From Escherichia coli (GTDB taxonomy: Bacteria; Pseudomonadota; Gammaproteobacteria; Enterobacterales; Enterobacteriaceae), in NCBI RefSeq assembly GCF_003018255.1, contig NZ_CP027440.1: DNA of 64,000 nucleotides; one strand, given 5' to 3'. The translations under genes and the position numbers were made by a program. The notes under the pieces were generated by a model that was not told the origin of the DNA, ran no database searches, and was given only the letters and a program-made list of their open reading frames with translations. Of this stretch, positions 1 through 64,000 are shown piece by piece (the first letter of the stretch is position 1; each line of letters opens with the position of its first letter).

Positions 1-113
1 CGGTCTACGTAGTCATGTCCGGGGAGATAAAGCTGGTCAGAAGGAATAGTCATACAACGGTGCTGTAAAAGGTTGTCGGCGTCTTTGCCAAGCAACTGCG
101 CAATATCTGTCAT
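1..113 (-). CDS. fbaB: Fructose-bisphosphate aldolase class I, N-terminal fragment (gene runs off the window start)
   Basis: Reverse complement of 1..113 translates MTDIAQLLGKDADNLLQHRCMTIPSDQLYLPGHDYVDR, which I recognise as the FbaB N-terminus; ATG is at complement 111..113. Confidence 0.8.
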   Translation of the reverse strand, partial: MTDIAQLLGKDADNLLQHRCMTIPSDQLYLPGHDYVD

Positions 114-369
114 TACTATGCTCCCGTAAATTCCGATTGGATATCGGCTATGGATTGTCCTGGCCCGCCTTTTGCGGGCAATCATAATCCTGGTCGTTAC
201 AGGCGAGTTTTTCCATCTTTTGGATGTTTTTTCAGCGTTTTCTGTTGGCTCGATTCATCAGAAAAAATGTTACCGCGGTCAAGTTTTCACCGCAAAGGTA
301 TTTAAAAGGTATTATTAAATGGTATTGTCATCGCGTACCTTACATTACCTGTCATGAAGGAATTAAAAG

Positions 370-1647
370 ATGAAAACAACAGCAAAGCTGTCGTTCATGA
401 TGTTTGTTGAATGGTTTATCTGGGGCGCGTGGTTTGTGCCATTGTGGTTGTGGTTAAGTAAAAGCGGTTTTAGTGCCGGAGAAATTGGCTGGTCGTATGC
501 CTGTACCGCCATTGCGGCGATCCTGTCGCCAATTCTGGTTGGCTCCATCACTGACCGCTTTTTCTCGGCGCAGAAAGTGCTGGCGGTATTGATGTTCGCT
601 GGTGCGGCGCTGATGTATTTCGCTGCGCAACAGACCACTTTTGCCGGGTTCTTCCCGTTACTGCTGGCCTACTCGCTAACCTATATGCCGACCATTGCGC
701 TGACTAACAGTATCGCTTTTGCCAACGTGCCGGATGTGGAGCGTGATTTCCCACGCATTCGTGTGATGGGCACTATCGGCTGGATTGCCTCCGGTCTGGC
801 ATGTGGATTTTTGCCGCAAATGCTGGGTTATGCCGATATCTCTCCGACTAACATCCCGCTGCTGATTACCGCCGGAAGTTCTGCTCTGCTCGGTGTGTTT
901 GCGTTTTTCCTGCCCGACACGCCGCCAAAAAGCACCGGCAAAATGGACATTAAAGTCATGCTCGGCCTGGATGCGCTGATCCTGCTGCGCGATAAAAACT
1001 TCCTCGTCTTTTTCTTCTGTTCATTCCTGTTTGCGATGCCACTGGCGTTCTATTACATCTTTGCCAACGGTTATCTGACAGAAGTCGGCATGAAAAACGC
1101 CACCGGCTGGATGACGCTCGGCCAGTTCTCTGAAATCTTCTTTATGCTGGCATTGCCGTTTTTCACTAAACGCTTTGGTATCAAAAAGGTATTGTTGCTT
1201 GGTCTGGTCACCGCTGCGATCCGCTATGGCTTCTTTATTTACGGTAGTGCGGATGAATATTTCACCTACGCGTTACTGTTCCTCGGCATTTTGCTGCACG
1301 GCGTCAGTTACGATTTTTACTACGTTACCGCTTACATCTATGTCGATAAAAAAGCCCCCGTGCATATGCGTACCGCCGCGCAGGGGCTGATCACGCTCTG
1401 CTGCCAGGGCTTCGGCAGTTTGCTCGGCTATCGTCTTGGCGGTGTGATGATGGAAAAGATGTTCGCTTATCAGGAACCGGTAAACGGACTGACTTTCAAC
1501 TGGTCCGGGATGTGGACTTTCGGCGCGGTGATGATTGCCATTATCGCCGTGCTGTTCATGATTTTTTTCCGCGAATCCGACAACGAAATTACGGCTATCA
1601 AGGTCGATGATCGCGATATTGCGTTGACACAAGGGGAAGTTAAATGA
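370..1647 (+). CDS. yegT: Nucleoside permease, NupG/XapB-like MFS transporter
   Basis: 425-aa ORF on the track, multi-pass hydrophobic, ATG at 370; position after fbaB matches K-12 yegT. Confidence 0.85.
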   Translation: MKTTAKLSFMMFVEWFIWGAWFVPLWLWLSKSGFSAGEIGWSYACTAIAAILSPILVGSITDRFFSAQKVLAVLMFAGAALMYFAAQQTTFAGFFPLLLAYSLTYMPTIALTNSIAFANVPDVERDFPRIRVMGTIGWIASGLACGFLPQMLGYADISPTNIPLLITAGSSALLGVFAFFLPDTPPKSTGKMDIKVMLGLDALILLRDKNFLVFFFCSFLFAMPLAFYYIFANGYLTEVGMKNATGWMTLGQFSEIFFMLALPFFTKRFGIKKVLLLGLVTAAIRYGFFIYGSADEYFTYALLFLGILLHGVSYDFYYVTAYIYVDKKAPVHMRTAAQGLITLCCQGFGSLLGYRLGGVMMEKMFAYQEPVNGLTFNWSGMWTFGAVMIAIIAVLFMIFFRESDNEITAIKVDDRDIALTQGEVK

Positions 1648-2648
1648 AAACAGAACGTATTCTCGGTGCTCTTTATGGGCAGGCGTTAGGGGATGCGATG
1701 GGGATGCCCTCCGAGCTTTGGCCGCGCAGTCGCGTCAAAGCACACTTTGGCTGGATTGACCGTTTTCTGCCTGGGCCAAAGGAGAATAACGCAGCCTGTT
1801 ATTTTAACCGCGCCGAATTCACCGACGATACCTCGATGGCGCTGTGTCTGGCGGATGCGTTACTGGAACGTGAAGGCAAGATCGATCCGGATCTGATTGG
1901 GCGTAATATTCTCGACTGGGCGCTGCGTTTCGACGCCTTTAACAAAAACGTACTAGGTCCGACCTCGAAGATTGCTCTCAACGCCATTCGCGACGGTAAA
2001 CCCGTTGCTGAACTGGAAAACAACGGCGTGACCAACGGCGCAGCGATGCGCGTCTCGCCATTAGGTTGTTTGCTTCCGGCGCGTGATGTTGATTCCTTTA
2101 TTGATGATGTGGCGCTGGCCTCCAGCCCGACACATAAATCCGATCTGGCGGTTGCGGGGGCGGTAGTCATCGCATGGGCGATTTCTCGTGCCATTGACGG
2201 AGAAAGCTGGTCAGCGATTGTTGATTCACTGCCTTCAATTGCGCGACATGCTCAACAAAAACGCATCACTACCTTCAGCGCCTCACTGGCAGCACGTCTG
2301 GAGATTGCGCTGAAAATTGTGCGCAATGCCGACGGCACCGAATCCGCCAGCGAACAGCTTTACCAGGTCGTTGGCGCAGGTACCAGCACTATTGAGTCCG
2401 TTCCGTGCGCCATTGCGCTGGTTGAACTGGCACAAACCGACCCGAACCGTTGCGCCGTCCTGTGCGCTAACCTTGGCGGCGACACAGACACCATCGGTGC
2501 TATGGCGACGGCAATTTGCGGCGCGTTGCATGGCGTTAATACTATCGATCCTGCGTTAAAGGCGGAACTGGATACAGTAAATCAGCTTGATTTCAACCGC
2601 TATGCCACGGCGCTGGCGAAGTATCGCCAACAACGGGAGGCGATATGA
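1644..2648 (+). CDS. yegU: ADP-ribosylglycohydrolase family protein
   Basis: 334-aa ORF; start overlaps the yegT stop by 4 nt (ATGA), suggesting translational coupling; position matches K-12 yegU. Confidence 0.8.
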   Translation: MKTERILGALYGQALGDAMGMPSELWPRSRVKAHFGWIDRFLPGPKENNAACYFNRAEFTDDTSMALCLADALLEREGKIDPDLIGRNILDWALRFDAFNKNVLGPTSKIALNAIRDGKPVAELENNGVTNGAAMRVSPLGCLLPARDVDSFIDDVALASSPTHKSDLAVAGAVVIAWAISRAIDGESWSAIVDSLPSIARHAQQKRITTFSASLAARLEIALKIVRNADGTESASEQLYQVVGAGTSTIESVPCAIALVELAQTDPNRCAVLCANLGGDTDTIGAMATAICGALHGVNTIDPALKAELDTVNQLDFNRYATALAKYRQQREAI

Positions 2649-3610
2649 GCGGCGCTCGATTACACACGCTGCTGCCTGAATTAACCTCGCGTCAGCCAGT
2701 TATGGTGATTGGCGCGGCGGTCATTGATGTGATCGCCGACGCTTATGCCCTCCCCTGGCGTGGGTGCGATATCGAACTGAAACAGCAGAGCGTTAACGTT
2801 GGCGGCTGTGCACTGAATATTGCCGTGGCATTAAAGCGCCTCGGCATCGAAGCGGGTAATGCCTTGCCGCTCGGTCAGGGGGTGTGGGCGGAGATTATTC
2901 GCAACCGGATGGCAAAAGAGGACTTAATCAGCCTGATCGATAACGCCGAAGGTGATAACGGCTGGTGTCTGGCGCTGGTTGAGCCTGATGGCGAACGCAC
3001 TTTTATGTCATTCAGCGGTGTGGAAAATCAGTGGAATCGCCAGTGGCTGGCGCGATTAACCGTTGCGCCTGGCAGCCTGCTCTATTTTTCCGGTTATCAA
3101 CTGGCCTCGCCCTGCGGCGAATTGTTAGTGGAATGGCTGGAAAAGCTGCAAGACGTGACGCCGTTTATCGATTTTGGCCCACGTATTGGCGATATCCCGG
3201 ATGCATTACTGGCGCGGATCATGGCCTGTCGACCTTTAGTGTCACTCAATCGTCAAGAGGCTGAGATTGCCGCCGAACGTTTTGCTTTATCCGCAGAGAT
3301 AACAACACTTGGCAAGCAATGGCAGGAGAAATTTGCCGCGCCGTTGATCGTTCGTCTCGATAAAGAGGGCGCATGGTATTTCAGCAACGACGCTTCTGGC
3401 TGCATTCCGGCATTTCCAACGCAAGTTGTAGACACCATTGGGGCGGGCGACAGTCATGCCGGTGGCGTACTTGCCGGGCTGGCCTCTGGTCTGCCACTGG
3501 CGGATGCCGTATTACTGGGCAATGCAGTGGCGTCGTGGGTTGTCGGGCATCGGGGCGGTGATTGTGCGCCAACGCGCGAGGAACTACTCCTCGCACACAA
3601 AAACGTATAG
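2645..3610 (+). CDS. yegV: PfkB/ribokinase-family sugar or nucleoside kinase
   Basis: 321-aa ORF with the PfkB-type motif DTIGAGDSHAGG near the C-terminus; 4-nt overlap with the yegU stop. Confidence 0.8.
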   Translation: MSGARLHTLLPELTSRQPVMVIGAAVIDVIADAYALPWRGCDIELKQQSVNVGGCALNIAVALKRLGIEAGNALPLGQGVWAEIIRNRMAKEDLISLIDNAEGDNGWCLALVEPDGERTFMSFSGVENQWNRQWLARLTVAPGSLLYFSGYQLASPCGELLVEWLEKLQDVTPFIDFGPRIGDIPDALLARIMACRPLVSLNRQEAEIAAERFALSAEITTLGKQWQEKFAAPLIVRLDKEGAWYFSNDASGCIPAFPTQVVDTIGAGDSHAGGVLAGLASGLPLADAVLLGNAVASWVVGHRGGDCAPTREELLLAHKNV

Positions 3611-4330
3611 ATCGCTGCGACAGTGGCTGATGCTGTACTCAATAGGCCGTTGCTGTTGGTCAAGCGCCACTTGCTTGATCACCAGCACCGGTATTTTGCT
3701 ATCTAACTGAATATGTGACTGAAACTCGGCATCCGGCATCCGGGCGCTAACGCGGGAACGCGTACGTTGTGGGTAAATGTGCTGGCTGCGGAAGTAGTCA
3801 TAAAGAGAAATCCCGATGGCATCAACATCATGAATTAAATGTGCCGGAACCCACGATTCCTCAATCGATACCGCCTCTTCATCGACATAGCGAATACGCT
3901 TAAGCAAAAAGACATCACTTCCCGCTTCGACCGCCAGCTGCTGCGCGACTTCTTCGGGACATTTCACGACACGCTTGTTAACCCATAACGTATCGGGCTT
4001 TTTCCCGCGCAATACCACCTGCTGAGAAAACCCCCGCGCTTCTTTCAGCGAGTATTCGAAGATGTTGTTGATCTGCGTGCCGTAACCACGCGAACGCGTC
4101 ACCACGCCCTCTTCTTCCAGCGACTGCATCGCCTTGCGCACCGTAATGCGCGAAACGCCGGTTAACTGACTTAAATCACGCTCACCGGGCAAAATATTGC
4201 CATGCTCCAGCACCCCGCTGCGCACGGCATTTTTTACCGTTTCGGCAAACTTAATATAAAGCGGCGTGTTATCCGCCGCTAAAATACGCTCGTTCAGTTG
4301 GGCAATCAGCTGGGTATGCGCTTGTTCCAT
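3584..4330 (-). CDS. yegW: GntR/HutC-family transcriptional regulator
   Basis: 248-aa ORF with an N-terminal winged-HTH region (LPGERDLSQLTGVSRITVRKAMQSL) and a UTRA-like C-terminal half; 3' end overlaps yegV convergently by 27 bp. Confidence 0.8.
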   Translation of the reverse strand: MEQAHTQLIAQLNERILAADNTPLYIKFAETVKNAVRSGVLEHGNILPGERDLSQLTGVSRITVRKAMQSLEEEGVVTRSRGYGTQINNIFEYSLKEARGFSQQVVLRGKKPDTLWVNKRVVKCPEEVAQQLAVEAGSDVFLLKRIRYVDEEAVSIEESWVPAHLIHDVDAIGISLYDYFRSQHIYPQRTRSRVSARMPDAEFQSHIQLDSKIPVLVIKQVALDQQQRPIEYSISHCRSDLYVFVCEE

Positions 4331-4381
4331 TTGTCTTTTTCCTGCCGGGGAATCTGGTGGGAGTATATCACTGCTTCTTAT

Positions 4382-5200
4382 TTAAGGCGTTTCTTTAATC
4401 CCATCAACGAATGCCTGCAACTCCTCCACCGTGCCATTAAACACATTAAAATCCACCGGACCATTAATGCCATCGACCTGTCCACGGTCGGAATGCTGCC
4501 AGAAGCGCCAGGCCATGCCGTCATTGTCCGGGCGACGTTGATAATAGTGAGCCACCCACCACGGATATTCATTGAAATAGCCCGCCAGATTGGTGTGATA
4601 AAAAACGGCTCCTGAGTAAATAATTGGCTTTTTACCCGTACGTTTTTCGACCATTTTTAGCCACTGACTTACCCGCTTGCGTAATTCTTTTGCCGATAAT
4701 TTTCCCCGTTCTTCTACGTCCAGCACGGCAGGGAAATCGCCTTGTGAGAAATCCACCGTTTGCAGAAATAATCTCGCCTGAACTGAAGCAGATACCGACG
4801 GGGAAAAATAATGATACGCCCCGCGCAGCAGGCCATTTTCGCGGCTTAGTTGCCAGTTACGCGAAAAATAGGGGTCCACCAGCTTTTCGCCTTCCGTCGC
4901 CTTAATAAAAGCAAACTGTAAGCGGATACCGTTGTCGCGCATTTTTGCCACACGCTGCCAGTCGATCCGCTCCTGCCAGCGTGAAACATCTATTCCGTGA
5001 ATGGTGTAACTGGCAGGAATGCGAATAGCGAAAGATTTAACCGGGCGATAACCGTAGAAGTGGATGTAGTCTTTAATCTGAATTGCTGTCGAATAGAAAA
5101 AATTCACCGTCTGACGCGGATAAATTGCAACGATGGAAATTAGCCCAAGAGCGCATAATAAAACGGTGAATTTTTTTCGACTGGTGATTCTCAACTGCAT
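4382..5200 (-). CDS. yegX: Membrane-anchored glycoside hydrolase family 25 (lysozyme-like) protein
   Basis: ORF 4382..5209; start set at the internal Met (MQLRITS...) to give 272 aa, matching my recollection of K-12 YegX; N-terminal TM segment. Confidence 0.65.
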   Translation of the reverse strand: MQLRITSRKKFTVLLCALGLISIVAIYPRQTVNFFYSTAIQIKDYIHFYGYRPVKSFAIRIPASYTIHGIDVSRWQERIDWQRVAKMRDNGIRLQFAFIKATEGEKLVDPYFSRNWQLSRENGLLRGAYHYFSPSVSASVQARLFLQTVDFSQGDFPAVLDVEERGKLSAKELRKRVSQWLKMVEKRTGKKPIIYSGAVFYHTNLAGYFNEYPWWVAHYYQRRPDNDGMAWRFWQHSDRGQVDGINGPVDFNVFNGTVEELQAFVDGIKETP

Positions 5201-5264
5201 TGGTTTCATCCCTGAATGTCAGCACCAAAGGCTGACAATAACCAAAGCAGCTATAGTACGGTGC

Positions 5265-6065
5265 TCACCACCAGGCGTGGAAGTGGTGAACCGGACCAAT
5301 ACCGTGACCAACTTCCAGCGTGTCGGCCTGGGCTAATGCCGATGAAAGCCAGCTTTTTGCCTCCTGTACGGTGTCAGCCCAGTTTGTATGGCGCGGGCGT
5401 AGTGCAGCCAACGCCGCAGAGAGCGTACAACCAGTGCCGTGGGTGTTTTTGGTCATAATGCGCGGTGCAGTAAATCGTTGTTCCCCCTCACGAGTAAACA
5501 GCCAGTCCGGGCTTTGCTCATCATCCAGATGACCACCTTTCATTAGCACTGCGCCACAGCCCATCACCAACAGCGATCGCCCTTGTTCCAGCATTTCCTG
5601 TTCGGTGCGCGCGTGTGGCGCGTCGAGCAAGGCGGCTGCTTCGGGCAAGTTTGGCGTTATTAATGAAACATGTGGCAATAATCGACTGCGCAGCGTAGCA
5701 ACCGCCGAAGGTGAAAGCAGCGGGTCGCCGCTTTTTGCCAGCATAACGGTGTCGAGTACCACGTTTTGGATCTGATAACGTTGCAACCGTTCTGCCACCG
5801 CTTCAACAATATCGGTTTCCGCCAACATACCGATTTTAGTGGTGTCGATTCGCACATCACTGAACACCGAATCGAGCTGGGCGGCGACAAAATCAGGCTC
5901 AATGCGATACACCGACTGTACACCACGGGTATTTTGCGCCACCAGTGCAGTAATAACTGAGCAACCATAAGCGCCAAGTGCCGAGAAGGTTTTAAGATCG
6001 GCCTGAATCCCCGCACCACCACTCGGATCAGTACCGGCAATCGTCAGAGCGTTAATTCGTTTCAT
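5265..6065 (-). CDS. thiD: Hydroxymethylpyrimidine/phosphomethylpyrimidine kinase
   Basis: 266-aa ORF starting [27 protein letters not shown], a typical ThiD N-terminus; overlaps thiM by 4 nt. Confidence 0.9.
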
Positions 6066-6850
6066 GCCTGCACCTCCTGCGTCAATTGCCAGAGCGCATC
6101 AAGGAAATGTGGAACAAAACTGCCTGGCCCCTCGCTTCTGGCAACTGCGCGTTCTCCGGCTTGTTTCATCCAGTGACAGGCAGATGCGATATTTTCCAGC
6201 GTATCGCCTGGTAGCGCACAACAGGCAGCGACAACCGCCGATAGTGCACAGCCAGTTCCTACCACTTTGGCCATTAGCGGATCGCCACCGTGAATGCCAA
6301 CGGTGCGACGACCATCGGTAACATAATCCACCTCGCCAGTGACCACGACGATTGCGCCAGTTTCCCGTGCCAGTGTTTGTGCAGCGGGTATCGCATTAGC
6401 TGCGGCGTCAGTGGTATCCACTCCCCGTCCACCATTAGCAACGCCAGCTAATGCCATGATTTCCGAAGCATTACCACGTATGGCGGTTGGCTTATGGGAC
6501 AGAAGTTCCACACAAAAACGGCGGCGATAATCGAGCGCACCAACCGCAACCGGATCAAGCGTCCAGGGCGTTTGTGATCGTGTTGCTTGCTCAACGGCAG
6601 CACTCATCGCTTGCGCTCGTGGCTGCGTCAGTGTGCCAACGTTAATCAGCAACGCACTGGCGATAGCCGCAAACTGACTGGCTTCTTCGGTTTCGATAAC
6701 CATCGCTGGCGATGCACCGAGCGCCAGCAAGGTATTGGCAGTAAAGGTTTGCACCACATCGTTGGTCATACAGTGCACAAGAGGGGAATGTTGGTGAAAA
6801 AGGTGTAACGCGTGCGCAGATTGCGCTGAACTCAGCAGGTCGACTTGCAT
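6062..6850 (-). CDS. thiM: Hydroxyethylthiazole kinase
   Basis: 262-aa ORF directly downstream of a TPP riboswitch and upstream of thiD. Confidence 0.9.
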
Positions 6851-6852
6851 AG

Positions 6853-6985
6853 TTTGCTCCTGCCATAACGTGAAGAAGCAATGACCTGGTGGTCCGTGAC
6901 TTCCCTACGCTGGCATTATCCAGATCAGGTGATACGGGTATTTCTCAGCCTTCACAAAGAAGGGCACCCCGAGTCGTTTGGTTGC
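6853..6985 (-). promoter_or_regulatory. TPP (THI-box) riboswitch in the thiM leader
   Basis: Minus-strand sequence contains CTGAGAAATACCCGTATCACCTGATCTGGATAATGCCAGCGTAGGGAAGTCACGG, which matches the classical E. coli thiM TPP aptamer, immediately 5' of thiM. Confidence 0.85.
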
Positions 6986-7072
6986 GATAATAAATCGCAG
7001 AGGAGGATGGTAATGTCCAGCGCACGCGTTGTAAACGGGGAAAAACGGCGGTATTACAATCGCGTTAATAAA

Positions 7073-7345
7073 TTATTTGATATAAGAATCCAGCACCTTC
7101 AGAACGACATCCAGATCTTCTTCACGTTTTAGCTCATCCCCCTGGTGAACGATGTGTTCCGTCAGATGGCCTTTAATCACTTCCCGCATCAGACCGTTTA
7201 CCGCGCCACGGATAGCAGCAATCTGTTGTAAAACTGCAGCGCATTCATGCGGTTCGTCGAGCATTTTCTTGAGCGCCACGACCTGGCCCTGAATCTTACT
7301 GGCACGCGCTTTCAGTTTCTGTTTATCACGGATTGTATGAGACAT
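7073..7345 (-). CDS. rcnR: Ni/Co-responsive transcriptional repressor (CsoR/RcnR family)
   Basis: 90-aa ORF divergent from rcnA; the intergenic region carries RcnR operator motifs. Confidence 0.85.
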
Positions 7346-7393
7346 GGCAACACCTGGTTAACAAGAATATGAAAAATCATAGCACTATTAATC

Positions 7394-7428
7394 TACTGGG
7401 GGGTAGTATAAGGTACTGGGGGGGAGTA
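7394..7428. promoter_or_regulatory. Two RcnR operator sites (TACT-G6-N-AGTA)
   Basis: tactggggggtagta and tactgggggggagta are read directly in the rcnR-rcnA intergenic region. Confidence 0.8.
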
Positions 7429-7465
7429 GAATCAGATTGCCGAATTAATACTAAGAATTATTATC

Positions 7466-8290
7466 ATGACCGAATTTACAACACTTCTTCAGCAAGGAAA
7501 CGCCTGGTTCTTCATCCCCAGCGCCATCTTACTTGGTGCGCTTCATGGCCTGGAACCGGGGCACTCAAAAACGATGATGGCGGCGTTTATCATCGCCATC
7601 AAAGGCACCATTAAACAGGCGGTGATGCTCGGACTGGCAGCAACTATTTCGCATACCGCAGTGGTCTGGTTAATTGCCTTTGGCGGGATGGTGATCAGCA
7701 AACGCTTTACTGCTCAATCAGCAGAACCGTGGCTCCAGTTGATTTCCGCAGTGATCATTATTAGCACCGCGTTCTGGATGTTCTGGCGTACCTGGCGCGG
7801 CGAACGCAACTGGCTGGAGAATATGCACGAGCATGATCATGAGCATCATCACCACGATCACGAAGATCACCACGACCATGGACATCATCACCATCACGAA
7901 CATGGCGAGTATCAGGATGCCCATGCACGAGCCCATGCCAATGACATTAAACGACGCTTTGATGGTAGAGAGGTCACCAACTGGCAAATTTTGCTATTTG
8001 GCTTAACCGGTGGCCTTATCCCCTGCCCGGCAGCAATTACCGTGCTGTTGATTTGCATTCAGTTGAAAGCCCTGACACTGGGCGCAACACTGGTCGTCAG
8101 TTTCAGCCTCGGCCTGGCGTTAACGCTTGTCACCGTAGGCGTTGGCGCAGCAATCAGCGTTCAGCAGGTCGCAAAACGCTGGAGCGGATTTAACACTCTC
8201 GCTAAACGCGCTCCCTATTTTTCCAGTCTGTTGATTGGCTTAGTTGGTGTGTATATGGGCGTACATGGCTTCATGGGCATAATGCGATAA
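7466..8290 (+). CDS. rcnA: Nickel/cobalt efflux permease
   Basis: 274-aa membrane protein with a His/Asp/Glu-rich loop (HEHDHEHHHHDHEDHHDHGHHHHHEHGE). Confidence 0.9.
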   Translation: MTEFTTLLQQGNAWFFIPSAILLGALHGLEPGHSKTMMAAFIIAIKGTIKQAVMLGLAATISHTAVVWLIAFGGMVISKRFTAQSAEPWLQLISAVIIISTAFWMFWRTWRGERNWLENMHEHDHEHHHHDHEDHHDHGHHHHHEHGEYQDAHARAHANDIKRRFDGREVTNWQILLFGLTGGLIPCPAAITVLLICIQLKALTLGATLVVSFSLGLALTLVTVGVGAAISVQQVAKRWSGFNTLAKRAPYFSSLLIGLVGVYMGVHGFMGIMR

Positions 8291-8508
8291 CTCAATCCTT
8301 TAGGCTTGCATGTTATCTTCAGCCCAGGATGATTCTTAAATCAGCTATTTCCGCTGACTCTCTGCTCGCTAAGGATGCTTTTAGGGCATCCTTTCATTTA
8401 CACTTTTTACGAAATCATGGGATCACTAACAAAATATCGCTTGTCAGTTATATTGTATGGCAGGAAAGATATGCGACTGATATTACAGATCCCCAAAGTG
8501 GAGAGTTT

Positions 8509-8847
8509 ATGACCATTAAAAATAAGATGTTGCTGGGTGCGCTTTTGCTGGTTACCAGTGCCGCCTGGGCCGCACCAGCCACCGCGGGTTCGACCAATAC
8601 CTCGGGAATTTCTAAGTATGAGTTAAGCAGTTTCATTGCTGACTTTAAGCATTTCAAACCAGGTGACACCGTCCCAGAGATGTACCGCACCGATGAGTAC
8701 AACATTAAGCAGTGGCAGTTACGTAACCTGCCCGCGCCTGATGCCGGGACGCACTGGACCTATATGGGTGGCGCGTACGTGTTGATCAGCGACACCGACG
8801 GTAAAATCATTAAAGCCTACGACGGTGAGATTTTTTATCATCGCTAA
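8509..8847 (+). CDS. rcnB: Periplasmic Ni/Co homeostasis protein
   Basis: Start set at the internal Met (MTIKNKMLLGALLLVTSAAWA signal peptide) within ORF 8329..8847, giving 112 aa; GGAGA-like RBS upstream. Confidence 0.75.
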   Translation: MTIKNKMLLGALLLVTSAAWAAPATAGSTNTSGISKYELSSFIADFKHFKPGDTVPEMYRTDEYNIKQWQLRNLPAPDAGTHWTYMGGAYVLISDTDGKIIKAYDGEIFYHR

Positions 8848-8928
8848 AAAAAAGCCCCCTCGGAGAGAGGGGGGAATGCAGACACCTTAATATTTTTATT
8901 ATTAGCCACTTGCTCGTCTTGCTTGTTA

Positions 8929-9963
8929 TTAGTCGTATTTCACGTTGATTAATGCGGTTGCCTCCAGTGCGCCAGATTTAACTTTGTTTGTATCGTAGAC
9001 GTAGTAACTGGCCGTTATCGGAATTGAAACCGTTGTATCTGTAAGTTTTGACTTTGCCGCAATTTCTTTTAAATTTGTATATCCTTTACTGCTGTTAGTG
9101 ATATTTAAAAGTGTGACTGGCGTACCATTACTTTCAAGAATAAATCCTACGCCATTATCTTCCGCACCTTTCAGGATCGTGTTGCTGTTGGTTAACAAGT
9201 CAGAACTTGATAAATACACCTGCATTTTCCGTGATGTTTGATTTTGTTGACCTAATAAATTTTTACAACGCAGAATAATATCCCCTTTTTTACTATTTAT
9301 TGTTGTTTTGTTACCTGTGGCTGGTAATTGTGAAACGGGAATACTCTCTAACGTAATTAATAAATCGTCCGGTTTGCAGGTTGTGGTTATCGGGTTGTAT
9401 GACAATGTCAGATTAAAGGAATAGACACCTGCATTTTGTGCCAATGCATTTCTGTAGCTATTTACACATGCATCCCATGACTTACCACCTAATAAACACA
9501 GTAGAAATTGTACTGCGGCACTCCCGCGTGTCGATGATGAAGCACTGGATAATGTCGCAACTCCATTAATCATCACTGAACCACCGCCCCCCGCAGAAAC
9601 ATTCACTTTTGCATTACTGGCCGCAGGTGTCACCGTCACCGAATAACCACTGGTGAAACTGGTCTGATTATTTGACAACGTAATGTTGTTTTTATTGGTC
9701 CATTCAAAATGTAAATTTAATTTAATGGTATCGTTATAAAGTCCAACAATAATATCCGACGGGCTCATAGGTGTGATAGTATTTGTACTCACGCATGACG
9801 AATCATTAAAATTATGCTCATATGTCGCCATTTGTGTTTGAGTAAGTGCAAAATCCCCCTGAACAACCAAATTGTGCTGAACAGATAACTCACTATAACA
9901 TGCCGCATAGCTCACAGGCATAACCATCATCATTACTATAAATAGCATTATGCGAATTTCCAT
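8929..9963 (-). CDS. yehA: Fimbrial subunit or tip adhesin of the yeh chaperone-usher operon
   Basis: 344-aa ORF with signal peptide, Ser/Thr/Asn-rich; last gene of the yehD-C-B-A operon. Confidence 0.75.
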   Translation of the reverse strand: MEIRIMLFIVMMMVMPVSYAACYSELSVQHNLVVQGDFALTQTQMATYEHNFNDSSCVSTNTITPMSPSDIIVGLYNDTIKLNLHFEWTNKNNITLSNNQTSFTSGYSVTVTPAASNAKVNVSAGGGGSVMINGVATLSSASSSTRGSAAVQFLLCLLGGKSWDACVNSYRNALAQNAGVYSFNLTLSYNPITTTCKPDDLLITLESIPVSQLPATGNKTTINSKKGDIILRCKNLLGQQNQTSRKMQVYLSSSDLLTNSNTILKGAEDNGVGFILESNGTPVTLLNITNSSKGYTNLKEIAAKSKLTDTTVSIPITASYYVYDTNKVKSGALEATALINVKYD

Positions 9964-9978
9964 AGAACCACCTGACTA

Positions 9979-21000: not shown

Positions 21001-21813
21001 CCCAAACCAAACAAAAGCGATGATGAATTACAGGCGAACAATGCTGTTAACCGCTACAAATTGCTGAAAAAAGATGCGCGTACCGTCGCCGCCCAGCAGG
21101 TAGCAAGGCTGGAATCCGCCATGTGCCTGCGTCGCCGCTGGTCACCGGAAAACTTTCAGCTCTTCCTGGTTGAGCATCCGCTGGTCCGCCACTTAACCCG
21201 CCGTCTGATTTGGGGCGTTTATAGCGCCGAAAACCAGCTACTGGCTTGCTTTCGCGTAGCGGAAGATAACAGCTACAGCACCGCTGACGATGATCTTTTC
21301 ACCCTGCCGGAAGGCGATATCTCTATTGGTATTCCTCACGTTCTGGAAATATCACCGACGGATGCTGCCGCCTTCGGGCAGCTTTTTGCCGACTACGAAC
21401 TGTTACCACCGTTCCGCCAGCTTGATCGTAACAGTTACGCGCTGACAGAAGCCGAGCGCAATGCCAGCGAACTGACACGCTGGGCAGGCAGAAAATGCCC
21501 GAGTGGTCGGGTAATGGGGCTGGCAAATAAAGGCTGGATGCGTGGTGAACCGCAGGACGGTGGCTGGATCGGCTGGATGATCAAACCTCTGGGCCGCTGG
21601 TCGTTAATCATGGAAATCGATGAAGGTTTTGCGGTCGGCATGTCGCCAGCCGAACTCAGTGCCGAGCAACTCTTAAGCAAGCTGTGGCTATGGGAAGGCA
21701 AAGCGGAAAGCTATGGCTGGGGGAGTAATTCAACACAGGAAGCGCAGTTCTCCGTACTCGATGCCATCACCGCCAGCGAGCTAATTAACGATATTGAAGC
21801 CCTGTTTGAATAA
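18025..21813 (+). CDS. molR: Giant uncharacterised protein with N-terminal WGR-like domain (DUF4132 family); intact here
   Basis: Uninterrupted 1262-aa ORF with ATG at 18025; N-terminus MRHFIYQDEKSHKFWAVEQQGNELHINWGKVGTNGQ resembles a WGR domain; paralogous to the next ORF. Confidence 0.75.
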   Translation: MRHFIYQDEKSHKFWAVEQQGNELHINWGKVGTNGQSQVKSFADAAAAEKAGLKLIAEKVKKGYVEQAKDNSLQPSQTVTDSLKVADLSTIIQEQPSFVAETRAADKNTDAVLPWLAKDIAVVFPPEVVHTTLSHRRFPGVPVQQADKLTQLRRLACSVSQRDNKTATFDFSACSLEWQNTVAQAISQIDGLKTTQLPSPVMAVLTALEMKCTRYKEREDVMDQIIQEGGLEYATDVIIHLQQISIEWDYVNNNIVFLSSGISPDYLQQYSSFELRLRKHLSLAEESLWQKCAQKLIAAIPHIPEWRQPLIALLLPEKPEIAHEISQRLLGQKKLPSLEWLKIVATDEHILASLEKYHEPYAIFDDYYCGAIWSATVLQEQGVTALPRFAPYAASDYCADVLRHINHPFALTLLIRVAGHTKRCHDRMTKACAAFPHAALAALAELLVQKEENSWRIMLMTMLISHPTLAEQVIPWLSTPAVAVLKSCQQQLTQPSNHASADLLPAIVVSPPWLSKKKKSPIPVLDLAPLNLESICTITDTEAKEFQTHWDWEPHKPSEGAKNFLYSLGYRRWDFDTYKYIGASDSAIDAWEREDFATLIQMFKAHHAPYQGEWHLNSLPFLPMQKAIKLWEFLSKEPHTAIKPVMLYLRLAGMSGFLHSFSRYPQEGFAVANYFAATELAPAVARAFNKLKTLRQDASSWLLKYPEHAITGLLPAALGKASEAQDNARAALRMLTENGHQPLLQEIARRYNQPEVTDAVNALLALDALDNHPTKIPTLPTFYQPSLWTRPLLKANAQSLPDSALLHLGEMLRFPQEEALYPGLLQVKDACTTDSLAEFAWDLFTAWQTAGAPSKESWAFTALGVLGNDDTARKLTPLIRAWPGESQHKRATVGLDILAAIGSDIALMQLNGIAQKLKFKALQERAKEKIADIAESRELTVAELEDRLAPDLGLDDNGSLLLDFGPRQFTVSFDETLKPFVRDASGSRLKDLPKPNKSDDELQANNAVNRYKLLKKDARTVAAQQVARLESAMCLRRRWSPENFQLFLVEHPLVRHLTRRLIWGVYSAENQLLACFRVAEDNSYSTADDDLFTLPEGDISIGIPHVLEISPTDAAAFGQLFADYELLPPFRQLDRNSYALTEAERNASELTRWAGRKCPSGRVMGLANKGWMRGEPQDGGWIGWMIKPLGRWSLIMEIDEGFAVGMSPAELSAEQLLSKLWLWEGKAESYGWGSNSTQEAQFSVLDAITASELINDIEALFE

Positions 21814-21822
21814 GGAAAGAGC

Positions 21823-24800
21823 ATGGACAAGGAATTACCGTGGCTGGCGGATAACGCCCAACTGGAACTGAAATATAAAAAAGGCAAAACACCACTCAGC
21901 CATCGCAATTGGCCAGGCGAACCGGTACCTGTTATCACTGAAAACATCATTCAGACACTGGGTGATGAATTGCTACAAAAAGCAGAGAAGAAAAAAAACA
22001 TTGTCTGGCGTTATGAAAACTTTTCACTGGAGTGGCAGTCCGCCATCACGCAGGCCATCAACTTGATCGGCGAACACAAACCCTCAATCACGGCCCGGAC
22101 AATGGCGGCGCTAGCCTGTATCGCGCAAAATGATAGCCAACAGTTGCTCGACGAAATCGTCCAACACGAGGGGCTGGAATATGCAACTGAGGTGGTGATT
22201 GCACGCCAGTTTATTGTACGGTGTTATGAGAGTGATCCTCTGGTAGTAACATTGCAATATCAGAACGAGGACTATGGCTATGGTTATCGCTCAGAAACCT
22301 ATAACGAATTCGATCTCCGATTGCGTAAGCATCTCTCTCTGGCAGAGGAAAGCTGCTGGCAGCGTTGCGCCGACAAACTCATTGCCGCACTGCCAGGAAT
22401 AACCAAAGTTCGCCGCCCTTTTATTGCGCTGAACCTCCCGGAAAAACCCGAAATCGCCAACGAGCTGGTAAGCCTTGAATGTTCGCAAACTCATTTTCGC
22501 TCAAAAGAGTGGTTAAAAGTTGTTGCTGATGACCCTAAGGCGGTGAAAGAACTCGCACGTTACTGGAGCCAGGATATATTTAGCGATCGAGAAGCCAGCT
22601 ACATGTCGCATGAAAACCACTTCGGCTACGCGGCCTGCGCTGCCCTTTTGCGCGAACAAGGACTGGCAGCCGTTCCGCGCCTCGCGATGTATGCACATAA
22701 AGAAGATTGCGGCAGTCTGCTGGTACAAATTAACCATCCGCAAGTCATCCGCACCTTGCTACTGGTGGCTGATAAAAACAAACCCAGCCTGCAACGTGTG
22801 GCTAAATACAGTAAAAACTTCCCCCATGCGACGCTCGCCGCACTGGCAGAACTGCTGGCGTTAAAAGCCCCCCCTGCGCGCCCTGGTTATCCCATCATCG
22901 AAGACCAAAAGCTGCCTGCACAGCAAAAAGCACGTGATGAATACTGGCATACGCTGTTACAAACGCTGATGGCATCGCAGCCACAACTGGCAGAAGAGGT
23001 GATGCCGTGGTTAAGTACTCAAGCCCGGGCAGTGCTGAATAGTTATTTATCGGCACCGCCCAAAACGGTTATTGATAGCACCGATAACAGCCAAATGCCT
23101 GAAATCCTCGTTTCACCACCGTGGCGTAGTAAGAAAAAAATGACAGCTCCACGTCTTGATTTGGCACCGCTCGAATTAACCCCGCAAGTTTACTGGCAAC
23201 CAGGCGAACAAGAGAGGCTTGCCTCCACTGAGTCTGCCCGTTATTTCAGCACGGAATCTCTTGCTGAACGCATGGAACAAAAAAGTGGACGAGTTGTATT
23301 ACAGGAACTGGGTTTTGGGGATGATGTATGGCTGTTTCTGAATTATATACTCCCCGGAAAACTGGATGCTGCACGCAATTCACTCATTGTTCAGTGGCAT
23401 TACTACCCAGGGCGGGTTGAAGAGATCATGAATGGCTGGAGCTCCCCGGAAGCTCAATTAGCAGAACAGGCGCTTCGCAGCGGTCACGTAGAAGTGTTAA
23501 TTAACATATGGGAAAATGACAGCTACTCACGTTATCGTCCGGAAAAGAGTGTCTGGAACCTGTATTTATTGGCACAGTTGCCGCGTGAGATGGCTTTGCC
23601 TTTCTGGCTACGTATCAATGAGAAAAAGCATCTGTCTGCGGGTGAGGACTATTTTCTCAGTATCTTCGGATTGGATGCTCTACCAGGTCTGCTGTTGGCT
23701 TTTTCACATCGTCCAAAAGAAACATTTCCGTTAATTTTAAATTTTGGCGCAACAGAACTGGCCCTGCCCGTTGCCCGCGTCTGGCGACGTTTCGCGGCGC
23801 AGCGTGATCTGGCCCGCCAGTGGATTTTACAATGGCCGGAACATACGGCTACTGCACTTATCCCTCTTGTCTTCACCAAACCCAGCGATAATAGCGAAGC
23901 TGCATTACTTGCCCTACGTTTACTTTACGAACAGGGACATGGTGAATTGCTGCAAACCGCGGCAAACCGCTGGCAGCGTACAGATGTATGGCCTGCCCTG
24001 GAGCATTTACTTAAACAGAGTCCAATAGAGATTTACCCGGCACGCATGCCAAAAGCCCCTGATTTCTGGCATCCGCTAATGTGGTCCAGGCCGCGCCTAA
24101 TCATTAATCATCAACTTATTACCGATGACGCTCTGGAAATTATCGGCGAAATGCTGCGCTTTACCCAGGGGGGACGTTTTCATAGCGGGCTGGAACAACT
24201 GAAAACGTTCTGCCAGCCGCAAACGCTGGCAGCTTTTGCCTGGGATCTCTTCACTGCGTGGCAACAAGCTGGTGCCCCCGCAAAAGACAACTGGGCATTT
24301 CTGGCGTTAAGTCTCTTTGGTGACGAAAGCACGGCACGGGATCTAACGACACAGATCCTCGCCTGGCCACAAGAAGGCAAATCTACCCGTGCTGTCAGTG
24401 GCCTGAACATCCTTACCCTGATGAATAATGATATGGCGCTGATACAGCTGCATCATATATCGCAACGGGCGAAATCCCGCCCCTTACGTGATAACGCGGC
24501 GGAATTTCTTCAGGTGGTCGCAGAAAATCGCGGGCTAAGCCAGGAAGAGTTAGCGGACAGATTAGTCCCAACACTGGGCCTTGATGATCCGCAGGCGTTG
24601 AGTTTTGATTTTGGTCCCCGGCAGTTTACCGTTCGCTTCGATGAAAACCTTAACCCGGTTATCTTTGATCAGCAAAACGTTCGCCAGAAAAGCGTTCCCC
24701 GGTTGCGCACCGATGACGATCAACTGAAAGCGCCCGAGGCACTGGCCCGATTAAAAGGGCTAAAAAAAGATACGACTCAGGTGAGCAAAAACCTGCTCCC

Positions 24801-25455
24801 CCGTCTTGAAGCTGCCCTGCGTACCACCCGACGCTGGTCGCTGGCAGATTTTCATTCTCTGTTTGTTAATCATCCCTTTACCCGTCTGGTTACCCAGCGA
24901 TTAATATGGGGCGTGTATCCGGCAAATGAACCGCGTCGTTTACTCAACGCCTTTCGTGTGGCCGCAGAGGGGGAGTTCTGCAATGCGCAAGATGAGCCCA
25001 TTGACCTGCCTGCGGATGCTCTGATTGGCATTGCCCACCCGTTAGAAATGACAGAAGGAATGCGCAGTGAATTTGCACAGCTTTTTGCCGATTACGAAAT
25101 TATGCCGCCTTTTCGCCAGTTGGCGCGGCGCACGGTGCTGCTCACACCTGACGAGTCAACCAGTAACAGCCTGACTCGCTGGGAAGGTAAATCCGCTACC
25201 GTTGGGCAGCTTATGGGAATGCGATACAAAGGCTGGGAGTCAGGCTATGAGGACGCATTTGTCTATGGCCTGGGCGAGTACCGGCTGGTCCTTAAGTTTT
25301 CACCCGGTTTTAACCACTACAATGTTGATAGCAAAGCGTTAATGAGCTTCCGTTCTCTTCGAGTGTACCGTGACAATAAATCCGTCACTTTTGCCGAACT
25401 TGATGTGTTTGATTTGAGTGAGGCGTTAAGCGCACCTGACGTCATTTTCCATTAA
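21823..25455 (+). CDS. yehI: Giant uncharacterised protein (DUF4132 family), paralog of molR without the WGR-like N-terminus
   Basis: 1210-aa ORF sharing several motifs with the molR product (FDLRLRKHLSLAEES, AWDLFTAWQ.AGAP, RLIWGVY). Confidence 0.75.
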   Translation: MDKELPWLADNAQLELKYKKGKTPLSHRNWPGEPVPVITENIIQTLGDELLQKAEKKKNIVWRYENFSLEWQSAITQAINLIGEHKPSITARTMAALACIAQNDSQQLLDEIVQHEGLEYATEVVIARQFIVRCYESDPLVVTLQYQNEDYGYGYRSETYNEFDLRLRKHLSLAEESCWQRCADKLIAALPGITKVRRPFIALNLPEKPEIANELVSLECSQTHFRSKEWLKVVADDPKAVKELARYWSQDIFSDREASYMSHENHFGYAACAALLREQGLAAVPRLAMYAHKEDCGSLLVQINHPQVIRTLLLVADKNKPSLQRVAKYSKNFPHATLAALAELLALKAPPARPGYPIIEDQKLPAQQKARDEYWHTLLQTLMASQPQLAEEVMPWLSTQARAVLNSYLSAPPKTVIDSTDNSQMPEILVSPPWRSKKKMTAPRLDLAPLELTPQVYWQPGEQERLASTESARYFSTESLAERMEQKSGRVVLQELGFGDDVWLFLNYILPGKLDAARNSLIVQWHYYPGRVEEIMNGWSSPEAQLAEQALRSGHVEVLINIWENDSYSRYRPEKSVWNLYLLAQLPREMALPFWLRINEKKHLSAGEDYFLSIFGLDALPGLLLAFSHRPKETFPLILNFGATELALPVARVWRRFAAQRDLARQWILQWPEHTATALIPLVFTKPSDNSEAALLALRLLYEQGHGELLQTAANRWQRTDVWPALEHLLKQSPIEIYPARMPKAPDFWHPLMWSRPRLIINHQLITDDALEIIGEMLRFTQGGRFHSGLEQLKTFCQPQTLAAFAWDLFTAWQQAGAPAKDNWAFLALSLFGDESTARDLTTQILAWPQEGKSTRAVSGLNILTLMNNDMALIQLHHISQRAKSRPLRDNAAEFLQVVAENRGLSQEELADRLVPTLGLDDPQALSFDFGPRQFTVRFDENLNPVIFDQQNVRQKSVPRLRTDDDQLKAPEALARLKGLKKDTTQVSKNLLPRLEAALRTTRRWSLADFHSLFVNHPFTRLVTQRLIWGVYPANEPRRLLNAFRVAAEGEFCNAQDEPIDLPADALIGIAHPLEMTEGMRSEFAQLFADYEIMPPFRQLARRTVLLTPDESTSNSLTRWEGKSATVGQLMGMRYKGWESGYEDAFVYGLGEYRLVLKFSPGFNHYNVDSKALMSFRSLRVYRDNKSVTFAELDVFDLSEALSAPDVIFH

Positions 25456-25516
25456 AAACACAGCGGGCAGTGATGCAACTGCCCGTTATCAACACGACTT
25501 ACCAGCGGGGAAAGCG

Positions 25517-25870
25517 ATGATCGTGCAAAAAGAGCTGGTTGCTATTTACGATTATGAGGTCCCTGTACCTGAAGATCCGTTTTCCTTCAGACTTGAGATC
25601 CATAAATGCTCTGAATTATTTACAGGTTCCGTCTATCGACTGGAGCGATTCCGGCTACGTCCAACATTTCATCAACGTGATCGAGAAGATGCTGACCCGC
25701 TAATAAATGATGCGTTGATTTATATAAGAGATGAGTGTATTGATGAGCGGAAATTACGAGGTGAATCACCTGAAACTGTAATAGCAATTTTTAATCGTAA
25801 ACTACAGAATATATTCAACCAACTAATAGAATATTACTTTATTAAAGGGGGAAGCGGTTTTCCCCCTTAG
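25517..25870 (+). CDS. yehK: Small uncharacterised protein
   Basis: 117-aa ORF on the track; true start uncertain (I recall the K-12 product as shorter); stop codon lies inside the hairpin that begins the first zor repeat. Confidence 0.5.
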   Translation: MIVQKELVAIYDYEVPVPEDPFSFRLEIHKCSELFTGSVYRLERFRLRPTFHQRDREDADPLINDALIYIRDECIDERKLRGESPETVIAIFNRKLQNIFNQLIEYYFIKGGSGFPP

Positions 25871-25889
25871 TTGCGTTTCAATTTGCCCA

Positions 25890-25979
25890 TTACTTCAACA
25901 AATCAATCAACCGTAACAGAGCCACTAATAGCTCCAGTACAGCAATGAGCACGGTTAACTTTTGTGTCAGCGTGTCCAT
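25890..25979 (-). CDS. zorO: Type I toxin small hydrophobic peptide, 29 aa (ZorO-like)
   Basis: Minus-strand ATG..TAA encodes MDTLTQKLTVLIAVLELLVALLRLIDLLK; AAGGAG SD 5 nt upstream; long 5' UTR; flanking hairpin terminator; too short for the ORF track. Confidence 0.7.
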   Translation of the reverse strand: MDTLTQKLTVLIAVLELLVALLRLIDLLK

Positions 25980-26217
25980 CCGCTCTCCTTATTAAGGAGC
26001 GCAACACCAGCACCTTACCCTTACACTGCCTGTCGACACTGGTTTACGTTTGTTGAGTCGCCATGTTGCACTCCGGATCAGAGCACTACCTGCGGCACCA
26101 CCCGTCCGGTAGCCAGGACTTGAAATGGGTTCGATCCGGCGCAACTTCCCAACAGTCAGGATTATAAATCTCATTATCTTAATTGCAACACGGTCCAGCG
26201 GTGGTTATAATTCGTTC

Positions 26218-26300
26218 GTTGAGATGCCATGTTGCACTATCAGTAACTTAACATCAAAGTAGTAAATAAAAGAACCTGCCTCACCAGCAGGTTCTTTTAT
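26218..26300 (+). ncRNA. orzO: Divergent antitoxin sRNA (OrzO-like), about 80 nt
   Basis: Consensus-like promoter TTGCAA-17-TATAAT (26183..26211), then a transcript ending at hairpin gaacctgc-ctcaccagc-gcaggttc plus T-run; 5' end gttgagatgccatgttgcact is complementary to the toxin 5' UTR (26053..26073). Confidence 0.6.
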
Positions 26301-26497
26301 TTTCTGCGATCTACTTTCCAGATATTTTTCGCCAATAGCCCACCATAAATATTCACATCCCGGCCAAATAGTACGTTGATTATAAAATCGATGAATTTAT
26401 AAATAAAAATGAGTTATATGATGAATTAATAAAAACAGTAATCATTTTATTAAAGGGGGAAACGGTATTCCCCCTTAGATGCGTTTCAATTTGCCCG

Positions 26498-26587
26498 TTA
26501 CTTCAACAAATCAATCAACCGTAACAGAGCCACTAATAGCTCCAGTACAGCAATGAGCACGGTTAACTTTTGTGTCAGCGTGTCCAT
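26498..26587 (-). CDS. zorP: Type I toxin small hydrophobic peptide, 29 aa, second copy (ZorP-like)
   Basis: Coding sequence identical to copy 1 (same 29-aa peptide), same SD and terminator hairpin. Confidence 0.7.
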   Translation of the reverse strand: MDTLTQKLTVLIAVLELLVALLRLIDLLK

Positions 26588-26825
26588 CCGCTCTCCTTAT
26601 TAAGGAGCGCAACACCAGCACCTTACCCTTACACTGCCTGTCGATACTGGTTTACGTATGTTGGTACGAAACGTTGCTCTCCGGATCAGGGCACCGCCTG
26701 CGGCACCACCCGTCCAGCAGCCAGGACTTAAAATTGGTCCGATCCGGCACAACCTCCCAACGGGCAGGATTATAAATCTCATTCACTGAATTGCAATGGA
26801 GTGTGGATATGGTTATAATTTATTC

Positions 26826-26908
26826 GTTGGTACGAAATGTTGCACAATCAGCAAGTTAGCGTCATTGTAGTAAATAAAAGAACCTGCCTCACCAGCAGGT
26901 TTTTTTAT
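26826..26908 (+). ncRNA. orzP: Divergent antitoxin sRNA, second copy (OrzP-like)
   Basis: Promoter TTGCAA-17-TATAAT (26791..26819); 5' segment gttggtacgaaatgttgcaca is complementary to the copy-2 toxin UTR (26661..26681); same terminator hairpin. Confidence 0.6.
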
Positions 26909-27017
26909 TTACTGTGATCTGCTTTCCAGATATTTTTCGCTCAAACAACTAATGCGGCAAACATTTATTGCGCGTAAAATATCGTTTATTTCATTAATAC
27001 ATTTCAGGGATGAATAT

Positions 27018-28106
27018 ATGTCACCGCAGAATAATCATCTGCAGCGTCCGCCTGCCGCTGTGTTATACGCCGATGAACTGGCAAAATTAAAACAAAATGA
27101 TCACGCACCTTGCCCGCCCGGTTGGCAGTTAAGTTTGCCTGCGGCCCGCGCTTTTATCCTTGGCGATAGCGCGCAAAATATTAGCCGTAAAGTCGTGATC
27201 AGTCCCTCCGCTGTCGAACGCATGTTAGTCACTCTCGCTACCGGGCGCGGTTTGATGTTGGTGGGGGAACCTGGCACCGCAAAATCGCTCCTGTCTGAAT
27301 TACTGGCAACCGCTATTAGCGGCGATGCCGGGTTAACCATCCAGGGCGGCGCATCTACCACCGAAGATCAAATCAAGTACGGCTGGAACTACGCCCTGCT
27401 TATCAACCATGGTCCGTCAACGGAAGCGCTGGTCCCTGCCCCGCTTTACCAGGGAATGCGCGACGGCAAAATTGTCCGTTTTGAAGAGATAACGCGTACA
27501 CCGCTGGAAGTACAAGACTGTCTGTTAGGTATGCTTTCTGACAGGGTAATGACGGTGCCGGAACTCACCGGTGAAGCCAGTCAGCTCTATGCGCGAGAAG
27601 GCTTTAATATTATTGCCACTGCCAATACCCGCGATCGCGGCGTCAATGAGATGAGTGCCGCGCTAAAGCGTCGCTTCGATTTTGAAACCGTCTTTCCGAT
27701 TATGGATTTCGCCCAGGAGCTGGAACTGGTCGCCAGTGCTTCGGCGCGTTTGCTGGCCCATAGCGGTATTCCGCATAAAGTGCCTGACGCGGTACTGGAG
27801 TTACTGGTCCGCACCTTCCGCGATCTGCGTGCCAACGGCGAAAAGAAAACGTCAATGGATACCCTGACGGCAATTATGTCCACCGCTGAAGCCGTGAACG
27901 TGGCCCACGCAGTGGGCGTCCGCGCCTGGTTTTTAGCGAATCGCGCAGGTGAGCCAGCCGATCTGGTGGACTGTATTGCCGGAACCATCGTCAAAGATAA
28001 CGAAGAAGATCGCGCTCGTCTGCGCCGTTACTTCGAACAGCGAGTCGCCACACATAAAGAAGCTCACTGGCAGGCTTATTATCAAGCTCGCCACCGCCTG
28101 CCGTGA
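27018..28106 (+). CDS. yehL: MoxR-family AAA+ ATPase (YehL subfamily)
   Basis: Start set at the internal Met (MSPQNNHLQRP; GGGA RBS) within ORF 26952..28106, giving 362 aa; Walker A GEPGTAKS. Confidence 0.85.
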   Translation: MSPQNNHLQRPPAAVLYADELAKLKQNDHAPCPPGWQLSLPAARAFILGDSAQNISRKVVISPSAVERMLVTLATGRGLMLVGEPGTAKSLLSELLATAISGDAGLTIQGGASTTEDQIKYGWNYALLINHGPSTEALVPAPLYQGMRDGKIVRFEEITRTPLEVQDCLLGMLSDRVMTVPELTGEASQLYAREGFNIIATANTRDRGVNEMSAALKRRFDFETVFPIMDFAQELELVASASARLLAHSGIPHKVPDAVLELLVRTFRDLRANGEKKTSMDTLTAIMSTAEAVNVAHAVGVRAWFLANRAGEPADLVDCIAGTIVKDNEEDRARLRRYFEQRVATHKEAHWQAYYQARHRLP

Positions 28107-28116
28107 GGAAAGATGC

Positions 28117-30396
28117 ATGAGCGAGCCGTTAATTGTCGGCATCCGGCATCATAGTCCGGCCTGCGCCCGGCTGGTGAAATCGTTAATCGAAAGCCAGCGG
28201 CCACGATACGTGTTGATTGAAGGCCCGGCTGATTTTAATGACCGGGTAGACGAACTGTTTTTAGCCCACCAGCTTCCGGTAGCTATTTACAGTTATTGCC
28301 AGTATCAGGACGGTGCAGCCCCCGGGCGTGGTGCCTGGACGCCATATGCTGAATTTTCGCCGGAGTGGCAGGCGCTACAAGCCGCTCGTCGTATTCAGGC
28401 ACAAACTTACTTCATCGATTTGCCTTGCTGGGCGCAGAGTGAAGAAGAGGACGATTCGCCTGATACGCAAGAGGAAAGCCAGACCTTGCTGCTGCGTGCC
28501 ACCCGCATGGATAACAGCGACACCCTGTGGGATCACTTGTTCGAAGATGAAAGCCAGCAAACTGCATTACCCTCTGCACTGGCGCACTATTTTGCACAAC
28601 TGCGGGGCGATTCCCCCGGAGATGCTCTCAATCGTCAGCGCGAAGACTTTATGGCCCGCTGGATTGGTTGGGCGATGCAGCAAAACAATGGCGACGTGTT
28701 AGTCGTCTGCGGTGGCTGGCACGCTTCTGCACTGGCAAAAATGTGGCGCGAATGCCCGCAGGAAATTAACACGCCGGAATTGCCCTCGCTGGCAGATGCC
28801 GTTACAGGTTGTTATCTCACCCCCTACAGTGAAAAGCGCCTTGATGTGCTGGCAGGATACCTTTCCGGTATGCCTGCCCCGGTCTGGCAAAACTGGTGCT
28901 GGCGGTGGGGCTTGCAGCAGGCAGGTGAACAACTGCTGAAAACGGTTCTTACCCGTTTGCGCCAGCACCACTTGCCTGCTTCAACAGCGGATATGGCTGC
29001 CGCTCATCTGCATGCGATGGCACTGGCACAGTTGCGTGGTCATACACTACCGTTACGCACTGACTGGCTGGATGCCATAGCAGGCTCGCTGATTAAAGAA
29101 GCCCTGAATGCGCCGTTGCCGTGGAGCTATCGCGGCGTTATTCATCCCGATACCGATCCGATTCTGCTAACGTTGATAGACACATTAGCGGGTGACGGAT
29201 TCGGTAAACTTGCCCCCTCTACGCCACAGCCGCCTCTGCCAAAAGATGTCACCTGCGAACTGGAACGTACAGGAATCTCTTTTCCGGCGGAGCTTACTTT
29301 AAATCGCTTTACCCCCGATGGACTGGCGCAAAGTCAGGTGTTACATCGGCTGGTAATACTGGAGATCCCAGGGGTTGTGCGCCAGCAGGGAAGTACACTG
29401 ACACTTGCAGGCAACGGTGAAGAACGCTGGAAATTAACCCGCCCGCTTAGCCAACATGCGGCATTAATTGAGGCCGCCTGCTTTGGTGCCACACTCCAGG
29501 AAGCCGCACGCAATAAATTAGAAGCCGATATGCTGGACGCGGGTGGAATCGGCAGTATCACCACATGTCTTAGCCAGGCGGCGTTAGCGGGTCTGGCGTC
29601 CTTCAATCAACAATTACTGGAGCAACTCACATTATTAATCGCCCAGGAAAATCAGTTTGCCGAAATGGGCCAGGCGCTGGAAGTGCTATATGCCTTATGG
29701 CGGCTGGATGAAATTAGCGGTATGCAGGGCGCGCAGATATTACAAACGACATTATGCGCGGCCATCGATCGCACGCTGTGGCTATGTGAATCCAACGGCA
29801 GACCGGATGAAAAGGAGTTTCACGCTCACCTGCATAGCTGGCAAGCGCTTTGCCATATCCTGCGCGATCTACATAGCGGCGTTAATTTACCCGGCGTTTC
29901 TCTTTCTGCGGCGGTAGCCTTACTGGAGCGACGCAGTCAGGCGATTCATGCCCCGGCGCTGGATCGCGGCGCGGCACTTGGCGCACTGATGCGTCTGGAA
30001 CATCCCAACGCCAGTGCCGAAGCGGCGCTGACAATGCTGGTGCAATTATCCCCGACACAATCCGGCGAGGCGCTGCACGGTTTGCTGGCATTAGCCCGTC
30101 ATCAACTGGCCTGTCAGCCGGTATTTATCGCCGGTTTCAGCAGTCATTTAAATCAACTGAGTGATGCCGATTTTATCAATGCCCTGCCCGATTTACGCGC
30201 GGCGATGGCCTGGCTACCACCACGAGAACGCGGGACGCTGGCGCATCAGGTGCTTGAGCATTATCAACTGGTGCAACTTCCCGTTTCGGCACTGCAAATG
30301 CCGTTGCATTGTCCACCACAAGACATTGCACATCATCAACAACTCGAACAGCAGGCACTGGCATCGCTGCAACACTGGGGAGTTTTCCATGTCTGA
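28117..30396 (+). CDS. yehM: Large uncharacterised protein encoded between MoxR ATPase and VWA genes
   Basis: Start set at the internal Met (MSEPLIVGIRHHSPACARLV; GAGGAA RBS) for 759 aa; begins 10 nt after the yehL stop. Confidence 0.8.
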   Translation: MSEPLIVGIRHHSPACARLVKSLIESQRPRYVLIEGPADFNDRVDELFLAHQLPVAIYSYCQYQDGAAPGRGAWTPYAEFSPEWQALQAARRIQAQTYFIDLPCWAQSEEEDDSPDTQEESQTLLLRATRMDNSDTLWDHLFEDESQQTALPSALAHYFAQLRGDSPGDALNRQREDFMARWIGWAMQQNNGDVLVVCGGWHASALAKMWRECPQEINTPELPSLADAVTGCYLTPYSEKRLDVLAGYLSGMPAPVWQNWCWRWGLQQAGEQLLKTVLTRLRQHHLPASTADMAAAHLHAMALAQLRGHTLPLRTDWLDAIAGSLIKEALNAPLPWSYRGVIHPDTDPILLTLIDTLAGDGFGKLAPSTPQPPLPKDVTCELERTGISFPAELTLNRFTPDGLAQSQVLHRLVILEIPGVVRQQGSTLTLAGNGEERWKLTRPLSQHAALIEAACFGATLQEAARNKLEADMLDAGGIGSITTCLSQAALAGLASFNQQLLEQLTLLIAQENQFAEMGQALEVLYALWRLDEISGMQGAQILQTTLCAAIDRTLWLCESNGRPDEKEFHAHLHSWQALCHILRDLHSGVNLPGVSLSAAVALLERRSQAIHAPALDRGAALGALMRLEHPNASAEAALTMLVQLSPTQSGEALHGLLALARHQLACQPVFIAGFSSHLNQLSDADFINALPDLRAAMAWLPPRERGTLAHQVLEHYQLVQLPVSALQMPLHCPPQDIAHHQQLEQQALASLQHWGVFHV

Positions 30397-31525
30397 ACTG
30401 AACGATCTTCTGACCACCCGTGAGCTACAACGCTGGCGATTAATTCTTGGCGAAGCGGCAGAAACGACGCTTTGTGGGCTGGATGACAACGCCCGGCAGA
30501 TAGACCACGCGATGGAGTGGCTGTATGGGCACGATCCTGAACGGTTCCAGCGTGGTGAACGCTCCGGTGGATTAGGTTGCTCAAATCTCACCCCCCCTGA
30601 GTGGATCAACAGTATTCACACGCTGTTTCCGCAACAGGTGATTGAACGGCTGGAAAGCGATGCCGTACTGCGCTACGGCATTGAAGATGTGGTGACGAAT
30701 CTCGACGTGCTGGAACGTATGCAACCGTCTGAAAGCCTGCTACGCGCCGTTTTGCACACCAAACATCTGATGAATCCCGAAGTACTGGCTGCCGCCCGCC
30801 GGATAGTACGCCAGGTTGTTGAAGAAATTATGGCTCGACTGGCAAAGGAAGTTCGTCAGGCTTTTTCTGGTGTCCGCGATCGCCGCCGTCGCTCATTTAT
30901 TCCACTGGCGCGTAATTTCGATTTCAAAAGTACGCTGCGTGCCAACCTGCAACACTGGCATCCGCAACACGGCAAGTTGTATATCGAATCCCCCCGCTTT
31001 AACAGCCGCATTAAGCGCCATAGCGATCAATGGCAACTGGTCTTACTGGTTGATCAAAGCGGATCGATGGTTGACTCGGTGATCCACTCAGCGGTGATGG
31101 CGGCCTGTTTATGGCAGTTACCCGGCATTCGTACCCATCTGGTGGCGTTTGACACCAGCGTGGTTGATCTCACGGCAGACGTTGCCGATCCGGTAGAGTT
31201 ATTAATGAAAGTACAACTGGGCGGCGGGACCAATATCGCCAGTGCCGTGGAGTATGGTCGGCAACTTATTGAACAACCTGCAAAAAGTGTCATTATCCTC
31301 GTGAGCGATTTCTATGAAGGTGGTTCATCATCATTGCTGACGCATCAGGTGAAAAAGTGTGTCCAGAGCGGCATCAAAGTGCTGGGACTGGCGGCGCTCG
31401 ATAGCACCGCAACACCTTGCTATGACCGCGATATGGCCCAGGCACTGGTTAATGTCGGTGCACAAATAGCCGCCATGACGCCGGGCGAACTGGCGACCTG
31501 GCTTGCGGAGAATCTTCAGTCATGA
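30389..31525 (+). CDS. yehP: von Willebrand factor A (VWA) domain protein
   Basis: Start set at the internal Met (MSELNDLLTT) for 378 aa; MIDAS-like motif LLVDQSGSM; overlaps the yehM stop by 8 nt. Confidence 0.8.
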   Translation: MSELNDLLTTRELQRWRLILGEAAETTLCGLDDNARQIDHAMEWLYGHDPERFQRGERSGGLGCSNLTPPEWINSIHTLFPQQVIERLESDAVLRYGIEDVVTNLDVLERMQPSESLLRAVLHTKHLMNPEVLAAARRIVRQVVEEIMARLAKEVRQAFSGVRDRRRRSFIPLARNFDFKSTLRANLQHWHPQHGKLYIESPRFNSRIKRHSDQWQLVLLVDQSGSMVDSVIHSAVMAACLWQLPGIRTHLVAFDTSVVDLTADVADPVELLMKVQLGGGTNIASAVEYGRQLIEQPAKSVIILVSDFYEGGSSSLLTHQVKKCVQSGIKVLGLAALDSTATPCYDRDMAQALVNVGAQIAAMTPGELATWLAENLQS

Positions 31526-33512
31526 ATTCACTACGTCCGGAATTATTAGAACTGACACCACAGGCACTGACGGCGTTAAGCAATGCCGGTTTTGTTAAGC
31601 GCAGCCTTAAAGAACTGGAAAATGGCAACGTCCCGGAAATCAGTCATGAGAACGGCGCTTTAATCGCCACCTTCAGTGACGGTGTCCGCACCCAGCTGGC
31701 GAACGGCCAGGCACTGAAAGAGGCTCAGTGCAGCTGCGGGGCCAGCGGCATGTGCCGCCATCGCGTGATGCTGGTTTTAAGTTATCAGCGACTTTGCGCC
31801 ACCACCCAGCCTACGGAAAAAGAAGAAGAGTGGGATCCGGCAATCTGGCTGGAAGAACTGGCTACCCTGCCCGATGCCACCCGCAAACGCGCACAGGCGC
31901 TGGTCGCTAAAGGCATCACCATTGAGTTGTTCTGTACGCCGGGCGAAATTCCCTCTGCCCGCTTACCGATGAGCGATGTACGTTTTTATTCCCGCAGCAG
32001 CATTCGTTTCGCTCGCTGTGATTGTATTGACGGCACACTTTGCGAACATGTCGTACTGGCTGTGCAGGCCTTCGTCGAGGCCAAAACTCAGCAAGCGGAA
32101 TTTACTCATTTAATCTGGCAGATGCGCAGCGAACACGTCACATCATCTGACGATCCGTTTGCCAGCGAAGAGGGCAACGCGTGTCGTCAATATGTTCAGC
32201 AATTAAGTCAGGCATTATGGCTGGGCGGCATCAGCCAGCCGCCAATCCATTACGAGGCCGCTTTCAGCCGCGCACAGCAGGCGGCGGAACGCTGCAACTG
32301 GCGATGGGTGAGTGAATCGCTACGGCAACTGCGCGCCAGCGTTGATGCCTTCCACGCCCGCGCCAGCCACTATCATGCCGGAAAATGCTTGTGCCAGCTT
32401 GCGGCGTTAACCAGTCGCTTGAACAGTGCACAAGAGATAGCGCGACGTGACAGTGTCGGTGAAGTACCGCCCATGCCGTGGCGCACGGTCGTTGGCTCTG
32501 GCATTGCCGGAGAAGCAAAGCTTGATCATCTGCGGCTGGTGTCTTTAGGTATGCGTTGCTGGCAGGATATTGAGCATTATGGTTTACCGATCCCGACACC
32601 GGCAGTATTTTGCATCTTTCGCGTAGTTGGCCGAGAAGCGAACAGGAAAACTCACCGGCAGCGACGCGTCGGCTGTTTAGTTTTCAGGCTGGCGCACTGG
32701 CGGGCGGGCAAATTGTTTCACAAGCAGCAAAACGCAGTGCCGATGGCGAGCTGCTGTTAGCTACCCGCAACCGCTTAAGCAGCGTTGTGCCGCTGTCGCC
32801 TGATGCCTGGCAAATGTTGAGCGCGCCGTTACGCCAGCCGGGCATTGTGGCTTTGCGGGAATATTTACGCCAGCGTCCCCCCGCCTGCATACGGCCTCTT
32901 AATCAGGTCGATAACTTATTTATTCTGCCGGTCGCTGAGTGTATTTCGCTCGGTTGGGATAGCAGCCGCCAGACGCTGGATGCGCAGGTAATCAGCGGCG
33001 AAGGTGAAGATAATCTGCTGACGTTATCACTGCCAGCCTCAGCCAGCGCGCCTTATGCCGTTGAACGCATGGCGGCGCTTTTGCAACAAACAGACGACCC
33101 CGTGTGTCTGGTTTCTGGCTTTGTCAGCTTTGTAGAGGGGCAATTGACACTGGAACCACAGGTAATGATGACAAAGACTCGTGCCTGGGCGCTGGACGCA
33201 GAAACTGCGCCTGTGGTGGCATCACTACCTTCTGCCAGCGTTCTGCCTGTGCCGTCTACTGCTCATCAGTTGCTGATGCGCTGCCAGGCGTTACTTATTC
33301 AACTGCTCCATAACGGCTGGCGCTATCAGGAACATAGTGCTATTGGTCAGGCAGAGTTGCTGGCGAATGACCTCACCGCGGTGGGTTTTTATCGGCTGGC
33401 ACATGTGTTGGGACAATTTCGTAATACAGAAAGCGAGGCACGGGTAGAAGCAATGAATAACGGTGTTTTGCTGTGCGAACAATTATTCCCCATGCTTCAG
33501 CAACAAGGATGA
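31522..33512 (+). pseudogene. yehQ: SWIM zinc-finger protein gene split by a frameshift
   Basis: ATG at 31522 overlaps the yehP stop (ATGA); two CxC...CxH SWIM-like motifs (QCSCGASGMCRH, RCDCIDGTLCEH); the reading frame 31522..32760 switches to the frame 32610..33512 within about 32575..32650. Confidence 0.6.
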
Positions 33513-33636
33513 AATAGTGCTTTTTACTAAGAGTTCTACTCCAGTTCCGGACTGCTCACGCCACGGTATTAGGCATATCCTATATAGCCCCTGGTGAGAG
33601 TCACCAGTTCCTTGATTAAATAAAATGGAGTTTTAC

Positions 33637-34098
33637 ATGAAGGCTTTCAATAAGCTGTTTTCCCTCGTTGTTGCATCTGTTCTGGTTTTCTCTCTTGCTG
33701 GCTGCGGTGACAAAGAAGAATCGAAAAAATTCAGCGCCAATCTGAACGGTACTGAAATTGCCATTACCTATGTCTACAAAGGTGACAAGGTGCTTAAGCA
33801 ATCTTCTGAAACCAAAATTCAATTTGCCTCCATTGGTGCAACCACCAAAGAAGACGCTGCCAGGACACTTGAGCCGTTAAGCGCCAAATACAAAAACATC
33901 GCGGGTGTTGAAGAAAAATTAACCTATACCGATACCTACGCGCAGGAAAACGTGACTATCGATATGGAAAAAGTGGATTTTAAAGCCCTGCAGGGTATTT
34001 CAGGAATCAACGTTTCTGCTGAAGATGCCAAAAAAGGTATCACTATGGCGCAAATGGAACTGGTGATGAAAGCCGCTGGTTTTAAAGAAGTGAAATAA
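33637..34098 (+). CDS. yehR: Lipoprotein (DUF1307 family)
   Basis: Start set at the internal Met; signal peptide with lipobox LAGC (MKAFNKLFSLVVASVLVFSLAGCGD). Confidence 0.8.
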   Translation: MKAFNKLFSLVVASVLVFSLAGCGDKEESKKFSANLNGTEIAITYVYKGDKVLKQSSETKIQFASIGATTKEDAARTLEPLSAKYKNIAGVEEKLTYTDTYAQENVTIDMEKVDFKALQGISGINVSAEDAKKGITMAQMELVMKAAGFKEVK

Positions 34099-34104
34099 TC
34101 TGTC

Positions 34105-34130
34105 GGCGGCCATGTTTTTGCATGGCCGCC
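34105..34130. terminator. Intergenic hairpin between convergent yehR and yehS (probable bidirectional terminator)
   Basis: ggcggccatg-tttttg-catggccgcc perfect 10-bp stem. Confidence 0.45.
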
Positions 34131-34139
34131 ATACCCGTC

Positions 34140-34610
34140 TTAGCTTTTCTTCACATGCTGGCGCGCTGCCAGTCCACGCAGAAAATAACGTAAAAATTGA
34201 TCGCCGCATTCGCGGAAGTTTTTATGATCCGGTGCACGCATCATCGCCGTAATTTCCGGCATCGAAACACGGAACTGCTGTTCGGTAAGGATCGCCAGAA
34301 TGTCATCGGTTTTCAGCGAAAACGTGATGCGTAATTTTTTCAGCACGATGTTGTTATTAATGCGACGTTCCGGCTCCATTGCCGGAGCAGACTCATCCTT
34401 GCCACGTTTTTCATAAATCAGGCCATTGAGGAAGGAAGACAAAACAATGTCCGGACAACGCTGAAAACCCTCTTCGTCTTCTTTACGTAGCCAGACGGCG
34501 ATCTGTTCCGCGGTGGCTTCGACATTACCCAGCGCCAGAATACGCACCAGGTCATTATTATTGGCTTTCAAAATGTAGCGCACGCTGCGCAGAATATCGT
34601 TACTTAGCAT
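34140..34610 (-). CDS. yehS: DUF1456 family protein
   Basis: Start set at the internal Met (MLSNDILRSVRYILK) for 156 aa; position next to btsR. Confidence 0.7.
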   Translation of the reverse strand: MLSNDILRSVRYILKANNNDLVRILALGNVEATAEQIAVWLRKEDEEGFQRCPDIVLSSFLNGLIYEKRGKDESAPAMEPERRINNNIVLKKLRITFSLKTDDILAILTEQQFRVSMPEITAMMRAPDHKNFRECGDQFLRYFLRGLAARQHVKKS

Positions 34611-34656
34611 GAGGCCTTCAGGTGTTGATGAGGCAAAAAGCCATTTTAGCAGTCTT

Positions 34657-35376
34657 TTACAGGCCAATCGCCTCTTTTAAGCTTTTCAGATAACGACGGC
34701 TGACCGGCACGGTTAAGCCATTACGCAAAATCAACTCGGCCTGGCCGTTATCTTCCAGACGAATCTCCTGTAAATGCGCGAGGTTAACCAGATACTGACG
34801 ATGGCAGCGTAGTAGTGGTGTACGACTCTCCAGGGTACGTAATGTCAGTTCGGTAAAGCCCTCTTTCCCTTCGTGACTGGTAACGTAGACACCGCTCATC
34901 CGACTGCTGACAAATGCCACATCTTTCATTTGCAGCAAATAAATCCGACTATGCCCCGTACAAGGGATAAATTTCAGCGCCTGTTGATTTTCCGGTAACA
35001 ACGAAACATCCTGCTTGCTGCGCTCCAGACGCAATCGCGCCAGCGTTTTCTCCAGTCGCGCTTCATCAATTGGCTTCAGCAGATAATCAAAGGCATGTTC
35101 TTCAAAGGCTTTAATGGCGTATTCATCAAACGCGGTGAGAAAAACAATATACGGACGATGTTCCGGGTCGAGCATCCCCACCATTTCCAGACCACTGATG
35201 CGCGGCATCTGGATATCGAGGAACAGCACATCCGGGCGCAGTTTATGCACCGCGCCGATCCCTTCCACGGCGTTTGAACACTCACCAACGATTTCAATAT
35301 CGCTCTGCTCCTGCAAAAATACGCGCAGGTTCTCCCGTGCTAACGGTTCATCATCGACAATTAAGACTTTAATCAT
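34657..35376 (-). CDS. btsR: LytTR-family response regulator of the BtsS/BtsR (YehU/YehT) two-component system
   Basis: Start set at the internal Met ([17 protein letters not shown]) for 239 aa; receiver domain plus LytTR output domain; overlaps btsS by 4 nt. Confidence 0.85.
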
Positions 35377-37058
35377 GCCTCGTCCCTCCATGGTAGTCGT
35401 AACGTTATTCGGGTGTAACAATCAGGCTCACAGGCGACGCTTATCCCATAGTCATCGCCAAACCGTTCACGTAAACGCTTATCCACCAGATTCATCCCCA
35501 GCCCACTGGCATTGGTTACCGGTTGATACAAACCGGCATTGTCTTCGATCTCCAGCATCAAATGTTGCCCCTCACGTCGGGCGCTGATTGCCACTCGCCC
35601 TGTATCCAGCAGTTGTGATGTCCCATGTTTAATGGCGTTTTCCACTATCGGTTGCAGGGTAAACGCGGGCAATTGCTGCTGGGATAATTCTTGCGGAATA
35701 GCAATGTTGACCTGCAACCGCGACTGGAAGCGCGCCTTTTCAATTTGCAGATAAGCGTTCACATGTTCAATTTCGTCTGCGAGAGTAACAAACTCCGAAG
35801 GCCGCTTTAAGTTTTTGCGGAAAAAAGTGGAAAGATACTGGACCAGCTGGCTGGCCTGTTCGCTGTCGCGGCGGATCACCGCTTTAATGGTGTTAAGCGC
35901 ATTAAACAAAAAATGGGGGTTCACCTGGGCGTGAAGCAGTTTGATCTCTGACTGGGTGAGCATCGCTTTTTGCCGCTCATATTGCCCGGCGAGGATCTGC
36001 GCCGAAAGCAGTTGCGCAATCCCCTCGCCCAGCGTGCGGTTGATTGAACTGAATAAACGGTTTTTGGCTTCATACAATTTGATGGTGCCCATCACCCGCT
36101 GATTTTCGCCACGCAACGGAATGACCAGCGTCGACCCCAGTTTGCATTGCGGATGCAAAGAGCAACGATAAGGTACTTCGTTGCCATCAGCGTAGACCAC
36201 TTCACCGGTTTCAATCGCTTTTAAGGTGTAAGTCGAAGAAATCGGTTTGCCGGGTAAATGGTGGTCGTCACCAATTCCGGTAAAGGCCAGCAATTTCTCT
36301 CGATCGGTAATCGCGACTGCACCAATATCCAGCTCCTGATACAGCACCTGTGCCACTTTCATGCTGTTCACTTCGTTAAACCCCTGGCGCAAAATGCCTT
36401 CCGTCGAGGCAGCCACTTTTAGCGCAGTGGCAGAAAAAGCCGAAGTGTATTTTTCAAACATCGCGCGTTTATCGAGCAATATACGCATAAACAGCGCCGC
36501 GCCGACGGTATTGGTAACCATCATTGGCGCAGCAATATTACTCACCAGACGCACCGCATCTTCATAAGGTCGGGCGATCGCCAGGATGATCAACATTTGC
36601 ACCATTTCAGCGACGAACGTGACGGCACCGGCGGTAATGGGGTTAAAGACTTTATCAGTGCGCCCGCGACGGATCAGGATGCTGTGTACCAGGCCGCCGA
36701 GCAACCCTTCAACGATGGTCGAGATCATGCAACTTAGCGCGGTCATGCCCCCCATCGAATATCGATGTAACCCGCCGGTCAGACCAACCAGCCCACCGAC
36801 GACCGGACCGCCGAGTAAGCCGCCCATTACCGCGCCTATCGCACGGGTATTGGCAATAGAATCGTCAATGTGCAACCCAAACCAGGTGCCCATGATGCAG
36901 AAGATGGAAAAAACGATGTAGCAGAGAAATTTATGCGGCAGACGAACCGTGACCTGCATTAACGGTATGAATAATGGCGTTTTACTCATTAACCACGCAA
37001 TGACTAAAAAAACGCACATCTGCTGAAGCAGCAGCAACACCAGATTAAAATCGTACAT
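35373..37058 (-). CDS. btsS: LytS-type sensor histidine kinase of the BtsS/BtsR system
   Basis: Start set at the internal Met ([14 protein letters not shown]) for 561 aa; N-terminal multi-TM domain, GAF-like region and His-kinase C-terminus. Confidence 0.85.
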
Positions 37059-37279
37059 ACTCGCAAACCACACTTCCCTTTAAAACGCGTAACATACATT
37101 GCTTGCGTTTAACTTTCTTTGAACTCTTGCAGAAAAATGAGAATTCGTGAGTACGATCACTCAAAATCGCCTGGCAAAAATAAAATCACCCTATAGATGC
37201 ACAAAAAACGGGCAAAACTACCTGGTTCGCAAAACTGCGTCTAAAGTTAAACCGGGACCTCGCGAGCAAGGGTGAGACG

Positions 37280-38011
37280 ATGGCGCTTTACACAATTGGT
37301 GAAGTGGCGTTGCTTTGTGATATTAACCCTGTCACGTTACGCGCGTGGCAGAGGCGTTACGGATTGCTGAAACCGCAACGGACAGACGGCGGTCATCGGC
37401 TGTTCAATGATGCCGATATTGACCGGATCCGCGAGATCAAACGCTGGATCGACAACGGCGTGCAGGTCAGCAAAGTTAAAATGCTGCTCAGTAATGAAAA
37501 TGTTGATGTGCAGAACGGCTGGCGCGATCAGCAAGAAACATTACTAACTTACCTGCAAAGCGGCAATCTGCATAGCCTGCGAACGTGGATCAAAGAGCGC
37601 GGTCAGGATTACCCCGCCCAGACACTCACCACGCACCTGTTTATTCCTCTGCGCCGACGACTTCAGTGCCAACAACCGACTCTCCAGGCGCTGCTGGCGA
37701 TCCTCGACGGCGTACTGATCAACTACATCGCCATTTGTCTGGCTTCGGCACGTAAAAAACAGGGTAAAGATGCGCTGGTGGTTGGCTGGAATATTCACGA
37801 TACCACCCGTCTGTGGCTGGAGGGCTGGATTGCCAGTCAACAAGGATGGCGCATTGATGTCCTCGCCCACTCGCTCAATCAACTACGCCCTGAACTGTTC
37901 GAAGGCCGTACATTGCTGGTGTGGTGCGGTGAAAATCGAACCTCCGCCCAACAGCAGCAACTCACCAGTTGGCAGGAACAAGGCCATGATATTTTCCCAC
38001 TCGGCATTTAA
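37280..38011 (+). CDS. mlrA: MerR-family transcriptional regulator
   Basis: 243-aa ORF with N-terminal MerR HTH (YTIGEVALLCDINPVTLRAWQRRYGLL). Confidence 0.85.
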   Translation: MALYTIGEVALLCDINPVTLRAWQRRYGLLKPQRTDGGHRLFNDADIDRIREIKRWIDNGVQVSKVKMLLSNENVDVQNGWRDQQETLLTYLQSGNLHSLRTWIKERGQDYPAQTLTTHLFIPLRRRLQCQQPTLQALLAILDGVLINYIAICLASARKKQGKDALVVGWNIHDTTRLWLEGWIASQQGWRIDVLAHSLNQLRPELFEGRTLLVWCGENRTSAQQQQLTSWQEQGHDIFPLGI

Positions 38012-38070
38012 TCATTCGTTAACAAATGCGCTTTACTGTACAATCCTTTCGTTAACATAAGGAGTGCATT

Positions 38071-38178
38071 ATGCGCATAGCTAAAATTGGGGTCATCGCC
38101 CTGTTCCTGTTTATGGCGTTAGGCGGAATTGGTGGCGTCATGCTCGCAGGTTATACCTTTATTTTGCGTGCTGGCTGA
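38071..38178 (+). CDS. yohO: Small single-TM membrane peptide, 35 aa
   Basis: ATG preceded by TAAGGAG; encodes [35 protein letters not shown]; below the ORF-track cutoff; 3' end overlaps convergent yehW. Confidence 0.6.
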
Positions 38179-38890
38179 ACGCCTGCACCAGCCTTTCAAA
38201 CAGGCGGTCTGCGATGATCGCCGCCAGTGCCACCAGTAACGCTCCCTGGATCACATACGCGGTATTAAATCCGCTAAGTCCGATGATGATGGGCGTACCC
38301 AGCGTGTTGGCCCCTACCGTTGAGGCGATCGTCGCCGTGCCAATGTTGATAATCACCGAAGTTCGTACACCCGCCAGAATCACCGGAGCTGCCAGCGGTA
38401 GCTCGACCTTACGCAGTCGCTGACTACAGCTCATTCCCATGCCTTTGGCAACTTCGGTCACGCTGGCATCAATCGATCCCAGCCCGGCAAGTGTCGCCTG
38501 CAGGACGGGCAGCACACCGTAAAGGATCAAGGCGATAATCGCCGGTTGCTGACCAAAGCCGATCACCGGAACGGCAATCGCCAGCACTGCAACGGGCGGA
38601 AAAGTCTGTCCAACGGCGGCAATAGTTTCCACCAGTGGACGAAATTCCGCGCCCCAAGGGCGAGTGACAGCAATTCCGGCACCAGTACCAATGATCACCG
38701 CAAACAAACTCGAAATTCCCACCAGCCAGAAATGAGCCAGTGCCAGAGCTGCAAAGCTTTCCTGCTGATAAACGGGTCGTGGCAGTTGTGGGAACAAGGC
38801 AGCAAACAGCGGCTGGCTGTAAGGCAGCCAGAAAATCAGCGCCACAAACAGAGCAATCAGCCAGAACAGCGGATCGCGCAACATCTTCAT
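38159..38890 (-). CDS. yehW: Osmoprotectant ABC transporter permease
   Basis: 243-aa membrane ORF; last gene of the osmF-yehYXW operon. Confidence 0.85.
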
Positions 38891-38894
38891 ACGA

Positions 38895-39821
38895 TTACGC
38901 CTCCTCCAGCAGATCCTGAAAATGCAGCGTGCCGCAAGGCTCGCCCTGCGTGTTCACCACCGGCAGCACCTCGCATCCCCGCGCGACAAACAGAGAAAGC
39001 GCATCGCGTAGCGTCATCTCTTCTGCCAGCGCCTCACCTTCTGCCCGTTCTTCGCGACGCACGTAATCCGCCACGCTACGTAACGAAAGCAGGCGGACAC
39101 CCAGTTCACTATGCCCAAAAAACTGGCGGACAAAATCATTCGTCGGACGAGTCAGCATCGTCAGCGGATTGCCCTGCTGCACCACTTCACCGTGATCCAT
39201 CAACACCAGATGTTCTGCCAGTCGTAGCGCCTCATCAATATCATGAGTGACCAGCACAATGGTACGCCCCAGCAAACGGTGTATGCGCGTCATCTCTTGT
39301 TGCAACGCGCCGCGCGTTACCGGGTCCAGCGCGCCAAAAGGTTCATCCATCAGTAAGACTTGCGGATCGGCAGCCAGCGCGCGGGCCACTCCCACACGTT
39401 GCTGCTGACCACCGGAAAGCTGATGCGGATAACGCTCACGCAAATTTGGCTCCAGCCCCAGTAGCGCCATTAATTCGTCGATACGATCGTCGATCCGCGC
39501 CCGTGACCATTTTTGTAATTGCGGCACGGTGGCAATATTTTGCGCCACGCTCCAGTGGGGAAACAGGCCAATAGATTGAATGGCATAGCCCATCCGGCGG
39601 CGCAACTCCAGCACTGGCAGCGAGCGAATTTCTTCTCCGGCAAAGCGGATCACGCCACTGTCATGCTCCACCAGGCGGTTAATCATTTTCAGAGTGGTGG
39701 ATTTACCGGAACCCGACGTGCCAATCAGTACCGAAAAACTCCCTTCCTGAAAATTGAGATTGAGATCGTTAACGGCTTTTTGTGCGCCGAACAGTTTGCT
39801 GACATGGCTAAATTCAATCAT
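38895..39821 (-). CDS. yehX: Osmoprotectant ABC transporter ATP-binding protein
   Basis: 308 aa; Walker [13 protein letters not shown] signature LSGGQQQRV, Walker B VLLMDEP. Confidence 0.9.
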
Positions 39822-40971
39822 TACGTTTCACCTTCAGCAGTGCGATAAGCAAATCGAACAGCGCGTCGGTAAGCACCGCCAGAACAATTACCGGGATCAC
39901 CCCCAGCAACACTAAATCAATGGCACTGCTTAGCAGCCCCTGGAAAACCAGCGCACCAAAACCGCCTGCGCCGATTAACGCCGCAATCACCGCCATGCCA
40001 ACGGTTTGTACCATCACCACCCGCAGGCTGCGCAGAAATACCGGTAACGCCAGCGGTAACTGAACATGCAGGAAACGCTGCACCCCGCTCATCCCCATCG
40101 CTCTGGCGCTCTCCAGCACATCGCGCGGGATCTGGTTCAAGCCGACTACTACGCCGCGCACCAGCGGCAGCAAGGCATAGAGCACCAGCGCAATCAGTGC
40201 GGGTGTCATTCCGGTTCCTGCTATGCCGAGCGTTCCCAGCCACGGAAAGGCCGTAACCAGCGCGGCAAGCGGCGCAATCAGCAGGCCAAAGAGCGCTACC
40301 GAAGGCACGGTCTGAATGACATTCAGCAGAGAAAAAATCGCCCCCTGCCGCGCGGTGGAAAAGTAGCACCAGATGCCCAACGGCACACCAATCACTAACG
40401 CAGGCAGCACCGCACCAAACAGCAACGTCAGATGTTGTGCCAGCGCGTCGTCAAACACATCCTGACGGTTGGCGTATTCTTTCATTAACGAGAGATCGTT
40501 AAGCGTGCCGGAGTACAGCAACCACAGCGGAACAATGGCAATCTGCATATGCAACAACCAGCGCCACAGCGGATGCGTGGAGATTCGGCGGATGGCATCG
40601 CTACAGGCCAGCAGTGCCAGCGCCGCAGCCAGCCAGAAACCACTTCCGAGGCTGGTACGCGCCAGCGCACTGCCATTTTGCGCCAGTTGTGTCGCCGCCT
40701 TTCCAGCTCCCCACACCAGCAATACGAAGACGAATTGCGCCAGAATGAGTGCAAAAATGCTGCCTTTTTTAGCGGGAATAAAACAGGCTGTCAGCCAGGC
40801 GCAACCAACGCCCACCAGCATCCAGAGAGTTTGCGGCCACAGCTGCCAGAGATGACGCCCCTCACCCGAAACTAAACGATTAGGTGCGTAACTGATAAAC
40901 GGCAGCGCCGCTGCGATTGCCGTCAGCAACAGCAGCAGCGCCAGAACAGGATTAATACGGAAATAAGTCAC
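39814..40971 (-). CDS. yehY: Osmoprotectant ABC transporter permease
   Basis: 385-aa membrane ORF; apparent GTG start as given by the track; overlaps yehX by 8 nt. Confidence 0.8.
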
Positions 40972-40977
40972 GGGAAA

Positions 40978-41895
40978 TTACTTCGTCCACCCTTTTTGTT
41001 TCAGGTAGTCGGCTGCCACTTTTTTGGCATCCAGTCCTTCCACTGCAATGCTGGCATTCAGCTGCTGCAATGTTTTTTCATCGAGGCTGGCGAAGACTGG
41101 CTGTAGCCACTGTGCTATTTGCGGATACTCTTTCAGCACCGACTCACGCACCACTGGCGCAGGCGCGTAGATAGGTTGCACGCCTTGCGGATCGCTTAAA
41201 GTTTGCAGCCCCAGCGCCGCGACCGGGCCGTCAGTGCCGTAAGCCATCGCCGCATTAACGCCAGAGGTTTGCTGGGCAGCGGCTTTGATCGTCACCGCCG
41301 TGTCACCACCGGCCAGTGACAGCAACTGATCCTGACTGAGCTTAAAGCCATAGGCTTTTTCAAACGCGGGTAAGGCATCGGCGCGTTCGATAAACTCTGC
41401 CGAGGCTGCCAGTTTAAAGGTGCCGCCCTCTTTCAGATAACGACTCAGGTCGGCAAGCGAAGTGAGTTTGTTTTTCTCTGCCACATCCTGACGCACGGCG
41501 ATGGTCCAGGTGTTATTTGCAGGCGCGGGCGTCAGCCAGATTAACTTGTTTTGCTCTGCATCGAGTTTTTTGACTTTCTCATAGCCTTGCTGCGCGTTTT
41601 TCCATGCCGTATCGTTTTCATCTTTAAAGAAAAACGCGCCATTGCCAGTATATTCCGGATAGATATCCAGCTCGCCAGAAGTGATCGCCCCGCGCACTAC
41701 GGGAGTCGTTCCCAGCTGCACTTTATTTACCGTAGGAACGCCGTGACTTTCCAGCACCTGCAAAATGATATTGCCGAGCAGCGCGCCTTCCGTATCGATT
41801 TTTGAACCAACCTTAACGGGGGAAGCCGCCTGTAGCGGCAGGCTCACGGCTGCCAACAAAACCAGTGAACCTGCCCAGACCTTTGAGAGTGGCAT
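40978..41895 (-). CDS. osmF: Periplasmic glycine betaine/osmoprotectant-binding protein
   Basis: 305-aa ORF with signal peptide; first gene of the operon. Confidence 0.85.
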   Translation of the reverse strand: MPLSKVWAGSLVLLAAVSLPLQAASPVKVGSKIDTEGALLGNIILQVLESHGVPTVNKVQLGTTPVVRGAITSGELDIYPEYTGNGAFFFKDENDTAWKNAQQGYEKVKKLDAEQNKLIWLTPAPANNTWTIAVRQDVAEKNKLTSLADLSRYLKEGGTFKLAASAEFIERADALPAFEKAYGFKLSQDQLLSLAGGDTAVTIKAAAQQTSGVNAAMAYGTDGPVAALGLQTLSDPQGVQPIYAPAPVVRESVLKEYPQIAQWLQPVFASLDEKTLQQLNASIAVEGLDAKKVAADYLKQKGWTK

Positions 41896-42024
41896 GATGC
41901 TTTCCTCATTCTTTTACTGTTGTTTTCAGCGAATTAAGAGAAAAGCATAGTTGATAATGGCGGAGTTAGCCTGAGCGGACGGATTCAGTTGCAGAATCAG
42001 ATAAATACTTAAAAGGCATATTTT

Positions 42025-42072
<48 letters not shown>

Positions 42073-42084
42073 AAACATCGAAAA

Positions 42085-44382
42085 TTACAGCAACTCAAAC
42101 TCGCCTTTCTTAACGCGTGCGGAATCAGTGCCGATGAAGACATTGAACTTGCCAGGCTCGGCGTCATATTTCATCTGTTGATTCCAGAACTTCAGCGCCT
42201 CAATATCGATTGGGAAGCTGACGGTCTGAGTTTCGCCCGGTTTCAGGGTGATTTTCTCAAAGCCTTTCAGCTGCTTCACCGGGCGACTCATGGAAGCCGT
42301 CACATCCTGCAAGTACATCTGTACTACCGTGGCCCCTTCGCGTTTACCGGTGTTCGTCACCTGCACGCTGGCCGTCACTTTGCCGTCACGCTTCATGGTC
42401 GGCGCAGAAAGTTTCACATCAGAGACGGTGAAAGTGGTGTAGCTCAGACCATAGCCGAACGGATAAAGCGCCCCGTTAGCTTCATCAAAATAACGCGAAG
42501 TGTATTTGTTCGGCTTGTCGGCATTATACGGACGCCCGGTATTCAGATGGCTGTAGTACACCGGGATCTGCCCGACAGAACGCGGGAAGGACATCGGTAG
42601 CTTACCGGACGGGTTGTAATCGCCAAACAATACATCGGCAATCGCATTCCCCCCTTCCGTACCCGCAAACCAGGTTTCCAGAATCGCATCAGCCTGCTGA
42701 TCTTCTTTCACCAGCGCCAGCGGACGCCCGTTCATCAGCACCAGCACCAGCGGTTTACCGGTGGCTTTCAGCGCCGCAATCAAGTCACGTTGGCTTTGCG
42801 GAATAGTAATATCGGTACGGCTGGAGGCCTCGTGCGCCATCCCCTGTGCTTCACCGACCACAGCCACCACCACATCAGATTGTTTCGCGGTCTGCACCGC
42901 TTCATCAATCATCTCTTGCGGCGAACGCGGATCGACTTTGACCGCTTCTTCATACTGATTCAGGAAATCGATAATGCCTTTGTCACTGGTAACGTTCGCC
43001 CCTTTGGCATACAGCACTTTACCGTTTTCACCGACGGCATTTTTAATCCCGGTTAGCACAGTAACAGATTGATCGGCGACACCTGCCGCCGACCAGCTTC
43101 CCATCACGTCACGCTTGCTGTCTGCCAGCGGGCCAACCACCGCAATGATTGCAGATTTTTTCAGCGGCAGCGTTTCGAGACGATTTTTCAGCAACACCAG
43201 GCTTTCGCGCGCCACTTCACGCGCTTCTTTGCGGTGCAGGCGGCTTTCGGCATTGGTATCCACCGGGTCAGACTCTTTCGGACCGAGATGGCTGTACGGG
43301 TCGTTAAACAACCCCATATCATATTTCACGTTCAGTACATGACGGGCAGCGTCATCCAGCTCTTCCATCGTCACTTTGCCGGATTTGATCAACCCAGGCA
43401 GATACTTCGAGTAATACTCATCGCTCATACTCATGTTGATGCCGGATTTCAGTGCCACGCGCACCGCATCTTCCGGGTCTGCCGCCGTGCCATGTTTAAT
43501 CAGCTCTTTGATTGCGCCATGATCGGAAACGGTAATGCCTTTAAAGCCCCACTGATCGCGCAGCACATCTTTCAGCAGCCAGGAGTCGGAAGTTGCTGGC
43601 GTGCCATTCAGCGAGTTCAGCGCCACCATTACCGCGCCGCTGCCTGCGTCCAGCCCCGCTTTGTACGGCGGCATATAGTCGTTAAACAGGCGCTGCGGAC
43701 TCATATCAACGGTGTTGTACTCTTTACCGCCTTCTACCGCGCCGTATGCGGCAAAGTGTTTGACGCTGGTCATCACCGAGTAACGATCTGCCGGGCTTTT
43801 ACCCTGCATCGCTTCCACCATGGTTTTGCCCATTATTGAGGTGAGATACGTATCTTCGCCAAAACCTTCGGAAGCACGTCCCCAGCGCGGATCGCGCGAG
43901 ACATCGACCATCGGTGCCCAGGTCATATTCAGGCCATCATCTGCCGCTTCATAAGCAGAGACACGCCCGACTGTTTTCACCGCATCGAGGTTAAAAGACG
44001 AAGCCAGACCGAGACTAATCGGGAACACCGTGCGCTGACCGTGCAGCACGTCGTAAGCAAAGAAAAGAGGAATTTTCAGGCGGCTTAATTCCATCACCTG
44101 ATCCTGCATGGCGCGGATATCCTGACGGGTTACAGTGTTGAAAATCGCCCCAACCTGACCGTCTTTGATCATCTCGCGGATCGCCTCTTTCGGGTTATCC
44201 GGGCCGACGCTGATTAAGCGCAGCTGACCAATTTTCTCATCAACTGTCATTTTCTTAAGCAGTTCGGTGACGAACGCATCCCGCGCTTCGGGCGTTAATG
44301 GATGGTTGCCGAATAAATCATCCGCCAGTGCTGGCTGCAGGGCCAGACTCACCGCGATTCCTACTGAACATAGCCATTTCAT
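42085..44382 (-). CDS. bglX: Periplasmic beta-glucosidase (GH3)
   Basis: Start set at the internal Met (MKWLCSVGIAVSLALQPALA signal peptide) for 765 aa. Confidence 0.9.
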   Translation of the reverse strand: MKWLCSVGIAVSLALQPALADDLFGNHPLTPEARDAFVTELLKKMTVDEKIGQLRLISVGPDNPKEAIREMIKDGQVGAIFNTVTRQDIRAMQDQVMELSRLKIPLFFAYDVLHGQRTVFPISLGLASSFNLDAVKTVGRVSAYEAADDGLNMTWAPMVDVSRDPRWGRASEGFGEDTYLTSIMGKTMVEAMQGKSPADRYSVMTSVKHFAAYGAVEGGKEYNTVDMSPQRLFNDYMPPYKAGLDAGSGAVMVALNSLNGTPATSDSWLLKDVLRDQWGFKGITVSDHGAIKELIKHGTAADPEDAVRVALKSGINMSMSDEYYSKYLPGLIKSGKVTMEELDDAARHVLNVKYDMGLFNDPYSHLGPKESDPVDTNAESRLHRKEAREVARESLVLLKNRLETLPLKKSAIIAVVGPLADSKRDVMGSWSAAGVADQSVTVLTGIKNAVGENGKVLYAKGANVTSDKGIIDFLNQYEEAVKVDPRSPQEMIDEAVQTAKQSDVVVAVVGEAQGMAHEASSRTDITIPQSQRDLIAALKATGKPLVLVLMNGRPLALVKEDQQADAILETWFAGTEGGNAIADVLFGDYNPSGKLPMSFPRSVGQIPVYYSHLNTGRPYNADKPNKYTSRYFDEANGALYPFGYGLSYTTFTVSDVKLSAPTMKRDGKVTASVQVTNTGKREGATVVQMYLQDVTASMSRPVKQLKGFEKITLKPGETQTVSFPIDIEALKFWNQQMKYDAEPGKFNVFIGTDSARVKKGEFELL

Positions 44383-44577
44383 ATGGATTTTTCTTCCTTT
44401 GTTGCCCGACGTGGCAGCGAAAATGGTGCAAAAACCGTAGTTTGCCATAAGCATGATGGAGAGAGAAAAAGAATGCTCAGTTTATTGTCTGAATTTTCAA
44501 AATATTCACTCGCTGAATTGTCATACAAGGCGCTATTCTAGTTTGTGATATTTTTTCGCCACCACAAGGAGTGGAAA

Positions 44578-46293
44578 ATGTCTTCCATGACAACAACTGA
44601 TAATAAAGCCTTTTTGAATGAACTTGCCCGTCTGGTCGGTCATTCACACCTGCTCACCGATTCCGCAAAAACGGCCCGCTATCGCAAGGGCTTCCGTTCT
44701 GGTCAGGGCGACGCGCTGGCTGTCGTTTTCCCTGGCTCACTACTGGAATTGTGGCGGGTGCTGAAAGCCTGCGTCACCGCCGACAAAATTATTCTGATGC
44801 AGGCTGCCAATACAGGCCTGACCGAAGGATCGACGCCAAACGGTAACGATTATGATCGCGATATCGTGATCATCAGCACCCTGCGTCTCGACAAGCTGCA
44901 CGTTCTTGGCAAGGGCGAACAGGTGCTGGCCTATCCGGGCACCACGCTCTATTCGCTGGAAAAAGCCCTCAAACCGCTGGGACGCGAACCGCACTCGGTG
45001 ATTGGATCATCGTGTATAGGCGCATCGGTCATCGGCGGTATTTGTAACAACTCCGGCGGCTCGCTGGTGCAACGTGGCCCGGCGTATACCGAAATGTCGT
45101 TATTCGCGCGTATAAATGAAGACGGCAAACTGACGCTGGTGAACCATCTGGGGATTGATCTGGGCGAAACGCCGGAGCAGATCCTTAGCAAGCTGGATGA
45201 CGATCGCATCAAAGATGACGATGTGCGCCACGATGGTCGTCACGCCCACGATTATGACTATGTCCACCGCGTTCGTGATATTGAAGCCGACACGCCCGCA
45301 CGTTATAACGCCGATCCGGATCGGTTATTTGAATCTTCTGGTTGCGCCGGGAAGCTGGCCGTCTTTGCGGTACGTCTTGATACCTTCGAAGCGGAAAAAA
45401 ATCAGCAGGTGTTTTATATCGGCACCAACCAGCCGGAAGTACTGACCGAAATCCGCCGTCATATTCTGGCTAATTTCGAAAATCTGCCGGTTGCCGGGGA
45501 ATATATGCACCGGGATATCTACGATATAGCGGAAAAATACGGCAAAGACACCTTCCTGATGATTGATAAGTTAGGCACCGACAAGATGCCGTTCTTCTTT
45601 AATCTCAAGGGGCGCACCGATGCGATGCTGGAGAAAGTGAAATTCTTCCGTCCGCATTTTACCGACCGTGCGATGCAAAAATTCGGTCACCTGTTCCCCA
45701 GCCATTTACCGCCGCGCATGAAAAACTGGCGCGATAAATACGAACATCATCTGCTGTTAAAAATGGCGGGCGATGGCGTCGGTGAAGCCAAATCGTGGCT
45801 GGTGGATTATTTCAAACAGGCCGAAGGCGATTTCTTTGTCTGTACGCCGGAGGAAGGCAGCAAAGCGTTTTTACACCGTTTCGCCGCTGCGGGCGCAGCA
45901 ATTCGTTATCAGGCGGTGCATTCCGATGAAGTCGAAGACATTCTGGCACTGGATATCGCTCTGCGGCGTAACGACACCGAGTGGTATGAGCATTTACCGC
46001 CGGAGATCGACAGCCAGCTGGTGCACAAGCTCTATTACGGCCATTTTATGTGCTATGTCTTCCATCAGGATTACATCGTTAAAAAAGGCGTGGATGTGCA
46101 TGCGTTGAAAGAACAGATGCTGGAACTGCTACAGCAGCGCGGCGCGCAATACCCTGCCGAGCATAACGTCGGTCATTTGTATAAAGCACCGGAAACGTTG
46201 CAGAAGTTTTATCGCGAGAACGATCCGACCAACAGTATGAATCCGGGGGTTGGTAAAACCAGTAAGCGGAAAAACTGGCAGGAAGTGGAGTAA
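44578..46293 (+). CDS. dld: FAD-dependent D-lactate dehydrogenase
   Basis: Start set at the internal Met (MSSMTTTDNKAFLNELARLVG) for 571 aa. Confidence 0.9.
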   Translation: MSSMTTTDNKAFLNELARLVGHSHLLTDSAKTARYRKGFRSGQGDALAVVFPGSLLELWRVLKACVTADKIILMQAANTGLTEGSTPNGNDYDRDIVIISTLRLDKLHVLGKGEQVLAYPGTTLYSLEKALKPLGREPHSVIGSSCIGASVIGGICNNSGGSLVQRGPAYTEMSLFARINEDGKLTLVNHLGIDLGETPEQILSKLDDDRIKDDDVRHDGRHAHDYDYVHRVRDIEADTPARYNADPDRLFESSGCAGKLAVFAVRLDTFEAEKNQQVFYIGTNQPEVLTEIRRHILANFENLPVAGEYMHRDIYDIAEKYGKDTFLMIDKLGTDKMPFFFNLKGRTDAMLEKVKFFRPHFTDRAMQKFGHLFPSHLPPRMKNWRDKYEHHLLLKMAGDGVGEAKSWLVDYFKQAEGDFFVCTPEEGSKAFLHRFAAAGAAIRYQAVHSDEVEDILALDIALRRNDTEWYEHLPPEIDSQLVHKLYYGHFMCYVFHQDYIVKKGVDVHALKEQMLELLQQRGAQYPAEHNVGHLYKAPETLQKFYRENDPTNSMNPGVGKTSKRKNWQEVE

Positions 46294-46297
46294 AAAT

Positions 46298-46325
46298 TAC
46301 GGATGGCAGAGTATCGCCATCCGTC
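46298..46325. terminator. Hairpin between convergent dld and pbpG (probable bidirectional terminator)
   Basis: acggatggc-agagtatc-gccatccgt stem-loop. Confidence 0.5.
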
Positions 46326-46331
46326 ATTCAT

Positions 46332-47264
46332 TTAATCGTTCTGTGCCGTCTGCCCCGCCGCCGCCATTTGGGCGGCTTTTTGTTTTTTATAGCTCAACGC
46401 TGCTGCCGGAACAGGCATCACTTTACCGGTCTCAATCCAGGTACGCAGGCGGCTGGCATCGGCAAAATGGGTATATTTGCCAAACGCGTCCATCACTACC
46501 AGCGCCACCGGTTTATTATTGATAACCGTACGCATCACCAGACAATGGCCCGCCGCATTGGTAAAGCCCGTTTTGGTTAACTGAATATTCCAGTTATCGC
46601 GATACACCAGATGGTTAGTATTGCGGAACGGCAGCGTATACGTCGGGTTAGAGAAGGTTGCCATATCTTCCCTGGTAGTACTTAACTGACCAATCAACGG
46701 ATATTGTTTGCTGGCAATGAGCAGTTTGGTTAAGTCACGGGCAGTTGAAACGTTATGCACCGACAATCCGGTCGGTTCAACAAAGCGCGTGTTGTTCATT
46801 CCGAGCGATTTCGCTTTCGCATTCATCGCCTTAATAAAGGCTTTGTAACCACCGGGATAATGGTGCGCAAGGCTTGCCGCCGCGCGGTTTTCTGAAGACA
46901 TCAGCGCCAGCAACAGCATATCTTTACGGCTGATTTCGCTGTTCAGTCGTACGCGCGAATAGACCCCTTTCATCTCCGGCGTCTGGCTGATATCCACTTT
47001 TAGTTTTTCATCCAGCGGCAGTCGTGCATCCAGCACAACCATCGCGGTCATTAATTTGCTGATAGACGCAATCGGACGCACCAGATCCGGGTGGTTCGAA
47101 TAGATCACTTTGTTGGTATTCAGATCAACAATCATCGCGCTACCGGAGGCAATTTCCGGTTGTGAAGCGGTGGTAGCGGCTGCCGTTTTCGCAACGGCCT
47201 GCGGTGCCAAAGGCACAGCCAGCATCAGGGCCAGGCTAAATAAAGAAACTCGAAATTTCGGCAT
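46332..47264 (-). CDS. pbpG: D-alanyl-D-alanine endopeptidase (PBP7)
   Basis: Start set at the internal Met ([20 protein letters not shown]) for 310 aa; SxxK active-site motif (ASISKLMTA). Confidence 0.9.
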
Positions 47265-47437
47265 GATGAGCATTCAGATAGTGGTTCACGCGCACGGGTT
47301 GCGCACCGCCGGAGTAAGGATTTACTGAGGCTAGCGACGCCATCATAACGAGCAAAAAGTGCGATCGTCAAAGAAGAATCGTGAGGAAATGCTGCATTGC
47401 TGACATTTACGCCAGCAATGCAGCGCAAAAGAACTTT

Positions 47438-48025
47438 CTAGAACAAACGATAACCGTAGCCCCATAGTATAACGGTAAGGGCGAGCAGCACTTCCAGCAC
47501 CAGCACGCCTATCGCCAGTGTCGAACTGGAGAAGCTAAGTCCTTCCTCTTTGTTGATATTCAGGAAGCTCGGAATACCGAGATACAGCAGGTAGCCGGTG
47601 TAAAACAGCGCCACCGTGCCGACCAGCGCACACAACCAGACCAGCGGGTAAAGCGCCACCAGACCGCTTAAAAACAGCGGAGTTGCAACGTAGCCCGCGA
47701 AGACCATGCAGTGCGCAAGTGACGGACGCTGCGGATAATTACGCGCCATCCACCAGATGACCCGCCCCATCACCGCAACCCCAGCCAGCATAACGCCGTA
47801 AAACAAGACAGCCAGCGCCAGTCCGGTAAACCAGGATAACTTCAGGATAGTGCCATCGCCAAAATTCCAGCCAATCTGTGTAGTGCCAATGAAGGCGCAA
47901 ATCACCGGAATCGCCGCCATCAGCAAAACGTGGTGGGTGTAATGGTGAGAAATCGTTTCGTTTTCGCGATTAATCACCTGCATTTCACGATCGGGATGGG
48001 AAAACAGTCCCCAGACATGGCTCAT
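47438..48025 (-). CDS. yohC: Inner-membrane protein (Yip1 family)
   Basis: Multi-TM ORF; start set at an internal Met for 195 aa; K-12 order. Confidence 0.7.
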   Translation of the reverse strand: MSHVWGLFSHPDREMQVINRENETISHHYTHHVLLMAAIPVICAFIGTTQIGWNFGDGTILKLSWFTGLALAVLFYGVMLAGVAVMGRVIWWMARNYPQRPSLAHCMVFAGYVATPLFLSGLVALYPLVWLCALVGTVALFYTGYLLYLGIPSFLNINKEEGLSFSSSTLAIGVLVLEVLLALTVILWGYGYRLF

Positions 48026-48194
48026 ACCGCCCCCTTGTTGTGAGTTCATGAACCTGACAGTTCAAGTATAAGTCAGCTTGTGATTATTTTTTGTTCGCTC
48101 ATGTAATTTGCACCGTCTGATGTACGTCCTTTTTCAGCGTGAACTATTCACAGGGTGTATGCTTACAGGCAAGCAAAGGGAGACAGACTGGCCT

Positions 48195-48773
48195 ATGGAT
48201 CTCAATACACTCATCTCACAATATGGTTATGCCGCGCTGGTGATCGGTAGCCTGGCGGAAGGTGAAACCGTGACTTTGCTGGGAGGCGTTGCGGCACATC
48301 AGGGGCTATTAAAGTTCCCGCTGGTGGTACTTTCTGTGGCGCTTGGCGGCATGATTGGCGACCAGGTGCTTTATCTGTGCGGGCGGCGCTTTGGCGGCAA
48401 GCTATTACGCCGTTTCTCGAAACATCAGGATAAAATTGAGCGGGCGCAGAAACTTATCCAACGCCATCCGTATCTGTTTGTCATTGGTACGCGTTTTATG
48501 TATGGCTTTAGGGTGATTGGCCCGACGCTGATTGGTGCCAGCCAGCTGCCGCCGAAAATCTTTCTGCCGCTGAATATTCTCGGCGCATTTGCCTGGGCGT
48601 TGATTTTTACCACTATCGGTTATGCTGGTGGTCAGGTGATTGCGCCGTGGTTGCACAATCTCGACCAGCATTTGAAGCACTGGGTCTGGTTGATTCTGGC
48701 CGTGGTTCTGGTGGTAGGCGTGCGCTGGTGGCTGAAACGACGCGGGAAGAAAAAGCCGGATAATCAGGCGTAA
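48195..48773 (+). CDS. yohD: DedA-family inner-membrane protein
   Basis: Start set at the internal Met (MDLNTLISQYGYAALVIGSLAEGE) for 192 aa. Confidence 0.8.
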   Translation: MDLNTLISQYGYAALVIGSLAEGETVTLLGGVAAHQGLLKFPLVVLSVALGGMIGDQVLYLCGRRFGGKLLRRFSKHQDKIERAQKLIQRHPYLFVIGTRFMYGFRVIGPTLIGASQLPPKIFLPLNILGAFAWALIFTTIGYAGGQVIAPWLHNLDQHLKHWVWLILAVVLVVGVRWWLKRRGKKKPDNQA

Positions 48774-48794
48774 AGCAGTTGCCACAGATAAGCA

Positions 48795-48862
48795 TTCACG
48801 CCACATCCGGCACCGGATGTTCCATGCCTGATGCGACGCTGGCGTGTCTTATCTGGCCTAAC
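48795..48862. repeat. REP element(s), Z-type
   Basis: gcctgatgcgacgctggcgtgtcttatctggcctaac matches the REP Z-type consensus, with an adjacent partial REP. Confidence 0.55.
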
Positions 48863-48891
48863 CCATTGAAATAACCACGCACCTCACTGCG

Positions 48892-49653
48892 CTATTCTGG
48901 GTTGAACTGCGGATTCGCCAACATAAAGCCGCCATCCACTATCAACGACTGCCCGGTGGTGTAATTTGCGCCCTCCGAACAAAGCCATACCACCAGGCTG
49001 GCAATCTCATGCGTTGTGCCAAAACGTCGCAAGGGAATCGAAGGCTCCGCGTCGGGCCTCACATCGCTATCATCCATGCCGTTCATTGGCGTGGCGATCG
49101 CCCCAGGTGCGACTGCGTTCACCAAAATTTTATGCCTGACCAACTCCAGCGCCATTGCTTTGGTTAACCCGCCGAGCGCATGTTTAGCTGCTGTGTAAGC
49201 GCTGGCATCCGGCAGCGGCGTATGTTCATGCACCGACGTAATGTTGATGATGCGACCGCCCTGCCCTTGTTTCACCATCTGACGAGCCGCAATTTGCGAG
49301 CATAAGAATGCACCGTCGACATCAACGGTAAAAATCTTGCGCCACTCATCAAAAGCCATATCAAGAAACGGCGCTTTGGTCATTGCACCCGCATTATTCA
49401 CCAGCACATCGATGCGCCCCAGTCGTTGAATGAGTTTCTCCAGCGCCTGCGCACCTTCTGACAGTTTACCGAGATCCAGCTGCACGATCTCCGCACGTGC
49501 GCCGTGGCTAACCACCTCACGCGCAGTATCTTTTGCCCCTTCTTCATCAGAGTGCCAGGTAATGCCAATATCAAACCCCTGCTGCGCCAGTAATAACGCG
49601 CACTCTTTGCCGATCCCCGAATCGGAGGCGGTAATTATCGCGACCTGTGCCAT
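48892..49653 (-). CDS. yohF: Short-chain dehydrogenase/reductase (SDR)
   Basis: Start set at the internal Met (MAQVAIITASDSGIGK, Rossmann motif) for 253 aa; catalytic YxxxK (YTAAKHA). Confidence 0.85.
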   Translation of the reverse strand: MAQVAIITASDSGIGKECALLLAQQGFDIGITWHSDEEGAKDTAREVVSHGARAEIVQLDLGKLSEGAQALEKLIQRLGRIDVLVNNAGAMTKAPFLDMAFDEWRKIFTVDVDGAFLCSQIAARQMVKQGQGGRIINITSVHEHTPLPDASAYTAAKHALGGLTKAMALELVRHKILVNAVAPGAIATPMNGMDDSDVRPDAEPSIPLRRFGTTHEIASLVVWLCSEGANYTTGQSLIVDGGFMLANPQFNPE

Positions 49654-49705
49654 CGAGTTCTCCACTTAACGCTGAATAAATGTTAAGTATAGAAGGCGCA
49701 TATCA

Positions 49706-51142
49706 TCAGCGTTTGTAACCTCCGCCCAGCGCACCGGTGAGTTGAATGGAGGCATCCAGCCACTGCCCTTGCAATAACAGGCCATTGGCCCGCTCACGCA
49801 GCGCGGGGATTCTGGCTTCGCTGACGCGGGAACCAGCAATGATGCCCGCGTTAAAGCGCGCCTGCGCAAGACCTACCACACGCAAGGCATCGTGCTCAAT
49901 TTGCGCCTGATGCTGGTTTTTCTCCGCCAGTGTCTGAACCTGGCTGGCCGCCCGCGCCACGTCATTTACCGCTTCAACCACCGCTTTGTTGTAGCTGGCG
50001 ATAGACAAGTTGCTTTCGGCTTTTGCGATATCGAGATTGGCGTTAAGACGACCACTATCGAAAATGGGTAGCGTCAGGCCTGCCGTAACGCCCATTTGCT
50101 GCGCGGAATGACGGAACAGATCGCTTAAGTGCAACGCATCCTGTTGCAGAAAGGCCATCAGGTTGATGTCAGGATAAAATGCCGCTTTTGCCGCATCAAT
50201 AGTGCTTAACGATGACTCAACGTACCAGTGCGCCGCCTGCAAATCTGCCCGCCGGGCCAGTAAGGAGTACCCGAGTTCATCAGGAAGCTGACTTGCCACT
50301 TTCGGCAACGCGACCGGTTTAAGCTTCAATGACTTTGTCTGGTGGTTGGTGAGCGCACTTAACCGTGCCTCAATAATTTTCATTTTCCCCGCGACATCGT
50401 TGAGCTGCTGCCGGGTTTTGCTGGCATTAATATCGGTTTCCACACCTTCAACTGAAGAAGTAATCCCGTTCTGATATAGCTGGCGATCGGTCGCGATAAT
50501 GGTGTTCTGCTCTTTTTCGATTTGCTGCAAGACCGTGTTTAACGCCGCCTGGGTTTGCCACTCCCAGTACAGGCGGGCTACGCTGCCAGCCAGCAATTGG
50601 CAGGTTTGCTCGCGTTCCGCCGCCCGTGCTTTAACCGTACCGAGGCGAGCAGTAACCTCCGCCCGATTCTTTCCCCAGATATCGAGATGCCAGCCCGCCG
50701 TTAAGCCAAAAGTACCGTTGGTGTACCACGGACCGGTCGTACCTGCGGCAGGATCGTTCAGAGCAAACGGCCCCATTAACCCTTCTGCAGACATTTTTTG
50801 CCGCTCCATATCCGCAGAAAAGTCGATCTGCGGACCATCCTGAGTGGCAACTGCCTTCGCCTGGGCTTCAGCCAGCTGAATGCGCTGTTCAGCCACCTGC
50901 ATATCCGGTGCGTTCTGTAGTGCGTTATTAATTAAGGAAGTGAGTTGATTATCGTGATACTCCAGCCACCATTGGCTGTCTGGCCAACCATTTTTCAGCG
51001 CCGTGGGTAATACGGTGTCAACTTGTGCAGCGGGCGTTTGCTGGCTTAACGCCTGGCGGGTTTCATGCATAGGTGCACACCCGGCCAGCATCAGTAACAG
51101 CGGAAAACAGGCGATGGCGGGATAAAAGGAATCACGATTCAT
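49706..51142 (-). CDS. mdtQ: Outer-membrane efflux lipoprotein (NodT/OprM family); intact here
   Basis: Start set at the internal Met (MNRDSFYPAIACFPLLLMLAGC, lipobox) for 478 aa, uninterrupted. Confidence 0.8.
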   Translation of the reverse strand: MNRDSFYPAIACFPLLLMLAGCAPMHETRQALSQQTPAAQVDTVLPTALKNGWPDSQWWLEYHDNQLTSLINNALQNAPDMQVAEQRIQLAEAQAKAVATQDGPQIDFSADMERQKMSAEGLMGPFALNDPAAGTTGPWYTNGTFGLTAGWHLDIWGKNRAEVTARLGTVKARAAEREQTCQLLAGSVARLYWEWQTQAALNTVLQQIEKEQNTIIATDRQLYQNGITSSVEGVETDINASKTRQQLNDVAGKMKIIEARLSALTNHQTKSLKLKPVALPKVASQLPDELGYSLLARRADLQAAHWYVESSLSTIDAAKAAFYPDINLMAFLQQDALHLSDLFRHSAQQMGVTAGLTLPIFDSGRLNANLDIAKAESNLSIASYNKAVVEAVNDVARAASQVQTLAEKNQHQAQIEHDALRVVGLAQARFNAGIIAGSRVSEARIPALRERANGLLLQGQWLDASIQLTGALGGGYKR

Positions 51143-51365
51143 GGGGGAATAATCAGGTAAGAAAAGGTGCGCGGAGATTACCGTGTGTTGCGATATATTT
51201 TTTAGTTTCGCGTGGCAATACATCAGTAGCAATAAAACGACATATCCAGAAAAATATACACTAAGTGAATGATATCTTCCTATTTATCTTAATCGTTTAT
51301 GGATAGCGGCAAAGGGCTTCGTTTTTTCCTATACTTATTCAGCACTCACAAATAAAGGAACGCCA

Positions 51366-51449
51366 ATGAAAATTATACTCTGGGCTGTATTGATTATTTT
51401 CCTGATTGGGCTACTGGTGGTGACTGGCGTATTTAAGATGATATTTTAA
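51366..51449 (+). CDS. yohP: Small membrane peptide, 27 aa
   Basis: AAGGA RBS then ATG; encodes MKIILWAVLIIFLIGLLVVTGVFKMIF; below the ORF-track cutoff. Confidence 0.6.
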   Translation: MKIILWAVLIIFLIGLLVVTGVFKMIF

Positions 51450-51499
51450 AATTAATTAATGTCATCAGATCCGAAAATAACGAGAATATTTCAGTCTCT

Positions 51500-51770
51500 C
51501 ATCCTGTTGCGCTCCTGTCATGTGCATTGCTTCATATAATCACTGGCGCAAGGAGCGCGCAGGGGGCGGCCAATCGCCGCCGCCCCCTGCACCCCCGGGC
51601 TCTGGCGAACAAAATCGCCGCTGCGCGGTGCCCTCGGCTTATCCCTTACGGCTACCGGGTCGGGCGCGAGGTAACATCCCTGTAAAACGCGCCCTCAGCC
51701 CACATCCATGTGGGCTGCCCCGGCCTTCAGGGAACGCCTCGGCGATTTTGACGCCACCAAACAACCGTGC
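51500..51770. other. GC-rich, highly structured intergenic element with nested inverted repeats
   Basis: Perfect 12-bp stem gcagggggcggc/gccgccccctgc (51559..51590), palindrome cagcccacat/atgtgggctg (about 51697..51718), long-range pair caaaatcgccg/cggcgattttg (about 51610 and 51740); composition contrasts with the AT-rich flanks. Confidence 0.4.
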
Positions 51771-51821
51771 GGCCTATTGATAAAGAGCTAACACATTGTC
51801 AAAAAACATCACTATGGTTTC

Positions 51822-52769
51822 TTAGAGTTTCTCGATATCAATTGCCTGAATAGCCCTTGCAATATCAGGGGAATTATTCAACACCCGAACATGCTGAAAT
51901 AATTCCGTTGCTTCATCGTATTCTTTACGCAAATAACTCAACCACTGTTTAATCCGCGCAACGTGATATAACCCGGTATCGCCCTGCTTTTCCAGACGGG
52001 TATATTTTTGCAGCAAAGCAACTACCTCCGGCCACGGCATTCGCGGTTCGTTATATTTTACCACCCGGCTCAGGTTGGGAATATTGAGCGCCCCGCGACC
52101 AATCATCACTGCGTCGCATCCGCTGATCGTCATGCATTGTTGCGCACTCTGCCAGTCCCAGATTTCACCGTTGGCAATCACAGGAATATTCAACCGCTGG
52201 CGAATCTCGCCAATCGCCTGCCAGTCAATATGCTCCGCGCGGTAACCCTGCTCTTTTGTCCGCCCATGTACTACCAGCTCCGTAGCGCCAGCCTGTTGCA
52301 CCGCATCGGCGATTTCAAATTTCTTCTCACCGCTGTCCCAGCCCAGACGCACTTTTACGCTGACGGGCAAATGCGCCGGTACAGCTTCGCGCATCGCTTT
52401 TGCACCCTGATAGATGAGTTCAGGATCTTTGAGTAACGTCGCCCCACCGCCGCTACCGTTAACCGTTTTCGACGGGCAGCCGCAATTGAGATCCACGCCC
52501 CAGGAACCTAACTCGACCGCACGGGCGGCATTCTCTGCCAGCCATTGTGGGAACTGACCTAACAACTGCACGCGCACCAGCGTACCGGCTGGTGTCCGGC
52601 TGGCGTTTTGTAGCTCAGGGCAAATGCGATGAAAGACTTTTACCGGCAGCAGTTGATCCACCACGCGGACAAACTCGGTGATGCACAGATCGTAGTCGTT
52701 AACTTCGGTCAGCAATTCACGCACCAGAGAGTCGAGTACACCCTCCATCGGTGCCAGTAACACACGCAT
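51822..52769 (-). CDS. dusC: tRNA-dihydrouridine synthase C
   Basis: 315-aa ORF, N-terminus [22 protein letters not shown] (Dus-family TIM barrel). Confidence 0.9.
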
Positions 52770-52830
52770 ATCATCACCCGCAAAAAAATGAGGCGCTATG
52801 TTAGCGCCTATGGTCAGCGGATTAAAGTAC

Positions 52831-54024
52831 TCAGCGTGGTTGCAAACAGTTATCTTCTTTCCAGCCGTACAGCCACTCCATGCCGCGGTAAAACTCTGCC
52901 TGCGATTTCCCTTTCCACAACAGGTTACGTACCTGGCGCTCTACTCCTGCGGCATGATAAACCCGCCCCATTTCACGGGTCGACCAGACGATGCGCGCGG
53001 TGCGCGGAATACGTACCGACTCATACAGCGCAAAGGCTTGTGCCGCATCACCCTCACACTGCGCCAGCGCCTTACCCAGTGTTACCGCGTCTTCCAGCGC
53101 CATACAGGCACCCTGCGCCATATACTGCGCCACCGGATGGGCCGCATCGCCCACCAGCGTAATGCGCTTCGTTCCCCACTTCGCTACCGGTTCACGGTCG
53201 GCGGTTGACCAGCGTCGCCAGGAGGTCGGTTTATCCAGCATCTGGCGCGGACGGGGGTGAATCCCTTCAAAGTAAGAGAGCACTTCCTCTTTACTGCCAT
53301 CCTTCACGCCCCACTCTTCCTGCTGGCGGCTGTGGAATGTCACCACCAGGTTATACTGCTTGCCGCCACGTAAAGGGTAATGCACCAAGTGACAGCACGG
53401 CCCCGCCCACAGTACTGGTGCGTTAATGCGCAAATCTTCCGGCATATCGGCACAATCGATAACCGCACGGTAGACCACATGCCCGGTGACACGCGGCGCA
53501 TCGCCCAATAAGCTCTGGCGCACCACTGACTTCACGCCGTCACAGCCAATCAGAATATCGCCGATCCAACTATTGCCGCGATCGTCGAAAACGGTGACAT
53601 CGTCTTCTGTCTCGCGAATATCCACGACGTTGGTGGAGGTGTGATATTCCACGTCCGGATGCGTCAGTACCGCTTCCCACACCGAGGCATGAATATCAAC
53701 CCGGTGGATCACCGCGTAAGGGCCGCCGAAATGATCGCGAAAGGCCTGACCGGTTTCAATGCGCACCACTTCTTCGGCGTTTACCGCATCCATCATGGTG
53801 ATGTGATCGGTGAATACCGCGCGCTGGCGGGCGATTTCACCGACGCCGAGGCTATCCAACGCCGAAAACGCATTTGGCCCCAACTGGATACCTGCGCCAA
53901 TCTCACCGATCTCATGCGCCTTTTCCAGCAGCACCACTTTGATCCCCTGGCGGGCCAGTGACAACGCAGTTGCCGCACCGCCGATCCCGCCTCCCACAAT
54001 TACTGCGCGTGTCACTTTAGTCAT
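52831..54024 (-). CDS. FAD-dependent aromatic monooxygenase, likely 3-hydroxybenzoate 6-hydroxylase (MhbM-like)
   Basis: 397 aa; dinucleotide-binding motif [20 protein letters not shown] and GDAAH motif; last gene of a gentisate-pathway operon. Confidence 0.8.
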
Positions 54025-54038
54025 TATGGTTCTCCTGG

Positions 54039-54686
54039 TCAGGCTGAAATTTTATCTTGTTGATTTTCTGGCGCTGCGGCAATGAACGCTGGCAGCTGCG
54101 TGCAGGCGTCGTACACCGCTTTGCAGCGCGGATACCCGCTCAGATCGCAGTTCATACGTAGCGCGTTCGCCCACTGTGGAACAAGGCAGCAATCTGCCAG
54201 CGTCGGCGTCTCGCCCACACAAAATTGCCCCGACTGGCTCTGGCGCAGTAGCTGTTCCACCGCGCTTAACCCTTGCTGGATCCAGTGCGCATACCAGCGT
54301 TTTTTATCTTCTTCACTGACGTTCAGCTCTTCGGTCAGGTAGCGCAGCACGCGTAGGTTATTCAATGGATGAATATCGCAGGCGATGGCATAGACAATTT
54401 CCAGCACCTTGTTGCGGGCCGGTTCTTCCTGCGGCATCAGCGGAACTTGCGGGTAGTGACTCTCCAGCCAGTCAATAATCGCCAGCGATTGTCCGAGTGA
54501 TTCGCCCTCGTCGGTCAGCAGCGTCGGCACCAGCCCGACCGGATTCATCCGCCGGTAGGCCAGTTCGTTTTGCTGACCAATGCGGATATTCACCCCTTCG
54601 GTCTGGTAATCGATACCCTTCAGCGCCAGCGCAATGCGCACCCGGTAAGACGCTGAACTATTAAAAAAACTGTACAGCTTCATCAT
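54039..54686 (-). CDS. Maleylpyruvate isomerase (GST-zeta / maleylacetoacetate isomerase family; MhbI-like)
   Basis: Start set at the ATG giving MMKLYSFFNSSASYRVRIALALKG (GAGGTG SD); the track start is a TTG. Confidence 0.75.
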   Translation of the reverse strand: MMKLYSFFNSSASYRVRIALALKGIDYQTEGVNIRIGQQNELAYRRMNPVGLVPTLLTDEGESLGQSLAIIDWLESHYPQVPLMPQEEPARNKVLEIVYAIACDIHPLNNLRVLRYLTEELNVSEEDKKRWYAHWIQQGLSAVEQLLRQSQSGQFCVGETPTLADCCLVPQWANALRMNCDLSGYPRCKAVYDACTQLPAFIAAAPENQQDKISA

Positions 54687-54690
54687 CACC

Positions 54691-55392
54691 TCAGACAATC
54701 TTCACCGCGATAGGCGTTAAGCCCTCGACGTTGCCCGTGATCACATCACCTTTGACTACTGAGCCAACCCCTTCCGGCGTACCGGTAAAGATTAGATCGC
54801 CCGGTTGCAGTTCAAAGAAGCCTGACAGGTAGCTGATGGTTTCATTCACTGACCAGATGAGATGACGAATATCGCTGCGCTGATGATCTTCGCCGTTAAC
54901 CTGTAACCAGATAGGTGCGTTATCAATACCGCCAGTTTCGCTGGCTTTGTGCAGCGGCGCGATGGGGGCCGAGAGATCGAACGCTTTGCCGATTTCCCAC
55001 GGGCGGCCCATCTGGCGCATTTCCATTTGACGGTCACGGCGAGTCATATCAAGACCCGTGGCATAACCCCAGACATATTCATGGGCGTTTTCCAGCGGGA
55101 TATCACTGCCTTTTTTACCAATCGCCACCACCAGTTCAATTTCATAATGGTAGTTATCGGTCTGCGCCGGATACGGCAGCGCCAGCGTTTCGCCAGCGGC
55201 AACCGGAACAATGGCATCCGCCGGTTTGCAGAAGAAGAATGGCGGTTCACGATCCGGATCAAAGCCCATTTCGCGGGCGTGGGCGGCATAGTTACGTCCG
55301 ACGCAGTAAACGCGGCGTACGGGGAATTGTTCATCACTGCCAACAACCGGTACGGTAACGGGCGCTTGTGGTTCGAATACGTATTGAGTCAT
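54691..55392 (-). CDS. Fumarylpyruvate hydrolase (fumarylacetoacetate hydrolase family; MhbH-like)
   Basis: 233-aa FAH-fold ORF between the dioxygenase and isomerase genes. Confidence 0.8.
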
Positions 55393-55407
55393 TTTCTCTC
55401 TCCCAAA

Positions 55408-56436
55408 TTAATAACGTGCTTCGCGGAACAGCCCCAGGGCTTCTTGTACCGGTCTGTCCGAAAAACTAAATAAAACGGTATCTTGCGTGGTCTGGAACGA
55501 CACGCCGTGCCAGGTCGGCACCACGAAGATATCTTTTGCACTAAAGCTGAAGGTTTCATTGCCGATAGTGACCTGCCCGCTACCTTCCACCACATGGTAG
55601 ATGGTGCTGTCAGTGGTACGCGCCACGCGTGAGGCAAACCCTTTCGGCAGCAGTTGCAGAAAAGCGCCCATCGACGGCATCGGATAGCCACCGGTGACCG
55701 GGTTGACGTAGCGCATTTTGTAGCCATCCCACTCATCGGCATCGCCCAGGCGGGTTAAATCGTGTAGCACTTCGCGGCTACGGTCATAACGGTAGTTAAA
55801 GATGGGCGAGGAGTTCCCGGTCTGATGGCGCAACGGCAACATATTGGCAGCGTAACGCGGCAGGTAATCGCCCTCTTTACGCGTTACTGGTTGTTGCTCC
55901 TCCGGGTAATCTTCGGCAAAACCGCAGCCCAGAGTGTTCACTAATGGCAGATCCAGCCCATCGAGCCAGATAACCGGTTCGTCGCCAGGGTTACCGTGAT
56001 CGTGCCAGCGCCACTGCGGGGTCAGGATAAAATCGCCCTCATTCATTGACGTGCGTTCGCCATCAACGGCGGTGAATGCCCCTTTACCTTCAACAATAAA
56101 ACGCAGCGCCGACTGGTTATGGCGATGACTCGGTGCCACTTCGCCCGGCATGATCAGTTGCAAACCGGCATATAAAGTCGCGGTGATGGAAGACTGCCCG
56201 CGCAGCGCCGGGTTTTCCAGCACCAGCACGCGGCGCACGGCTTCTTTCGCGCCAATCAGGCTGCCGCTCTCCAGCAGCAACGGGCGGATCTCCTGATAAT
56301 TCCAGTACGCTGGCGCACAGTTAGCGTTGGGCGTTTTTGGCACCAGATGGTGCAGTGACTCCCACAGCGGGGTCAGGTTTTGCCCGGAAATATGCTGATA
56401 AAATTGCTCGCGGCTATTTTGATTGTTATCAGTCAT
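55408..56436 (-). CDS. Gentisate 1,2-dioxygenase (bicupin; MhbD-like)
   Basis: 342-aa ORF with cupin His motif ([13 protein letters not shown]). Confidence 0.85.
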
Positions 56437-56447
56437 TGGGATGCTCC

Positions 56448-57806
56448 TTATTCGTTCACAACACCTGCGTGAGGCAGTGAGTCAGGGACAGAGGTCGACT
56501 GGCGAACCACGGTGATCAGCTGGGTTAACATCACCGCACTGATCGCCGCGGGCACAGCGATAATGAAAAACAGGGTGTCGAAAGAGAAATTCATCGCCAT
56601 CATAACGCCGCCAGACAGCGAGCCAACAATCGCGCCGCAGCGGCCCACGGCGTTTGACCAGCTCACGCCCGTGGCGCGACTTTGTGTTGGATAAAGTGTT
56701 GCGGTCAGCGCATTCAGCCCCACCTGCGATCCGCTGATGCCAATGCCGGTGCCGAAAATCGCCAGCGCCATTAGCCATAATCCGTCCTGGCTTAAGCCAA
56801 TCATCACGATGCATACAGCGCCTATGGCATAGCTCAGCGCCAGTACGCGGAAAGGATTGAACTTATCCATAAGCACGCCCAGCGCCAGCGCGCCCAACGT
56901 ACCGCCAATCTGGAACGCGGCGGTAACCCAGGAGGCATGTTGCAGGTCGATGCCGCGATGGTTGAGCTGCGTTGGCATCCAGCTTGAGAGCAGGTAAATA
57001 ATCAGCAAGCTCATAAAGAACACCACCCACAGCATCAACGTGATGGGTAACTGACGCCCCATAAACAGTTGACGAATGCTGCCTTTTGTAACGGAGGCTG
57101 ATTCAATGAGATAAAAGTGGGTATCGACATAACGCTCGCGGATGATGGCGCTGACGGTTTTCGCAATCACCGCCTGGGGTAGCTGGCGGCGCACCTGCCA
57201 GCGTGGCGATTCCGGCAGAACCACCAGCAGTGCAACAAACAGCATCAGCGGTAATACGCCACCCAACACCAGGATCCCGTGCCAGCCAATCACCGGCACC
57301 AGCTGCGCGCTGACAATCCCGCCAAACGCCGAACCCAGGGTAAAGCCGCAAAACATCAGCGTCACCAGCGCGCCGCGGCGGCGGGCAGGCAGATATTCCG
57401 AGGTCATGGTAATTGTATTTGGCATCGCGCCACCCAGCCCAAGGCCGGTGAGGAAACGCAGGAATACCAGCGTTTGCAGATCCGGTGAGAAAGCCGAGGC
57501 GAGGCTTAACGCGCCAAACAAAAAGACGCACAGCTCAATCACCCGTTTGCGGCCAAAGCGATCGGACAACGGACCACAAAGCAGTGCGCCTGCGGTTAAC
57601 CCCAGCAGACCCGCGCCAAAAAGCGGGGCGAGATCGCCTGCGGTGAGTTGCCAGTGAGTGCGAATATCAGGGGCGATAAAGCCGATAGCCGCGGTGTCAA
57701 AACCATCGAGCATTACCACCAGAAAACAGCAGATGATAACGCGCCACTGCATCTTGCCGACCGGAGCAGCATCGATCAGTGCTTGTAAATCACGTCGTTG
57801 AGTCAT
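56448..57806 (-). CDS. MFS aromatic-acid:H+ symporter, likely 3-hydroxybenzoate transporter (MhbT-like)
   Basis: 452-aa 12-TM-type ORF; first structural gene, divergent from the LysR regulator. Confidence 0.8.
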
Positions 57807-57932
57807 AGTAAATGCCTCAGTGCAGGTAAGGTAGATGTTTCATTTGTTTTATGTATGTTGCGATATTGTGATTAAAGAGATGAAATGTACAATGGCATTT
57901 CGGACAGAGAGATAACCTGGAGGTTATGGCAA

Positions 57933-58841
57933 ATGGCAAACTGGGCGCAGAAACTAAAGCTTCATCACCTGCAAATGCTGGTGGCGCTGGGTGAACAGGG
58001 CAATCTGACCCATGTCGCGCGGATGATGAATATCACCCAGCCTGCGCTGTCGAAATGGTTGTCACAACTCGAAGATGAGATCGGCCTCACACTCTTTGAG
58101 CGGCACAGCAAAGGACTTCGTCCTACTGAAGGCGGCAAATTGTTATTGCAACATGCCCAACGGTTAATCAATGACATGGAGCGCTCGCAACATGAACTGG
58201 CCCGTTTTAAACAAGGTGGACTGGTCGGCAGTCTGAAAATTGGCTGTTCTCCCGTCGCCACTGACTGCGTATCCCAGGCGATTTTGCATTTGCTCAAGGA
58301 GATGCCAACTCTACACCTGAATATCGAAGAGAAGGTGATGACCCCATTGCTGCAAGATCTGTTGGCAGGTTCTGTCGATGTGGTGGTTGGGCGAATTGGC
58401 GGTCGCGCGTTGCAGCTGCCGCTGAATTATCGCGTGCTCTACACCGAGCCGGTGTGTTTTGTCGCCCGTCCTGAGCATCCACTGGCGAAATACGCCACCC
58501 TCAGCTGGAATGATCTTGCTAACTGGCGGTGGATAGTCTGGCCGACAGGTACCCCCATCCGCATCAGCATTGATAATGCGCTGGTAGACCACGGCGTGAT
58601 GCTGCCAGAAAACACGATTGAGTCGGCGTCGATGAACGTCAGTACCAACCTGTTACAAAGCAGCGATATGATCTCTATTTTGTCATTACGCCTGGCGCAA
58701 CGTTATGCCAGCCAGGGACAACTGGTGATTCTCAACCTGCCAAAGATAGAACAGAAAGGCAGCGTCGGTGTGTTCTGGCGCAATAACGAAACGCCTTCTT
58801 ATGCTTTAAGTCAGTTTCTGCACTTTTTACAGCAGAATTAG
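57933..58841 (+). CDS. LysR-family transcriptional regulator of the gentisate cluster (MhbR-like)
   Basis: Start set at the internal Met (MANWAQKLKLHHLQMLVALGEQGNLTHVARMMNITQPALSKWL) within ORF 57885..58841; HTH plus LysR substrate-binding domain. Confidence 0.75.
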   Translation: MANWAQKLKLHHLQMLVALGEQGNLTHVARMMNITQPALSKWLSQLEDEIGLTLFERHSKGLRPTEGGKLLLQHAQRLINDMERSQHELARFKQGGLVGSLKIGCSPVATDCVSQAILHLLKEMPTLHLNIEEKVMTPLLQDLLAGSVDVVVGRIGGRALQLPLNYRVLYTEPVCFVARPEHPLAKYATLSWNDLANWRWIVWPTGTPIRISIDNALVDHGVMLPENTIESASMNVSTNLLQSSDMISILSLRLAQRYASQGQLVILNLPKIEQKGSVGVFWRNNETPSYALSQFLHFLQQN

Positions 58842-58935
58842 TGTGCTGAACTGGGCGCTCGCCCGAGGTTACGTCCCTAAAATTCAACTATGCTGAGATT
58901 TCTTAATGTGATCGGTAGCACGTTTTACGAATTAA

Positions 58936-60062
<1,127 letters not shown>

Positions 60063-60191
60063 AATTTGCGATGCGTCGCGCATTTTTGATGTAAGTTTCA
60101 CGCGTTGCATAATTAATGAGATTCAGATCACATATAAAGCCATAACGGGTTCGTAAACTGTTATCCCATTACATGATTATGAGGCAACGCC

Positions 60192-62187
<1,996 letters not shown>

Positions 62188-62344
62188 TATTTTCTCTTTT
62201 CTGTTAATTATTGAGAATAATTATTACTTCACTCAATAAGCTGCGGATATAACATTCTGAACCGCAGCTATTTGTGAATCCTTTCACAGTTTAAATTTCC
62301 CCACGCGCATAGCCTTAATATCAGCACGCAATATTTATACTCTA

Positions 62345-62475
62345 AATAATTCGAGTTGCAGGAAGGCGACAAGTGAGTGAGTCCCCAGGAGCTTACATAA
62401 GTAAGTGACTGGGGTGAGCGAACGCAGACGCAGCACATGCAACTTGAAGTATGACGAGTATATTTAGCGTTCGCC
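62345..62475. repeat. ERIC/IRU enterobacterial repetitive intergenic consensus element
   Basis: Contains aagtaagtgactggggtgagcg (ERIC2 primer sequence) and gtgagtccccaggagcttacat (near-match to the complement of ERIC1R). Confidence 0.8.
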
Positions 62476-62505
62476 TTAATTACTCATAGCATTAAGGAAG
62501 ATCAC

Positions 62506-63744
62506 ATGCCGCAACAAAATTATCTGGATGAACTCACTCCGGCTTTTACACCGTTACTGGCGATTAAAGAAGCCTCTCGCTGTTTATTATGCCATGACGC
62601 CCCCTGTAGTCAGGCTTGCCCGGCACAGACCGATCCGGGGAAATTTATTCGCTCAATCTACTTTCGTAATTTTAAAGGCGCTGCCGAGACAATTCGTGAA
62701 AATAATGCCCTCGGTGCCGTTTGTGCCAGAGTGTGCCCGACGGAGAAATTATGCCAAAGCGGTTGTACCCGTGCCGGTGTTGATACTCCCATTGATATCG
62801 GTCGCTTACAGCGTTTTGTTACTGATTTTGAACAACAAACTGGGATGGAAATTTATCAGCCCGGTACTAAAACGCTCGGCAAAGTCGCCATTATTGGCGC
62901 GGGTCCTGCCGGATTGCAGGCCAGTGTGACACTGACAAACCAGGGTTATGACGTCACGATCTATGAGAAAGAAGCACAACCCGGTGGCTGGTTGCGTAAC
63001 GGCATTCCGCAATTCCGGTTACCGCAATCAGTACTGGATGCAGAAATCGCCCGTATTGAAAAAATGGGCGTGACCATTAAATGCAATAACGAAATCGGTA
63101 ACACACTCACCCTGGAGCAGCTGAAAGCGGAAAACCGCGCGGTACTGGTCACTGTGGGGTTATCGAGCGGTTCGGGGCTACCACTGTTTGAGCATAGCGA
63201 TGTTGAGATTGCCGTCGACTTCTTGCAACGTGCACGACAGGCGCAAGGCGATATCAGCATTCCACAAAGCGCATTAATTATCGGCGGCGGTGATGTCGCG
63301 ATGGACGTAGCCAGCACGCTGAAAGTTCTCGGCTGTCAGGCAGTAACTTGCGTAGCGCGTGAAGAGTTAGATGAGTTTCCGGCAAGCGAAAAAGAGTTTG
63401 CCAGCGCCCGGGAGCTGGGCGTTTCGATCATCGATGGATTCACGCCAGTAGCTGTGGAAGGCAATAAAGTCACGTTTAAGCATGTACGGTTACCGGGCGA
63501 ACTGACGATGGCGGCAGATAAAATTATTCTCGCCGTCGGTCAGCATGCCAGACTGGATGCCTTTGCGGAGTTAGAGCCGCAGCGTAACACCATCAAAACA
63601 CAAAATTACCAGACCCGCGACCCGCAAGTCTTTGCTGCTGGCGATATTGTTGAGGGTGACAAAACCGTGGTTTATGCCGTGAAAACCGGGAAAGAAGCCG
63701 CTGAGGCGATTCATCACTATTTAGAGGGAGCTTGCTCATGTTAA
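62506..63744 (+). CDS. preT: NAD-dependent dihydropyrimidine dehydrogenase subunit PreT
   Basis: 412-aa ORF from the track; N-terminal 4Fe-4S cysteine motifs ([29 protein letters not shown]) and an FAD/NAD Rossmann motif ([14 protein letters not shown]). Printed numbering places the ATG 1 nt earlier than the track start. Confidence 0.9.
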
Positions 63745-64000
63745 CGAAAGATCTTTCGATTACCTTTTGTGGTGTGAAGTTTCCCAACCCGTTCTGCCTC
63801 TCTTCTTCGCCTGTAGGCAACTGCTATGAGATGTGTGCCAAAGCCTACGACACAGGCTGGGGTGGCGTGGTGTTTAAAACGATCGGTTTTTTTATCGCCA
63901 ACGAAGTCTCGCCGCGTTTTGATCATCTGGTGAAAGAAGATACCGGTTTTATCGGCTTCAAAAATATGGAGCAGATTGCTGAACATCCGTTGGAAGATAA
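63738..64000 (+). CDS. preA: Dihydropyrimidine dehydrogenase subunit PreA, N-terminal part (gene runs off the window end)
   Basis: ATG overlapping the preT stop by 7 nt; translation [32 protein letters not shown]... continues to the window edge. Confidence 0.75.

Follow-up and report, generated by a model that had tools for sequence, protein, structure and literature searches.

A full-length ERIC element in the yeiS-preT spacer of Escherichia coli: a presence/absence polymorphism at the implied start of the preTA operon

ERIC elements have been known as repeats since 1990-91, and duplication of a TA dinucleotide is regarded as a hallmark of the family (PMC2229807 Table 1). For the ERICs of Yersinia it has been proposed, as relayed in reviews (PMC2229807, PMC3184786 and PMC10969869), that the corresponding RNA hairpins modulate mRNA decay via RNase E, in that an RNase E site is unmasked and upstream transcripts are destabilised in an orientation-dependent manner. 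For E. coli, a 2024 review (PMC10969869) refers to 14 ERIC loci absent from K-12 and previously catalogued in other strains, and the copy described here is probably one of them. The preTA operon, by which gut E. coli reduces uracil and inactivates 5-fluorouracil, was studied in the K-12-derived strains MG1655 and BW25113 (bioRxiv 10.1101/820084), which carry an ERIC-less allele. The present work concerns an ERIC copy located between yeiS and preT in a 64,000-nt stretch of the E. coli contig NZ_CP027440.1 (assembly GCF_003018255.1); this whole stretch is referred to as the window, and coordinates apply to it unless another sequence is named.

A first-pass annotation of the window had reported an ERIC element in this spacer, and the element proved to be real. 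The complement of primer ERIC1R (GTGAATCCCCAGGAGCTTACAT) matches positions 62377-62398 at 21 of 22 nucleotides (one mismatch) and primer ERIC2 matches the directly adjoining positions 62399-62420 at 22 of 22 (no mismatch), each being the sole match in the 64 kb, and no match was returned in 100 dinucleotide-preserving shuffles. A repeat finder identified terminal inverted repeats with 25-nt arms that are 80% complementary. Comparison copies were pulled from metagenome contigs with the ERIC2 22-mer, and among the 43 short-form copies with distinct flanks thus obtained, 41 are exactly 127 bp long and have identical ends, TATAC(C/T)C...GAC(G/A)GGTATA, outside of which the flanks vary by locus. 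The window copy aligns without gaps to 48 other copies over 127 of 127 positions, with a mean column identity of 91%. Alignment with empty sites, which read ...GCAATATT-TA-TTTAGCG... where the filled allele reads ...GCAATATT-TA-[123 nt]-TA-TTTAGCG..., gives a net gain of 125 nt including the duplicated TA. Because the boundaries are set by the terminal repeats, the empty-site alignments and the independent 127-bp copies, the true span of the element is 62336-62462 on the + strand, or 127 bp when both flanking TA copies are counted. The interval originally assigned to it, 62345-62475, therefore lies at the correct site with an incorrect span, starting 9 nt inside the element and ending 13 nt past it, and the description of the copy as near-full-length has to be replaced, as it is full length and shares both size and ends with the independent copies. 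The parts of the element are as follows.

62336-62462, + strand: full-length ERIC/IRU element, delimited by primer matches, terminal repeats, empty-site alignments and independent copies
62336-62360, + strand: left terminal inverted repeat TATACTCTAAATAATTCGAGTTGCA, beginning with one of the two target TA copies (62336-62337)
62377-62420, + strand: conserved ERIC core (ERIC1R complement plus ERIC2), from primer matches and repeat finder
62383-62396 and 62401-62414, + strand: central inverted repeat of the ERIC core, from the repeat finder
62438-62462, + strand: right terminal inverted repeat TGCAACTTGAAGTATGACGAGTATA, ending in the other target TA copy (62461-62462)

The core, the length and ends, the terminal repeats with their hairpin and the TA duplication are all present, and the element has every sequence characteristic by which the ERIC/IRU family is recognised; it is an ordinary instance of a kind already known, and the copy adds nothing new in itself. 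Its position is intergenic, between the open reading frames of yeiS (61948-62187) and preT (62506-63744), and the gene names given in the first-pass annotation agree with RefSeq, which annotates yeiS (DUF2542) and preT on either side of the ERIC in a genome that shows no difference from the window across 813 nt. Transcription of the element is deduced from the CRP promoter located upstream and from K-12 start data (see below).

The ERIC copies that were compared split into an E. coli type (TATACTC...GAGTATA, core ...GAACGCAGACGCAGCACATG) and a general enterobacterial type (TATACCC...GGGTATA, core ...GAGGAAAGCCAACGCACATG), and the end difference between these subfamilies is a compensatory pair (columns 6/122; window 62341/62457). 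Copies of the E. coli type at several distinct loci are nearly identical to each other, which points to recent spread or homogenisation. Three metagenome contigs (L048, L050 and L119) combine the left flank of one ERIC locus, for example that of the pgk side, with the right flank of another, and look like assembly chimeras across the repeat.

A sister copy located between pgk and fbaA (L025 1501-1641) differs from the window copy at 3 of 127 positions and is the best match in genomes without the yeiS-preT ERIC. It has the same orientation and lies approximately 26 nt upstream of fbaA, after pgk on the same strand. The genes epd, pgk and fbaA form a single, highly expressed operon; provided that this is so, the orientation of the sister copy would be compatible with strong downstream expression. 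A literature search on the pgk-fbaA ERIC and RNase E returned nothing relevant. Both copies have a left flank of 13-14 nt in common, AGCACGCAAT(A/T)TTT (window 62323-62335, L025 approximately 1487-1500), which suggests gene conversion between them, or a duplication that carried the flank along. An element reaching these 13-14 nt further to the left was considered and discarded: in 59 metagenome stretches the left flanks have nothing in common beyond the TATAC end, except where the same locus recurs, and the flank is therefore not part of the family. The same left flank is retained in the empty allele of the ECA64/O157 type, and this retention of a pgk-fbaA-like flank would make that allele a precise excision.

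Comparison with strains lacking the ERIC copy, which the first-pass annotation had proposed as a check, is afforded by K-12 itself, which is without the element. The yeiS-preT spacer measures 193 nt when empty (K-12 MG1655, C600, BL21(DE3), O157:H7 and ECA64), 318 nt in the window and 396 nt in a long form found in, for example, strain Ryan-0026. In this long form a 78-nt insert (CAAATCCGCATGGAGCGGATTTGAACGCTGCCTGCAGCGGCCCCATAAGGGGTGAGGCCCATGGATGGGCCGAATAAC; L002 1975-2052 in Ryan-0026) follows GTGAGCGA, at a position equivalent to that after window 62421, and folds as four small hairpins inside the ERIC loop. Similar inserts are found in ERICs elsewhere, at approximately 94% identity over the insert and the right-hand part of the ERIC. 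When presence was called in genomes covering at least 80% of a query of which the ERIC makes up 39% of the length, the element was found at this site in 2197 of 5426 complete E. coli genomes (40%), and 232 of these carriers have the long form. One carrier, strain JNE23-011, matches the window exactly over the 813 nt compared (61948-62760). Evenly spaced rows of the ranking indicate that the empty site on a flank haplotype of the window type accounts for approximately 30% of genomes, and that a divergent haplotype of the K-12 type, always empty in the rows sampled, accounts for about a quarter. The window differs from K-12 most strongly in the yeiS-preT spacer, where 62198-62347 holds 20 mismatches in 150 nt compared with 0-9 in stretches of that size from the flanking genes, so that, judged by sequence comparison, the preTA regulatory region exists in E. 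coli as two distinct haplotypes.

The same site was inspected in yeiS loci from one genome per species by means of BLAST and alignment. Escherichia albertii (L009 2896-3022) carries a full-length ERIC at the corresponding position, oriented alike and approximately 79% identical to the window copy, its ends being of the general type (ACCC...GGGT) as opposed to those of the E. coli copy (ACTC...GAGT, the E. coli type). The strain named 'E. coli E69', a separate species representative, retains an internally deleted ERIC remnant of approximately 70 nt (L011, about 2891-2959), and Escherichia sp. MOD1-EC7003 (L006, about 2889-3061) has the long form with 32 nt of the core deleted. The yeiS-preT site holds no ERIC in E. 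whittamii, Escherichia sp. E1V33 and strain SCPM-O-B-8794, nor in twelve Citrobacter-like loci and S. arizonae. As divergent, deleted and absent alleles thus occur across Escherichia lineages, the alignments indicate that the site has long been occupied and that the element is free to decay there. The empty haplotype of the K-12 type is almost unchanged in E. whittamii and Escherichia sp. E1V33. The alleles of this spacer look like an old polymorphism common to several species, or like the outcome of interspecies spacer exchange. All known ERIC variation (empty, short, long with the 78-nt insert, and internally deleted) is represented at this one site, which makes it a convenient locus for the study of ERIC gain, loss and homogenisation.

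The regulatory sequences surrounding the element were delineated by phylogenetic footprinting across Escherichia, Citrobacter and S. arizonae, and are listed here in order of position.

62212-62226, + strand: Fur-box-like 7-1-7 motif TGAGAATAATTATTA, with 2 mismatches to TGATAATnATTATCA, conserved
62239-62269, + strand: inverted repeat or hairpin AGCTGCGG-N15-CCGCAGCT, from repeat finder and fold
62273-62288, + strand: CRP box TGTGAATCCTTTCACA with a perfect TGTGA-N6-TCACA, upstream of the ERIC, invariant and listed in RegulonDB and genomic SELEX
62310-62315, + strand: candidate -10 hexamer TAGCCT, 29.5 nt from the CRP centre, in class II geometry
62330-62338, + strand: alternative -10 AATATT (62330-62335) with the equivalent of the implied K-12 start (62338), obtained arithmetically from the RegulonDB value of -57.5
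62474-62497, + strand: inverted repeat CCTTAAT-N10-ATTAAGG, its 3' arm overlapping AAGGAAG, the Shine-Dalgarno sequence of preT, whose ATG is at 62506

The CRP core at 62273-62288 is the only perfect one in the window, where 0.07 would be expected by chance, and is invariant in the three groups compared. The gene yeiT (preT) is a CRP target in RegulonDB, and binding has been confirmed via genomic SELEX (PMC3105977); the RegulonDB table reproduced in the supplement of that paper gives the yeiTA site as TGTGAATCTTTTCACA, with CRP as activator and its centre at -57.5. On this value, the K-12 preTA start would be the A at 2,233,989 of NC_000913.3, 44 nt before the ATG, and its window equivalent would be 62338, inside the TA/TA junction of the ERIC; the point of insertion is thus the start site that RegulonDB implies for preTA in K-12. 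The footprinting offers a second placement. In all three groups compared, an unvarying TAG(C/G)CT follows the CRP box at a distance of 21 nt and would correspond to a class II promoter with CRP at -41.5, transcription starting near 62322 and the ERIC beginning at +15. A distance of -57.5 is non-canonical for CRP. Between TAG(C/G)CT and the Shine-Dalgarno repeat there is a stretch which varies in length and sequence, and it is this stretch that holds the ERIC.

With regard to Fur, three matches to the 7-1-7 motif at no more than 2 mismatches occur in the window versus 0.24 expected; the other two (7452-7466 and 7752-7766, 2 mismatches apiece) are separated by 300 nt. Under anaerobic conditions in MG1655, Fur is bound at the promoter region of preT and increases expression of preTA, and a similar Fur-dependent trend was seen with a PpreT-lacZ fusion (PMC4676285). 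As to mapped 5' ends, PMC2760140 includes yeiT among the genes start-mapped by directed 5'-end mapping, and the supplement of PMC3415461 contains a 2-read start 228 nt upstream of the preT ATG, inside yeiS, together with a start belonging to yeiS itself (13 reads, 27 nt upstream of the yeiS ATG). The accessible supplements of PMC4782308 (Cappable-seq) contain no matching coordinates for the preT region, the accessible 3'-end tables of Adams 2021 have no entries for preT, yeiS or sanA, and a literature search for papers naming both yeiS and preT found none. The ERIC would be transcribed under each of the start readings (62338, approximately 62322, or inside yeiS), because all of these lie at or upstream of the element. 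It is therefore likely, given the upstream promoter and the K-12 start data, that the ERIC is part of the preT 5' UTR, and the corresponding proposal of the first-pass annotation receives indirect support from the upstream position of the CRP box and the coincidence of the RegulonDB-implied start with the insertion TA.

That annotation had further placed the ERIC between a yeiS terminator-like hairpin, to which it was said to be adjacent, and the preT ribosome binding site. The hairpin is present, its arms AGCTGCGG (62239-62246) and CCGCAGCT (62262-62269) forming a perfect 8-bp stem around a 15-nt loop (predicted energy -14.9 kcal/mol, z = -3.6), and it is located between the Fur-like box and the CRP box. 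The proposed arrangement is thus correct as far as the hairpin goes and incomplete as to what precedes the ERIC, where the CRP box and the Fur-like box are found as well; adjacency can be retained only in a loose sense, because the hairpin is 66 nt from the ERIC with the CRP box between them. The likeness to a terminator is weak: a stem exists, yet the sequence that follows is AUUUGUG with no U-run, the loop is 15 nt long, the terminator scan gave no call, and the structure lies inside the regulatory region upstream of preTA; the hairpin does not qualify as an intrinsic terminator. In E. albertii the hairpin carries one compensatory double change (GCTGTGG/CCACAGC), and in Ryan-0026 a one-sided change was observed. 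Its sequence is not conserved in Citrobacter, where another inverted repeat, ATGCTG-N5-CAGCAT, is found. Elsewhere in the window, a REP-type palindrome (GCCGGACAAGGCGTTCACGCCGCATCCGGC) occupies 61077-61114 on the - strand between cdd and sanA, with a sub-threshold Rfam match to naRNA4 (31.4 bits versus 59.5).

On the preT-sense strand the ERIC is predicted to fold at -54.2 kcal/mol (z = -7.3), compared with -39.7 kcal/mol on the opposite strand. When the fold of the window copy was counted on 49 ERIC copies, 92% of cells were paired and 10 pairs showed double changes; none of 500 shuffles reached this pairing and covariation, and slid partners were paired in 29-37%, these counts being subject to the structure having been taken from the window copy and to columns 65-86 having been fixed by the way in which the copies were retrieved. 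Columns 6/122 serve as an example, with C-G in 26 copies, U-A in 18 and A-U in 3. The flanks ACGC/GCGU extend the ERIC stem, so that almost no single-stranded 5' tail would be left under either start. Three versions of the preT leader were folded (with the ERIC, without it as in ECA64, and with the long form), and in these the element folds as a self-contained unit: the predicted unpaired probability of the Shine-Dalgarno sequence is 0.294 in all three, and that of the AUG is 0.744 with the ERIC, 0.74 without it and 0.744 with the long form. Masking or unmasking of the preT ribosome binding site by the ERIC was therefore dismissed, as the site is predicted to be equally accessible whether or not the element is there. 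A small open reading frame in the long leader (ATG at 62451, 12 codons, TAG at 62487-62489) was likewise rejected, as a usable Shine-Dalgarno sequence is lacking and the frame lies hidden within the ERIC stem. The inverted repeat CCTTAAT/ATTAAGG has invariant arms and a variable loop in Escherichia, Citrobacter and S. arizonae; its predicted fold is weak (-5.3 kcal/mol, z = -0.65) and its predicted pairing is the same when the ERIC is present, and it may serve as a hairpin controlling translation or as a binding site for a protein.

Our preferred explanation, held with moderate confidence, is that the ERIC resides in the preTA leader and chiefly has a modest influence on the fate of the mRNA. 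The element, a miniature inverted-repeat transposable element, would have inserted at a TA in the variable stretch just past the -10 region of the preTA promoter, which is activated by CRP and modulated by Fur. Since the insertion leaves intact both the promoter elements upstream and the Shine-Dalgarno hairpin downstream, the preTA mRNA is expected to start at or just before the ERIC, that is, in carriers, either within the opening bases of the element, by the RegulonDB geometry, or, by the class II geometry, approximately 15 nt ahead of it. The leader would then lengthen from approximately 44-60 nt to approximately 170-185 nt and open with a long, self-contained stem-loop. It is known from mRNA decay in E. 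coli that a 5'-terminal stem-loop hinders the entry of 5'-end-dependent RNase E and of RppH, which favours stabilisation, and a long imperfect duplex could attract RNase III. In the preTA leader the 5'-proximal stem-loop should correspondingly hinder 5'-end-dependent RNase E, and the long duplex could be a substrate for RNase III; thermodynamic folds carry no information on RNase cleavage. By analogy with the Yersinia ERICs, the element may affect the stability of the preT mRNA, as the first-pass annotation had suggested. It does not appear to be a required regulator and looks like a tolerated selfish insertion, because empty, short, long and decayed alleles coexist, and the population data argue against an essential role, because there are two common alleles and the element decays or grows at the site.

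These same data are what make a neutral passenger, transcribed in the leader with no measurable effect on preTA mRNA or protein, a possibility to be taken seriously, if a somewhat unlikely one. Both alleles are common (approximately 40% filled and 60% empty), the element decays or grows in place (the remnant of L011, the core deletion of L006 and the 78-nt insert of L002), the host stretch varies between genera and is the most divergent part of the region between the window and K-12, and the ribosome binding site is predicted to be equally accessible with and without the ERIC. Against neutrality, a stem-loop of -54 kcal/mol situated 0-15 nt from a 5' end usually changes decay or processing, as is generally known, and reviews report effects on transcripts by ERICs and other MITEs.

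An action at the level of the promoter, in which the ERIC, situated between the -10 region and the start as placed in K-12, takes over from the discriminator and the initially transcribed sequence and brings in a new TATACT, thereby altering the place or strength of initiation, is considered doubtful. The RegulonDB-implied start does coincide with the insertion TA, and the junction, which reads AATATTTATACTC, acquires through the insertion a -10-like TATACT at 62336-62341. However, within one haplotype filled and empty alleles do not differ in sequence as far as the duplicated TA, which is included, initiation from TATACT would by arithmetic put CRP at approximately -67.5, on the wrong helical face, and the class II geometry conserved across genera sets the whole promoter upstream of the ERIC. 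Still less probable is that the element acts chiefly on yeiS, as a 3'-UTR or intercistronic hairpin which, upon read-through from the yeiS promoter, stabilises or ends the yeiS mRNA in the way of REP and ERIC elements at other sites. Such read-through is plausible considering that the hairpin after yeiS is non-canonical, yeiS has a start site of its own with 13 reads (PMC3415461), and co-transcription of ERICs with upstream genes is described in reviews (PMC2229807), but the ERIC lies 148 nt past the yeiS stop codon and beyond the preTA CRP box, and K-12 and approximately 60% of strains do without it. A role of the ERIC as a terminator was rejected, as the base of its stem is A/U-rich, no U-run follows and the terminator scan was negative. 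A preT transcript that begins past the ERIC, leaving the element as untranscribed spacer DNA, is very improbable, since only 43 nt separate the end of the ERIC from the preT ATG, 24 of them belonging to the conserved repeat that overlaps the Shine-Dalgarno sequence, the promoter scan found no sigma-70-like site on the + strand there, and the CRP box would sit more than 190 nt from such a start. A promoter within or downstream of the ERIC was also rejected, as the scan returned no sigma-70-like site on the + strand and, by eye, TTGAAG (62444-62449) is without a -10 partner at 16-18 nt.

If the ERIC indeed lies in the preTA leader and alters the fate of the mRNA, approximately 40% of E. coli strains would have a preTA mRNA that opens in a 125-nt stem-loop, and strains could differ in the inactivation of 5-fluorouracil. 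We regard it as rather unlikely that the hairpin changes mRNA half-life or initiation several-fold and so constitutes a natural, genotypable determinant of fluoropyrimidine inactivation by individual strains. Of some interest is the occurrence of a common presence/absence polymorphism at the implied start of the operon that inactivates 5-fluorouracil. As K-12 is without the ERIC copy, promoter and start data obtained for preTA in K-12 do not describe approximately 40% of E. coli strains; an effect of the polymorphism, if true, would have been overlooked because the cited work on preTA used ERIC-less strains derived from K-12.

When set beside known systems, the yeiS-preT copy is a member of the ERIC/IRU/RU-1 family (Sharples & Lloyd 1990; Hulton et al. 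1991; Wilson & Sharp 2006, referenced in PMC3184786 and PMC2229807), which it resembles in its 127 bp, core, ends, TA termini and hairpin, and in its intergenic position within a region that is probably transcribed. Rfam has no ERIC family as such, and the only model that aligns with the element is RF02818 V_AS5 (Vibrio RNA AS5), which matches window 62335-62458 at 46.7 bits against a gathering threshold of 96, a sub-threshold score that does not make the element a member; the alignment nevertheless runs from end to end (model 1-129) with the same stem architecture as the ERIC, which suggests that RF02818 was itself built on ERIC-like repeats of Vibrio. The Correia/NEMIS elements of Neisseria are likewise MITEs with a TA duplication that lie near promoters or 5' UTRs, are transcribed and alter expression, but they belong to an unrelated sequence family, and the documented promoter and IHF motifs and the cutting by RNase III are features of Correia elements. 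The ERICs of Yersinia (De Gregorio et al. 2005, as described in the reviews PMC2229807, PMC3184786 and PMC10969869) are of the same family, with the same TA duplication, and are co-transcribed with their neighbours. According to these reviews, the Yersinia copies lie near the 3' ends of genes and affect upstream transcripts, whereas the yeiS-preT ERIC lies at the 5' end of a leader. The pgk-fbaA copy resembles the latter in its orientation to the downstream gene and in its position just upstream of a start codon. To our knowledge, experimental work on ERIC RNA is confined to Yersinia. The pgk-fbaA copy, as is generally known for that gene cluster, lies inside a polycistronic operon, whereas the yeiS-preT copy is located at a promoter.
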